From a virus, in IMG/VR virus record IMGVR_UViG_3300035670_012166, positions 69,915-120,181 of that record: a stretch of DNA of 50,267 nucleotides. One strand, 5' to 3'. The notes beneath the pieces are model-generated. The model was not told the DNA's origin, did not search any database, and saw nothing but the letters and a program-made list of their open reading frames with translations. The position numbers and the translations under genes were made by a program. Positions 1-50,267 of the stretch are shown here, one piece after another (positions within the stretch are counted from its first letter, which is position 1; every line of letters starts with the position of its first letter).

Positions 1-1
1 C

Positions 2-1495
2 ATCGAGATCATCTTGGTTTTTATTTCGTTTAATAGGAGTTTTACCATCAGATCTTGATTCAGTGGGAATTTCTTTAACTGTAGTGTTTCCTGTTGCAAC
101 TCCATGTAATGCCAGAATATTTTTCTCTTCTTCTTCATCAAATTCAGAAATCTTGTTAAATTCTCTATTCATTCTTACTGGAAAGGGATTAAACCAAGCA
201 TCACGCATTTTTACAGGATGAAGAATACAATACCCGTGTTCTTTATTAGGTTCCATAGCAATAGCATAGGTACAAAGGTGCATTAGATTTTGTCCACCAG
301 AAGCAGCAGCTTGATCATAAGACATAAACTTATTTGCGTCTTTAGATTTCCTATTGTCTCTAATAGCCTCTCTGTTAATTTGTTGTGCGGTGAGAATTGG
401 AATATTGTATCTTTTTGCCAGAATGAATAATTCTTTGACAGCTTTTGATTGATTTTCCCAATCTTTAGCATTATTACCAGCATTTCTGACAGTCATATTA
501 CCAATGTAGTCAACAACGAGTAAATCTGGTTTACCTTTAGAAGCAATCAAATCTCTAATTTTTTGATCTATGTATTCTGGAGTAGGATCTTCCATATTTA
601 CATCATATTCAAAGTAAGGTCCATTTTCTTGAGTTTTAAGACCTTCATAAATTAGCTTCAATTCATCAGAAGATAAATCTGTACCCTTGATTTGATCATA
701 TGGAATTTCAAAACTTAAACTTACGTGCCTTAATAAACAAAGCCAAGCATTCATTTCAAAAGACATATAAAGTACATTTTTCTTGCCAACTTTGTTAGCG
801 TGTAAAGCTGAATTTAAAAGCATTACACTTTTACCACCAGAGGAAGGTGCTAAAAATACTACAATTTGACCTGGCATCCAACCAAAAGTTTTAGAATCTA
901 TGTGAGAAATTCCACATTCAATTCCCTTATATAATTCAGGTTGTTTAAGTCTTTTCTCATATTCATTCTTGAAAAAATCAGCACTAGAAGATACATCAAA
1001 ACTTTGTTTTTCATTAACAAAATCTGCTAGTTCATTATTAATTTCATTGATGCTACTTTGAAATAAATCTATAGTAGATTTTAAGTTTCCTTCACTAAGC
1101 AAAGGAGCACTATTAGAAAATGTGTCATTGAGAATTCTTAAACCATAATTCTTTTTCAATAAAGAAAATAATTCGTGAACTTCATTGTCATTTATGTCAG
1201 TGTTTTCAATCTCATCCCAAAGATTTAAGAACTTTCTCTTTTTAGCAGCACCTACACTGATTTCGTCCATTCTTAATTCAAGGACTAAACCTGTAAGCAA
1301 GCTATTATCACTAGAGGACCAATACTTAACAGCTAAATCATATAAGTTTGCTGTGTAACACATTTTTTCATTTTCGTCTTTAAAACAAAAATGATCTTTA
1401 GTGATATTTTTGGCGAGTGCTTTTTCAAGATGCTTGCCACTTTTTGTAATGGCAGATAAGCACATAATTTCTAATGTTCGTTGATCTAATTTCAT
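2..1495 (-). CDS. dnaB: Replicative DnaB-like (SF4) helicase, 3'-truncated by window edge
   Basis: Not in ORF track (no stop in window). Manual translation from ATG 1495 (MKLDQRTLEIMC...) gives Walker A APSSGGKS, YMSFEM, LLVVDYIG, ILTAQQINR and VKMRD, the SF4 H1-H4 motifs; start overlaps the upstream stop (ATGA). Confidence 0.92.
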   Translation of the reverse strand, partial: MKLDQRTLEIMCLSAITKSGKHLEKALAKNITKDHFCFKDENEKMCYTANLYDLAVKYWSSSDNSLLTGLVLELRMDEISVGAAKKRKFLNLWDEIENTDINDNEVHELFSLLKKNYGLRILNDTFSNSAPLLSEGNLKSTIDLFQSSINEINNELADFVNEKQSFDVSSSADFFKNEYEKRLKQPELYKGIECGISHIDSKTFGWMPGQIVVFLAPSSGGKSVMLLNSALHANKVGKKNVLYMSFEMNAWLCLLRHVSLSFEIPYDQIKGTDLSSDELKLIYEGLKTQENGPYFEYDVNMEDPTPEYIDQKIRDLIASKGKPDLLVVDYIGNMTVRNAGNNAKDWENQSKAVKELFILAKRYNIPILTAQQINREAIRDNRKSKDANKFMSYDQAAASGGQNLMHLCTYAIAMEPNKEHGYCILHPVKMRDAWFNPFPVRMNREFNKISEFDEEEEKNILALHGVATGNTTVKEIPTESRSDGKTPIKRNKNQDDLD

Positions 1496-2289
1496 TTTGT
1501 ATGTGGCAATCTTACCGTGAAACATCTATTAAGTAAAGAAGCCCAACCAGACCCTGTACTTGCATCAGCAATATTAGAACCAAGTAAAACAAAAGGTTTA
1601 CCAGAATTCAATCTAGATTTAGCTAACCTATCCAAATTTTGATTGAACATTTGGTGAGTGTATTTACATTGCTCAATTCCATCAATAGCAATAAAATCTA
1701 TGTTTTTGAAATCTTCATTAGCCTGTTCTAATTCAGCCTTCTTTTCAAAATCATTGAGATAACTTACTAAATCTGACCAATCATAATACTTGGCGGATAA
1801 ACCCTTTTTTATTGCTGATTTACATAAAACAGATGCAATAAAAGTTTTGCCACTACCAACACGACCTTCACATTTTAAGGAATGAAGTTTTGTTCTAATA
1901 TTCCCAGTGTGTCTAATATAAATATCTCTATTGTTGCAAATTGAAATAATATTCTTCACATAAAATTCAAGAATAAGATAAACAGTTTCGCTAATTTTTT
2001 GCTCACTACCTAATTCTCTGCCTTGTGAATCTGTTCTAGTATTCCAATCATCAAGTGAGTTGTTTAAGTAAATTCTGGGAATATTTGCTTTGTCATAAAT
2101 TTCTTTGTAAATCTTTTCTTTTTGACAAGAACACATCAATTCTTTGCCATTGATATTTTTGACATAGCCAGAATAATCGCATAAAGCACATCCAATGCCT
2201 TCATACTTATTCTTTATTTTTTGTTTTGCTGTTAAATTATCTGCTAACTTTTCAATACCAAGAATGTCATCAAAATTTATTTCAGGCAT
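1492..2289 (-). CDS. DnaC/IstB-like helicase loader ATPase
   Basis: N-terminal CALC...CSC Zn motif, Walker A GRVGSGKT, Walker B-like FIAIDG; directly upstream of DnaB. Confidence 0.8.
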   Translation of the reverse strand: MPEINFDDILGIEKLADNLTAKQKIKNKYEGIGCALCDYSGYVKNINGKELMCSCQKEKIYKEIYDKANIPRIYLNNSLDDWNTRTDSQGRELGSEQKISETVYLILEFYVKNIISICNNRDIYIRHTGNIRTKLHSLKCEGRVGSGKTFIASVLCKSAIKKGLSAKYYDWSDLVSYLNDFEKKAELEQANEDFKNIDFIAIDGIEQCKYTHQMFNQNLDRLAKSRLNSGKPFVLLGSNIADASTGSGWASLLNRCFTVRLPHTK

Positions 2290-3893
2290 TACAATTCATC
2301 CTCGGACTCATTGTATCTCTTAATTTCAAATTCGCCACCAGATGCATTTCTAGCTCTTTCTTTTGACCAAGCTCTTAGGAAAGCAATTTCTTCTTTCATA
2401 AGTTTAGATAAAGGCACAGATTCTTGAATGGCTTTAGTTATATCTGAAGTGGTCATTTCTCTTTTGCCATCACTAAATGCTTCATATAAAGCAGCTTCTA
2501 TGACAGCTTCAATTTCAGCGCCAGTAAAATTTTCAGATAAATCAGCTAAAAGTTCAAGATTATAATTGTGATAATCTCTATTTCTTTTTTCTAAGTGAAT
2601 TTTAAAAATAGTTTTTCTTTCAAGTAGTTTAGGAAGATCAACAAAGAAAATCTCATCAAATCTTCCTTTTCTAAGTAGTTCAGGAGGTAAAGAAGTAACA
2701 TCATTGGCAGTAGCAACAACAAATACTGGAGATTTTCTATCCTGCATCCAAGTAAGCCAAGAGCCTAAAACTCTTGAAGTTGTTCCACCATCTGTAGTGC
2801 TAGATGCTTTTGAACCAGACATACCTTTGTCTATTTCATCACACCAAAGAATACAGGGGGCAACAGATTCAGCAACTTTAAAAACTTGTCTCATATTTTG
2901 TTCAGAACTACCTACAAGACCTGAGAAAACTTTACCCATATCAAGTCTTAATAATGGAAAATTCCAAAATGATGATATAGCTTTAGCAAATAATGATTTA
3001 CCAGCACCTTGAATACCTACTAACAAAATTCCCTTAGGATTTGCTGGCAATCCATATTCAAAAGCCTCTACCGAAAAAGCATCTTTTCTTTTTTCAAGCC
3101 AAGATTTTAATCCATATAGTCCACCAATACTTTTCATATCAGTAGGGTCATCAATCCAATCTAGCAAACCTGACTTACGGATTATATCTTTTTTCTGATT
3201 AATAATTGCTTCTGGAAGTAAAGAAGTATGTTTGATCATACAATAAGTACAAACTTGCTCACACTCTGAAATTGATAAACCTCTGAAACAATTAACAATG
3301 TTATCTAATTCTTCATTAGTGTAAGAAGTTTGAAATTTGTTAGCAAGCTCTGGTCTCTTCGAAGCTTTTTCTAACAAAGAATTTATTTTGATATTGATTT
3401 CATCTTTAGTTGGTAATGGAAAATCTATAACAGGGATAGATTTTTCTAAATCTTGAGGTAAATCTAAAGATGCTGAAAGAATGATTATTGCTTTGTTTTC
3501 AGTGGTAAAATCATAAATCAAATTTTTAAGTTGTCTTATAACTTTGATTTCAACTTGGCCTTTGTAATTACCAGAACCAAAAAATTTATTATAATCTTTA
3601 AGAACTAAAACACAAAATTTATTTTTAGGAACAATCAGGTTTTTAAACCAAGCTAAAATTTCTTCTTGATCTAAATTACAATCAGTTTGTTTTGCTGGAA
3701 GAAATTCTGGAAATGTTGAGTGAAGACCAGTAACAATATCCCATCTAAGCATATCCCAAGAAATATCAGCCTTGGAACATAAATTTTCCAAAGCTGACAT
3801 TACTCTATTTTCTTCTTGAGATACTAAATACAAGACTGTTCTTTTAGATCTTATAAGTAACTCAATTTCATTTATCGTTTGATTGCTGTCCAT
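2289..3893 (-). CDS. AAA+ ATPase, Ycf46/SpoVK-like
   Basis: Walker A GIQGAGKS, Walker B LWCDEIDK, VVATAN, SRH LPPELLRKGRFDEIFFVDLP; degenerate N-terminal AAA module typical of Ycf46. Confidence 0.9.
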   Translation of the reverse strand: MDSNQTINEIELLIRSKRTVLYLVSQEENRVMSALENLCSKADISWDMLRWDIVTGLHSTFPEFLPAKQTDCNLDQEEILAWFKNLIVPKNKFCVLVLKDYNKFFGSGNYKGQVEIKVIRQLKNLIYDFTTENKAIIILSASLDLPQDLEKSIPVIDFPLPTKDEINIKINSLLEKASKRPELANKFQTSYTNEELDNIVNCFRGLSISECEQVCTYCMIKHTSLLPEAIINQKKDIIRKSGLLDWIDDPTDMKSIGGLYGLKSWLEKRKDAFSVEAFEYGLPANPKGILLVGIQGAGKSLFAKAISSFWNFPLLRLDMGKVFSGLVGSSEQNMRQVFKVAESVAPCILWCDEIDKGMSGSKASSTTDGGTTSRVLGSWLTWMQDRKSPVFVVATANDVTSLPPELLRKGRFDEIFFVDLPKLLERKTIFKIHLEKRNRDYHNYNLELLADLSENFTGAEIEAVIEAALYEAFSDGKREMTTSDITKAIQESVPLSKLMKEEIAFLRAWSKERARNASGGEFEIKRYNESEDEL

Positions 3894-4710
3894 CTAAAAA
3901 TTTCTGAAATTCAAATCTAGGATTACCTGGATAATCTTCATCTCTCCACCAGGTTTCTTCCTTGTATTTAGCGGTGTATTTAACAAATATTTCACGCCAA
4001 TTTAAAAGTTTAAACTCAGGTAAATATGGTGACCTTGAAATTGATTTATTAAATATATCTGAAACAATTTTCTTTTCTTCAGGTGTACCTTTAGATAACT
4101 TGTCAAACAGTTTTGTCAGTCCAGATACAAAATCCTCATTAGAAACATTCAAATAGTTTGCATAGTAGGTGCAAGAGATAGGAATACCATATTTTGCAAA
4201 CAATTCTTTAGATCTACCTAATTGTGCTAAATTATGTAAATCATTGAAAATTTGGACCTTAGGCGCTGAACTATTCACATTGATAACATCTTGGTAAAAA
4301 CGATTCAAAAAATGTGGAAATTCAGATAAAAGAAAGTGTCCAGAACGTTGCATAATTACTGACTTGTGAGTAAAACACCAATCAATAAATTTCATAGTCC
4401 ATTCATTTGATTCAAGTTCATTATCAGACATAAAATCAGAAATAATATTTATGATTTTGTTATCAGAAGTGTAAGTCACACGATACACACCATCAAATGC
4501 TTTTTTATATTCATTGCAAAAATGATCTGTAAAGTTCTTAGCAGTCCAATCTTTAATATCTTCAGGGGCTGCTTTAATAGTTTTAACAACAGGCTTTTTC
4601 CTTTGCCTCTTATTAGCTTGGAAAGGATTAGATAATTCTGTTTGTAATGGAACTCTTTGCATATAAATACTTTTCACATAATCAAGTGTGGGATCATTTA
4701 CAGTTTTCAT
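3868..4710 (-). CDS. Hypothetical protein in replication operon
   Basis: 280-aa ORF overlapping both neighbours; no recognised motif. Confidence 0.7.
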   Translation of the reverse strand: MKTVNDPTLDYVKSIYMQRVPLQTELSNPFQANKRQRKKPVVKTIKAAPEDIKDWTAKNFTDHFCNEYKKAFDGVYRVTYTSDNKIINIISDFMSDNELESNEWTMKFIDWCFTHKSVIMQRSGHFLLSEFPHFLNRFYQDVINVNSSAPKVQIFNDLHNLAQLGRSKELFAKYGIPISCTYYANYLNVSNEDFVSGLTKLFDKLSKGTPEEKKIVSDIFNKSISRSPYLPEFKLLNWREIFVKYTAKYKEETWWRDEDYPGNPRFEFQKFLDGQQSNDK

Positions 4711-5432
4711 TAGAAATCTTCGTTCTTTTCGTCGATTGATATTTGTGATTGTAAATCAAATAACTCTTCTTTGCTAACTTTTCCAACACAAGCTATGCCA
4801 TCTACTTTGTAAACATAAAAATTCATATCAGATATTTCTGAGAATATAGCAGCATCGTGGCTAACCAACATAACTTGCAAATCTAACTCTTTAATAAACT
4901 TATCTAAAAAAATAAGCAATCTTTTCATATTTTCTTTGGATACGGATGCTAAAGCTTCGTCAATTACATAGATACCATCATAGTTATTGTAAGTACCAAA
5001 TGCTATTCTGAGAATGAGGCTAACAATTTCCATTAGCCCTCCACCATTAGAACCTCTGATTGGTCTTTTTACTCTGACTCCATCAATTGTTTTTTCAATA
5101 GATGGTTGAATTGTGTACAGTCCAGTATTTTCACTATCTTTAGAGCTTATTTCTTTTAGGTCAAAGCTAAAAGTGTAATCAGGGTCATAAATTTGTTGCA
5201 CTGCAGGAGTCATAACTTCTTCAATTTTTGCAAGTGCAGCAAGCCTAGTGTCAGAGGCACGTTTGAGTAAAAATAGTTGAGCTTTCTTAGTATCATCTTT
5301 TAATACTAATAATTCTTTTAAAGAAGATTCTTGCTCATCTAACAATGTTTGCAAGGTGTTCTTTTCGGCTTCTTGTCCAATAAGAACTCTTTCTACTTTG
5401 TTTAATTGACTCTTGATATCTGATATTTCCAA
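4710..5432 (-). CDS. Rad50/SbcC C-terminal half (ABC signature, Walker B, H-loop)
   Basis: Coiled-coil N-terminus, signature-like SNGGG, Walker B YVIDEA, H-loop LVSHD; no Walker A; TTG start. Confidence 0.85.
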   Translation of the reverse strand: MEISDIKSQLNKVERVLIGQEAEKNTLQTLLDEQESSLKELLVLKDDTKKAQLFLLKRASDTRLAALAKIEEVMTPAVQQIYDPDYTFSFDLKEISSKDSENTGLYTIQPSIEKTIDGVRVKRPIRGSNGGGLMEIVSLILRIAFGTYNNYDGIYVIDEALASVSKENMKRLLIFLDKFIKELDLQVMLVSHDAAIFSEISDMNFYVYKVDGIACVGKVSKEELFDLQSQISIDEKNEDF

Positions 5433-5434
5433 GA

Positions 5435-5689
5435 TCAGTCTCCTTGGAGTACTTTCAGTTTAGTTTCAATTTCAGACAATTTAGTTTCTAGATTATTGTG
5501 CTTTTGTTCTATCAAGGCGCTCAAATCTTTTGGCTTACAATTGTAAACTTCTGAACATTCTTTGACTGCATCTTGATATTCTTTTTTGTATTTTTCAAGA
5601 TTAGATTGCAAAACCTGAACTTTACCAATTGCAGTGGATTTTTGAGATTTGTAACTTTCAATTTGTTCCCGAATTTCTTTTGCCGTCAT
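5435..5689 (-). CDS. Small coiled-coil protein between SbcD and the SbcC C-half
   Basis: Heptad-rich ORF; likely start MTAKEIRE at 5689. Confidence 0.7.
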   Translation of the reverse strand: MTAKEIREQIESYKSQKSTAIGKVQVLQSNLEKYKKEYQDAVKECSEVYNCKPKDLSALIEQKHNNLETKLSEIETKLKVLQGD

Positions 5690-6668
5690 TTGTATTAACC
5701 TCTCTAACAGCTTCAATAGCTATTTTTGTAATAGACTCTGATAATTCATTGTCAGTAGCCATTTGTTTTAAGACCTGTATTTTATCATCTAAAGAAGTGA
5801 ATTGCCAAGAGTGAATTCTGATACTAGCAATTTTTGATTTAAATTCAGCAATTTCAGCCTTCTGTGATTTTGCAATATTGATTTCTTCCAATTTAAAAAC
5901 TTCTTCAGATTTCTTAGCACATTTTAAAAATATGTACTCTTCATTTAAGATATCGCCATCAAGAGTATAGTCTACAATTAAAATTTGAATATCTTTGTTA
6001 AGGTTATCTTTGGAAGCACTATATCTACTAATTGCTCCAGGATTGATAAATCTTTTACCATCAGATCTAGTCTGTTCCATTGCGTGATGAATATGTCCAG
6101 AAATAACTAAAGAAGTATTAGGATGTAATGGAACATTTTCAAAAAGATATGTGTATTCTTGAAATCTGTCTAATTTTGTTGAAATAGAAGCGTGACATAT
6201 CCAAATGATTGCAGATGAAGAAGTGAGTAAACCATTTTGGATTTCTCTGTCTAAATTAGGGGTGTAATGAGCAAATGACATACCTAAAGAAGGTTCGTAT
6301 GATGTATATTGCAAAACACCAGCAGAGATCAAGGTACCAAGAGCAGTTTTTTCAAGTTTTGAAGAACTATCTAAATCATGATTGCCAACACAAACATAAA
6401 TAGGAAATGACCAGGGTTTACCATTTGGTTCACCTTTTAATATTTCTAATGTTTGATTTCTTAGTAATGGGCCAACTTCATAAACCTCAAATAAATCACC
6501 TAATAAAATAACAGCATCAAGTTGACGTTCTTCAGCAATCATCAAACTTTCAGTTAATTTAGCTTTGATTGCTTCACAATAGTTGTCTAATCTGTTTTTA
6601 GGTTGCTTATCAGATAAATGAACATCTCCAACAATCATTACAGATTTCTTCTTAACTAAATTATTCAT
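5658..6668 (-). CDS. sbcD: Mre11/SbcD metallophosphoesterase nuclease
   Basis: GDVHL, LGDLF, GNHD, CHA and GHIH motifs, NPGA; flanked by SbcC halves. Confidence 0.9.
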   Translation of the reverse strand: MNNLVKKKSVMIVGDVHLSDKQPKNRLDNYCEAIKAKLTESLMIAEERQLDAVILLGDLFEVYEVGPLLRNQTLEILKGEPNGKPWSFPIYVCVGNHDLDSSSKLEKTALGTLISAGVLQYTSYEPSLGMSFAHYTPNLDREIQNGLLTSSSAIIWICHASISTKLDRFQEYTYLFENVPLHPNTSLVISGHIHHAMEQTRSDGKRFINPGAISRYSASKDNLNKDIQILIVDYTLDGDILNEEYIFLKCAKKSEEVFKLEEINIAKSQKAEIAEFKSKIASIRIHSWQFTSLDDKIQVLKQMATDNELSESITKIAIEAVREVNTNDGKRNSGTN

Positions 6669-7792
6669 AGTTCATTTCCACATTCAGAACAAAATTCAAA
6701 ATTTTCTTCAAGATACAATTCGAGCTCTTTGATGCTATTTTCCAAATCAGTAATTTGTTTTTCAGTATTTTCAATTAATAGTTCAGTGTCAGACACATTA
6801 CGATTAGTTTCTTGAATACTTTTATCTAGAATTTTCATTTCACCATACTCAACATAAATATCTTGACATTCATCTATCAATGAACCAATATCACCATTAG
6901 AAATGTTTTCGTAATAGTCTATTTCAGATTGAACATTTTTAATTTTATTCTTTACATTTGATAAGTTTTCAAGAAGAATCAATCCACCTTCCATATCTGT
7001 AAAATGATTTTCTAAATCAACGATATGATCATCAAAAAATGTGATTATAGTATTTTCTTGTTCTATTTGATTATGACAGTCAATAGATTTTTCTTTAATT
7101 TTTCTCAACTTTGCTTGAATAGTTGATATGGAATTTATATCTTCTTGAATCAAGTCATAGTCAGTAATTAAATTTTTTAGAATTTCAAGCTTGGATATTT
7201 TTTCATCTAAATTTTCATAAGGCTCTAGCTTGTCTTTTGTCTTTGCAATTTCTTCATTGACTTTCTTAATTTCAACTGATGTTTTATTGTTTTGAGTATT
7301 TAAATATGAAGCTGCATCTTCAAGGTCATCAATTCCTAATAACTTAGAAATTTCTTTATGAAGAGATTCATCGCTTACATTTACAAGAAAAAGTTTGTCT
7401 TCTTGAGTTGCAAATGGAAGATAACTATTGGATGTTTTAGGAATATTTCCAATAAAATCTTTAACCTCTTTTGGAAATGCCTTACCAAATTTGGAATAAA
7501 CTTCTACTGCTTTACCTTCATATTGAATTTCAATCTCATTCACTTCACCTTTAGTTCTTAAGTAATAATCCCCATTAGCATAAGTGATTGAAACACTTGA
7601 ATTTTTGCATCCATCTCTAATATCTGGCTTTCTAAAAATATCAAAGTAAGCCATAATTAATGCACGTACTTGAGCTGATTTGCCACTATCAGAGCTGCCC
7701 GTAAATAAATTTAGATTCGGGTGTAATTCTAGTGTAGTATCTTTGTGATTTTGAAAGTCTTGAAGTCGTATTTTGCTTATTTTTCTACTCAT
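6665..7792 (-). CDS. Rad50/SbcC N-terminal half ending at the Zn hook
   Basis: IRLQDFQNH, Walker A GSSDSGKS, Q-loop FATQ, long coiled coil, terminal CSECG. Confidence 0.88.
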   Translation of the reverse strand: MSRKISKIRLQDFQNHKDTTLELHPNLNLFTGSSDSGKSAQVRALIMAYFDIFRKPDIRDGCKNSSVSITYANGDYYLRTKGEVNEIEIQYEGKAVEVYSKFGKAFPKEVKDFIGNIPKTSNSYLPFATQEDKLFLVNVSDESLHKEISKLLGIDDLEDAASYLNTQNNKTSVEIKKVNEEIAKTKDKLEPYENLDEKISKLEILKNLITDYDLIQEDINSISTIQAKLRKIKEKSIDCHNQIEQENTIITFFDDHIVDLENHFTDMEGGLILLENLSNVKNKIKNVQSEIDYYENISNGDIGSLIDECQDIYVEYGEMKILDKSIQETNRNVSDTELLIENTEKQITDLENSIKELELYLEENFEFCSECGNEL

Positions 7793-8274
7793 CTCAGAAG
7801 CATTGTACTCATAATATCTGGAAAATGCAAGTCAACAAATTCAGTTCTTGCTCTCATAATTGAATCAGATATGGCTGATTTTTCTGGGATAAGCACTTTG
7901 TATAATTCTGCCTTTTTAATCTTTATTGGATTATTTGTCATTGAGCAGCATTTTTCAGTTTTGCCATTGTGAATCTTATTGCAACTAAGACAAATAAATT
8001 CTGTAGATTTAAAATATGGAATAAAGAAATTGACAGATATTTCTAAATCAAGTTTTCTAAATTTTATAAATGTGGAATTGTTAAAGTCCCTGTAGTTTTC
8101 GCACATTTTTCTATATGAATTATTTTTGTTTTCAACAAATAATGTGTTTGGAATCTTGATTTCATATTCATTTGTGAAAACAAATTTTGTATCAGATAAT
8201 ATACCTGGACTTGCCAAACAGCATAGGATTTCATTGTTGAATTGAGAAAATCTATATAGTGCTGGTTTTGTCAT
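7789..8274 (-). CDS. Hypothetical protein (Cys-rich)
   Basis: 161-aa ORF overlapping the SbcC-N start; CLSC...CC. Confidence 0.6.
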   Translation of the reverse strand: MTKPALYRFSQFNNEILCCLASPGILSDTKFVFTNEYEIKIPNTLFVENKNNSYRKMCENYRDFNNSTFIKFRKLDLEISVNFFIPYFKSTEFICLSCNKIHNGKTEKCCSMTNNPIKIKKAELYKVLIPEKSAISDSIMRARTEFVDLHFPDIMSTMLLR

Positions 8275-8284
8275 AGGAGGAATT

Positions 8285-8482
8285 GTGAAAATAAATATTG
8301 ATCGTGATATGCTACTTACAGAATTATACGATTTAAGAGCAATATTGACAGAAGCAGCATTAGAATCAGATGAAGCAGCTAAAGGTAAAATTAAAGTAGA
8401 TCAAATTATCACTTTAATAATGAATTCGCCACAATCAGAAAATAATTCTTCTTACCCAAAGCCGAAATTGAGGAGGGGATAA
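8285..8482 (+). CDS. Hypothetical protein
   Basis: GTG start with strong SD AGGAGG; coupled to next ORF. Confidence 0.65.
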   Translation: MKINIDRDMLLTELYDLRAILTEAALESDEAAKGKIKVDQIITLIMNSPQSENNSSYPKPKLRRG

Positions 8483-8712
8483 TGACACAAGCAAGATTAG
8501 AAGAAATTTTATCGCAAGAAGTAATTTCAAATGAAAACATAGCAGAAATTACTGGCGATATGTTTATATCTTTTAGCAAACATTTTAAAGAGATGAAAAA
8601 TCAAATAAATTTCCTTTGTGAAGAGATAGATAATTTGAAAAAAGAAATCCAAGTATTAGAGAATAAATCTAATCTTGGATTTGGAGTTATCTTGGAAGAT
8701 GAAGAGGATTAG
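8482..8712 (+). CDS. Hypothetical coiled-coil protein
   Basis: SD GAGGAGG, TAATG coupling. Confidence 0.65.
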   Translation: MTQARLEEILSQEVISNENIAEITGDMFISFSKHFKEMKNQINFLCEEIDNLKKEIQVLENKSNLGFGVILEDEED

Positions 8713-9263
8713 CCCTCTTCATCTTTTTCTTCAAAATTTACAATAAATTGCTGGTCTGTTTCATAACTAGCAAAAACATTTGAAGATACTTTATATACAT
8801 CAGTACTTCCAGTGTAAGGACAAGTAATCAGATAATCTTCGTAATCTTCCATCTTGTCTTCTAATGTATTATATTTTTGCTTGATAATTGTTGATACTTT
8901 TCCCTTGAGCATTCTATTGCGAGATTTCTTTTCAGCAGACGTTCCAGCTGTTGTGTCAAAATCTTCAGAAATTACACCAAGACTTCTTTCGCCTTCTTCA
9001 GTAAGGTCTTCATCATCAAAATCATCAAGAAGATCAATGTCATCTATTGGAACTTCTACTTGAATCATTTTTCCGTTTAATTCAACTGTAATAGTGTGTG
9101 TTTGAAAATTGTGAGCACTACCACTAATTTCTTCAATCTCTAGTTGAGCTGCTAAAGTTTGTGATTCTGCTGTTTCTTGATCAACAATAATTCCCGCTAC
9201 ATTAGATCTTGATCTATTATTTTCATATGATGATTCTTTACTGTCATTAAATTTATCTGCCAT
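8709..9263 (-). CDS. Acidic hypothetical protein
   Basis: 184 aa, D/E-rich; upstream GGTATAAT -10 box and AAGGA SD. Confidence 0.7.
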   Translation of the reverse strand: MADKFNDSKESSYENNRSRSNVAGIIVDQETAESQTLAAQLEIEEISGSAHNFQTHTITVELNGKMIQVEVPIDDIDLLDDFDDEDLTEEGERSLGVISEDFDTTAGTSAEKKSRNRMLKGKVSTIIKQKYNTLEDKMEDYEDYLITCPYTGSTDVYKVSSNVFASYETDQQFIVNFEEKDEEG

Positions 9264-9300
9264 TGCCTAGTCCTTTATAATAATTATACCTATGGTTTAA

Positions 9301-9325
9301 AGGGCTTTAAAGTTCTTAAAAAGAA
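9301..9325 (+). promoter_or_regulatory. Putative phage late-promoter motif AGGG-N17-AGAA
   Basis: Same spacing recurs at 15765-15789, 20529-20553(-), 38776-38800 and 42224-42248. Confidence 0.45.
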
Positions 9326-9357
9326 AAGTAATCATATCTCTTATTTGGATCTTATTT

Positions 9358-11901
9358 ATGTTCAATTTAAAAAAGTACGTTCTGTCTGCTGATTTATCTA
9401 AAAAAGTTTCTCCCGCAGAAATTCCTGGTGAAACAATTCAAGAAAAAGCTGCTTACATTGCTGAGTATTTAGATAAAGAAATTGGAGACAAGTTAAGCTC
9501 TGGTGAAATTTCAATTGACACTGCTTACAAGTTATTAGCAGAAACAAAAGTATCTGGAGTTCCTGAACAATTTTCTTTTTTAGAAAAATATAGATCCAAT
9601 ATTGCAAATTTAGTTAGTGCAGCATCTGGGATAAAATCTGAACTTGGATCAACAGGTTTATCTAATGAGCAAATTTCTTCAATCATCATAAGCAAATTAC
9701 TGAGCCGTGTTCAAGAAGTGTTCATTCCAGAATTGATAGAGCTCAACAGAACTGGAAAAAGAACTAGTGATGAAGCTGCACAAGTATTGTCAAAACTTCC
9801 AACCTATCAAGATCAAGATAAAATTATGTCTATCAAGGCTTGGATATCTCGTGAAATACAAAGAGAAATTCAAGATGTTATCAATGAATATAAAGACATA
9901 GAAAAAAGAGCATTAGAAATTCCAGATTTTGATAAAGATGATCTTGTGATAATGCTCACACACACACCTATTGAAGCTCTTAAGATTATTTTTCCTGAAA
10001 GAAAAAAAACTGGTACACCTATAGGTCCAAGTAAATTTACTGATCCTACAATTATAAAACAAGTTGAATATATAAACGAAGAAATTCAAAAGTTATCAAA
10101 AAAGGTTTCTATAAAAGGCGAAACTGGTTGGACAAAAGTTTTAGCTTTGTCTTCTAAAATGTCAGAAGAAGAATTATCAAAGTGGAAAGATTTGGTGCAA
10201 CATCCAATAGAATTCAATCTTTATAAAATTCTTAAAAATGCTGGTTTAGTTTCTGCTGGTATGAATGCTAGTATGACTGAAATCCCTGTAAAATTGAAAA
10301 ACAATGGCTTCAGAGACACAGAATTAAGAAGTAGATATCAAGCTATATTTTTCCCTGATATAGATCCATCTACTAACAAACCTTTCCTTTCAGACTCCGA
10401 ACAAAGATATTTGCTGGAAAAATTTGGGCATACTGATCCGAGAAGAATTGAATATGGCGTTGATCAAAGAACTGATTTTATAAAAAGATCTCAAAGTAGA
10501 TTAAAATCTAAATATGCCAAAGATAGATTGTATGAATTTATCCAAGAAGGCTATGATGGACCAGGATTGATGCAGGTAATTATGTCTAACAATTTACCTT
10601 TGGATCAAGCAGGTTTAGCAATTAGATATTATTACAAATCAGTGTGCAAGGGTGACAGAAATAAATTTTTAGGTGACTTAAAAGAGATTGGTTTAGAAGA
10701 ACATTATTCAACCTTATCTCAATTAGGTAATCCTGTTGATAAAAATTACGAAGATCTTAGATTGACAACAGACTCAACCAGTGAAGCAGAAATTATTCGT
10801 ATCTTAAGAGAAGAATTTGGAATTGATGCAGTTCCGTTCAAGGTGTTAGTTCCTATTCCTGTTGATTGTCCTACAAATGCTAATAACTTTGATGTTGACT
10901 TTATGATGCACGTTGATGTTTTGGATTATATAGATCCTGAGACATTTATGCCTGTGGTCAAACCAAAGATTATGTTTGTAGCAGAATATTATGGATTTAA
11001 AAGTGATTCTACAAGAGAAATTGTGGATAGAGGTAAACCTTGGGTAGATCCTGATGGCAATGTTTACACTACACCATCAAGGCTAAATAAAAGAACAGGC
11101 GAAATGATGACTTTTCAGCCTATTTTGCCTGGTAATACTGTAACTGAAGGTGAAGTATATAATCTTAAAACATTGTGGAAAAAAAGAACATATGACACTA
11201 TTGCTCATTTGTTTGGAACTGATGCATTAGGATTTGATGTAAAGGACACCAAAGCTCCATATATTACAATTGCTAGAAAATTAGATGAAAAAGATATCAT
11301 TTATACTTTCTCAGGATGTGGATCAGAACCAGATATTTGCAAAGCTAAAAAAATGATTGATGCAAGTTTGGATTTTGAAAGAAAAGCACAATTAGGCGAT
11401 ATAAATTATCAAAAGGGTCAAGTAAATAACGAAAAACAAAAGTGCTTAAGAGTGGTAGATACAGCATTATTTAGTTACAAATTACAAAATGTCTTAAAAC
11501 AAGTGAGACAAGAATTTGTTGGTAAATCTGGATTTGATAGAAAAACTTTAGCTGCTCATCATTATTATGTTCTTTCTATAAGAGAAGAAATACAAAAATC
11601 CCTTAAGATTTTATCAAGTATCAATGCTTCAAGTGCTACAAAAAAAGCAGCTCAAGAAAGAATTGAAGTAAACCTAAAAGATTTATCAAGTTTAGAAAAT
11701 TCTCCATTATTGCCATTCAAGCAAAGATTAGAAGAAGTGATGCAAGAAAATAAACACGCTTCAATTATTGCTCAATTTGAAGACTTGAAAGATGCAATTC
11801 AAACAGGAAAAATTTCACCTACATTATTAGAATTGAGAAATTATCTTTTAGAAATAGATGAGGGTGTTTTTGGATTTGTTCCAGATCCAGAAAACGTTTA
11901 A
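9358..11901 (+). CDS. Large putative virion-associated protein with PD-(D/E)xK (Vsr/DUF559-like) nuclease domain
   Basis: SEAEIIRILREEFGI...VDF...FVAEYYG...YNLKTLWKK pattern; N-terminal tag MFNLKKYVLSA. Confidence 0.6.
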   Translation: MFNLKKYVLSADLSKKVSPAEIPGETIQEKAAYIAEYLDKEIGDKLSSGEISIDTAYKLLAETKVSGVPEQFSFLEKYRSNIANLVSAASGIKSELGSTGLSNEQISSIIISKLLSRVQEVFIPELIELNRTGKRTSDEAAQVLSKLPTYQDQDKIMSIKAWISREIQREIQDVINEYKDIEKRALEIPDFDKDDLVIMLTHTPIEALKIIFPERKKTGTPIGPSKFTDPTIIKQVEYINEEIQKLSKKVSIKGETGWTKVLALSSKMSEEELSKWKDLVQHPIEFNLYKILKNAGLVSAGMNASMTEIPVKLKNNGFRDTELRSRYQAIFFPDIDPSTNKPFLSDSEQRYLLEKFGHTDPRRIEYGVDQRTDFIKRSQSRLKSKYAKDRLYEFIQEGYDGPGLMQVIMSNNLPLDQAGLAIRYYYKSVCKGDRNKFLGDLKEIGLEEHYSTLSQLGNPVDKNYEDLRLTTDSTSEAEIIRILREEFGIDAVPFKVLVPIPVDCPTNANNFDVDFMMHVDVLDYIDPETFMPVVKPKIMFVAEYYGFKSDSTREIVDRGKPWVDPDGNVYTTPSRLNKRTGEMMTFQPILPGNTVTEGEVYNLKTLWKKRTYDTIAHLFGTDALGFDVKDTKAPYITIARKLDEKDIIYTFSGCGSEPDICKAKKMIDASLDFERKAQLGDINYQKGQVNNEKQKCLRVVDTALFSYKLQNVLKQVRQEFVGKSGFDRKTLAAHHYYVLSIREEIQKSLKILSSINASSATKKAAQERIEVNLKDLSSLENSPLLPFKQRLEEVMQENKHASIIAQFEDLKDAIQTGKISPTLLELRNYLLEIDEGVFGFVPDPENV

Positions 11902-11902
11902 A

Positions 11903-12775
11903 ATGGCAATATACACATCAGATCACATAGGTAAATGGTATTGGCTTAAATATGATAATAACATTGTTTTAGCTGAAACATTTACCTCTGATTTAACTAG
12001 ATCTGTTACTAATAAAAAATTAATTCAAGGTGATGCTGGAGTTCACGTAATGGGTGTTAATGGAAAAACCCTTACAAGTACATTGACATCAAATGTATTA
12101 CTTCAAATTCCTCAAGCTCAATATAATCTTAATGGCCCAGTTCCTACATCCATAATTCCTCCATTTAATCCGGGTTACAAAGATGTTTTGGATTTATTGA
12201 TATCTGATTTTAATCTGATCAGATCATTTTTATATAATCCAAACAATTGGTATATGACACCAAGAAATTTATTAACATCTGCTTCTATCCAAATATCTGA
12301 CACAATTAATTGCACCCTAAACTATAATTGTTTCTATGATCAAATGTTTCAACAAATTGCATTTGCAGATTATTTCCCTAAAAATTTTGATTTTTTAGCA
12401 AGATTAGCAAAGAATTATGATTGTAGATTTTATGCTACAGAAAATTCAGACCAAATGCTTAAAGTTTTATCTGGTAGCATAAATATTAATGTAACGTACA
12501 CAAAACTTTACATAGCAAATACAGAATCAGAATATCCACTTTATTCTCCACAAGGTTATGAAGTTTCTGGATCTATTACAGTACCAGCAAAAAATTGGAA
12601 TATCTTACGTGATTTATATAATTCAAAAGTAGTTTCATTTACAAACTTCTCTCTTTTGATAGGTACAAGATATTTAAGGCTTGGTCAATTTTTAATTGAA
12701 GATAAGATTAATTTTAATTTAAATCCAGATATGACTACGGCTGATATTTCATTCAAGGGCTACGGTAGATTATAA
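11903..12775 (+). CDS. Beta-rich structural protein, tail-tube-like (paralogue 1)
   Basis: Likely start MAIYTSD at 11903; shares IQGD, GYxxSG and RYxxxG motifs with next ORF; fold is inferred. Confidence 0.5.
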   Translation: MAIYTSDHIGKWYWLKYDNNIVLAETFTSDLTRSVTNKKLIQGDAGVHVMGVNGKTLTSTLTSNVLLQIPQAQYNLNGPVPTSIIPPFNPGYKDVLDLLISDFNLIRSFLYNPNNWYMTPRNLLTSASIQISDTINCTLNYNCFYDQMFQQIAFADYFPKNFDFLARLAKNYDCRFYATENSDQMLKVLSGSININVTYTKLYIANTESEYPLYSPQGYEVSGSITVPAKNWNILRDLYNSKVVSFTNFSLLIGTRYLRLGQFLIEDKINFNLNPDMTTADISFKGYGRL

Positions 12776-13713
12776 TGCCAATCTTATCCACAGAAGTTAT
12801 ATCAAATTATTATTGCATCTCACTCAATAATAAAACTTATATTCTTGATTCTTGGAATGAAAATTTACAACAAGATGTTACAGATAAATCTTTCATTCAA
12901 GGTGATATTGCAAACAGAATCGTTGATATAAATAATCCATTACATCAAGCTACGATGTCTGGTCCTATTTTGCTTTTGAAAGATTTAGATGCAGAATTAA
13001 AAGTAGTAGATAATTCTTTCATAAATGTTGCTGATGCTAATAAAAATTTACCACCATATGGTATTTATGATATTTTTGATTTGATTATTGAAAATTTAGG
13101 TATTGTTTCTAGACCAATAACAGAAGTAACAGATTTACCATATTTTATAGACAGTGGAACGATAGCTCTTAATTTTTCTGATGTAAATTCTACTGTAACA
13201 TTAACTAGCATTTATCCACAAGGTTTTGAAAGAACTCAAATATTAGGAAACACCAAATCAACTGCAAGTAAGAATTTTCAAGAAAGTCGAATATTAGGAA
13301 GAACTGTAAAATTCTGGGATTTCAGATTTAGAATTTTTGGTGATTTTTATGCACTTACTCAAGCCACAATCAATATTAGAGTAACTAGTGATAAGAAAAC
13401 TAACATTGGAAACAATTATTATGATGGTAATACTAATCCAGATTTTATTATTACTGGATATTCTATTTCTGGTGATGCAATAATCACTATTCCGCCATCT
13501 CAATTTGAAAACTTTAGATTATATCAAGCTCCAGGAAGCTTTAATGTTTTTCAAAATGCTATAGGTATTGGATTAATTGATTCATACAGAGGGCATAGAT
13601 ATATTGATTTTGGTAACTATCTAACATTACCAAGAATAGAATTAGATATGAGAACAAATCAATCTATTAGTGCCAGAATCAGTTTCAACACATTTGTACG
13701 CAGATCATATTAG
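12775..13713 (+). CDS. Beta-rich structural protein, tail-tube-like (paralogue 2)
   Basis: Collinear similarity to previous ORF; TAATG coupling. Confidence 0.5.
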   Translation: MPILSTEVISNYYCISLNNKTYILDSWNENLQQDVTDKSFIQGDIANRIVDINNPLHQATMSGPILLLKDLDAELKVVDNSFINVADANKNLPPYGIYDIFDLIIENLGIVSRPITEVTDLPYFIDSGTIALNFSDVNSTVTLTSIYPQGFERTQILGNTKSTASKNFQESRILGRTVKFWDFRFRIFGDFYALTQATINIRVTSDKKTNIGNNYYDGNTNPDFIITGYSISGDAIITIPPSQFENFRLYQAPGSFNVFQNAIGIGLIDSYRGHRYIDFGNYLTLPRIELDMRTNQSISARISFNTFVRRSY

Positions 13714-13731
13714 CAACTGTACAAATATTTT

Positions 13732-14274
13732 ATGCAAAACTATTTAAGTTTTCATCTTCATTGCGAAGATGAATCTATGTATGAACAATTACCCGATAAT
13801 TCTTTGATTTTGAGCTTTACTATACCAGGTAGACCATCAACTAAGAAAACTTCTCAAAGAGTGGTAAGAAGAGGCAAATATACCAAAATTTTACCATCTG
13901 CTTTGTATGAGAGGTATGAATTACATTGCAAAGAATATTGTGAATTTTTCTGGTCAAAATTTAATCTAAAGCCTATTGATTTTGGTATTGGAATTAAACT
14001 TAAAGTTTATCTTGATTCTTGGATTGTTGGTGATGAATGTGGATATCAACAAGCTCACGGAGATATTATTCAAAAACACGGAATTATTGCAGATGATATG
14101 TGGATTCATTGGTTAGACAGAGATTCTCATATGATTAATTACGATAAAGAAAATCCTCGTGTTGAAGTGGAAATTTACAGATATAGACATCCAAAAGAAC
14201 AATTCAGAAATGAGAAATTGGAAAAGGAAGCTATCAAAGAAGCAAAGAAAAAAAATAAAACAATCAAGGAATAG
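13732..14274 (+). CDS. RusA-like Holliday junction resolvase (divergent)
   Basis: FTIPGRPSTKK start, GIIADD, ENPRVEVEI; the DxDN motif is degenerate (GDECG). Confidence 0.7.
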   Translation: MQNYLSFHLHCEDESMYEQLPDNSLILSFTIPGRPSTKKTSQRVVRRGKYTKILPSALYERYELHCKEYCEFFWSKFNLKPIDFGIGIKLKVYLDSWIVGDECGYQQAHGDIIQKHGIIADDMWIHWLDRDSHMINYDKENPRVEVEIYRYRHPKEQFRNEKLEKEAIKEAKKKNKTIKE

Positions 14275-14277
14275 CTT

Positions 14278-14559
14278 ATGAGCAATATTATAATTGTTGA
14301 TTTTAGAGACAATGAAGACTTTGAAAATCACCCTTATATATCATATTTAAAACAAACTTTAAATATGATTTCTTATCTTGAAGAAGCTGCTGAATTATGG
14401 AAACTTAATGATTTCTTTGTTGAATGTGTTTCTGATTATTTGCAAATTAAAAGAGAAAGAGTTTTTATCACTAGACTTTGGGATATACCTATAGATTTAT
14501 CTTCTAATAGAGTGGGAATAATTACTAGTCAATCTTTTTTCCCAATAATTAAGACATAA
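14278..14559 (+). CDS. Hypothetical protein
   Basis: 93-aa ORF followed by terminator. Confidence 0.6.
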   Translation: MSNIIIVDFRDNEDFENHPYISYLKQTLNMISYLEEAAELWKLNDFFVECVSDYLQIKRERVFITRLWDIPIDLSSNRVGIITSQSFFPIIKT

Positions 14560-14588
14560 AAAAAGCAGGCTTTGCAGCCTGCTTTTTT
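14558..14588. terminator. Bidirectional intrinsic terminator
   Basis: AAAAAAGCAGGC-TTTGCA-GCCTGCTTTTTT between convergent genes; near-identical hairpin at 22443-22473. Confidence 0.8.
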
Positions 14589-14601
14589 GTTTGATTGTAA
14601 A

Positions 14602-14931
14602 TTATGAATTAGCTACGATGTAATGTGGCTCAGTATCAGTAATTGTAAACTCACCAGAAACACCAAGTGGAGTTACAATTTCCTTCATACGATCTTGAAG
14701 AGCAGAAGTATTTTCTGTAAGTGCCTCATTAAGAACACTCAATCGCTCTTGTGCCTGTTGCAATTGAGAAGCATACTGTTGCGCTACAGTAACAAACTCA
14801 AGAACATCTGACTTTTGAGCCTTAAGCTCAAGAATTGATTGTCGCATAGAAACCAACTCAAGATACTCATCATGAGAAATACTTGGTTGCTCCTCGCTTA
14901 CTACAGCTGTTACGTCTGTGGACTCGTCCAT
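14602..14931 (-). CDS. Hypothetical coiled-coil protein
   Basis: 109 aa, AAGGA SD upstream. Confidence 0.7.
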   Translation of the reverse strand: MDESTDVTAVVSEEQPSISHDEYLELVSMRQSILELKAQKSDVLEFVTVAQQYASQLQQAQERLSVLNEALTENTSALQDRMKEIVTPLGVSGEFTITDTEPHYIVANS

Positions 14932-15056
14932 TTGATATATATCCTTTTGATCAATTGATCTGTAATTATCATACCTTGAATTTTTATTTTGTCAACTCTT
15001 GATACTAAGAAGTTGATGAGGTATTATCAAATATCTTTATACAAAAAGTTGAAGTT

Positions 15057-15746
15057 ATGAATACAATTTTCTTAAGTCCATCTGACCTAGCATTCTTGTT
15101 CGATGATAGTCCTTGGGGATTTCATCAAAAGTACAATCAAGGAATCAAAAGACCTCCTGTAATTATTCCTCGTATTTTCACTGTAATTGACACACTTACT
15201 AAAGTTTGTTGTGAAAATAAAAATATGAAGGAATTTGACCCATCATTTCCAGATGCCATATTGACTGGAGCAGATCAATGGATCAAGAGTAAGCCTATAA
15301 GTAATCCTGATTATCCAGATTATGAAGTTGTATTACGTGGAAAAATTGATGGAGTTTTGAAATTTGCTGATGGATTTCATTCAGTAATTGATTTTAAAAC
15401 TTGTGAAATTCAAGAAAAAACTTTGCAAAAATATGTGCGTCAATTATCTTGTTATAGCTATGCTCTTTTAAATCCAAATTCAGCATCAGATTATAGTGTT
15501 ATGATAAATGACAAAATTGGTTTATTTGTTTATGAACCCACTAAGTTTTCTATTGGTGGTGATGGTTCTGCTAATTTAGGTGGGAAACTCAAGTATTTAG
15601 AATACAAACTTGACCTCGATGGTTTCACTAAATTTATAATTAATCAAGTAATTCCATTAATTGCTGGTAAAGAACCAAAGCCAACTGATGATGATCCTTG
15701 CTGGGTTTATATGAAACAATTTGGTTTTGAATACGAAGAAGAATAA
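15057..15746 (+). CDS. PD-(D/E)xK nuclease superfamily (RecB/Cas4-like exonuclease)
   Basis: LSPSDL, LRGKIDG, VIDFKT, QLSCYSYAL motifs. Confidence 0.85.
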   Translation: MNTIFLSPSDLAFLFDDSPWGFHQKYNQGIKRPPVIIPRIFTVIDTLTKVCCENKNMKEFDPSFPDAILTGADQWIKSKPISNPDYPDYEVVLRGKIDGVLKFADGFHSVIDFKTCEIQEKTLQKYVRQLSCYSYALLNPNSASDYSVMINDKIGLFVYEPTKFSIGGDGSANLGGKLKYLEYKLDLDGFTKFIINQVIPLIAGKEPKPTDDDPCWVYMKQFGFEYEEE

Positions 15747-15799
15747 TAAGAAAAAGGAATTGCAAGGAAGCAATTCCTTTTTTGTTGTAAATAAATGAT

Positions 15800-16768
15800 A
15801 TGAAATCTGCAAATAAAGTATTATATAATCATCGTATAGCACAATCTAAAGAATCGTGGGAAACGGATTTTCTTTCCAAAATTAAAAATGGTAATGATTT
15901 ATTGTATTTAGCAGCTACTAAACTTTATGGCGCAGGAGAAGAAAGTTATAAAGATTTCTATACCCCGCAAAATAAAAGTGCATTAATTGCTAAAATAAAA
16001 GAAATTGCTACTTCGCCATATAACCAAAGATGGCATAAAAACTTTGAGCAAAATATAGATGCAGCAATTTCACAACTAGATAAAGAAATAGCTAAAAATA
16101 AAACAACCAAACCTGAAAAAGAAATAGATACCAATCCATCTTTTGGTAGTGGCTCAAGAACAACAATACCAGGTATGGCTACACCTTCAGTTGCTCCAGA
16201 AATTACTACTGGGACATTTGATGAAAGTCCTGATGACACTGAAGAAGATAAACAATCATCTACAGCTGCAAAACTAATAGTTGCTGATATTAAAAATCTT
16301 ATGAAATCTGCAGATAGTGATCAAAATAATTTTGTAAGAAACTTTTACAAATTGAAAGAACCAATTGATAAAAAAATTGCTGAACAAAAAGATTCTTTTT
16401 TAACTAAAAATCCTAACGATATGATATCGATCAATAGATGGTTAGAAAAACTTAATGATCTATACATAAAGATACAATCTCCTACAGGAGCTCATAAAGC
16501 AGGAAAAACATATTTTGTAACTGATTACAATACTGCATTTGATGATTTAAGAAATACATTATTATATCCTGAATATTACGAAGCTGATGAAGCGAAAGCC
16601 ATTATAAAAATTATTCAAAAAAACTTCTTGAATAAATATCCAAACAATACTGATATTGCTGGACAAAATGGTGAGAGAATTAAAGAATTCAATACCTTAA
16701 TAAATAAATACAACGATAAATGGGGAACTAACTTACCAAAGTTAGTTTATATGATAAGAAATGCCTAA
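15800..16768 (+). CDS. Hypothetical protein, putative virion-associated
   Basis: N-terminal LYNHRIAQ tag; two helical regions joined by a P/T/S/acidic linker; upstream AGGA-N17-TGTA motif. Confidence 0.65.
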   Translation: MKSANKVLYNHRIAQSKESWETDFLSKIKNGNDLLYLAATKLYGAGEESYKDFYTPQNKSALIAKIKEIATSPYNQRWHKNFEQNIDAAISQLDKEIAKNKTTKPEKEIDTNPSFGSGSRTTIPGMATPSVAPEITTGTFDESPDDTEEDKQSSTAAKLIVADIKNLMKSADSDQNNFVRNFYKLKEPIDKKIAEQKDSFLTKNPNDMISINRWLEKLNDLYIKIQSPTGAHKAGKTYFVTDYNTAFDDLRNTLLYPEYYEADEAKAIIKIIQKNFLNKYPNNTDIAGQNGERIKEFNTLINKYNDKWGTNLPKLVYMIRNA

Positions 16769-16934
16769 AGTAGTACACGATCTGGTTGATAAATTATTAG
16801 CAGATCCTGATTTTTATCCAGAAAAATCTGAAGAAGATAGAGAATCAACAGCTTGGGCAATAGCATATTCTAAACAAAAGAAAAAATCATTCAATCTCAA
16901 AGATTACAAAATAGCAAAAAACCAGACAAGTTAG
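16761..16934 (+). CDS. ChaB-like small protein (57 aa)
   Basis: Below ORF-track cutoff. MPKVVHDLVDKLLADPDFYPEKSEEDRESTAWAIAYSKQKKKSFNLKDYKIAKNQTS; followed by a terminator. Confidence 0.6.
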   Translation: MPKVVHDLVDKLLADPDFYPEKSEEDRESTAWAIAYSKQKKKSFNLKDYKIAKNQTS

Positions 16935-16960
16935 TCTGGTTTTTTATTTATAATATTTTT

Positions 16961-17668
16961 ATGACAAAACTTAGTCTTATAATGCTCACAAATACTGTAA
17001 ACGATGAAATTTACAGAATGACACAAAATGCACTTGATTCTTTACATAATTCAATAGGATCTGAAGAATTCAATATAGTTTTAGTAGAATCTAACAAAGA
17101 TATCAATTGGGACTATAAACACGTTAATTTTTACCTCAAGCCACCAGTTGATTTCAATTACAATACATACTTAAATATTGCAATTGAAAATTGTGATTCG
17201 GAATACATTGGTGTTGTCAATAATGATGTAAATTTTCACAATGATTGGTGGGTAAAAATGGAAGCTGCAATTATCAAACATAATTTAGATACAGCTTCGC
17301 CAAGATCACCTACAGAGCAAAATGGCATTGTGCCAAGAGCTGAAATCAAACATAGATTTACACCTGAAACGATGGTAAGAGTAGGCTTTGATTTGATTAT
17401 TAACTTTTGTGGATGGTGTTGGGTAATGAAAAGAGAAGTGAAAGATTGGTTGTTTCCATTAGATGAACAATTTTCTTTCTTCTTTCAAGACAATGACATT
17501 ATTATGAGATTGCAAGAAAAAGGCTGCAAACACGGGATGGTTGCAGCTTCTAAAGTGGATCATTATGGGCAGAGATCTCACAGAACATTTAAAAATGAAG
17601 AAGAATGGATGAAAAATACATTTGCTTTAGAAAAGAATTTTATAGAAAAATGGAGGCATCGAATGTGA
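16961..17668 (+). CDS. Glycosyltransferase family 2
   Basis: IVLVES, FNYNTYLN, VVNNDV (DxD-like), LDEQF...QDND. Confidence 0.85.
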   Translation: MTKLSLIMLTNTVNDEIYRMTQNALDSLHNSIGSEEFNIVLVESNKDINWDYKHVNFYLKPPVDFNYNTYLNIAIENCDSEYIGVVNNDVNFHNDWWVKMEAAIIKHNLDTASPRSPTEQNGIVPRAEIKHRFTPETMVRVGFDLIINFCGWCWVMKREVKDWLFPLDEQFSFFFQDNDIIMRLQEKGCKHGMVAASKVDHYGQRSHRTFKNEEEWMKNTFALEKNFIEKWRHRM

Positions 17669-17681
17669 TGCCTCCATTTTT
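17646..17681. terminator. Bidirectional intrinsic terminator
   Basis: AAAAATGGAGGCATC...GATGCCTCCATTTTT between convergent glycosyltransferase genes. Confidence 0.75.
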
Positions 17682-17683
17682 AT

Positions 17684-18601
17684 TTACTTATTCAATAAAG
17701 ATAATTCTTTAACTACGTGTTCAGCTAGAGCTTTAGTAGTGTTGTACTTTACAAAATGCTCCATCATTTCAGATTGCAAATATTCATAATTTGCATCTAA
17801 CCACTTACTTTCATTTTTCTCAAAGAAAATAACTTTTGTAAGAAGAGCTTTTGGAAATCTCATCATTGCATAACGTGGGCAATTAGCAATGTCAGGAAAA
17901 AGAGGAATACATCCATTACCCATAATTTCATAATGCCTTAGACAATCCCATCCTGCTTTTTGGGTAGTGTAAGCATATTTTGAAAATTGATAATCTTGGT
18001 AATATTCTGCCTCTGTGTTGAAAACATAGGTCTTTTTATCTCTTGGATCACTATAAGCAATTCTGCGCTCTTTCTTTTGGCCATTATTAGTTTTATGTGT
18101 CGGGAATGCAAAACTAATTGGAAGAACAAACTGCATATATTCCTGAAGATGAGCTTGACGTTGATCAGGATATAATTCTCTCTTGAAATAAATTACCCCA
18201 TCCTTAATTCGCTCTTCATTAAAGGCATTTGTATCTTCGCCATCTACAAAAATGATTTTCTTCTTATCATAATTTTCTAGAACTAATTGAAGATGATCTT
18301 GACAACGCCAAATACTTCCATAAATTACATAATCAAAATACTTGTTGCGAATCTTTTTTGTAATATCATCACGGTCAGCATTGTCAGAAGTAATATTTCT
18401 GCAAATTGTAAAGCCCTTACCATACTCTGTGGCTAATTGCTCATCAGAATAATCTGAATATAGGTGAAATCTCTTATTGCAGTCAACTACATCATCACCA
18501 AAAAGTTCTTTAAGACCAAGAAGCAAACAGTCATCTTGGTAATCAGTCAACCAGGGAAATTGCTGGGACCTTTGATTTCCAGAAATATATAAAATCTTCA
18601 T
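17684..18601 (-). CDS. GT-B type glycosyltransferase-like protein
   Basis: FVDGED, YFKRE and GWDCLRHYEIMGNGCIPLF motifs; likely start MKILYISG. Confidence 0.7.
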   Translation of the reverse strand: MKILYISGNQRSQQFPWLTDYQDDCLLLGLKELFGDDVVDCNKRFHLYSDYSDEQLATEYGKGFTICRNITSDNADRDDITKKIRNKYFDYVIYGSIWRCQDHLQLVLENYDKKKIIFVDGEDTNAFNEERIKDGVIYFKRELYPDQRQAHLQEYMQFVLPISFAFPTHKTNNGQKKERRIAYSDPRDKKTYVFNTEAEYYQDYQFSKYAYTTQKAGWDCLRHYEIMGNGCIPLFPDIANCPRYAMMRFPKALLTKVIFFEKNESKWLDANYEYLQSEMMEHFVKYNTTKALAEHVVKELSLLNK

Positions 18602-18628
18602 AAAAATATTGTACACTCCGAAGCAGAA

Positions 18629-19183
18629 TTACGCTCTAACTTCAATTGTACATTTTATATCAACTTCATAATTAATGCAAATTTCTGCTAATTTTTTAAG
18701 AAGATTTAACTGACCAATCATTATAAGATTGGATGGTTCAGGCCTAGATACTGAAATTAATTCAAGTCCTGCCTCAATCCTTTTGAGAATTGAAACAGGA
18801 TTATAAGACCTATCTGGTTTTATATCTAAGGTGTAAAACATTGGCAAAATATAATCATTGGTAATTTCTATTTTGTCTACACCATCTTGAAGATCACATT
18901 TGAATAATTGAAAGCTATAAGCTACACAAGATTGATCTTCTATTATGTATTCAATGCAATATTCGTGATCGTAATTTAATTCATAATTAAATTGGTTTTC
19001 ATTTAAGATCTCTTGCCATTGAGATAAAGTCCTTCTGTTGTTCAATTCAATTAAATCTTGTAATAAAACAAGCATTATTGATTTGTAATTGGAAGGTGGA
19101 ATAACTTGGCCTTTCCACAACACATTTTCAGGTTTAGGATGATTTTTGATATCTGGCTGGAAAACTAAAAGCCTATAACTCAT
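18629..19183 (-). CDS. Hypothetical protein
   Basis: 184-aa ORF; TAAAAT 6 nt upstream of ATG. Confidence 0.65.
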   Translation of the reverse strand: MSYRLLVFQPDIKNHPKPENVLWKGQVIPPSNYKSIMLVLLQDLIELNNRRTLSQWQEILNENQFNYELNYDHEYCIEYIIEDQSCVAYSFQLFKCDLQDGVDKIEITNDYILPMFYTLDIKPDRSYNPVSILKRIEAGLELISVSRPEPSNLIMIGQLNLLKKLAEICINYEVDIKCTIEVRA

Positions 19184-19202
19184 AATCTAATTTTACATTA
19201 GA

Positions 19203-19673
19203 TTATTCTTGATCAATTAATTTCTCATAAGTTTCAAAAAATTCTTGAGAAGCAATCCTGTATACCTCAGTGTAACTAGGAGATGGAGAAACAATATAAT
19301 CACCAGGTTTCAGTGACATCAATCTGCCCCATTTTGCTACAAATTCTAGTTCTGATCCATAATATCTGCAAGCAATAATTTTACCTTTAGGAATATAAAC
19401 TGCACCTTGGTCATAATAATAGAAAAATTTATATCTACTAAAAAGCATATCACAGGGAACAATATATTCTTCTTGACATTCTGTTTGTAAATTTTTCACT
19501 ACAAAATCGCCTTCTTTTGCATAATTTGTAGTTTCTAATCCATCTGCAGTCCAAGTTTCTATATATTGATTTTTGGTAGCAGGATAAGCATAAATTAAAC
19601 AAGTTTTAAAATACTCTTGTCCATTATCTCTTATTTCAGGAAAGAAATAAGAGTATGCTTCCTCTTGTGTCAT
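19203..19673 (-). CDS. PGDYG-like protein (internal duplication)
   Basis: Two copies of GD[FY][VI]V...E.Y.[VI]....F...Y. Confidence 0.6.
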   Translation of the reverse strand: MTQEEAYSYFFPEIRDNGQEYFKTCLIYAYPATKNQYIETWTADGLETTNYAKEGDFVVKNLQTECQEEYIVPCDMLFSRYKFFYYYDQGAVYIPKGKIIACRYYGSELEFVAKWGRLMSLKPGDYIVSPSPSYTEVYRIASQEFFETYEKLIDQE

Positions 19674-20518
19674 TAGGATTCAAGCAATTGTTCGATATTG
19701 AAAAGATTAGTCCCAATATCTTTCAAATTCATATATATTTCTGTTAGCTTTTTTACTTGTTCTTCTGGAAGATTATTAGGATTTTCAGCTGTGTTTACTA
19801 TACGATAATTTTCATCATAACTGCTTTTAACATTCCCAATTACAGAAGAAATATAACTTTGCATATCATCTAAATTTCTAGATATTTCATCTACATTTAA
19901 TTCTGATAATTTTGAAATTACATCAGAATATTTATCCGAAGATGCAGTAGATTCATCGCCATATTCAACTTCTGTTCCTCTTCTGATATCCAGTTCATCA
20001 CGGGTTATATCATTTGCTTTAAGCCAATCTAATTGTTGTCTAGTAGGATTAGTGTAAATTGTTGCATTAGCTCTACCATTATTTAGATTTATTCTCATTG
20101 CACCAGTAAGTTCAGAAAGTACGTGTCTATCAGATCTATCTTTTAATGCTTCTGGATTCACACCTAATCTTGATAATAAATATTTATCAAACATTACGTG
20201 AGATCTTAAATTAGGAGTGACAGAACCATCAGGCATTACATAAAATGCTTCATATGGTGTGCTAAAATGTGTGTGGGTTTCTCTTGATCCACTAACCCAA
20301 GGACTAGATTGATCAAATTCAGACATAATTTTAGAAATTTCTGTATTGATTGCAGACACCATTTCTTCTTCAGATCCATATTTTTCAATCAATTTTCTTT
20401 TAATTGTATCTGCATCATCAGTTGCTAGATCTACATATGATTTAGAACGAAGCTCATTTTGAATAATTTGCTCTGCTTCTTCTTTAGAAATTGCTTGTTT
20501 AATGAATGAATACCACAT
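19673..20518 (-). CDS. Hypothetical protein with MWY N-terminal tag
   Basis: Likely start MWYSFIKQA at 20518; central AFYVMPDG...H...GAMRI...PTRQQL motif. Confidence 0.7.
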   Translation of the reverse strand: MWYSFIKQAISKEEAEQIIQNELRSKSYVDLATDDADTIKRKLIEKYGSEEEMVSAINTEISKIMSEFDQSSPWVSGSRETHTHFSTPYEAFYVMPDGSVTPNLRSHVMFDKYLLSRLGVNPEALKDRSDRHVLSELTGAMRINLNNGRANATIYTNPTRQQLDWLKANDITRDELDIRRGTEVEYGDESTASSDKYSDVISKLSELNVDEISRNLDDMQSYISSVIGNVKSSYDENYRIVNTAENPNNLPEEQVKKLTEIYMNLKDIGTNLFNIEQLLES

Positions 20519-20555
20519 AATTTTAATATACTGGACAAAAGAAAAAAGACCCTGA

Positions 20556-21110
20556 TTATTCAGGGTCTTCATTGAAATCAAATTTTTGTTGTCCAGATAA
20601 CAAGCTATCTAATTTTTCACCAGTATTATAGCCATAATTCATAATATTTTTAAAAGACTGTAAATCTTTATTGGACAAATCTAAATTGAAATGCTTTACT
20701 ACTGCCTTGATATTTTCTTCCATTTCTTCTGGTGTAAATATTGAATTGTGAACAGCAAACATTCCACTATCAATTCCTAAGCTGTAAGACTCAGGGCCAA
20801 AATTAAACTTATCATAAAGTAAATGTCTATAAGATCCACCTTCTTTATAATGATTTTCAAAAATCATATTAGTGATATGAAAAAACAACAAAAGCTGATT
20901 ATCAGCTTCAAGAGAATTAAAATATTCTTTTGCTTTTTGCTTGTATTGATCAAGAGCTTTTTCTTGTGCATCTAAAAATTCGTTGTATTCTTTAGAGGCT
21001 AAAAAATCAGAATATTTTTTATAAGCTTTTCCGTTGATATCTGGCATTGGATTACCTGTACTTTCTCTTATAGAATCTTCTTTTCTTTGTCTAATTTCTT
21101 CCCAGTTCAT
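20556..21110 (-). CDS. Hypothetical protein
   Basis: 184-aa ORF in the minus-strand array. Confidence 0.7.
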   Translation of the reverse strand: MNWEEIRQRKEDSIRESTGNPMPDINGKAYKKYSDFLASKEYNEFLDAQEKALDQYKQKAKEYFNSLEADNQLLLFFHITNMIFENHYKEGGSYRHLLYDKFNFGPESYSLGIDSGMFAVHNSIFTPEEMEENIKAVVKHFNLDLSNKDLQSFKNIMNYGYNTGEKLDSLLSGQQKFDFNEDPE

Positions 21111-21111
21111 A

Positions 21112-21333
21112 TTAATCTTTTACAGGTTCAATATGAATACATTGGGCTTCTTCTTTTCTCAAACCAATATGACTTTCTCTACAATTCACTACCATCATAT
21201 CTGAATGTTGTTTATTAAGAATTGTTATTTTACATCCAGGATTAAAACCCATTTCAGAAAGTCTTGTTCTGACAGTCCCACAAATATGTTCAATTATGTA
21301 AGTATGACCAGCAGAACCATCAAATAATGTCAT
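21112..21333 (-). CDS. feoA: FeoA-domain protein
   Basis: RLSEMGFNPGCKITI...IGLRKEEAQCIHI fits the FeoA SH3-like consensus; likely start MTLFD with AGGA SD. Confidence 0.8.
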   Translation of the reverse strand: MTLFDGSAGHTYIIEHICGTVRTRLSEMGFNPGCKITILNKQHSDMMVVNCRESHIGLRKEEAQCIHIEPVKD

Positions 21334-21380
21334 GTCATGTCCTAAAAAAATGAGCCTTTCAAAAGAAAGGCTCATTGAAA

Positions 21381-21713
21381 TTAGTTGGATTCTTTCTTTT
21401 TAGGATTAACTTTCAAATATTCAACATCTTCCGATGGAAAATATGTGTTTTTTGAATTAACGGTTACTTCAAATGAGTAAACCTTAAACTCTGGCTTACT
21501 TTTATATTCACCCATAAATCCACGCAAAATAATCATTGAACCTACATTAACTTCTTCCATCAAGAAATCAACATCTACACAACCTTCAAATTTTGCTGAA
21601 TAATATTTATTTGACCCAACTTCTTTAGCCCAAATATCTGCAAGCGTAGAAGATCTTTTTGTTTTTCGCAAAACAATTACAGATCGAGTCTCTGTGATTT
21701 TTGTTTTTATCAT
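21381..21713 (-). CDS. OB-fold nucleic-acid-binding protein
   Basis: VGSMIILRGFMGEYKSKPEFKVYSF OB-fold pattern. Confidence 0.55.
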   Translation of the reverse strand: MIKTKITETRSVIVLRKTKRSSTLADIWAKEVGSNKYYSAKFEGCVDVDFLMEEVNVGSMIILRGFMGEYKSKPEFKVYSFEVTVNSKNTYFPSEDVEYLKVNPKKKESN

Positions 21714-21781
21714 TTCGGATTCCTTTTCGGTGTTCTTATTGAACAGTCATATAATATCATAGTGCTCAAAAGATTGCAATA

Positions 21782-22228
21782 CTACCACCACAATTCAAAC
21801 CAAAGTTTAGAAAGATATTCTACTGCTAAACGAACATCATCAGTGAGCTTTTTTCTTTCTTCAATATCTACTGAATTGAAATATTTATCTGTAGCATAAT
21901 AATTTTCAAAAGCTCCAATGATAAATCTCAATTTTTCGTAATAAGATTCTTCAGTTTCACCATTTGCAATTCCATTATTCACTTCCATAAATCTTTTCAA
22001 TCTAGGAATAATAAATAATGCCATAGAGCGATCTAAATGCCAAGTTTCTGTATCATCAAAACCATTCTCAAATCTTTGTTTTTTATGTCGCTCTAACTCA
22101 ATAGTGCCATTTTTATAACACTCTTCAGCAACACTAAAGCAAATATTCTTAAGACCCTCTGGCTTTATAGATAATTGCAAGTAGTCTTTTGATTTCTTCT
22201 GGGTCGATTTTGATTCTTTTTGGCTCAT
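21782..22228 (-). CDS. Phage hypothetical protein
   Basis: GFDDTETWHLD...IIPRLKRF...LWW pattern. Confidence 0.7.
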   Translation of the reverse strand: MSQKESKSTQKKSKDYLQLSIKPEGLKNICFSVAEECYKNGTIELERHKKQRFENGFDDTETWHLDRSMALFIIPRLKRFMEVNNGIANGETEESYYEKLRFIIGAFENYYATDKYFNSVDIEERKKLTDDVRLAVEYLSKLWFELWW

Positions 22229-22230
22229 CT

Positions 22231-22425
22231 TTATCGCTCATTTTCTTCTTTATTAGCTATATCGTAATAATTCATTCCATTACGTAAACACCAAACAGAA
22301 AGAGCACCCAAAAGAAAATCTGATGGCAATGTTCCAGTAGCTCTCCAAACGTGAGTTATAGCAACCAAAGCAACCACATACCAAAGTAAACCTGCAGCCT
22401 TGTTGTTGTCGATTTTATCTTGCAT
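22231..22425 (-). CDS. Small membrane protein
   Basis: Two hydrophobic segments; TATAAT just upstream of ATG. Confidence 0.6.
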   Translation of the reverse strand: MQDKIDNNKAAGLLWYVVALVAITHVWRATGTLPSDFLLGALSVWCLRNGMNYYDIANKEENER

Positions 22426-22442
22426 AATATATATTATATCAC

Positions 22443-22473
22443 AAAAAAAGAAGGCTTTGCAGCCTTCTTTTTT
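22443..22473. terminator. Intrinsic terminator
   Basis: AAAAAAGAAGGC-TTTGCA-GCCTTCTTTTTT. Confidence 0.8.
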
Positions 22474-22475
22474 AT

Positions 22476-22895
22476 CTAATCTTCATCTTCCTCGTCATCA
22501 TATTCATCTTCATCATCAGCTGCAAGATATTCAGCTAAATCAGATGGAGTTAATTCCCAAGAATAATCTTCTGAAAGCACATCAGTATCATAATTGTCCA
22601 TTTCATCCATCCAATCACGAGGATCTTCATATGTTTCTTCAAGTTCTTCTTGCAGAGTATCACAGTCTAAGCTATATTCTCGCTTATAAAATTCCATAGC
22701 TTTGCTGAATGTGCCACAATCACAATCAATTTCAAGATATGCATAACCTTTTTCATTTAAAGGAGTATCAGAAGATCCTAAAAATGAATACTCAGTAATT
22801 TCTTCAACAATATTCAAATCAACAAGAAGACTTACTGGAACTTTCCAATAGTCATGTCGGTATGTGTCAATCGCTTGAATAACAATTTTTTCCAT
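22476..22895 (-). CDS. Phage hypothetical protein with highly acidic C-terminal half
   Basis: H..WKVP...YLEIDCD motif; strong SD GAGGTG; D/E-rich tail. Confidence 0.75.
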   Translation of the reverse strand: MEKIVIQAIDTYRHDYWKVPVSLLVDLNIVEEITEYSFLGSSDTPLNEKGYAYLEIDCDCGTFSKAMEFYKREYSLDCDTLQEELEETYEDPRDWMDEMDNYDTDVLSEDYSWELTPSDLAEYLAADDEDEYDDEEDED

Positions 22896-22943
22896 TATAA
22901 CACCTCTTGTTTATATGTTATCATCACCCATACAAAATGCAAA

Positions 22944-23183
22944 TTAACTTAATTCAGAAAAATAAGGGCATTTTTGATAACCAGATCCATCTTTGATCCA
23001 GCCATTTCCTTTGCAATTTCCCTTACCTTGTCCATTGCATTCACAAATTCCCACAGGCTTTCTATTTATAAAAACCATATTCTCAACTTTTTCTTGTTCT
23101 TCAGGAGTGAGATCTAGAAATTCTGCCACAGAACCAACTCGAAAACCAGCCTTTTCTAATCGTTCTTTCTTTTCTGCATCCAT
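22944..23183 (-). CDS. Antitoxin-N-terminus-like peptide fused to Cys-rich tail
   Basis: MDAEKKERLEKAGFRVGSVAEFLDLTPEE resembles the N-terminus of an XRE/HigA-like family; no HTH follows. Confidence 0.55.
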   Translation of the reverse strand: MDAEKKERLEKAGFRVGSVAEFLDLTPEEQEKVENMVFINRKPVGICECNGQGKGNCKGNGWIKDGSGYQKCPYFSELS

Positions 23184-23191
23184 TTAAATTT

Positions 23192-23767
23192 CTAACCTTT
23201 CTTAGCAATCATAGCACTTCTATGATCTGCCATATGAAAAAATTCAGCTTCTTTTGTACAGGGAATCTTAGCTGAACCCCATTCCAATCTTCCGTGATGA
23301 GATAAGATTATATGGCTTAATTGAATTTTTAAATCTTTTGGAAAATCTTTGATATTTTCCATTTCAGAATAAACCCACATAGCAGACAAACAAAGATGAC
23401 CAATGATATTTCCCACTTCAGTAAATGAATAAATACCTAAATTTTCATCTATTAGCTCATACTCATCAATTTTACCAATATCATGCAAAATAGATGCTGA
23501 TAACAGTAAATCTAAGTTTAGTTCTTGATAAGTATATTTTTCTTTCAGTAAATTATAATCTGAAATGCAAAAATCAGCTACCTCTATAGAATGTTCTGCT
23601 AAACCTCCAGGGTAAGCATGATGCATTCTTTTAGCAGCTGGAGCAATCAAGTAAGCATCTCGATATTTTCCTTTATGACCAACAAGATTTTTACAGAGTT
23701 GCTGAAGATATAGATCTTTTATTAAAGAAATCAAATCATCTAACCTAGCACTACAGTCAATATACAT
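23192..23767 (-). CDS. HD-domain protein, YhaM-like (no OB fold)
   Basis: PAAKRMHHAYPGGLAEHS, LHDIGK, GH, SHHGRLEWGS, EA...HMAD. Confidence 0.88.
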   Translation of the reverse strand: MYIDCSARLDDLISLIKDLYLQQLCKNLVGHKGKYRDAYLIAPAAKRMHHAYPGGLAEHSIEVADFCISDYNLLKEKYTYQELNLDLLLSASILHDIGKIDEYELIDENLGIYSFTEVGNIIGHLCLSAMWVYSEMENIKDFPKDLKIQLSHIILSHHGRLEWGSAKIPCTKEAEFFHMADHRSAMIAKKG

Positions 23768-24403
23768 TTATGATTCCATCGGTGGTAAATTATAATATTC
23801 GTAAATATCATCCGTCAAAAATTGAGTTCCAGTGAAAAATCTATCTCTAAATGACTGTATCTCATCATAATAACTAAATCTATCTTTGTAATAAAAAATT
23901 CTAGGGTCTTCACCACAAACTTTTTGGATCATATTGAAAAGTAATCTTCCAGTTCGACCATTACCATCAATAAAAGGATGAATACACTCAAACATATGAT
24001 GAGATATAGATGAAACTTTTAAGCCACTAATCATATTTAGATAATTCAATTCAACAAGTTTAGTAGTAATATCAAACCAATGATTCATCAAGTTGTCTAA
24101 TATTAATGGAGAAGGACATAATTCATGTCCAATCCAAACATCTGATTTTCTATATTGACCAGAATTATTATTTCTTTCAAAAAATTCAACATTTTTTGTA
24201 AGAAATCTATGGATGTCTAGTGGAGAATTTGATGTAAGTTGAGATGATTCTGACATAACAAAATTTAAAGCATTAAGATGATTGTCATACATCAATTGAC
24301 CAGGTTTAATTGAAGGAAAACCAGGTTGAGGATCTATCAAACCACTTTCATATACAAAAATTTCTTTCCAACTTTTTGAACAATTTTCCATATTGTCCTT
24401 CAC
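23768..24403 (-). CDS. Fic-domain protein
   Basis: Canonical HPFIDGNGRTGR motif. Confidence 0.92.
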   Translation of the reverse strand: MKDNMENCSKSWKEIFVYESGLIDPQPGFPSIKPGQLMYDNHLNALNFVMSESSQLTSNSPLDIHRFLTKNVEFFERNNNSGQYRKSDVWIGHELCPSPLILDNLMNHWFDITTKLVELNYLNMISGLKVSSISHHMFECIHPFIDGNGRTGRLLFNMIQKVCGEDPRIFYYKDRFSYYDEIQSFRDRFFTGTQFLTDDIYEYYNLPPMES

Positions 24404-24427
24404 TTTCGCTTTGGTTTTTTGATAAAT

Positions 24428-24847
24428 TTAATCTTTAATACTTACTTCAGCCTGTGCATCAAAAGCACAATCTACATTTGATTCAGGATCTTCACCTAAA
24501 ATATCTGCTGCTTTTTCTATATACCCTTTAGGCTTCAGATGAGGATACGCAGCTATGAATTTTTTTTTCATTTCATCATAAAATTTATAATCACTTTCCG
24601 TTGGTGGAAATAGTTTAAATAATTGATATTGAATGAAATGATTTTCTTGTTCAATCATATCCTCGTAAGAAGGTAGTTCAGGTTGCTCATTGTTCTTATA
24701 AACTTCATCTCTGATTGCTCTCCATTCAGGTTGGTCGCATTTACATTCGCAATCAGAAACACACCAAGATTTACCACATTCTGGACATACTGCTTGATTA
24801 ACTCTGCAATGCCAGCAATAACTCCATTTCAAATCTTCTTTAGTCAT
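24428..24847 (-). CDS. Hypothetical Zn-finger protein
   Basis: CWHC...CPECG...C..DCECKC. Confidence 0.65.
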   Translation of the reverse strand: MTKEDLKWSYCWHCRVNQAVCPECGKSWCVSDCECKCDQPEWRAIRDEVYKNNEQPELPSYEDMIEQENHFIQYQLFKLFPPTESDYKFYDEMKKKFIAAYPHLKPKGYIEKAADILGEDPESNVDCAFDAQAEVSIKD

Positions 24848-25052
24848 CTAAATATACCTTTTGTGGATTAATAGTTATATGATAAGCCACTTTTTCTTCT
24901 TCAAAATAATATCTCAATGAATCAAGAAATTCTTTTCTATCATTATAATAAAGATTTTGAAGCATCTCAACCATTTTTTCTTCTGAAACTTCTTCATCTT
25001 CATCAGCAGTGATGTCAATGTCAAAAGATAAGTTTAACTTATACTTAGCCAT
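24840..25052 (-). CDS. Hypothetical protein
   Basis: Abuts/overlaps both neighbours. Confidence 0.6.
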   Translation of the reverse strand: MAKYKLNLSFDIDITADEDEEVSEEKMVEMLQNLYYNDRKEFLDSLRYYFEEEKVAYHITINPQKVYLDD

Positions 25053-25370
25053 TTATTCTTCTTCTTTATATGTAATTTGGTCTATAAATTTTACACAATG
25101 CTCACAATCGCATTCTTGAAATTTTTCCCAATCATCGTATCCTAAGAGTTCACGGAGAAAATTTTCTACTGTATATTGATAACACCATTTAGTATGTGTA
25201 TCAAATAATTTATTCAATGAATCTCCATACTCACTACTTACATCAATTGGATGCCATTTGATTAAACGAGAAAATTCTGCAGCTCTAAAAGAAATCTTAT
25301 GATCTCCAGCTCTTCTTACTTGTATAGCGTTATGCTCTTTGATGAGCTTGATAATTTCCCAACCTGTCAT
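25053..25370 (-). CDS. Divergent Tad2/DUF2829-like protein
   Basis: MTGWEIIKLIKE...VRR...LLGYDDWE. Confidence 0.45.
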   Translation of the reverse strand: MTGWEIIKLIKEHNAIQVRRAGDHKISFRAAEFSRLIKWHPIDVSSEYGDSLNKLFDTHTKWCYQYTVENFLRELLGYDDWEKFQECDCEHCVKFIDQITYKEEE

Positions 25371-25582
25371 TCCACTACCTCCCAGTTATTATTGAGAGTT
25401 TCTTGAAATGCATTGGCAATTTCATCAACAATATCAAGATGTTGATGTGCCTCTGCTGCATATTCACCTGATAATTCGATTGTATTATATTTACCAATAA
25501 AAATACAACAGCCTTCTGACCAAAACTTTTGCCGAACTTTTTTACCTTCTTTGAGTGCTTTAATTGCTTCTTGCCAATTCAT
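25367..25582 (-). CDS. Tad2/DUF2829-like protein
   Basis: MNWQEAIKALKEGKKVRQKFW...NNWEVVE. Confidence 0.7.
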   Translation of the reverse strand: MNWQEAIKALKEGKKVRQKFWSEGCCIFIGKYNTIELSGEYAAEAHQHLDIVDEIANAFQETLNNNWEVVE

Positions 25583-25597
25583 ATTTTTCTCAATTCA

Positions 25598-26035
25598 TTA
25601 TGGAATAATTTCACCGTTTTCAACAGCTTTATTATAATCTTTAATGATTTTTTCAGCAAATGGAGGGCAAGGTGATGGTCCTGCAATTTCTCTTATTTTA
25701 TCGAATATTTCAATCCAATTATCATCATCAACTAAATCAATTGTAAATTCTTCTTCTTCACCTGTGTCGTGATTCAAATTGTGCCATAAACCTTGTAAAT
25801 TCCATATCTTTATATCAAGGGATGAATCATTGTTATTTATATTCCATTCTAAAATGACATCATCACCAACAGCAAATATTTTGGGTAAAGATAAATCTCT
25901 GGGATAATTTTTGGTCAAGAAATCAGAAATAGAAACCAAATCTTCAGTGTAAAGTTCAGTGTATTCATTTGCAATCCAGCCATTCGCAAATATTTCTTGA
26001 AATCTATCCCAAAAATATGTGAATTCTTTTTTCAT
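25598..26035 (-). CDS. Hypothetical protein
   Basis: 145-aa acidic ORF, coupled to upstream gene. Confidence 0.65.
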   Translation of the reverse strand: MKKEFTYFWDRFQEIFANGWIANEYTELYTEDLVSISDFLTKNYPRDLSLPKIFAVGDDVILEWNINNNDSSLDIKIWNLQGLWHNLNHDTGEEEEFTIDLVDDDNWIEIFDKIREIAGPSPCPPFAEKIIKDYNKAVENGEIIP

Positions 26036-26247
26036 TCTTCAGTATCCCAAGAATCAATATCCCAATCATCAGCAATCAGATCACGAGGTTCTAAATCAAG
26101 ACTCCAAGTCATAAGTTCACAATCTTCGCTGTAATGATATACAAAGACTTCTTCATCTTTGTCATAATATAAATATTTATCTTCCCAGGAGGTTCTTGTG
26201 ATAGGTTTACCTTCCATCAAAGTATCTAATACTTCTGTAAATTTCAT
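26032..26247 (-). CDS. Tad2/DUF2829-like protein
   Basis: MKFTEVLDTLMEGKPITRTSW...DLIADDWDI. Confidence 0.75.
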   Translation of the reverse strand: MKFTEVLDTLMEGKPITRTSWEDKYLYYDKDEEVFVYHYSEDCELMTWSLDLEPRDLIADDWDIDSWDTEE

Positions 26248-26486
26248 TCTACAATCTCCCATTCATTCTTGAGTATATCATCAATCAATTCTTCAGCTAT
26301 TTCTTGATTAAATAAATTTGTCCAGGGAGTAATGGGATTTATATCAGGCACTCTTGGAAATTCTTTTGCTTGATGAGAAAAATAACACCCGTCAGAGAAA
26401 TAAAAGTGCCAATCAGGATTTTTCCAATTGACACATCTTATTTTTTTACCTTTGGACAATGCTAATAAAGCTTCTATTCCGGTCAT
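26244..26486 (-). CDS. Tad2/DUF2829-like protein
   Basis: MTGIEALLALSKGKKIRCVNW...DILKNEWEIVE. Confidence 0.7.
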   Translation of the reverse strand: MTGIEALLALSKGKKIRCVNWKNPDWHFYFSDGCYFSHQAKEFPRVPDINPITPWTNLFNQEIAEELIDDILKNEWEIVE

Positions 26487-26540
26487 AATCAATCTTACCA
26501 TAATTTAATCCCAAAGAAAAAAATCTTTGGGATTAAATGA

Positions 26541-27125
26541 TCAACTAGTGTAGTATCTGGTTATTTCGATTGTATGATTATCAAGTTCGATAATTTTTCC
26601 ATCACGAAAATAAGCCTCAACATGTATATTTTGGCTATAACTTCCATCTATTGATTTCAAAAATAAATCAGAAAAACTATTTTCTATTAAAACAATTCTG
26701 ATACCAATCATGCTATCATCAATTTTGTTAATACCATAATGAGGTAACTTATGTGCATCTGGTCTTACATATGGTAAAAGATAATAATCAGATTTAGGAA
26801 TTTCATATAATCTAATAGTGAATTTATTTTCAAAGAATAAATGGTCTTTCTCTTTTCGTACAAAAAACCATAATGAACGATTTTTCGTTTGGTTATCAAA
26901 ATCTTTCAAAAAATCAATATGCTTTTCTAAAAGTTCTTTGCTATCATTTTCAAAATTATTAATATTGTAATCTGATGTTCTATTTTTATTGGTTTCGATG
27001 ATTTCTTTTTCTATAGCAACAATTTCATCAAAAGTATATGTTCTTGGAACAATAACATCTGAATTAATATCTGTGCGAGCTGCAACAGCCTCTAATGCTG
27101 TCTTAAATTCTAATATTGTATTCAT
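26541..27125 (-). CDS. Hypothetical protein
   Basis: 194 aa; GGTATAAT 5 nt before ATG; downstream hairpin near 26505-26537. Confidence 0.7.
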   Translation of the reverse strand: MNTILEFKTALEAVAARTDINSDVIVPRTYTFDEIVAIEKEIIETNKNRTSDYNINNFENDSKELLEKHIDFLKDFDNQTKNRSLWFFVRKEKDHLFFENKFTIRLYEIPKSDYYLLPYVRPDAHKLPHYGINKIDDSMIGIRIVLIENSFSDLFLKSIDGSYSQNIHVEAYFRDGKIIELDNHTIEITRYYTS

Positions 27126-27152
27126 AATTTATTATACCTTTAATCAAAAATA

Positions 27153-27434
27153 TCACCAAGTAAGCTTTGGTATTTCCCAATTTTCAACTTCACCAAACCA
27201 TTTATAAGATTGGGTGTCTTCGCCAAATATTCCAACTTCCCAATCTTCAATCAATGATTTAAACATTAGATTACTCAACATTTCATTGGGTGGGTATTTA
27301 GGATTATAAGCAACATCCCAGGTATTTGAAACTATTAAATCTATACAAGCTTGAATTTCTCTTTCAGGCATTTTTGTCATTCTAATTGAGTGAAACCCTT
27401 TTCCAAGTAACTTTATAGCCTGATAGCCTTTCAT
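27153..27434 (-). CDS. Divergent Tad2/DUF2829-like protein
   Basis: MKGYQAIKLLGKG...IR...SLIEDWEV. Confidence 0.45.
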   Translation of the reverse strand: MKGYQAIKLLGKGFHSIRMTKMPEREIQACIDLIVSNTWDVAYNPKYPPNEMLSNLMFKSLIEDWEVGIFGEDTQSYKWFGEVENWEIPKLTW

Positions 27435-27751
27435 TTTAGGGCGCTCCTATTAATCATCATACCAGAAGCATTTTCAAATTGTCTAATCATTTTTTCTCTA
27501 GGAGTAAGGTCTTCAAGTTGGTCGTGTGCTTCTTGCAAAACTGTAATGAATTTTTTAAGCTCTTCTTTATTCAATACAATCAAATCTGAATCAGTGTAGC
27601 CATCAAATAAAATCTTCAAACGATTTTTCCAAGAAAGTTTGCCATCGTTAAATCCATACATCCATAAACCTAAATCTACAGAATTATAATCATTCACTTT
27701 TATGTGCAAAGAATGAGATCCACAATCGCAATTAATAATTTCAGTTTTCAC
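27431..27751 (-). CDS. Hypothetical protein
   Basis: CDCGSH, WKNRLK; coupled ORF. Confidence 0.65.
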   Translation of the reverse strand: MKTEIINCDCGSHSLHIKVNDYNSVDLGLWMYGFNDGKLSWKNRLKILFDGYTDSDLIVLNKEELKKFITVLQEAHDQLEDLTPREKMIRQFENASGMMINRSALK

Positions 27752-27966
27752 TTTTCACTAACTTTCTTGAGGGTGTATTTTGCATCCATAGGTAATATAA
27801 GAAATTTTATCTCCATCCAATCAGTTTCACCGGATTGATGTTTCACTTTATTTTCTAGCTTATTATCTTGAAATCTCCAATAGGTGGTGTTTTTTTCATC
27901 CTTTACACACAAAATATGGCCAGAATTTAAGATTTCAATTACCTGTGTTGGAATGGGAAGCATCAA
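27748..27966 (-). CDS. Hypothetical protein
   Basis: Overlaps both neighbours by 4 nt. Confidence 0.55.
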   Translation of the reverse strand: MMLPIPTQVIEILNSGHILCVKDEKNTTYWRFQDNKLENKVKHQSGETDWMEIKFLILPMDAKYTLKKVSEK

Positions 27967-28232
27967 TCAACCTCAAAACTCTTCCTTAATGTTTCTCTGA
28001 CATTTTGATCCCACAATAATTCAGATGCAAAACCCAGAGTACCAGAGTCAAAATGAATCCAAACAGTTTTGCCATCATCAGAAAGACTTACTTCAATAAT
28101 ATCATCTTTATCATATTGAAATTCTTCACAAAAAACATTGGCAATTTCTTGTAAATATTTTTTGAATCTAACAAAGCTGTAAATGCGCCCTCTTATATAC
28201 TGTTCACTAAATATCTTTGGATCAGCTTCCAT
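27963..28232 (-). CDS. Hypothetical protein
   Basis: Overlaps both neighbours. Confidence 0.6.
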   Translation of the reverse strand: MEADPKIFSEQYIRGRIYSFVRFKKYLQEIANVFCEEFQYDKDDIIEVSLSDDGKTVWIHFDSGTLGFASELLWDQNVRETLRKSFEVD

Positions 28233-28764
28233 TTAGTACTTCCATAAATAAATCAGCGCCATTCATATGATTCTGCTCCCATTCATTAGCATCTCCATTA
28301 TCACTAACAAATTTATAAGCTGCAAAATCAAAACCAAAAATTTTACAAACTTTTGCAATTGAATAAGCTTCCATATCTACAATAGGAGCAGATGGATTTT
28401 CTTGAAATTTATCTGCTGTACTACATAAATATCCACTATCCTCAAAAACAATTAAGCTTTCAATTTTGGGATAGATTTCATTATCAAATGGTGTTATGCT
28501 AATACTATCTACTAATGGTCTCGCATCCATATCAAACTGTTCAAATTTAGTGCATTTATATAAAAGATTTTTAATTAATACTTTTGAACCAGCAGAGCCA
28601 TAATTAAAAACAATTGTATCTTCAGGATTATATAGAGGTAATGTTTTTGTAGCCATAATAGCAGCATTGACTTTACCTACACCAGTGTAAACAACAGTAA
28701 TGTTAGGATGATTAAGCTGAAACTCTGATGGAAGAGCAACAAAAACTACAATATGTCTTTTCAT
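28222..28764 (-). CDS. MTA/SAH nucleosidase-like (PNP/UDP phosphorylase superfamily)
   Basis: TGVGKVNAA, NYGSAG, DMEAYSIAKVC, KFVSD. Confidence 0.85.
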   Translation of the reverse strand: MKRHIVVFVALPSEFQLNHPNITVVYTGVGKVNAAIMATKTLPLYNPEDTIVFNYGSAGSKVLIKNLLYKCTKFEQFDMDARPLVDSISITPFDNEIYPKIESLIVFEDSGYLCSTADKFQENPSAPIVDMEAYSIAKVCKIFGFDFAAYKFVSDNGDANEWEQNHMNGADLFMEVLNGS

Positions 28765-28958
28765 ATATTTATCAATCTTAAAACAAGAAAAAATAAAGTT
28801 GTAAGCATCCCACTAATTATCAATAGTGAAGATGTCATTTGTAAGAAAGATCTATCCTTTACAACCACTGTCTTATATGCTCCTAAAAGAAAATAAAACC
28901 AGCTTATAGTAGCAAATAAGAACACAATAGAAAGAATTGGTATCTTAAAATTTTCCAT
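28761..28958 (-). CDS. Small membrane protein (2 TM)
   Basis: Two hydrophobic helices. Confidence 0.6.
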   Translation of the reverse strand: MENFKIPILSIVFLFATISWFYFLLGAYKTVVVKDRSFLQMTSSLLIISGMLTTLFFLVLRLINI

Positions 28959-29493
28959 CTTTTATATCCTGTTGATTCTTATCCACTTCAGCTACAACAT
29001 CAACACTTTCCCAATCATCAGCAAGTAAATCTAAATAAGTAGCTCCATAAGGTTGAGCAAATTTACCAATACCACGAGAAGGATGCCAACTTATACGCCT
29101 TATAGTTTTTCCAGCATACAAATCATCCAAAACTTCCTTGAAAGTTTTGTTTCGTACCACAATCCAATCTTCTGCAAATAAATCATCTACAGTGATTTTT
29201 GCATCTTGATTATTAGATTTTTGTGGTGGAAAAAGAACAAGACTTCGATTACCTTCTCTTGTCATTATCTTGCCTAAACCAAGCATTTTAAGAGCCCAAT
29301 TCATATCTCTCTTAAGCTCAATATTATTTGTCTTAAGAAAATCATCAAAGCTAGAACCAATATGTTTGTTCTCCACTGCGTATGGTAAATAATCTTCACC
29401 TGGATCAATATAATTGATAGCAGCTTTGTTCAATTTTGCTTTCTTGATCTCAATATCATAAAAATATTTTTGATTTTTAGGTAATTTATCCAT
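28945..29493 (-). CDS. Tandem Tad2/DUF2829-like protein with antitoxin-like insert
   Basis: Two repeats (ALKMLGLGKIMTR...DLFAEDW; FKEVLDDLYAGKTIRRISW...DLLADDW) preceded by NKHIGSSFDDFLK. Confidence 0.7.
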   Translation of the reverse strand: MDKLPKNQKYFYDIEIKKAKLNKAAINYIDPGEDYLPYAVENKHIGSSFDDFLKTNNIELKRDMNWALKMLGLGKIMTREGNRSLVLFPPQKSNNQDAKITVDDLFAEDWIVVRNKTFKEVLDDLYAGKTIRRISWHPSRGIGKFAQPYGATYLDLLADDWESVDVVAEVDKNQQDIKDGKF

Positions 29494-29514
29494 ATCTTAT
29501 AATACCATAAAAAA

Positions 29515-29614
29515 AATGAACTTGTAAGAATTTCTTACAAGTTCATTAAGATAAGTTATTCGATAATTTAGAATAACTTGATATACCATATTCGTGGTGT
29601 CACGAATATGGTAT
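29515..29614. terminator. Two adjacent inverted repeats
   Basis: AATGAACTTGTAAGAA-T-TTCTTACAAGTTCATT and ATACCATATTCGTG-GTGT-CACGAATATGGTAT downstream of the FN3 gene. Confidence 0.6.
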
Positions 29615-29617
29615 CAT

Positions 29618-32317
29618 TTACAATAATTTCACATCAGGAAAACTTGTCAATACTTCAAATCCCATATTGTCCCAGTGTCTTTCATCAGCAAAAGGTCTAA
29701 AGTTAATCCAATATGAGTTATCTGGTTGATAAGTTTTTTGTTCAAATACTTCTAATCCAGTGTGATAAATCAAGTGAGCAAAGTTGACATTTATTTCATC
29801 AAATGGGAAATCAACAGGCAATGAAGAATCAGCAACTAAATATCCATCTTCTGTAATAACAACCCTATTTTTAGAAACATATAAATCAAACTGTACTCTT
29901 CTATCTAATCCCTGCCAAGTTCTGTTCAAAGGATAATCTCTTCTTTCAACACTAGGTCTAAAAAATATTTCACCTTCATATTTACCTGACACTGAATTAA
30001 ATTTGGATCTGTAAATGATAGCACCTGAACGATTATCGCAATAAGCATCCATCAATTTGTTCAATGAATCTTTTGATGATTGCTTTGTCCACCAGTTTTC
30101 AGAAGTAAAGTTAATATCATCTATAAGTTTGAATGTTTCTGGTGTCCACTCATATTCAGCAGCACCACCAAATTCACCAAATCTAATCCAACCTGATCTT
30201 GGAGAATAACTAGATTCTAAATTGAATGCTGGAAACTTACTTCCATCAATAAATTTGGATGATAGTTTAGCGTTCAATTCACTGCCACTTTGAGTAATAG
30301 AATTAACTACAAATGTTCCAACCTTATATTCTGTCTTATAATCAACTCTTCTATAAGGTGTTGGATAGCTCCATATACTATTTCTATCAGCATACTTTAC
30401 TGGAATATTGTAAGATTTTCTAGAGCCATCAGCATTGTAGCCAGTATCAACATTTAAGTTATGAGAACCAGCACCAATTTGCCATCTGAATAATTTTCCA
30501 GATTTTGTGTTCATAGCAATTTTATCAGCTGCTTTACCTGAATAAACAGTTTCCCCAGCAGGTAATAAAAGAATATCACACCATCTTCTACTACTAAAAT
30601 GGGGATCAACTTCAAATGTAAGGTGAAGAACTTTGTCTCCAGCTATATTTGCAGTAGATTTAGGACTCATTAACATTACACCATTACTAACGTGTGGTGG
30701 AGCTGATGAAAGTCCAAGTGTTCCTCCATCATAAATTGTATCCATAAAGTGAGAGCCCATTAAGAATACAGTAGAAGAACTAGTATCAAGGTCGTCTAAA
30801 AAGAAAGACCATTTATCATTTTCATACCATCTTAATATAATGTCACTTCTATTCCAATATTGCCAACTAGGGCCACCAAATCTTTGAGTAACAATATCTA
30901 ATTTTTGAGGCATTTGAACAATAGGCTGGAAATCTCTGAAGTTGTCAAAGAAAACTTGTTCTCCAGATAATGTTCTTTGAATTGTATGTACTTTATATGG
31001 TGCTGACTTTGTAAGAACTATTGGATTATTGGATGGATCGCCATGGCCATTAATACCAGCATGAATTTCACCACTTGGGCCACTAGCACCAGGACCAACC
31101 ATGCCATCTATTTGTTGATAAGGACCAAATTTATCTAAAGCTTCTACAATTAAGTTGTATGATTGATTACTTACTAAACCATTCATCTCAACTATATTAT
31201 AGCCAGATGAATACTTGACTGAATTAGGATTTCCTTCAACGTAAACTCTATAATCAACAGCTCCTGGTACAAGATCAAACTTCACAACAACACTGTCATC
31301 ATTAGGGGTGAAACCAGTAATATTAACTGGTGTGCTAATAGATTGAGGTGGGCCAAATCTTGTTGAAACGTCTACTGCTGGTCCGAAAGTTTCTTGCTCT
31401 TGGAATCCATTTCTATTTACAGATGCAACAACATATCTGTAAGTTTTTCCTGATAAAACATTTGTATCAATAAAATATTGAGACCATAAGCCAGAAACAA
31501 TCTTTACACCATCTCTGTAAATATTGTAGCTATTTGCAGAGCTTTGATTATATGATTGTTGGTCTTGCCATTTTATAAAGTTTCTTGGTCTGTCATTATT
31601 CCATTCAGAAACAGCAACATACTTTCCAGGAGTTGCAGGAGGATTAGTTGTCCATCCAAAGTTATAATTAGGAGCATATTCACCTTTAGCAATAGCCAAA
31701 TTAGATGGGAATGATTCTAATCCATTTTTGTCAACAGCTGAAACTGTATATGTCCATCCATCTTGAAAAATAAATTTATCAATAGTGAATGAATTGGTAT
31801 TAGATGAACCTATTTTTGTGCTATATCTATAAATGTTATATGACACAGCATTTGGACTAGGATCCCAAACTAATTGATCATATGCACCATTATTCCATAA
31901 ACCAAATGTTCTTAAGTTTGTAGGAGCTTCAGGATTTTTAAGAACTAATAATGGAATTATTGCAGTGGACTTATTTGAGAATTGTAAATAACCTGATGGT
32001 ACAACACCGCAAACATAATAGTCCCATTTTTGCTGATACTTTACATTTCTATCGATGAAAATATTTTCATTATTTGTAAGTTTTGCATAAGGTTTATAAT
32101 AATCAGGCTTTACACCTTGGCCAACCCTATAAACAAAATATCTTGTGCATTTAGGAATCAAATCCCATCTTAATTTAACGTGATAATTAGATGGAGTACC
32201 CACGCAATAGCACAATTCTACTTGAGAAGAAAAATTTTTCACTTGCGGTGGTCTCTGAGCCAACGCACAAGAAATAATTGTGTACAAAAACACAAATAAA
32301 ACAATAGCTTTCTTCAT
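29618..32317 (-). CDS. Exported protein with signal peptide and fibronectin type III repeats
   Basis: MKKAIVLFVFLYTIISCALA signal peptide; repeated L.W....SYNIYR...YTVSAVD..G.ES FN3 motifs; beta-rich C-terminal domain; SD GGAGGT. Confidence 0.8.
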   Translation of the reverse strand: MKKAIVLFVFLYTIISCALAQRPPQVKNFSSQVELCYCVGTPSNYHVKLRWDLIPKCTRYFVYRVGQGVKPDYYKPYAKLTNNENIFIDRNVKYQQKWDYYVCGVVPSGYLQFSNKSTAIIPLLVLKNPEAPTNLRTFGLWNNGAYDQLVWDPSPNAVSYNIYRYSTKIGSSNTNSFTIDKFIFQDGWTYTVSAVDKNGLESFPSNLAIAKGEYAPNYNFGWTTNPPATPGKYVAVSEWNNDRPRNFIKWQDQQSYNQSSANSYNIYRDGVKIVSGLWSQYFIDTNVLSGKTYRYVVASVNRNGFQEQETFGPAVDVSTRFGPPQSISTPVNITGFTPNDDSVVVKFDLVPGAVDYRVYVEGNPNSVKYSSGYNIVEMNGLVSNQSYNLIVEALDKFGPYQQIDGMVGPGASGPSGEIHAGINGHGDPSNNPIVLTKSAPYKVHTIQRTLSGEQVFFDNFRDFQPIVQMPQKLDIVTQRFGGPSWQYWNRSDIILRWYENDKWSFFLDDLDTSSSTVFLMGSHFMDTIYDGGTLGLSSAPPHVSNGVMLMSPKSTANIAGDKVLHLTFEVDPHFSSRRWCDILLLPAGETVYSGKAADKIAMNTKSGKLFRWQIGAGSHNLNVDTGYNADGSRKSYNIPVKYADRNSIWSYPTPYRRVDYKTEYKVGTFVVNSITQSGSELNAKLSSKFIDGSKFPAFNLESSYSPRSGWIRFGEFGGAAEYEWTPETFKLIDDINFTSENWWTKQSSKDSLNKLMDAYCDNRSGAIIYRSKFNSVSGKYEGEIFFRPSVERRDYPLNRTWQGLDRRVQFDLYVSKNRVVITEDGYLVADSSLPVDFPFDEINVNFAHLIYHTGLEVFEQKTYQPDNSYWINFRPFADERHWDNMGFEVLTSFPDVKLL

Positions 32318-32387
32318 AACGCACCTCCCCAGGTTTATTTTTTAGTTGAGAGCTATTGTTTTATTCTTGATTTAATAGGGTGATACT

Positions 32388-32621
32388 TTATAAATTGTTG
32401 AATTCCACTTCTTCGTAAATCTCCCAAACAGGACCAGCATTATTCAAAATGTGCTGATGAAGTCTTATGAATTCTTCCCAATTGTAATAAAATTCATTGC
32501 CCATACTATCCATCAATTTATCTTCAAGCCGATAAATATAATAATCTTCAGGCCATTTACGAGACCTGACTTTTAAGTTTAATGAAATAAGAGGACGGGT
32601 AATTTGACTAAACAGTTTCAT
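32388..32621 (-). CDS. Divergent Tad2/DUF2829-like protein
   Basis: MKLFSQI...KVRSRKWPEDYYI...WEIYEE. Confidence 0.45.
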   Translation of the reverse strand: MKLFSQITRPLISLNLKVRSRKWPEDYYIYRLEDKLMDSMGNEFYYNWEEFIRLHQHILNNAGPVWEIYEEVEFNNL

Positions 32622-32666
32622 ATAAATTTCCAAAAAAATAGAGGAGGCTCTCACCTCCTCTATCCA

Positions 32667-33056
32667 TTAGTTCATAATCCAGGATTCAAAATCACTCTCA
32701 GGCTCATCTGATGGCTTTTCAACATTTGCTTTCTTTGAAACAATTCGAGCATTGTCTGCTAAAATCTCAAATGAATTCTTGTATAGTCCTGGTTCTTTAG
32801 AAGATGGATATTCAACAATTACATCAGCACCAATTACTTCAATTTGATCGCCAGATCCAAGATTCATACTTTTGACAAGATCCAAATTTTTCTTGAAAAA
32901 TTTGATATCAAAATAACCAGTCTTGTAATCAAAATCACCTTGGTCATTCTTGAATTGAACAGCTTTGTCAACTGCGATTCTGACAGTACAAACTGTCATC
33001 GATTTATTCCATGTTGGGGACTTTACTACATTCCCCTTCACTTGCGTTTTCTTCAT
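32667..33056 (-). CDS. ssb: Single-stranded DNA-binding protein
   Basis: KGNVVKSP, VRIAVD, TGYFDIKFF, GDQIEVIG, EILADN; acidic tail; likely start MKKTQ with AAGGA SD. Confidence 0.8.
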   Translation of the reverse strand: MKKTQVKGNVVKSPTWNKSMTVCTVRIAVDKAVQFKNDQGDFDYKTGYFDIKFFKKNLDLVKSMNLGSGDQIEVIGADVIVEYPSSKEPGLYKNSFEILADNARIVSKKANVEKPSDEPESDFESWIMN

Positions 33057-33129
33057 TTTCGTATCCTTGTAGTGATGTATTTCAATCACATCTAAATCAT
33101 ACACTGATAATGCATATTTGTCAACATCT

Positions 33130-33678
33130 TTATCTAGATTTTTCAATTAAGTATTTTAAGACCAAAGCAGCATTGTAAGCATCCCAATAAGGATCATGCT
33201 TTTCTCCAACAAACTTCATTCCCAACTCAGCCAAAGAACGTTGCAAACCATTATTGTGAGGCTTATTCATAATTAAGCTATAAAGTAAAGATATGTTTAA
33301 GTATTGATTGGAAAAAGGATGCTTACAATCTTTTTGCCTACATTCTGAATACATCTTTTCGCCATCAGTTCCCCAAGCAGCGCAAGGAAGATTTTTAGAA
33401 TCATACTGCTTCATAACTAATTTGCACATTTCTTCAAAATCATCACCTCTGTCAGCTTGTTCTTGGGTTATTCCAGTGATGCTAGTGCAATATTCAGATA
33501 TCTCACTCTTGACAGGTTTGCAGATTTTATTAAACCTACCAGAAATTTCTAATGATTTTACATCCAAAATACAAGCACCAAGAGCAATCACCTCACGATA
33601 CTTATATGCAAATTCTTTTCCTTCCCAGCAAGTAGTTTCTAAATCAAAAACGATAATCTTGTCTGCACTAAACTTCAT
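33130..33678 (-). CDS. DEDDh 3'-5' exonuclease (ERI-1/KapD-like)
   Basis: VFDLETTC, ISEYCTSITGITQ, WGTD, HDPYWDAYN. Confidence 0.88.
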   Translation of the reverse strand: MKFSADKIIVFDLETTCWEGKEFAYKYREVIALGACILDVKSLEISGRFNKICKPVKSEISEYCTSITGITQEQADRGDDFEEMCKLVMKQYDSKNLPCAAWGTDGEKMYSECRQKDCKHPFSNQYLNISLLYSLIMNKPHNNGLQRSLAELGMKFVGEKHDPYWDAYNAALVLKYLIEKSR

Positions 33679-33761
33679 AACTAATCTTTCTTAACAAAAT
33701 CTAAAAGAAATATATCACTAGAATCAGAATAATACAATAACACATAAGGAGAATAAAAATT

Positions 33762-33953
33762 ATGTCTATATTATCAAAGTTAATAAAGAAAGCTATTGGC
33801 GTTCCTGAAATAAACTTGAATAAACTTCCATTCACAAACAAAATTGTAAGTGATTGGGAAAAAGAATCAATGCAAAATTTAATCAAACAATTACCAAAAG
33901 ATACAATCTTAAGACTTATAGATGTTTGCAATGAAGAATTAGAAACTAGATAA
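33762..33953 (+). CDS. Hypothetical protein
   Basis: SD AAGGAG; 63 aa. Confidence 0.6.
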   Translation: MSILSKLIKKAIGVPEINLNKLPFTNKIVSDWEKESMQNLIKQLPKDTILRLIDVCNEELETR

Positions 33954-33973
33954 AACTTAAGTATAAGATAAGA

Positions 33974-34759
33974 ATGCACGAATACAAAAATTTAGACTGC
34001 CTTGAATATCTTAAAACACTCAAAGATGAATCTGTAGACCTTGTTCTCACTGACCCACCTTACTTTATTGGATTTGATGGTGGTAAAAATTGGGATAAAC
34101 AATGGAACTCAGATCAAGAATATCTAGATTGGTGCGAAAAATGGACCAAAGAATGCGCTAGAGTAATGAAACCTAACTCTATGCTATGTGTCTTTGGAAC
34201 ACTTAAATATGACAATTTCTTAAGATACAAATTAGAAATATTAAACAAACTCCCCAATTTCTTCCCTCAAAATGAAATTATCTGGTCTTATAATTGGGGA
34301 GGAAGATCTAAAACAAACTTTGCTAGAAAACACGAATTTATTTGGTGCTATTCTAAAGATAAAACTTTCACTTTTAATTCAGACAACATTAGAACAGAAA
34401 GAAAACAAAAAATTAATATTCGCACAGGTAAAGAATATGAACAAGGCACCATTCCAACCTGTGTATGGGAAAAGAATAATCATACAACAAGTAAAGAATA
34501 TTGTAATTGGCATCCTACACAAAAACCAATTTCAATATTAGAAAGATTCATTCTAGCTTACACAAATCAAGGAGATACAGTACTAGATATATTTAATGGT
34601 TCTGCATCTACAATGATTGCTTGTGAAAATTTAGGAAGAAATTTTAAAGGCTGCGAAGTTGACTCTGAATACTATGATCTTTCCTTAGCTAGATTTACTC
34701 AACTCACTGGTAAAGAATTTAAACCTGTCTTAACAAAACTTCCAGGCAAGCAACACTAA
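33974..34759 (+). CDS. DNA methyltransferase, N6-A/N4-C, beta class (orphan)
   Basis: LTDPPY, HPTQKP, VLDIFNGSAST; no cognate endonuclease adjacent. Confidence 0.92.
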   Translation: MHEYKNLDCLEYLKTLKDESVDLVLTDPPYFIGFDGGKNWDKQWNSDQEYLDWCEKWTKECARVMKPNSMLCVFGTLKYDNFLRYKLEILNKLPNFFPQNEIIWSYNWGGRSKTNFARKHEFIWCYSKDKTFTFNSDNIRTERKQKINIRTGKEYEQGTIPTCVWEKNNHTTSKEYCNWHPTQKPISILERFILAYTNQGDTVLDIFNGSASTMIACENLGRNFKGCEVDSEYYDLSLARFTQLTGKEFKPVLTKLPGKQH

Positions 34760-34836
34760 AACAAGGTATATTATCTATAGTGCATTGAAGCCCTATTCTT
34801 TTTTGAATAGGGCTTTTTTATTTGAAGGAGGGTAAT

Positions 34837-35067
34837 ATGAAAACTAACATTGAAAAAATATTTTTTTACTTTATGCTCATTGTGGTAAGTGGTAGTATCG
34901 GATATGCAATAAAACCAGAACCACAAAAAGAAAAAACTAACCCCACACAAATTAGAGAATGTGTGCAAGCTATACATATGATGCAAGATAAATCTAGCAA
35001 AAATTATTACACATCTAATGAGAAAACTAAAAAATTAGCAGCTATAGAAAGGATGATGAGAAATTGA
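34837..35067 (+). CDS. Small membrane-anchored protein
   Basis: SD AAGGAGG; N-terminal hydrophobic segment. Confidence 0.6.
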   Translation: MKTNIEKIFFYFMLIVVSGSIGYAIKPEPQKEKTNPTQIRECVQAIHMMQDKSSKNYYTSNEKTKKLAAIERMMRN

Positions 35068-35097
35068 CACTCCTTGACCTACAAATAAATCTATACC

Positions 35098-35127
35098 TTG
35101 ACAACCTCACAAATCCTAAGGTAAAAT
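35098..35127 (+). promoter_or_regulatory. Sigma70-type promoter TTGACA...GGTAAAAT
   Basis: Consensus -35 and near-consensus -10, with ATG 5 nt downstream. Confidence 0.65.
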
Positions 35128-35132
35128 AAATT

Positions 35133-35222
35133 ATGAAACAACAACGAAAACTAGTAGATCTAATCTTTGGACTCGTAGTAGTAATTGCAACAACGATTAT
35201 TCTAAAAGTAGCTTGCGATTAG
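35133..35222 (+). CDS. 29-aa single-TM peptide
   Basis: MKQQRKLVDLIFGLVVVIATTIILKVACD directly after a promoter. Confidence 0.45.
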   Translation: MKQQRKLVDLIFGLVVVIATTIILKVACD

Positions 35223-35251
35223 AATATTCTTTGGTATAATATAAATGATAG

Positions 35252-35534
35252 TCCTGGGTAACTTAATGGTAAAGTGCCAAGCTGTAGATTGATAGCAGCT
35301 TATTAAAGTAATTTAATATAGAAAATTGTCGAAATTCAGTGAAAGCTAAGTCGAAAGATATGCCAACACTGAGCCAAGCCTGAAAAAGGAAGGTGCAGAG
35401 ACTATAATGACAACATCCTACTAGGTATTGCTAAGGATGATGGTATAGTCCAGACTACAAACAGATTTATCTGGTAGTGAAAACTATAGTAGTAAGTAAC
35501 TTGGAGAGTGAAAGTTCGAGCCTTTCTCCAGGAG
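35252..35534 (+). tRNA. tRNA-Asn(GUU), intron-containing; exons 35252-35285 and 35497-35534
   Basis: Spliced cloverleaf: acceptor TCCTGGG/TCCAGGA, D stem ACTT/AAGT, anticodon stem CCAAG/CTTGG with loop CTGT|TAA, T arm GAAAG-TTCGAGC-CTTTC, G73; upstream TGGTATAAT. Confidence 0.9.
35286..35496 (+). ncRNA. Group I intron (211 nt, IC3-like, no ORF) at tRNA position 35/36
   Basis: P1 AAGCTGT/GCAGCTT with U-G at the splice site, P3 TTGTC/GACAA, CTGAGCCAAG, GGTGCAGAGACTA and TATAGTCC (P7), terminal G. Confidence 0.9.
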
Positions 35535-35538
35535 TCTA

Positions 35539-35566
35539 TAATCCCCATACAAAAGTATGGGGATTA
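35539..35566. terminator. Hairpin/terminator after tRNA-Asn
   Basis: TAATCCCCATAC-AAAA-GTATGGGGATTA. Confidence 0.65.
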
Positions 35567-35609
35567 ATTATTTGATATATATAAATCTTGATGGTATAGT
35601 AAAACATAT

Positions 35610-35681
35610 GGCCCGTTCGTCTAGTGGTCAGGATACGAGGTTTTCATCCTTGAGGCACGGTTTCGACTACCGTACGGGCTA
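35610..35681 (+). tRNA. tRNA-Glu(UUC)
   Basis: GGCCCGT/ACGGGCT acceptor, CGAGG-TTTTCAT-CCTTG anticodon arm, ACGGT-TTCGACT-ACCGT T arm; no encoded CCA. Confidence 0.9.
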
Positions 35682-35712
35682 TTTGTGGTATAATAAATTA
35701 GTTTGTAAATAT

Positions 35713-35783
35713 TCCCCGCTCGAATAATGGCAATTCAGCAGATTTTGGCTCTGTTTATCGAGGTTCAAATCCTTGGTGGGGAA
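35713..35783 (+). tRNA. tRNA-Gln(UUG)
   Basis: TCCCCGC/GTGGGGA acceptor, GAAT/ATTC D stem, GCAGA-TTTTGGC-TCTGT anticodon arm, CGAGG-TTCAAAT-CCTTG T arm. Confidence 0.9.
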
Positions 35784-35792
35784 CATTTGTTT

Positions 35793-35858
35793 GCTCCAGT
35801 AATTCAACGATAGAATGTCTTACTTGTAATAAGATTGCTTAGGTCCCTCCTAGTGCTC
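35793..35858 (+). pseudogene. Degenerate tRNA-Thr(UGU)
   Basis: 5' half intact (GCTCCAG, ATTC/GAAT, TCTTA-CTTGTAA-TAAGA) but no canonical T loop and no 3' acceptor strand. Confidence 0.65.
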
Positions 35859-35888
35859 TTTCCCCTTTTTATGTGATATAATAAAGTT

Positions 35889-36044
35889 ATGAACGAAACA
35901 ATCTTAATATCAATTTTATTTGCTTTAGTGGCAATAATGTTCGTCTTGATATTTATTGTAATTTTTCAGATTAAAAAAATCTTGAAGTCTTACGATAATA
36001 ATTTTGAAGCTTTGAATAAAAAGACAGCGAAATTGGTGGAATAA
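35889..36044 (+). CDS. 51-aa single-TM protein
   Basis: MNETILISILFALVAIMFVLIFIVIFQIKK...; TATAAT just upstream. Confidence 0.55.
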   Translation: MNETILISILFALVAIMFVLIFIVIFQIKKILKSYDNNFEALNKKTAKLVE

Positions 36045-36182
36045 ATGAATATCACAACAGCAACTTGGATTTCTTCTGGCATTATATTTGTTGCAATTAT
36101 GTCATTTTCTCTTTATTTGAATTATCGATTAGATAAGATGATAAAGATGCTTGACAGTATGATTATTGATAGACCAGAATAA
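36045..36182 (+). CDS. 45-aa single-TM protein
   Basis: MNITTATWISSGIIFVAIMSFSLYLNYRLDK...; abuts previous stop; followed by palindrome. Confidence 0.5.
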   Translation: MNITTATWISSGIIFVAIMSFSLYLNYRLDKMIKMLDSMIIDRPE

Positions 36183-36186
36183 TCTT

Positions 36187-36212
36187 TAAACCCATCGAAT
36201 TCGATGGGTTTA
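36187..36212. repeat. Perfect 26-bp palindrome (probable terminator)
   Basis: TAAACCCATCGAATTCGATGGGTTTA. Confidence 0.7.
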
Positions 36213-36234
36213 TTATTTTAAGGTAAAATATTGT

Positions 36235-36546
36235 ATGTCTGAGAAAGAATGGATAGAAAAGATTAAGCGTGAGTGTATCTTGAATATTGGTCATTTTGAC
36301 AAGAGATATGCAATACAGTTGATTGGAAGAAATGGAAGTAAGATTGGTATTGTTTCTCTCAATAAAAAATTTATGAATATAGATATTATTGATAAAGAAA
36401 AATACGAAAGATTTTATGATAAATTTTATTCTAGAAATGATAAAGATAAAAGAGAACCATTAAGGATTGATTATCATATAGAGCATAATATTGGCAAAAA
36501 TGGTTTTAATGAATTATGGAATTTTTATTATAAGAAAGTAAAGTAA
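36235..36546 (+). CDS. Hypothetical protein
   Basis: GGTAAAAT 5 nt before ATG. Confidence 0.65.
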   Translation: MSEKEWIEKIKRECILNIGHFDKRYAIQLIGRNGSKIGIVSLNKKFMNIDIIDKEKYERFYDKFYSRNDKDKREPLRIDYHIEHNIGKNGFNELWNFYYKKVK

Positions 36547-36761
36547 TGTTTATTTACAGTATCAAATCAAAAAATGGCAGTGTTGGTGGATCAAATAAAA
36601 ATTATGATGAAGCTATGAAAGAAGCTTTATCATTAGTGAAGATTGTTTTTCCTAAAGCTGTTTTAAGTGAGAAACTTAATGATTTGGTTGCTTCTCCTGA
36701 TTATTTAGTATATGAGAATGGGGAAGATAAAATATTTTTAGAAGTTAAGGAAGAGAAATAA
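36546..36761 (+). CDS. Hypothetical protein
   Basis: TAATG coupling; followed by a bidirectional terminator at about 36760-36788. Confidence 0.6.
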   Translation: MFIYSIKSKNGSVGGSNKNYDEAMKEALSLVKIVFPKAVLSEKLNDLVASPDYLVYENGEDKIFLEVKEEK

Positions 36762-36787
36762 AAAAGGGGAGAATTTTCTCCCCTTTT

Positions 36788-37738
36788 TTATTCTTGATTT
36801 CTATAATGGTCTAATAAAAATTTCACGCTTTGTTCCATATTATATTTAGGCTGCCATTTTGTTTGTTCATAAAATTTAGAAATATCTGGAATTTGTAAAG
36901 TGACATCAACAGGTCTTAATAGGTTAGGATCTTGTTTTGAAATAATTTTGCATTTGGCTTGTCTTTTCAATTCTTCTAAAAAGTCACCAACAACCACTGG
37001 AATTGTTGAACCGATATTATATTCTTCACCAATTTTACATTTTGTTGCAGTGATCCAGTATGCTTCTACTATATCTCTAACATCAAGCAAAGTTCTTACA
37101 GATTCTAAATTGCCATGATAGAGAATATCTTTTTTACCTCTTTCAATATCTACAATTTGTTTTGCAAATGCGCTGGAAAATATATCTGGTCTTCTTGGGT
37201 TTATATATCCAAAAGCTCTAGTTACAATACAGGGAATTTCATAAGAGTGAAAATAAGATTTCACTAATTTTTCTTGTGTCAATTTACTAATTGCATAAAC
37301 ATTTATAGGATCAATTTTTTGTGATTCTTTAATAGGAATTTCTTCAGGTTTAACTTGCCCATAAATTTCAGATGTTCCACATAATTGAACAAGTGGTTTG
37401 ATATTTAATATTCTAATTGCTTCAAGAAGATTTAACGTGCTATTGATATTATTATTTAACACTGAAATTGGATTAGTGAAAGATAACTTGACATTAGCAT
37501 TTGCAGCTAAATGGAAAATATAATCAGGTTCAGAAAGTTGCAAAGCTCTAATTACAGAACCTAAATCAGTAAGATCACATTCAAAAATTTTTATTCTGTC
37601 ATAAAATTTTGATTTATTCTTCCTATCTGTGTGCCATCTTGATAATCCGTGAATTTCAATTTCTGGATTATTTTCAAAAAATTCAGCAAGATAAGTTGCA
37701 CCACTACCATGTATTCCTGTAATTAGAACTTTTTTCAT
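36788..37738 (-). CDS. NAD-dependent sugar-nucleotide dehydratase/reductase (GDP-mannose 4,6-dehydratase-like)
   Basis: KKVLITGIHGSGA, PDYIFHLAA, TSEIYG, YAISK, GNLESVR, LLRPVDV; likely start MKKVL. Confidence 0.88.
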   Translation of the reverse strand: MKKVLITGIHGSGATYLAEFFENNPEIEIHGLSRWHTDRKNKSKFYDRIKIFECDLTDLGSVIRALQLSEPDYIFHLAANANVKLSFTNPISVLNNNINSTLNLLEAIRILNIKPLVQLCGTSEIYGQVKPEEIPIKESQKIDPINVYAISKLTQEKLVKSYFHSYEIPCIVTRAFGYINPRRPDIFSSAFAKQIVDIERGKKDILYHGNLESVRTLLDVRDIVEAYWITATKCKIGEEYNIGSTIPVVVGDFLEELKRQAKCKIISKQDPNLLRPVDVTLQIPDISKFYEQTKWQPKYNMEQSVKFLLDHYRNQE

Positions 37739-37760
37739 TTTATTATTATACATTTCAGAT

Positions 37761-38168
37761 CTAATCTTCAAATTGTTGATCATATCCATCTTCATCAGGT
37801 AAAAGAATATTCAAATCTTTTTCCGCTGAGAAATGACAATATGACAAATCTGAATGAGCAATTAATAATTTCATAAAAGTTTGATAAAGAGATGAATCTG
37901 TGCAATATGGTGTAAAATATTGCAAAACTTTATCATAATTAACAAGAATGAATGGTATGTCATTTAAGCTGACAATATAAAATTTATTGTAACTTGTTTC
38001 AATAAAATGTCCTTGTAAACCAGGGACATTTTTCTTTAACAGTTTCCAGTCAGTACCAATATTGTTATGAATTGAAAAGATTTTTCTGCCATAATCTCTC
38101 AATTGAAATATTTCTTCTACTGAGAATGAGGTTTTTCTAGGCAAATTATAGATATCAATTATTTTCAT
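37761..38168 (-). CDS. Hypothetical protein
   Basis: Likely start MKIIDIY after GGTATAAT. Confidence 0.6.
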   Translation of the reverse strand: MKIIDIYNLPRKTSFSVEEIFQLRDYGRKIFSIHNNIGTDWKLLKKNVPGLQGHFIETSYNKFYIVSLNDIPFILVNYDKVLQYFTPYCTDSSLYQTFMKLLIAHSDLSYCHFSAEKDLNILLPDEDGYDQQFED

Positions 38169-38207
38169 CTTACTTGCATTATACCTGAAGTGTGGTATGC
38201 TAGCCTT

Positions 38208-38387
38208 ATGAAACACAAGATAACAATTATTGATGAGAATTTCGAGGAGAAAAGTCTTGAGATGACTTATGCTCAATTGAAAGAATTAAATCGATGGTTG
38301 AATATTTACTTAAACACTGGCAAAACAATCGAATATAAACTTGAAAAATCAAAGAAAAAAGTTGAAATAGTTAGTGCGCAGATGTAA
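38208..38387 (+). CDS. Hypothetical protein
   Basis: Likely start MKHKITI after TGTGGTATGCT -10 box. Confidence 0.55.
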   Translation: MKHKITIIDENFEEKSLEMTYAQLKELNRWLNIYLNTGKTIEYKLEKSKKKVEIVSAQM

Positions 38388-38441
38388 AATTGTGGTATAA
38401 TTAGAGTGTAAGAGAAATACTTACAAATTAAAATTGAATAT

Positions 38442-38748
38442 GCCTCGTTAGCTCAGTGGAATTTAGAGCATCCGCCTTTTGGGGACCAGACAATAGAATG
38501 GTCAATTGGAGCTTTTATAGAGAATAAAAATCTATAAAATGGATGGTACTGTATCGGTGAAAGCTAAGTAGAAATATATGCTAATACCGAGGGAAGTTGA
38601 GAAGAAATTCTTTAACCCCGTAGAGACTATACGTACCACACCTGAAATGGTGAAGATATAGTCCAGACCACAAACTTAGAAATAAGGTAGTGAAAACTAT
38701 AGTGGTAAGCTAAGCGGAGGGTCAGTGGTTCGAGCCCACTACGAGGTA
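38442..38748 (+). tRNA. tRNA-Arg(UCU), intron-containing; exons 38442-38478 and 38710-38748
   Basis: GCCTCGT/ACGAGGT acceptor, GCTC/GAGC D stem with A after GG, TCCGC-CTT|CTAA-GCGGA anticodon arm, AGTGG-TTCGAGC-CCACT T arm. Confidence 0.85.
38479..38709 (+). ncRNA. Group I intron (231 nt, no ORF) at tRNA position 34/35
   Basis: P2 TTTTATAGA/TCTATAAAA, P3 TGGTAC/GTACCA, TCGGT/ACCGA, AGAGACTA and TATAGTCC (P7); 3' end GTAAG as in the Asn intron. Confidence 0.87.
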
Positions 38749-38810
38749 TTAAATCCCCTAAAGATTATTCTTTGGGGGATTATTCTTTTTTAAACCAGAA
38801 TAAATTAATT

Positions 38811-39188
38811 ATGTGGTATAGAATTTCAGCAAAGAAAAAAGTAAGTTTAGTCATTGTGTTTAATGGCGATAAAGTTTTGTTAGGTGAAAAATCTACTGGC
38901 TATGAGATTCCTGGTGGGCACGTTGATTATTTAGAAGATGAGAAAGATTGTGCTAGAAGAGAATTAGAAGAAGAAACTGGTTTGAAGGTTAAGAGATTGC
39001 ATTCTCTTCGTTCTATGGATATGCCAGATAAAATTGTGAATGTTTATTACACTGACAATTATTCTGGTGATTTTTTAGCTGGTGATGATTTGATTGATGC
39101 TGGTTGGCATAGTGTAAATAACTTACCTAAGATGAAATTCAATGGTGCAGAATTAATTTTAGAAGCATATAAAAAAAGCTCCCAATAA
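38811..39188 (+). CDS. Nudix hydrolase with MWY N-terminal tag
   Basis: Nudix box GGHVDYLEDEKDCARRELEEETGL; likely start MWYRISA. Confidence 0.9.
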   Translation: MWYRISAKKKVSLVIVFNGDKVLLGEKSTGYEIPGGHVDYLEDEKDCARRELEEETGLKVKRLHSLRSMDMPDKIVNVYYTDNYSGDFLAGDDLIDAGWHSVNNLPKMKFNGAELILEAYKKSSQ

Positions 39189-39200
39189 GGAGCTTTTTTA

Positions 39201-40211
39201 TTAGAAAGATATATGTTTTATTCCAGAATGTTCAAGATATTTAATGTACATTCTGCCATCAAATCCTCTTTGTTCACCTTCCCAAATTGTTTTTTCAATT
39301 AATGCTTCTCTCCACTTAAGGTAATGTGGGCAATTCCAATCAAACCAATCATTCTCCATTTTTTTGAAGTTCATAATAATTTCACTTACATTATGTGAAT
39401 ATGGTGGTAAAACAAATTTAAAATCTGGATCATATGTTGATGCATTGATGTTAAAATTTAATTTATTAGCAAAACTAGCTTGAGCTTTATTTAGTTGATC
39501 AAATAAATTTTTATCAGCAAAAACAAAATACCATAAAGGTTCTATTGATAAGCCCCAAAATTGATTTCTTTCATTTCGGTAGCTTTTATTTTTTATTTTT
39601 TCAATTTTGGATAATTTCTTAAGCTCAGGATCCATATCAATTAAATCCCATACCCATTGAGGATGTTCATAATTCCAATGATATTCATAAAATTTATCAT
39701 CATTGTCTAGTTCAATCATTCTTTCATAAAAAGATTTTGGTCTTTCTCTAATTCGGTCTCTATGAACATAAAAAATTGAACCTGGATGAAGAATAAAAAT
39801 TGGTTTTGGAAAATTAAGGTCATTGAAAAATTCTAATCCCATTAATTTTGCAGCTAATGATATTGGTTGCCATCTAGTCCAATTTGTTGAATATTGATCA
39901 TGTATAGCTCTGGCATATGCAAAATTACCATATTTTGCAGTAAATGTACTTTGCATAGCCAATAACATTTCATGAACATGATCAGATGGATCTGCTTGAG
40001 TAAAAATTGTATATTCGTGTAGATTATCATAATTATCTACAATGTATTGAGCAATAATCCAATCGATAGACTGTTTATCTGAACAACATATATCACCTGG
40101 ACTAGGATTTTTTCCTCCAATATGATAGATAGTTTTTGACATTTCGATTTTATCGATAAATTGAGTTCTATCCTCTTTCATATGGAAAATTACAGCGTGT
40201 TTATCTTGCAT
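39201..40211 (-). CDS. DUF3431-like (glycosyltransferase-like) protein
   Basis: YIVDNYDNLHEYTIFTQADPSDH, FYVHRDRIRERPKSFYE, EPLWYFVF. Confidence 0.7.
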   Translation of the reverse strand: MQDKHAVIFHMKEDRTQFIDKIEMSKTIYHIGGKNPSPGDICCSDKQSIDWIIAQYIVDNYDNLHEYTIFTQADPSDHVHEMLLAMQSTFTAKYGNFAYARAIHDQYSTNWTRWQPISLAAKLMGLEFFNDLNFPKPIFILHPGSIFYVHRDRIRERPKSFYERMIELDNDDKFYEYHWNYEHPQWVWDLIDMDPELKKLSKIEKIKNKSYRNERNQFWGLSIEPLWYFVFADKNLFDQLNKAQASFANKLNFNINASTYDPDFKFVLPPYSHNVSEIIMNFKKMENDWFDWNCPHYLKWREALIEKTIWEGEQRGFDGRMYIKYLEHSGIKHISF

Positions 40212-40283
40212 TCTTTACCTCATATGAATTATACGCAGAATAATTCGTAAAATTATAGAATATAACTTTTGGAGGATATCTTA

Positions 40284-40391
40284 ATGAGGTATAAATTATC
40301 ACCAATGGAGTTGGTAATTTGCATAATGGCTATATTGACATTGTTAGCAATTTTTGTTCCAATATTTATTTTAGCTTGGTCAAGTTTTTAG
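40284..40391 (+). CDS. 35-aa peptide resembling a type IV pilin N-terminal helix
   Basis: SD GGAGG; MRYKLSPMELVICIMAILTLLAIFVPIFILAWSSF. Confidence 0.55.
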   Translation: MRYKLSPMELVICIMAILTLLAIFVPIFILAWSSF

Positions 40392-40756
40392 TCAACAATT
40401 GAATAAGATATACAAGTGGTGGGAGGTCCGAAGCCTTGTAAATATCTCACCTTGACAGACTCAACAAATCTGCTTGTATCGTCTGGAATAATTTGGGCTC
40501 TTACTAATAGATCGACAATAGGTTTTACTATATTATCTGGATCACTTTTCATCTTCCATTGAAAATCAGCAAGGATGAGAATTTCTATTTCTATTGGATA
40601 ACTTGTTGCTGGTAATAAATTATCTTTTATGATTGAGACATTCTTTTCTATCCAATCATTATATTTTTTGCTTTTCACCATTTTTCCACGAGCAACAGGA
40701 GCATACATCTTATTTGCGGAAAATGGTTCTTGAATAGTACAAGATTTTTTAAGCAT
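40388..40756 (-). CDS. rusA: RusA Holliday junction resolvase
   Basis: PFSANKMY, DPDNIVKPIVDLL, IIPDD; likely start MLKKS. Confidence 0.85.
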   Translation of the reverse strand: MLKKSCTIQEPFSANKMYAPVARGKMVKSKKYNDWIEKNVSIIKDNLLPATSYPIEIEILILADFQWKMKSDPDNIVKPIVDLLVRAQIIPDDTSRFVESVKVRYLQGFGPPTTCISYSIVD

Positions 40757-40799
40757 AAAAAGTTTGTACAGGGATAGTATAGGTAGCAAGAAAAAAATT

Positions 40800-41882
40800 A
40801 TGTGGTATAGATTAGCACAACAATTACAACTTCCTGGGTTAGATGTAAAAAAATCTGAACCTGTAAAAAAAGAACGACCAGAATTAAAACCGCAAGAACT
40901 TTTTGAAACACAAAAAAATCCTCAAAGTTTATTCTTTAGTGATTGGGCTAAAGATCATTATGTGCCTGAAAGACCTGTTTATCACGGAACTACACACGAA
41001 TTTGACCAATTTGATATAAATAAAGGTGTCTCATCTAATGCTTTTGGTCAAGGATTTTATTTTACCAGTGATGAGCAGGATGCCTCTCAGAATTACACTG
41101 GTTCTGGGCCTGATCAATTAGGAAAAATCTCAGATCTACAATATCAATTACTGGATGAGAATGATGAAGACCAATATTATTTATGGAATTTATATGGTGA
41201 TGACCCAAGATATAGCCCATATTTTAATGAAGATGGCACTGTAGCAAGTCTTCAATACTTAACAGAACTAATTGCAAAAGATACAGTTTTAGGTTCCAAC
41301 AAGCCAAGAGTAATTCCAGCTCACATAAGAATGAAAAATCCAATTCATTTAACTTCTGAAAATGATACAGAACATCCAGAAAAAACTTTTGTTGATGATA
41401 CAGATGAATCATTAGAGTTCTTGAATGAAAATGATATTGATGAGTCTGATAATAATTCTTATAAGACAGTTATTACAAAACTTTACAATATTTTGATAGA
41501 TTATATGAATACAGATGATGCATATCAAATTTGCGAAGATTTGATTCAATTTACTACTGGTTCTGTTGATGGTATAGTTTCATCGGTTATGATGATGGAT
41601 AATCTCAAAGGAGCTTTAGCAACTTTTGACATTGATGAACAAACAGATTACAAGGGTGAAATTATTCAAAGATTTTTAAATTCATTAGGATTTGATAGTA
41701 TTATTATGGATCCTAATCAATTTTTCAGAATGTACTCTAAAGAAAAACCAATAAAACATTTCATTACCTGGAATCCTGAAAACATTAAACACGCAAGAGA
41801 AAATATAGAATTCAATCCTTCAAATCCTGTTATTACTGCAATGAATGGTAAAATTAATTTATGGAAGAATTCTTTGCTGTAG
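40800..41882 (+). CDS. ADP-ribosyltransferase-like protein (ART-PolyVal type) with MWY tag
   Basis: VYHGT..FDQFD, FGQGFYFT, VIPAHIRMKNP, GFDSII, WNPENIK; likely start MWYRLAQ. Confidence 0.75.
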   Translation: MWYRLAQQLQLPGLDVKKSEPVKKERPELKPQELFETQKNPQSLFFSDWAKDHYVPERPVYHGTTHEFDQFDINKGVSSNAFGQGFYFTSDEQDASQNYTGSGPDQLGKISDLQYQLLDENDEDQYYLWNLYGDDPRYSPYFNEDGTVASLQYLTELIAKDTVLGSNKPRVIPAHIRMKNPIHLTSENDTEHPEKTFVDDTDESLEFLNENDIDESDNNSYKTVITKLYNILIDYMNTDDAYQICEDLIQFTTGSVDGIVSSVMMMDNLKGALATFDIDEQTDYKGEIIQRFLNSLGFDSIIMDPNQFFRMYSKEKPIKHFITWNPENIKHARENIEFNPSNPVITAMNGKINLWKNSLL

Positions 41883-42223
41883 TTTTTATTGAATGTATGG
41901 TTGAAAATAATAGATGTTTCTCAGAAAAAGATTTTTATAAATTATTAGCTACACAAAGATTAGATAAATCTAAAGTTAATTTCAATGCACTTATGGAAGC
42001 ATTCTTATTAGATTTTGAATTTGATAGTTATGAAAAAATAGATAATATATGGCAACCCAAAGGATCATTCGTTTCTCATAAAGCTATTTGGAATATAATT
42101 GATGAATTAGATTTGCATTTAGAAGTGGAAAATTCATTAGGTGGATTTTATGAAACAAGTTGTGATGTAGTTCAAAAAATAAATAATTATCTTTGGTTAT
42201 GTGAAAAAGAAGCCCTCCAATAA
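41861..42223 (+). CDS. Hypothetical protein
   Basis: GGTAAAAT 6 nt before ATG; terminator at about 42209-42240. Confidence 0.6.
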   Translation: MEEFFAVVFIECMVENNRCFSEKDFYKLLATQRLDKSKVNFNALMEAFLLDFEFDSYEKIDNIWQPKGSFVSHKAIWNIIDELDLHLEVENSLGGFYETSCDVVQKINNYLWLCEKEALQ

Positions 42224-42259
42224 AGGGGGGCTTCTTTTTTTATAAGAAACTTAACTATT

Positions 42260-44110
42260 ATGTGGTACAACAGAACAATTTTAGCAGCAATAGAAGATGC
42301 TATTAATAACCTTAAATCCAAAGGTGTTAATGAATCAATTATATCCAATTTAGAAGCAATGACCGATATATCTTTAAAAGGTAAATATATTGGCGCTTTA
42401 ATGCAAAATCCACTTCTAACTTGGGATGAATTACAAGGCAAATTTCAAACTAATCAATTACAAAAAGTTTCAAATAAAGAACTTAGATTACTTGGTGATA
42501 TGAGTAGAATGATTGATAGATCAAATCTTTCTGATGAACAAAATGCAAATTTTTACAGATGGATTGAAAGAGTTGCTTTGCCTTCTTATAGACCTAATCA
42601 ACACGATCCAGAAAATTTTACATATCCTAAATTTTCCGAAATGTTTAATCCTATTTATGGTATTGAAACTGAATTATCACATATATTTGATTGGTATACA
42701 GAACACGTAGATGAAAATCCAAGATTTAACATTTTTTCATTATCATTAGATCAAGCATTACAAGCTAGTAATACTTGGCACGAAGAACTTAAAAATCAAA
42801 CAACAACAGAATCATTTACAAAAATCAAAAAACAAAATGGGAAAATTGTTGACCCTAATGTAGAAATGATTTTTGATAAACCTAAATTGGAATCTCTTGG
42901 TTTGCCTGATGATTATGAAGGCTGGATGATAGTTAAGTTGACTCAAAAGAGAGATTTTGATCTTGAAGGCAAAATTATGGGTCACTGTGTTGGCACTAAT
43001 AATTATCACAGCCAATATGAAAAAGGTTACATTGACATACTTTCTTTGAGAGATGAATCCAACAAACCTCACGCTACAATTGAAGTTGAATTACCAGATA
43101 CGATTAGACAGATTCAAGGCAAAGGAAATTCAAGACCTAAAGAAGATTACTTAAAAATGGTTTTAGCTTGGGTCAATGAAAATAAATATTATTCAGGTGA
43201 ATCACTTGAACAAGAATATTTGCATTTTCGCCCTGGTATGACAGAAGAAAATGCATTAGAAAAATTTAATGAATATTTCAATCCTTATCACGATGAAGAA
43301 TTAGTAGATGATTTAGGTGTGCCATATAGAGAAGTTACTAAAAGTGAAGAAGATTTTTTTGATGATTTTAGATTAGATGAATTTGTTTCAGGTATAGGAG
43401 TAAATCAATCTGGATTTCACAAAACATATCAAGAAATACCTGATGATGATAAATTTGATGAATTGATAAAATTCTTAGGAGATTTATTTATCAAACACGA
43501 TGTTGAATTTTTGAAACAGTATTTACAAAAACCTAACACCATTGGGGCTAACAAAAACTATTTCCGAAATTCATTATATATATTAGATGCAAAAGACAAA
43601 TTAGTAGATAATTTATCTGGTGAAATGTTCAATGTAGCGAAAAGTCAAATACAAAAAATATTTAATGAAACAGGTGTAGAGCCAAGTTTCAAGCCAGGAT
43701 TTCAGATGGACATTTTTAAAAATAAAAGTCCAGAAGAAATTGACAATATAGCAACTGAACAACCTTATTCTAGAGGTTTAGCAAGATTTCAAACTTATGG
43801 ATCTAAAGAAGAAAAAGAATATGATGGAGTTTATGACAGCTATCCAGTATATTTTTATAATTCTTTGTATGAGTATATGAGAAATAATATGCCAAGAGAA
43901 TTTTTCGAAATGATTAATAAACTTGCATTAGGTTTTGATTTTTCATCAATAACTCCAAGTTCTTCTATAACAGAAAGTGATAAATTTGAATTAATAGGGT
44001 ATAAAAATCCTCATCCAAAATTGTTTGAAGATTACAATTATTTTCCAAGCGGTACTGACTGGAAATATTCATACAATCATAAAACTTATAAAATTGCTGG
44101 GACTAAATAA
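42260..44110 (+). CDS. PcfJ-like domain protein with MWY tag (paralogue 1)
   Basis: WH, EGKIMGHCVG..Y, ILSLRD..KPHATIEV, QIQGKGN. Confidence 0.75.
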   Translation: MWYNRTILAAIEDAINNLKSKGVNESIISNLEAMTDISLKGKYIGALMQNPLLTWDELQGKFQTNQLQKVSNKELRLLGDMSRMIDRSNLSDEQNANFYRWIERVALPSYRPNQHDPENFTYPKFSEMFNPIYGIETELSHIFDWYTEHVDENPRFNIFSLSLDQALQASNTWHEELKNQTTTESFTKIKKQNGKIVDPNVEMIFDKPKLESLGLPDDYEGWMIVKLTQKRDFDLEGKIMGHCVGTNNYHSQYEKGYIDILSLRDESNKPHATIEVELPDTIRQIQGKGNSRPKEDYLKMVLAWVNENKYYSGESLEQEYLHFRPGMTEENALEKFNEYFNPYHDEELVDDLGVPYREVTKSEEDFFDDFRLDEFVSGIGVNQSGFHKTYQEIPDDDKFDELIKFLGDLFIKHDVEFLKQYLQKPNTIGANKNYFRNSLYILDAKDKLVDNLSGEMFNVAKSQIQKIFNETGVEPSFKPGFQMDIFKNKSPEEIDNIATEQPYSRGLARFQTYGSKEEKEYDGVYDSYPVYFYNSLYEYMRNNMPREFFEMINKLALGFDFSSITPSSSITESDKFELIGYKNPHPKLFEDYNYFPSGTDWKYSYNHKTYKIAGTK

Positions 44111-45862
44111 ATGTGGTATTCAAGAACAATCATTGCTGCAATTGAAGATGCAATTAACGCATTAAAATCTAAAGGTGTTAGCGAAAGTCTAATTAATTAT
44201 ATTCAAAACCTACCTGATAATCAAAAAGGCAAAGCAATTGGTGCATTAAATCAAAATCCTTCAATGACTTTAATTGATTTAGAAGCATTATTTGAATCTG
44301 GTTATAAGCCTTCTGCAGCTGAATTGCAACTTGTAAATAATTATGGACCAAGATTTAAAAGCTGGGCATTACATCAATACAAGCTATTAAGATCTAACAA
44401 AATGACCGATGATCCATATGATGATAGATGGGAATACAAAGAATCATTAGGGAGAATCAAAAATAGTTTAGATGAAATTCACGATTTTTATAGAACCCAT
44501 AGTTTAGACAATCCAAATTACAATATTGGAACAAAATCTTTTGAAGAAGCTCTTGAAGATTCTGCAGAATGGCACAATGCAACTGCTCAAAGAGGATCTG
44601 GAAAATTCTATTTGCCATTTGAGAGAGATGAATCTGGGCAATTAATTGATGAAAAAATTGTTCATAGATTTGAAGATGGATCTATGATGGTAAGAGTGGA
44701 AGATCCTAATGATTTGGATGTTGAAGGCAATTTTATGCATCACTGTGTTGGTTCTTATGCAGACAAAGTTGAATATGGTGATTGCATAATTTACTCATTA
44801 AGAAACAAATTCAACCAACCAGAAGCAACAATTGAAGTGGAAAGAGATGGAAAAGTAAAACAAATCAAAGGTCCAAGCAACTCAAAAGTTGATGATGAAA
44901 CACAAGTTGCAAAAATTAAAGAATTTTTTGAAAGCAGAGACGATATCAAAAAGCAATCAGGTGGAAAAAACCCTGCAGCCAATTATTTTGAAAATTGGGA
45001 AGATAGAGTGTATTGGAGCTATAATCCTGAGGAGATTGGATACGCAATCACAGAATCTATTTATGGTCCAGATGAATCAGAATTTGATAATGATGATGAT
45101 GATATAACTGAAGATTTTAACAGATTTGGAATCGAGTCACCTTCTTGGGATCATGAAAAGTTTGCAGAAGGTAACCTCTATGCTTCACATATTCCAGATA
45201 TTATGAATGAAACTATAGAACATATTAAGCACGGACTGGAAAGATCTGGAAGCGCTTATAATTTCAATAATGCAAATCGTGAAATTGAAGATTATCCTAT
45301 AGAAGATTATGTAGATAAATTTTACGAAGCATTAATTGACAAAGCTGAACTTTCTTTGAAACAAAATGCAGATGATTATAATTTTGAAAGATACTTAGAT
45401 GTTAATGGCGTTTTAGAAAAAGCAACAAAAGAATTTGAAAAGGCTCTAGAAAAATATAAAGAATCTGGAACAAAGGAAATATTTTGGTACTGGTATCAAA
45501 AACAACCAGAATTTATGTATTTCTTATTAGCTGAAAAATTACAAGATTCTTTTGAGTCTAGTGAATTTGCAGAAAAATACAAAGAAGTTAAAAATAATAA
45601 TTACAAATTACCAACAGGAAGCAAAAAACACTATTGGAGTGATGAGACTGAACCATTTTTAAATACAGCAGAAATAAGAAACACTTATGAGCCAAAAATA
45701 AATAATGACAAAAGTCAATTAAGATTATTTGCACCAGAGTCTGAAACAATGCAAGAAAATGAAAGCACTGTTGATAAATTAACAAAAAGACCTATGACCA
45801 GTATTGATGAAAACTGGGCATATGCAAGTGTTTACAATAATAAAAATTTCAATAAATTTTAA
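44111..45862 (+). CDS. PcfJ-like domain protein with MWY tag (paralogue 2)
   Basis: WH, EGNFMHHCVGSY, IYSLRN..PEATIEV, QIKGPSN; N-terminus nearly identical to paralogue 1. Confidence 0.75.
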   Translation: MWYSRTIIAAIEDAINALKSKGVSESLINYIQNLPDNQKGKAIGALNQNPSMTLIDLEALFESGYKPSAAELQLVNNYGPRFKSWALHQYKLLRSNKMTDDPYDDRWEYKESLGRIKNSLDEIHDFYRTHSLDNPNYNIGTKSFEEALEDSAEWHNATAQRGSGKFYLPFERDESGQLIDEKIVHRFEDGSMMVRVEDPNDLDVEGNFMHHCVGSYADKVEYGDCIIYSLRNKFNQPEATIEVERDGKVKQIKGPSNSKVDDETQVAKIKEFFESRDDIKKQSGGKNPAANYFENWEDRVYWSYNPEEIGYAITESIYGPDESEFDNDDDDITEDFNRFGIESPSWDHEKFAEGNLYASHIPDIMNETIEHIKHGLERSGSAYNFNNANREIEDYPIEDYVDKFYEALIDKAELSLKQNADDYNFERYLDVNGVLEKATKEFEKALEKYKESGTKEIFWYWYQKQPEFMYFLLAEKLQDSFESSEFAEKYKEVKNNNYKLPTGSKKHYWSDETEPFLNTAEIRNTYEPKINNDKSQLRLFAPESETMQENESTVDKLTKRPMTSIDENWAYASVYNNKNFNKF

Positions 45863-45864
45863 AT

Positions 45865-48666
45865 TTATATCTTTTTTCTTAAAATATAGGTTAGTTTATC
45901 TGCTAACCTATATTCTTTTTTAAAATCGAGTTTTTGAGCGATTTTTAGCATAGATTTGACAGAAGCTAACACATCTTCATCTTCATCTTCAGGTAAAGCA
46001 GACATATTCATAAATACATTATTTAAGCTTTCTTGAATCTGATCATCAGTTTCTTGTATTGGTTGAGAATTTTGTGTTCCAATAATATTTTTTTCTTTCA
46101 AATCTGATATCCAAACAGGCCATAAATCTAATTCTTGCCAATGCTTTCTGAAAAATTCTGGTCTTGCATTCATAAGATTTGTAAATATTTCAAGTTGTTC
46201 AGTAGGAGTAGCATATTTAAAATTTCTCCAACTGTTCAATAAAATTTGGTCTGTAATTTGATCGCTAATAAAAGGATAAAAATTTAATAATCTTGCATAG
46301 TCTCTTATATCTAATTGACTACGATTCTTTTTCATATAATTATTATATTCATCTAAACTTGACGTTCTTAATATTTTTTCTGTTATAGGATTTTTATTAA
46401 ATGTTAGGTACATTACGATTGAACCAGGAATATCTTGGATACCGTTAACATATTCTGCAGCCAAATTTACGCATTGTTCAGAATGCGGAGATTCTGAAAG
46501 TTTACCAATAAGATCCTTTGCACTGAATCTACTAATAAATTTTTCTCTAATATTTGGATTTAATAAAAATTTTCTTGGAATTTCTTTTAATTTGCTATCA
46601 ATTTCTCTTTTTTGAGCTATAGGATCTTCGATATAAGGATAATCCTCAATGTCAAAATCTTCATCATCCTCATCAACATCATCAGGAATATCTTTGGAAT
46701 CTAACCCAATTCTTATAAATGGACCGCTATGATATTTTTCAAAATTATTATAATAATATTCCCAATATTTTTCAAATCTACTTAATGGGTTGTATTTATT
46801 TCCACTTGGTTGTGTAGCTGCGAAAGCGATTCCTTTTTCTAAATCATCTTGAGTTAATTCAGACTCATCATTATTTTCATACTTTTGAAGTAATTGATAT
46901 CGAGTATTTTGATCAATTTCTGAAACATTTTTTATTTCATAAAATTCTGGAAGATTTTTAAATTCTTCAGGAACATATTTCCAACGTGAAGTAAAATCAG
47001 CATAACTTTTTGGAGCATTGAGAATAACACTGTTGTATCCATTTGCTTCAGCTAGAGGTCTTAAGGATTCTATAGCTTCTGGGATATGTAGAAAAATTTT
47101 TGTATTTTCTAAAGTTGGTTTTTTTTCATAAATTTTGTACAGACCTTTAGCAATTGCTAATTTTTCAGATAAAGGGTCAGTGAATTTAAGATCATCATTT
47201 TGTTTCGCAGCAATCAACCCAATCTGAGGGACTTTTTCTTTCCAATTATTAGGAATTCCACTTAATTTTTGAGCTTTTACAAATGCTTTTAAAACTTTTT
47301 CTCTATCCTTTGCATCATCAGGATCAAGATATTTTAAAATTTCGCCATTATTTTGATTCAATTCCCAAGCAGTTAATTGCTGTTTGACATATGAATTAAA
47401 TAATTGTTTGTCAGTTTGAATTTTTTCTATTTGAGTACTAGGTAATTGTAATCCAGTATTTACATATTGAACTAAATAATCTTTGCCACCAGGAATTTCC
47501 ATTAAATAATTAACAATATCATCAGGCATTATCCATCCCATACCAATAAATTTAGATAGATATGTTTTGATGCTTTCTGATTCTACAGTTAAAGACTCTA
47601 ATAAATGAGACATTTCTTCTGAAGGCAAAACACCTGCACTTTTACCCAAATGAGTTTTTTCAACAATCATTTCTTCAGGTATTTCTATTGATTTTTCTAA
47701 ATAGCCTTTAGATGAAACTGAATAAGTGTTATCTCCATTGTCTTTAATAAATCCATTTTCAGGACTTCTTAAAACAAACTTTCCAGTGGACCAACTTTTT
47801 ATATCCTCGGGAGAAATTTTTTTATTATATTTGACGTGATTTCCAAGTTGCAGTTCTAATTTTTCTTCTGGTGTAATTGGTTTATTTCTTAAAACTTTTT
47901 CTTCTTCGCCAGTTTCAGGATTAGTTGTTGTAGCATCTATATTGACACCTTTACTTTTTAAATAAGTAAGATATGTGGGAATATCTCTTCCGGTAATCAT
48001 TTTTCCTTCATATTGGAAAGAAATGTCATCAGATAAATTAGATCCTGTTCTATTGGGAATATCAGTAATTTGAACGTTGTTATTATTAAATTGTAGAGCC
48101 ACTTTTCTTTGATTTGGAGTGGGTGGATTTTCGTCCCATACAATGTAAAATGTAGCAGCTTGATTACTTCTATAGCTTTGCCACATATTATTGGGACCTT
48201 GATAAGCGATACACCAAGAAGTATCTGCAGCTAATTGTTTACTATCTTGAGCTTTTTCTACTTTAAAAACTTTAATTCCATCGCCAGTGAGAACAGGAGT
48301 ATGATTTGTTTCAGATTGTTCTACTTTTTCTTCTTGTTTCTTTGCTATTGGAAAATTACCGTGAACAAAATCAATTAAAGCCATCAAGTCATCAAATTGT
48401 TGATCATTGATGACAACAAAACTTTTAGATACTTTGATATTGGAAGGATTTAATTTTTTACGATTTATGTATTGGGTTAAATGACTAACAATATCATTGA
48501 TAGCATTTTCATCAGAATCTCTTGCTAACATCCAAGCAGCAAGAGGCTTAAAAACTGAATTATATTTATTGACAATTTCTTTATAGTTGTTATAATCTTT
48601 TCCAACTGCGCTAAAAATTGAAATAAATAATTCTTTTTGTGCTATTACTATACGATTATTAAACAT
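45865..48666 (-). CDS. Large hypothetical protein, putative virion-associated
   Basis: 933 aa; N-terminus MFNNRIVIAQ, TSWCIA...MWQSY...TFYIVWD motif, C-terminal KIAQKLD...LADKL motif. Confidence 0.75.
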   Translation of the reverse strand: MFNNRIVIAQKELFISIFSAVGKDYNNYKEIVNKYNSVFKPLAAWMLARDSDENAINDIVSHLTQYINRKKLNPSNIKVSKSFVVINDQQFDDLMALIDFVHGNFPIAKKQEEKVEQSETNHTPVLTGDGIKVFKVEKAQDSKQLAADTSWCIAYQGPNNMWQSYRSNQAATFYIVWDENPPTPNQRKVALQFNNNNVQITDIPNRTGSNLSDDISFQYEGKMITGRDIPTYLTYLKSKGVNIDATTTNPETGEEEKVLRNKPITPEEKLELQLGNHVKYNKKISPEDIKSWSTGKFVLRSPENGFIKDNGDNTYSVSSKGYLEKSIEIPEEMIVEKTHLGKSAGVLPSEEMSHLLESLTVESESIKTYLSKFIGMGWIMPDDIVNYLMEIPGGKDYLVQYVNTGLQLPSTQIEKIQTDKQLFNSYVKQQLTAWELNQNNGEILKYLDPDDAKDREKVLKAFVKAQKLSGIPNNWKEKVPQIGLIAAKQNDDLKFTDPLSEKLAIAKGLYKIYEKKPTLENTKIFLHIPEAIESLRPLAEANGYNSVILNAPKSYADFTSRWKYVPEEFKNLPEFYEIKNVSEIDQNTRYQLLQKYENNDESELTQDDLEKGIAFAATQPSGNKYNPLSRFEKYWEYYYNNFEKYHSGPFIRIGLDSKDIPDDVDEDDEDFDIEDYPYIEDPIAQKREIDSKLKEIPRKFLLNPNIREKFISRFSAKDLIGKLSESPHSEQCVNLAAEYVNGIQDIPGSIVMYLTFNKNPITEKILRTSSLDEYNNYMKKNRSQLDIRDYARLLNFYPFISDQITDQILLNSWRNFKYATPTEQLEIFTNLMNARPEFFRKHWQELDLWPVWISDLKEKNIIGTQNSQPIQETDDQIQESLNNVFMNMSALPEDEDEDVLASVKSMLKIAQKLDFKKEYRLADKLTYILRKKI

Positions 48667-50267
48667 TGTATTTTCTCAATATATTTGTAAACTTATCTGC
48701 AAGGTTATATGCTCTTTTATAATCTAATTTCTGCGCTATTTTCACCATAGATTTTACAAAAGCAGTAGTAAGTTCTTCCTCTTCATCTTCTTCTGACGCA
48801 AATGGATCAGGCAATTCTTTTTGTGTTCCAGGAGGTGTTGGTCTTTTCCCTTTCAACACTTGGCCAGTTTCTTCATCAAAATATCCAGTACCATATTTTG
48901 ATTTTCTTTCATATGCAAGAATTCTCGGAGCAAGGTTAGGATACATATGAACTAATGCTGCCCTTACTTCTGGCAATATGTAATTGTACATATCACCTTT
49001 TGAAATTATTGTTTCAAAATATTTAGGATAATTTCTTAATAAATGCATCTGATCATTTAAATTTGGATAAATTCTAAATCTCCAAAATATGTCTAAATTA
49101 TAAAAATTTAGATCTTCTTTTACTTCTGGATAATAATGTGTATACAAATCCAAAAATTCTAATATAATATATGATGCAAAATCTTTAAAAGCGTCAATTT
49201 CTTCATTGCTAAGTTTTCTTTTTTCAAATATTTTTGAAAGAAATTCAAATGCATAACTTTCACCACGATATAATACTCTGTAAAATTCAGATCTTACATT
49301 TCTGGTGCCATCTAAAAATTGATTTATATAGTCTTCATATAGCCAAGGTGTTTTTTCAATGTCTATATTAGACATAAAATTCTTAGCAGAAATGCTATTC
49401 ATTCTTCTCTGCAAAAATTCTTTAATTTCAGGATCTTCTAAAAATTCTTGTGGAATAAACTTTAAAATGTTTGCAAAATCATTTTCACCAAAATTAAGTT
49501 CACTACCTATCCAATCAGCAAAATGATCTATATTCTTAAAGAAATTTTTCCAGAAATTTATATCTTGTATTGCATTTTGAAATTCTTGGATTGCATCTCT
49601 GAAATTTTCTTTTGCTTCATCACTCATCTCTAATTCTTCAAACTTCTTAAATAATTTGCCATCATTGTAAATAGCCCATAATAAAGTTTGATTTGCATTA
49701 TGAGGAACAATTTCTTCTGGTCTATCTTTGTATGCGTAATGAGCATCTTTTTTGATTGTTTGTTGGTGATCCTGTAAATCAAAGGCAAAATTTACTGTTG
49801 GATTATTACTCCAATCATTATGATAAGTTTCACTATACTCATCAAAGTTATTAAAAGAAAATTCACGTAAAACATCTACATCTTTAATTTGAGTAATTAA
49901 CGAAAGATCAAATGGATCGTTAGGATTGTAATATTTAGCAATTTTTTCGGAAGGTTTTGGACATAATATTGAATACTTTACTTCTTCCAATACCCCAAGT
50001 TCTTTTGCTTTTTCAAAATCTTCTGCATCGAAACCAGTTTTAATTGCCACTTCTTTGATAAGTGATTTATCCCCTGATTGCAAAACGACATTTTTTAAAT
50101 CTTGTTTTGGAAAAGCTGAAGTGAAGTCTACTAAATCTTTATCTGTCAATCTATTTTTTGCATATAATAAATATAATTCAGGAAATTTAGGATCTTCGAA
50201 AATAAAATTTCGTATACCATTTGGAACAAAAGTTTTTACAGTGCTAATATATTTTGTCAATAAATCT
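48659..50267 (-). CDS. Large hypothetical protein, 5'-truncated; probable paralogue of 45865-48666
   Basis: Frame is open to the window end; shares the C-terminal VKSM.KIAQKLD.K..Y.LADK.T.ILRK motif. Confidence 0.7.
   Translation of the reverse strand, partial: DLLTKYISTVKTFVPNGIRNFIFEDPKFPELYLLYAKNRLTDKDLVDFTSAFPKQDLKNVVLQSGDKSLIKEVAIKTGFDAEDFEKAKELGVLEEVKYSILCPKPSEKIAKYYNPNDPFDLSLITQIKDVDVLREFSFNNFDEYSETYHNDWSNNPTVNFAFDLQDHQQTIKKDAHYAYKDRPEEIVPHNANQTLLWAIYNDGKLFKKFEELEMSDEAKENFRDAIQEFQNAIQDINFWKNFFKNIDHFADWIGSELNFGENDFANILKFIPQEFLEDPEIKEFLQRRMNSISAKNFMSNIDIEKTPWLYEDYINQFLDGTRNVRSEFYRVLYRGESYAFEFLSKIFEKRKLSNEEIDAFKDFASYIILEFLDLYTHYYPEVKEDLNFYNLDIFWRFRIYPNLNDQMHLLRNYPKYFETIISKGDMYNYILPEVRAALVHMYPNLAPRILAYERKSKYGTGYFDEETGQVLKGKRPTPPGTQKELPDPFASEEDEEEELTTAFVKSMVKIAQKLDYKRAYNLADKFTNILRKYNV

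Follow-up and report, generated by a model that had tools for sequence, protein, structure and literature searches.

A compact group I intron divides the anticodon of a tRNA-Asn gene on a tailed phage contig

The DNA analyzed here, referred to as the window, is a stretch of 50,267 nt corresponding to bases 69915-120181 of a 120,181-bp IMG/VR record. At positions 35252-35534 it contains a tRNA-Asn(GUU) gene that is divided between U35 and U36 of the anticodon by a group I intron. Inspection of the sequence revealed a 211-nt insert (35286-35496) between two tRNA halves, and ARAGORN, run with introns enabled, returned tRNA-Asn(gtt) i(35,211) at genome positions 105166-105448, which equals window 35252-35534. 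The tRNA genes, the introns and the intron helices described here for the window all lie on the plus strand. The 5' exon (35252-35285) ends in CTGT and comprises the 5' strand of the acceptor, the D arm, the 5' strand of the anticodon stem and C32, U33, G34 and U35. The 3' exon (35497-35534) starts with TAAC and supplies U36, A37 and A38, the 3' strand of the anticodon stem, the variable loop, the T arm, the 3' strand of the acceptor and the discriminator G. When the exons were spliced in silico, ARAGORN recognized a 72-nt tRNA-Asn. All four stems are present, together with a D loop containing GG, a TTCGAGC T loop and G73 as discriminator, yielding a regular cloverleaf; CCA is absent from the encoded 3' end.

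The 35285/35497 junction is unambiguous, because the T preceding the intron differs from the last G of the intron and the first A of the intron differs from the first T of the 3' exon. A related phage contig (L072) carries an uninterrupted tRNA-Asn that matches the joined exons of another relative (L019) at 72 of 72 positions, and this natural intron-free allele establishes the junction without recourse to a model. An earlier, sequence-only reading of this DNA had proposed a 211-nt insertion dividing GU from U at exactly this junction, whose removal would restore a complete tRNA, and had named ARAGORN with introns as a check. The search gave the same boundaries, and the joined exons and the L072 allele bear out the restored tRNA. 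The same reading had cautioned that standard callers might overlook the gene, and indeed both default ARAGORN and the Rfam tRNA model (RF00005) missed the split tRNA-Asn, finding only tRNA-Glu and tRNA-Gln there. Likewise, a cmscan of the whole window (1-50267) did not detect the Asn intron at either the gathering or the E-value threshold. This miss is an effect of the speed filters and not absence of the intron, since the intron was found in both a search of about 500 bases and a genome search. The Infernal filters appear to drop compact, AT-rich introns (35% GC in this case) when more sequence is searched.

In the search of about 500 bases, positions 35276-35472 matched the full group I intron model RF00028 (model positions 1-253) with 81.7 bits (E 2.5e-21), the genome search giving the same score; the curated cut-off of this model is 50 bits. 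Helices P1-P9 were laid out by hand and each pair was checked. All 69 proposed pairs (63 nested and 6 of P7) are standard. P1 (35279-35301) is formed by seven standard pairs between the exon sequence AAGCUGU (35279-35285) and the guide GCAGCUU (35295-35301), and the 5' splice site lies at the U35285.G35295 wobble within this 7-bp helix. Directly 5' of the guide, GAUA (35291-35294) pairs at three of four positions with UAAC of the 3' exon and is a candidate for P10. GAUA is conserved in relatives while the remainder of the P1 loop is variable, which fits a P10 helix. P2 is a 5-bp hairpin (35303-35316) with a GUAA tetraloop (35308-35311). P3 (35326-35331 with 35408-35413) encloses P4-P5-P6 (35336-35394); within P5, the motif GCUAAG/UAUGC may correspond to an 11-nt receptor, which it resembles. 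P7, the guanosine-binding helix of group I introns, consists of six standard pairs between GACUAU (35400-35405) and AUAGUC (35445-35450) and crosses P3, and P8 (35415-35438) lies between the P7 strands. P9 (35454-35493) forms a three-way junction, in which the helix ACUAC/GUAGU carries two hairpins (35462-35473 and 35474-35487, the latter with a GAAA loop). It is followed by AAG, which ends in the terminal G35496, and this GTAAG motif is invariant across the family. Thus, the RF00028 search proposed by the sequence-only reading was clearly positive, and the P1 helix with its U-G splice-site wobble, the P3/P7 core and the terminal G that it described are all present, with standard pairs throughout.

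The Asn intron contains no ORF. Its longest stop-free stretch spans 34-48 codons on either strand, and no homing endonuclease gene is present. Judged by architecture, the compact size, the presence of P2, the lack of a P5abc extension, the P9 junction and the tetraloops on P2 and P9 would fit subgroup IC3. The sequence is best explained as a compact group I intron of the tRNA type, possibly of subgroup IC3.

To assess the proposed fold across the family, 95 non-redundant family introns were aligned with MAFFT. In the proposed structure 85.3% of the cells pair, compared with 33-43% when the partners were slid. Double changes numbered 835 (at most 284 with slid partners) and the covariation score was 0.341 (at most 0.105), and none of 500 shuffles reached values as high as those observed. 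Covariation was strong from P2 to P9. In P2 all five pairs are changed on both sides and 92.6% of the cells pair. The corresponding fractions are 91% for P3, 99.5% for P4, 100% for P5, 99.3% for P6 and 99.8% for the outer helix of P9, with double changes in 6/6 pairs of P3, 3/6 of P4 and 2/3 of P6. P7 pairs in 93% of the cells and shows double changes in three of its six pairs, including a swap from U-A to A-U in 39 sequences. The low pairing of P1 (57%) results from MAFFT not aligning P1 across tRNA types; the splice-site U.G is still kept in 92 of the 95 introns.

The sequence of the contig identifies it as that of a tailed phage, and the split tRNA-Asn as phage-encoded. Matches to PHROGs comprise the terminase large subunit (2.7e-30), the portal protein (3.4e-32) and the head maturation protease (5e-21). 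The contig further codes for a large subunit of RNR and a RecJ-like exonuclease, and the window for a tail-related protein and an exonuclease. CheckV estimated the completeness at 34%, so the genome is likely very large. A plus-strand promoter-like site at 35213-35240 (TTGCGA, 16 nt, TATAAT, with TG before the second hexamer as in an extended -10; 10/12 in a consensus scan) stops 12 nt upstream of tRNA-Asn, and its flank is identical to that of the related contig L060 at 121 of 122 positions. Downstream, the scan placed a putative plus-strand terminator at 35539-35576, a hairpin of 12 pairs (35539-35566) followed by a T-rich run; seven such terminator-like sites were found, compared with 1.2 expected. 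The hairpin after tRNA-Asn (35539-35566) and that after tRNA-Arg (38752-38781) have the stem AATCCCC...GGGGATT in common, as if one cassette end had been reused. Elsewhere in the window, a perfect hairpin of 16-17 bp at 36757-36792, with T runs on both sides and located between convergent genes, resembles a two-way terminator.

The split gene is followed by uninterrupted genes for tRNA-Glu(UUC) (35609-35682) and tRNA-Gln(UUG) (35713-35784), both found by ARAGORN and RF00005, and the order Asn-Glu-Gln recurs in relatives. The genome has a GC content of 31.8% and contains 66 Asn codons per 1000. The four tRNAs of the contig (Asn, Glu, Gln and Arg-UCU) read AAT/AAC, GAA, CAA and AGA, which are among its commonest codons. 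The frequency of Asn codons and the fit of the tRNA set to common A/T-rich codons make it most likely that the phage uses its tRNA-Asn.

The fourth of these tRNA genes is also split, so that two of the four tRNA genes on the contig contain introns. ARAGORN with introns enabled placed tRNA-Arg(UCU) at 38442-38748, in which a group I intron of 231 nt (38479-38709) separates U34 from C35, and the joined exons are called tRNA-Arg. On RF00028 this intron reaches 45.3 bits (E about 1e-10 to 2e-10), just below the cut-off of 50. Its P1 is short (CUU/U with GGAG), like that of the published Arg.3Ug seed. The Arg and Asn introns of the window phage are 53% identical and fall into separate site-specific groups, the Arg intron clustering with those found in tRNA-Arg genes of Lysinibacillus and of a further viral contig. 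The idea that the two introns are recent copies of each other was therefore rejected, and by sequence they represent separate lineages.

The 24-nt 3' tail of the Asn intron, GGTAGTGAAAACTATAGTRGTAAG, occurs exactly in at least 120 IMG/VR viral contigs and at least 120 bacterial genome contigs. Among the viral matches listed, the 3' exon types were Leu(UAA) in 78 of 121, UCA-reading in 12, CAU in 8, Asn in 6 and Arg(UCU) in 4. Among the bacterial matches listed, tRNA-Tyr(GUA) was commonest, followed by Leu(UAA), including cyanobacteria, and then Arg(UCU) in Lysinibacillus. The Asn form of the intron was present in 13 IMG/VR contigs besides that of the window, again among the matches listed. In about 85 of the 120 bacterial matches listed, the intron interrupts tRNA-Tyr(GUA) at 35/36 and has an extra hairpin in the P1 loop; almost all of these come from metagenome genomes of gut or rumen Clostridia. 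In the 12 UCA-reading viral matches listed (L007, L044, L045, L074, L081, L096, L104, L115 and others), the 3' exon is CAAAAC, and a UCA (UGA-reading) anticodon would be completed only by splicing. ARAGORN shifts the boundary in these genes and labels them SeC(tca) or Ala(cgc).

Seven syntenic relatives (L019, L060, L078, L099, L089, L072 and L052), with flanks 74-93% identical, show the order Asn-Glu-Gln-(Thr)...Arg. The introns vary among them: while the window phage contains both, L019 and L060 carry the Asn intron and lack the Arg intron, and L072 lacks the Asn intron and carries the Arg intron. Compared with eleven other contigs, the window intron is 92-96% identical, whereas the exons around these introns are 58-65% identical when gapped and 51-56% position by position. 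The comparison with L060 illustrates this pattern, with identity at 121/122 positions upstream, 18/34 in exon 1, 202/211 in the intron, 19/38 in exon 2 and 33/46 downstream; both exons together match at 37/72. At least four exon types contain the near-identical intron, and a fifth (L077) has an intron that is 74% identical. Copies that share the commonest exon type are 97-100% identical in their exons and 94-96% in their introns, hence the exons are not simply faster-evolving. Across exon types, the only identity adjoining the insertion site is GCTGT before it and TAAC after it.

The presence of near-identical introns in unlike exons requires horizontal exchange, either of the intron or of its surrounding exon pair. 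Endonuclease homing with co-conversion of the flanks fits poorly, given the short flank identity and the lack of an ORF. Judged from these alignments, the Asn intron appears to move independently of its exons and without an endonuclease gene of its own, and its spread may have occurred either by reverse splicing or by an earlier transfer followed by the exchange of complete cassettes. The exon set of the window had no exact match elsewhere in IMG/VR, where its 3' exon type had no other carriers. A search with the spliced anticodon arm yielded 38 unrelated intron-free tRNA-Asn genes, of which only that of L284 (IMGVR_UViG_3300026521_000038) shares the D and anticodon arms. In this intron-free tRNA-Asn the D arm, the anticodon arm and the start of the variable loop nearly match the window exons. 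Its acceptor and T arms differ from those of the window, which hints that phage tRNA bodies are mosaic.

In our reading, window 35252-35534 is very probably a transcription unit for a tRNA-Asn(GUU) precursor that contains a compact, ORF-less group I intron at U35/U36 as a selfish passenger. Self-splicing, expression and the route of spread we infer from the sequence, and the individual steps from established group I chemistry. The unit would extend from the promoter-like site (35213-35240) to the terminator-like hairpin (35539-35566) and produce pre-tRNA-Asn. In the precursor, P1 would arise by pairing of the guide GCAGCUU with exon bases 29-35, so that U35 sits in the U.G wobble, and a free guanosine held in P7 would attack after U35. 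The terminal G35496 would next occupy the guanosine site, and the 5' exon would attack after G35496, aided by a short P10 between UAAC and GAUA. Once the exons are joined to CUGUUAA, the anticodon stem could close and the mature 72-nt tRNA could fold; CCA would be added to it enzymatically. The intron itself would spread among phage tRNA-Asn genes on its own. Several points weigh against this reading. Many group I introns depend on protein help in vivo, the putative P10 pairs at only three of four positions, and the exon allele of the window lacks an exact match in IMG/VR. Moreover, as the contig is only 34% complete, an uninterrupted tRNA-Asn gene may lie elsewhere in the genome.

How the passenger spreads is less certain. 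It could do so at the RNA level, a tentative refinement of the reading above that does not oppose it: the excised intron would reverse-splice into tRNA-Asn transcripts containing GCUGU/UAAC, be copied into DNA and recombine, all free of any endonuclease. This route would account for an intron without an ORF that occurs with 92-96% identity in four or more exon backgrounds and for the intron-free alleles at the same locus; in addition, the shared GCTGT and TAAC are too short for ordinary homologous recombination and the flanks are not co-converted. However, swaps of pre-tRNA cassettes between co-infecting phages after a single earlier transfer would give the same pattern, and an endonuclease may act in trans. 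We consider it improbable that the intron instead serves the phage, for example by timing or gating the supply of tRNA-Asn or by keeping a precursor pool hidden from host nucleases that cut anticodon loops. Introns in two of the four tRNA genes on the contig would agree with such a role, as would the very common codons read by both split tRNAs and, in some comparisons, a higher conservation of the intron than of intergenic DNA nearby (96% compared with 70% upstream for L019). Nevertheless, close relatives lacking the Asn intron (L072) or the Arg intron (L019 and L060) fit a dispensable element, and once mature, the tRNA would be no better shielded than any other.

Loss of splicing, leaving a dead tRNA-Asn gene, is very unlikely. 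The unique exon allele of the window could be taken as a sign of decay, but all core helices are intact, the U.G pair and the terminal G are in place, the exons form a regular cloverleaf with discriminator G73, and the promoter-like and terminator-like sites are retained. Only 9 of 211 intron positions differ from relatives, and two of these changes keep their pairs, with A-U replaced by G-C in P5 and C-G by U-A in P6a. That the DNA is bacterial or an assembly chimera, as the frequency of the intron tail in bacterial genomes might suggest, is hardly credible in view of the terminase, portal and head protease on the contig and of the Asn-Glu-Gln...Arg layout, which is found again in other samples, with 74-93% identical flanks, on at least seven independent viral contigs.

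The sequence-only reading had stated that the classical bacterial tRNA introns occupy four sites and that classical phage group I introns reside in protein genes, and the literature (Williams 2020; Hausner et al. 2014) agrees with this. The four classical types of bacterial tRNA intron were raised to 21 by Williams 2020 (bioRxiv 10.1101/2020.01.27.920355), whose seed alignment includes Pam37.Asn.4Ug and Rba190.Arg.3Ug; thus both sites of the window phage have already been described for bacteria. The suspicion that the Asn 35/36 site might not be new was therefore well founded, Pam37.Asn.4Ug being inserted at the same site. Phages are unmentioned in that work (bioRxiv 10.1101/2020.01.27.920355). 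Hausner et al. 2014 (PMC3984707) wrote that, although phage tRNA genes are numerous, every phage group I intron then known was in a protein gene. Devoto et al. (bioRxiv 10.1101/356790) called the tRNA introns of Lak megaphages 'enigmatic', stated that phage tRNA introns were previously unreported and suggested that large phages may often carry such introns. Lui et al. 2021 (PMC8172020) noted the difficulty of detecting tRNAs interrupted by group I introns in their circularised metagenome genomes. In the open-access literature we found no description of group I introns in phage tRNA genes. The expectation that a phage-encoded tRNA intron would be unusual thus holds in print; it does not hold in the data, where the family is present in at least 120 IMG/VR contigs.

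The kind of element is consequently known, a tRNA-type group I intron at a site known in bacteria, now in a phage. It belongs to an intron family that is common in uncultured phages and undescribed for them in the open-access literature found, and the added value lies in the evidence for intron mobility independent of the exons. Missed split tRNAs lead to an undercount of phage tRNAs, with two of four genes affected on this contig and the family in at least 120 IMG/VR contigs. Because default tRNA callers missed the split gene, studies of codon adaptation or stop-codon recoding in phages that depend on tRNA calls can be misled. The statement of the 2014 review that the phage group I introns then known are confined to protein genes stands uncorrected in the open-access literature found, and a short survey would fill this gap. 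Near-identical introns in unlike exons, together with intron-free alleles, provide a handle on how ORF-less introns spread. It is possible, though on balance doubtful, that an ORF-less intron in this giant-phage clade moves between unlike tRNA-Asn genes by means of a 5-7-nt guide, most simply by reverse splicing. If true, the clade would be a natural system in which such spread becomes directly measurable, as alleles with and without the intron occupy the same locus. To our knowledge, reverse splicing has long been proposed as a route of intron spread and hardly documented in nature.

Among 50,697 phage records, blastn with the whole pre-tRNA gave no match covering at least 80%. Vibrio phage PWH3a-P1 and a Kolpuevirus gave partial matches, in each case to a group I intron that lies within or next to a protein gene. 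In PWH3a-P1 (HQ634156.1, about 54.8 kb; L001 599-812) the matched intron (RF00028, 76.4 bits) is unannotated and lies in a stretch without any annotated feature; it probably splits a protein gene, and its P1-P6 part is 72% identical to the window intron. In Kolpuevirus 'frurule' (OQ198718.1; L002 601-664), a crAss-like phage, a 63-nt match of 85% to the P7-P9 part lies between the genes for a GIY endonuclease and a replicative helicase, and likely represents an intron in or beside the helicase gene.

Of the known tRNA introns, the Asn.4Ug seed Pam37 occupies the same position as the window intron: both split a tRNA-Asn after the fourth base of the anticodon loop, between GU and U, with U at -1 and a terminal G, and the window intron shows all features that define Asn.4Ug (tRNA-Asn, loop position 4, U at -1, final G). 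By eye, however, the bacterial Pam37 has an extra helix after P7, another 3' end and no GGUAGUGAAAACUAUAG hairpin, so that the two look like different lineages or structural types. The tRNA-Leu(UAA) intron of cyanobacteria and plastids (Leu.3Ug; Xu et al. 1990, Kuhsel et al. 1990, as cited in PMC3984707) shares the compact architecture and the P9 three-way junction, and many Leu(UAA) introns, in cyanobacterial genomes as well as in viral contigs, contain the exact 24-nt tail of the window intron. It differs in residing in another tRNA, one base earlier (34/35), with a guide that pairs with CUU instead of GCUGU. The tRNA-Tyr(GUA) introns of gut Clostridia (Tyr.4Ug) have the GU/N site, the guide core GCAG and the 3' tail in common with the window intron, and the best-supported split of the tree leaves them together with the Asn introns, but they belong to another tRNA and a bacterial host and contain an extra hairpin in the P1 loop. 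As their raw identity to the window intron (58%) is no higher than that of the Leu introns (61%), a kinship of Asn and Tyr(GUA) introns is suggested only tentatively.

The Lak introns likewise lie inside phage tRNA genes and are highly conserved between genomes; they were mapped with eukaryote tRNA settings and carry no group I assignment, whereas the window intron is a clear group I ribozyme. The tRNA-Ile(CAU) intron of Azoarcus (IC3; PMC3984707, PMC13168695) is inserted after the anticodon (36/37) of a bacterial gene. Like the window intron, it comprises about 200 nt, lacks an ORF and has tetraloops on P2 and P9. By this likeness in architecture, the Azoarcus intron would be the best structural model for how the window intron works.

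Follow-up and report, generated by a model that had tools for sequence, protein, structure and literature searches.

The window analysed here, a stretch of 50,267 nucleotides that closes a 120-kb IMG/VR virus record (32% G+C; CheckV completeness 34%), carries a phage tRNA-Arg(UCU) gene that is very probably split between U34 and C35 by an ORF-less, presumably self-splicing group I intron from a site-specific lineage shared by bacteria and phages. In the sequence, two tRNA halves flank an insert of 231 nt at positions 38442-38748. The split gene is seen neither by ARAGORN with default settings nor by the Rfam tRNA model; when its intron search is used, ARAGORN calls tRNA-Arg(tct) at 38441-38749 with an intron of 231 nt ('gcctt-intron-ctaag').

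The junction was determined by enumerating all exon 1 ends from 38472 to 38483 against all exon 2 starts from 38700 to 38715. Group I introns almost universally follow a U and end in G, and 38478|38710 is the sole join that combines both features with a 7-nt anticodon loop. It yields the loop CUUCUAA (CUU|CUAA) with anticodon UCU, the insertion lying between U34 and C35. A sequence-only reading of this DNA had proposed the same tRNA, site and junction, which the enumeration singles out and the ARAGORN intron search reproduces. It had also pointed to an Arg-type A in the D loop: A20, which follows GG in that loop, is unchanged across 19 homologues, in which the acceptor and anticodon stems covary. 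A20 is an identity element for arginine. Once joined, the exons form a perfect cloverleaf with anticodon UCU, A20 and a short variable loop, as judged by ARAGORN and the alignment; the discriminator base is A and the CCA end is not encoded. These features suggest that 38442-38748 is a genuine tRNA-Arg(UCU) gene, split by an intron and probably functional, whose product would be charged by ArgRS. The coordinates of the locus are given in Table 1.

Table 1. Coordinates of the split tRNA-Arg(UCU) locus and of the predicted intron helices (window numbering).
Feature	Position	Strand	Evidence or remarks
Extended -10-like motif TGGTATAAT	38393..38401	+	41 nt upstream of tRNA-Arg
5' exon of tRNA-Arg(UCU): acceptor 5' strand, D arm (11-nt loop, A20), anticodon-stem 5' strand, C32 U33 U34	38442..38478	+	ARAGORN -i; junction enumeration; stem covariation
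Group I intron, ORF-less, 231 nt, terminal G 38709	38479..38709	+	RF00028; lineage profile; helix model
P1	38476-38479 (exon C-U-U + intron U1) / 38508-38511 (GGAG)	+	Sequence, fold
P1-loop hairpin GACCA/UGGUC	38484-38488 / 38499-38503	+	Sequence, fold
P2, 9 bp	38513-38521 / 38531-38539	+	8/9 pairs compensatory; in energy fold
P3	38544-38549 / 38633-38638	+	5/6 pairs compensatory, 100% paired; encloses P4-P6
P4	38554-38559 / 38585-38590	+	100% paired
P5, GAAA loop	38563-38570 / 38575-38581	+	Outer two pairs 100% paired
P6	38591-38593 / 38617-38619	+	98% paired
P6a, GAAA loop	38599-38603 / 38608-38612	+	Energy fold of this sequence alone
P7 pseudoknot	38623, 38625-38631 / 38657-38664	+	Invariant, 95% paired; encloses P8, J8/7
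P8	38639-38642 / 38649-38652	+	100% paired, 2 compensatory pairs
P9	38667-38671 / 38702-38706	+	Two hairpins inside
P9a, GAAA loop	38675-38678 / 38683-38686	+	3/4 pairs compensatory
P9b	38688-38690 / 38697-38699	+	3/3 pairs compensatory
3' exon of tRNA-Arg(UCU): C35 U36 A37 A38, anticodon-stem 3' strand, 5-nt variable loop, T arm, acceptor 3' strand	38710..38748	+	Sequence; ARAGORN -i; alignment
Intrinsic-terminator-like hairpin (38752-38781) then T run	38752..38791	+	Terminator scan

The Rfam group I intron model RF00028 matches positions 38493-38689 with 45.3 bits (E 2.5e-10) in a local search of 601 nt, a score below the curated gathering score of 50 bits. Whole-window Rfam scans, at gathering as well as E-value thresholds, missed both introns of the window, which were detected by local scans only, so that failure to appear in a large scan says little. 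Throughout the Arg(UCU) lineage the model gives low scores: a Neobacillus copy reaches 33 bits, and five further members that were scanned, a Bacillus cereus copy among them, had no match at E <=0.001. With standard filters RF00028 misses most introns of the lineage even at E 0.001 (L064, L097, L181, L147 and L138).

The intron was then described by a helix model comprising P1-P9, the P1-loop hairpin, the P3/P7 pseudoknot and the tRNA stems, which was counted on 19 phage and bacterial homologues. In this alignment 92.4% of the cells are paired, compared with 34-40% when the partners are slid by 1-3 columns, and 51 pairs display compensatory (two-sided) changes, values that none of 500 shuffles reaches. 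Together with the RF00028 match, these values bear out the identification of the insert as a group I intron that had been made from the sequence alone. Covariation is found in P2, P3, P6, P8, P9a and P9b, while neither P7 nor the exon part of P1 varies; in the core, P3, P4, P6 and P8 are 98-100% paired and compensatory changes occur. The core agrees with the Rfam consensus around AGACUA ... AAGAUAUAGUC, and A38624 is bulged beside the P7 G-C pair that we take as the guanosine-binding site. In the model, this bulged A, J8/7 and the terminal G38709 are as would be expected of a working core. The energy fold of the intron has -55.3 kcal/mol (z = -3.96), with none of 200 shuffles as stable, and when calculated for the intron alone it recovers P1a, P2-P6, P8 and P9. 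The inner stem of P5 (23% paired) and P6a (37-55% paired) are unconserved in the aligned homologues and are taken solely from the energy fold of this one intron. The helix set fits the peripheral architecture of IC3 introns such as those in the Azoarcus and Anabaena tRNAs (P2 present, no P5abc extension, compact P9), and the Leu(UAA) profile matches as well; the modelled intron may thus be IC3-like, as in bacterial tRNA introns. On the plus strand its interior contains no ORF reaching 40 aa.

Particular attention was given to P1, which the sequence-only reading had described as weak (CUU/GAG, with GAG at 38509-38511) and as containing an extra hairpin, and from which it had suggested an atypical choice of the 5' splice site. 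Both elements are present and fold accordingly; the suggestion itself is not supported, a 3-bp exon part of P1 being usual in this lineage. The splice-site wobble is formed by U38478 and G38509, G38508 lying opposite the first intron base, and both this wobble and the terminal G38709 occur in all 19 homologues. The exon pairs C-G, U-A and U.G are likewise invariant in 19/19, and an internal guide GGAG[C/U] that pairs with the exon CUU is found in 47 of 47 lineage members, the window (GGAGC) included. Because of these two regularities, a weak P1 is, as far as the alignments tell, the norm of the lineage, as it is in the tRNA-Leu intron with its identical exon end. Many bacterial copies have a bare 4-bp P1 with a loop of 4-7 nt, P1 alone is no more stable than its shuffles (z = -1.0), and P10 in the phage clade amounts to one or two pairs at most. 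The anticodon stem formed by the exons compensates for a short P1. The GACCA/UGGUC hairpin is a P1-loop extension particular to a small phage clade.

The tRNA-Leu(UAA) intron shares with the window intron the 34/35 site, the 5' exon end CUU and the 3-bp exon part of P1, but it differs in the tRNA that it interrupts, in a 3' exon starting AAAA (CUAA in the window) and in belonging to a separate clade. Zaug et al. in 1993 are said to have shown that the tRNA-Leu intron relies on the anticodon stem.

To place the intron, we scanned for a 19-nt motif spanning P7-P9 and applied the rule of a preceding U and a terminal G to the ARAGORN intron calls. At least 119 IMG/VR contigs contain this motif. 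Among the viral matches listed, the split tRNAs include at least 66 Leu(UAA) at 34/35, at least 7 Met(CAU) at 33/34, at least 5 Arg(UCU) at 34/35, at least 3 Arg(UCU) at 33/34, at least 3 Asn(GUU) at 35/36 and at least 4 tRNA(UCA), besides others; among the bacterial matches listed (about 110 split genes) there are at least 41 Arg(UCU) at 34/35, at least 36 Leu(UAA), at least 25 Met(CAU) and at least 5 Arg(CCU) at 36/37. At least 8 other viral records hold a tRNA-Arg(UCU) split at 34/35, and the bacterial hosts of such genes include Bacillus cereus, B. pacificus, Neobacillus, Sporosarcina, Exiguobacterium, Enterovibrio, Arenicellales and a Cytophagales MAG. In GenBank, the 484-kb uncultured phage LR756508.1 has an unannotated gene of the same CTT|...G|CTAA layout. 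When 159 distinct introns were placed in a tree, those from the 34/35 site of Arg(UCU) grouped into a single clade (42 tips, support 1.0). The window intron falls in it, its neighbours being the viral copies L106, L064 and L097 and next the Cytophagales copy. With the window, its close relatives and all exons excluded, a profile of 36 Arg(UCU) introns gives the window intron 123 bits, as against 80 for the Leu(UAA), 64 for the Met(CAU) and 25 for the Arg(CCU) profile. A blastn search of the locus against 50,697 phage records returned partial P7-P9 matches only, and megablast with 20 kb retrieved no related phage. Judged by its U34/C35 site, its place in the tree, the exon-free profile and the guide GGAG[C/U], the intron is one more member of a widespread, under-annotated lineage, and its combination of tRNA and site is not new. 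The combination had at first been thought unusual, and a search of phage and metagenome tRNA-Arg(UCU) genes for the same insertion had been proposed; that search found the many carriers listed above, all in the one clade.

The census also brought up several other split genes. Three viral tRNA-Arg(UCU) genes (L006, L027 and L075) have an intron one base earlier (CT|...G|TCTAA, 33/34) and cluster outside the 34/35 lineage. Viral tRNAs with anticodon UCA, which are opal-suppressor-like, contain group I introns of about 340 nt at 34/35 (L008, L051, L104 and L110). In LR756508.1 (L253, locus 367-1017), adjacent tRNA-Lys(UUU) and tRNA-Arg(UCU) genes are both split at 34/35, with introns of 193 and 175 nt. 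The 286-bp 'tRNA-Arg' of Microcoleus phage My-WqHQDG (L252; OR578706.1, 84823-85108) is a tRNA-Arg(CCU) whose 213-nt intron ARAGORN places just after the anticodon (the junction is approximate), and a PD-(D/E)XK nuclease gene adjoins it. The window itself has a second split gene, tRNA-Asn(GUU) at 35252-35534, with a 211-nt group I intron between 35 and 36 that scores 81.7 bits with RF00028 and has relatives in the viral contigs L020, L077 and L106 and in one Clostridia MAG (L163).

The window intron is common to six viral contigs (the window, L064, L097, L106, L255 and L256). Across them the central 160 nt of the core have about 3 variable columns, and the cores of the window and L064 are identical at 195 of 202 positions (~97%). 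Their exons are of two types, differing at 10/34 and 19/39 positions, and the P1 loop (window 38479-38507) is hypervariable, with variation in 17 of its 20 columns. The P1-loop hairpin forms in each of the three introns that were folded (window, L064 and L097), and close relatives differ by compensatory changes in P9a and in this hairpin, which in a sequence comparison indicates selection on structure. No homing endonuclease was found in or beside the window intron; the neighbours of the split gene encode a sugar epimerase/dehydratase, a NUDIX protein, a DUF3431 protein and proteins of unknown function. An intron-less allele of the same gene was searched for and not found, the spliced anticodon arm seen in 7 viral contigs belonging to other tRNA-Arg genes at unrelated loci. 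In Exiguobacterium mexicanum (L191:4946-5413), a 155-aa PD-(D/E)XK ORF (PF11645, E 5.5e-36) lies inside a 633-nt tRNA-Arg(UCU) intron of the same lineage. This endonuclease-type ORF shows, as far as its domain assignment goes, that the lineage has mobile members, and trans-acting homing is therefore possible. Near-identical cores lie in two different phage tRNA-Arg genes whose anticodon stems show no co-conversion, which is odd for homing. A bolder reading, which we regard as conceivable but unlikely, is that the ORF-less core recently moved between two phage tRNA-Arg(UCU) genes without converting the anticodon stems, which would fit reverse splicing at the RNA level better than endonuclease homing, and that the P1-loop hairpin of 27-29 nt behaves as if under diversifying selection.

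With respect to expression, the motif TGGTATAAT occurs three times in the 50-kb window (35232, 35686 and 38393), always on the plus strand and each time just 5' of a tRNA gene, against a chance expectation of 0.71. It resembles a phage extended -10 promoter, and each tRNA looks like its own transcription unit. The tRNA-Glu gene carries TGGTATAGT. Downstream of the split gene, the terminator-like hairpin has a 13-bp stem with 5 G-C pairs, and seven such sites are present in the region where 1.5 are expected. The record contains four tRNA genes, of which two are split. The earlier impression that AGA is the most visible arginine codon was accurate: of the 1330 Arg codons counted in 107 long ORFs across the 120-kb record, 987 (74%) are AGA. 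That splicing affects phage translation is a conjecture.

From these data a pathway can be proposed. The gene would form a short transcription unit of its own that runs from the TGGTATAAT motif to the terminator, and the intron would adopt the P1-P9 fold. The short P1 (CUU/GAG, with its U.G wobble) would present the 5' splice site. The exons would be held together by their 5-bp anticodon stem, which would stand in for a long P1 or P10. An external guanosine would attack after U38478; the terminal G38709 would then enter the P7 pocket, and exon ligation would give back the loop CUUCUAA. A tRNA reading AGA may then be completed by RNase P, trimming of the 3' end and addition of CCA.

Two alternatives concern what the intron interrupts and where it came from. 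A different junction would give another tRNA, for example Lys(UUU) from CUUUU...AA, and several Lys(UUU) joins do yield a 7-nt loop, because the window intron happens to begin with UU. Nevertheless, none of the Lys(UUU) or other alternative joins with a 7-nt loop combines the preceding U with a terminal G. Relatives with the same core start their intron with G, A or C, leaving UCU as the sole possible anticodon: in L064, L097 and L114 the exon CTT is followed by G or C and the intron ends ...G|CTAA. A20, C35 and the short variable loop also fit arginine, and the probability of another tRNA appears negligible. Birth of the Arg intron in the phage by transposition from the tRNA-Asn intron, or the reverse, is suggested by the 3.2 kb that separate the two and by long identical stretches in P5, P7 and P9. 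Over 197 aligned intron positions, however, their identity is 62%, in comparison with 75% between the Arg intron and the Cytophagales bacterial copy and 72% with Bacillus copies; they fall in different clades, and the Arg(UCU) profile gives 123 bits to the Arg intron and 44 to the Asn intron, which scores best with the Leu(UAA) profile (87 bits). A sister relationship of the two was rejected on the same clades, identity and discordant profile scores, and we hold local transposition to be very unlikely. Most likely, the intron is a selfish passenger acquired by lateral transfer among tRNA-Arg genes, and not from the neighbouring tRNA-Asn intron.

The other alternatives concern function. The locus might be a decaying pseudogene with a non-splicing intron remnant, from which no tRNA-Arg is made: its RF00028 score falls short of the gathering threshold, neither P1 nor P10 is strong, and host tRNAs could make the gene dispensable. 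This state is hard to reconcile with core helices that are all intact, with exons that make a perfect cloverleaf and with the near-constant core of the six contigs, where P9a and the P1 hairpin differ by compensatory changes; low Rfam scores, moreover, typify the whole lineage, and we attach very little weight to decay. The phage could depend on host tRNAs, and conservation among the six contigs is the extent of the evidence for selection. In the opposite direction, the intron might be useful, gating the supply of the AGA-reading tRNA in a GTP/Mg-dependent manner, or shielding the gene or its precursor from an anticodon nuclease or a DNA endonuclease. The two split genes out of four, the prevalence of AGA and the retention of the intron in six related contigs would agree with such a role, which we nonetheless consider improbable, given that the lineage is scattered over unrelated bacteria and phages, some with a homing-endonuclease-type ORF, as is the signature of a selfish element, and that nothing in the sequence points to regulation.

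Split genes of this kind have been described in bacteria. A tRNA-Arg-TCT interrupted by a group I intron was reported in 2016 for the giant sulfur bacteria Beggiatoa 'BOGUAY' and Thiomargarita nelsonii Bud S10 (PMC4853749, citing MacGregor et al., 2013); the likeness to the window gene lies in the identity of the tRNA. The bacterial Arg(UCU) loci of our census (at least 41) share with the window the U34|C35 site, the guide GGAG[C/U], the core and the clade, whereas the window intron is phage-borne, shorter (231 nt) and provided with the P1-loop hairpin. Its P5 also has a CUAAG...UAUG motif and a GAAA loop that are lacking in the aligned bacterial copies; the motif resembles an 11-nt tetraloop receptor. 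The Arg(CCU) introns of alpha- and beta-proteobacteria and the Azoarcus tRNA-Ile(CAU) intron are likewise small, ORF-less, of the IC3 type and located in the anticodon loop, but they lie 3' of the anticodon (36/37), in a clade of their own. A survey published in 2008 and covering 29 genomes described the B. cereus group as being without group I introns in tRNA genes (PMC2504315), which is contradicted in newer genomes by the group I introns in tRNA-Arg(UCU) of three members of that group (L147, L200 and L141).

On the phage side, the introns of T4 (td, nrdB and sunY), Twort, SPO1 and Bastille are also group I ribozymes but interrupt protein-coding genes and often contain endonuclease ORFs. According to a 2014 review, every phage intron known by then was in a protein gene (PMC3984707), and Devoto et al. 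(2019) described 'enigmatic' introns in the tRNAs of Lak megaphages, reported as the first (PMC6784885). Our literature search turned up no published account of a group I intron in a phage tRNA-Arg. The Leu intron of Agrobacterium phage Atu_ph07 is 85% identical to the window intron over P7-P9. In that phage (L004; MF403008.1, ~112.93-113.27 kb) the tRNA-Leu(UAA) has a group I intron at 34/35 that is not annotated as such, and a 'hypothetical protein' CDS (AUZ94936.1) is annotated over the tRNA-Leu 3' exon and its downstream flank.

In the wider picture, phage tRNA introns contradict the 2014 statement that confined phage introns to protein genes, although little about them was found in print. 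The apparent transfer of an ORF-less core between tRNA-Arg genes could inform the old question of how such introns move. The present locus is chiefly a point of annotation and census, one further example. Default tRNA finders and Rfam thresholds miss the gene, and the tRNA set of the phage and its match to AGA are therefore under-reported; the same under-reporting extends to many bacteria and phages, in which routine annotation will give tRNA-Arg(UCU) as absent.
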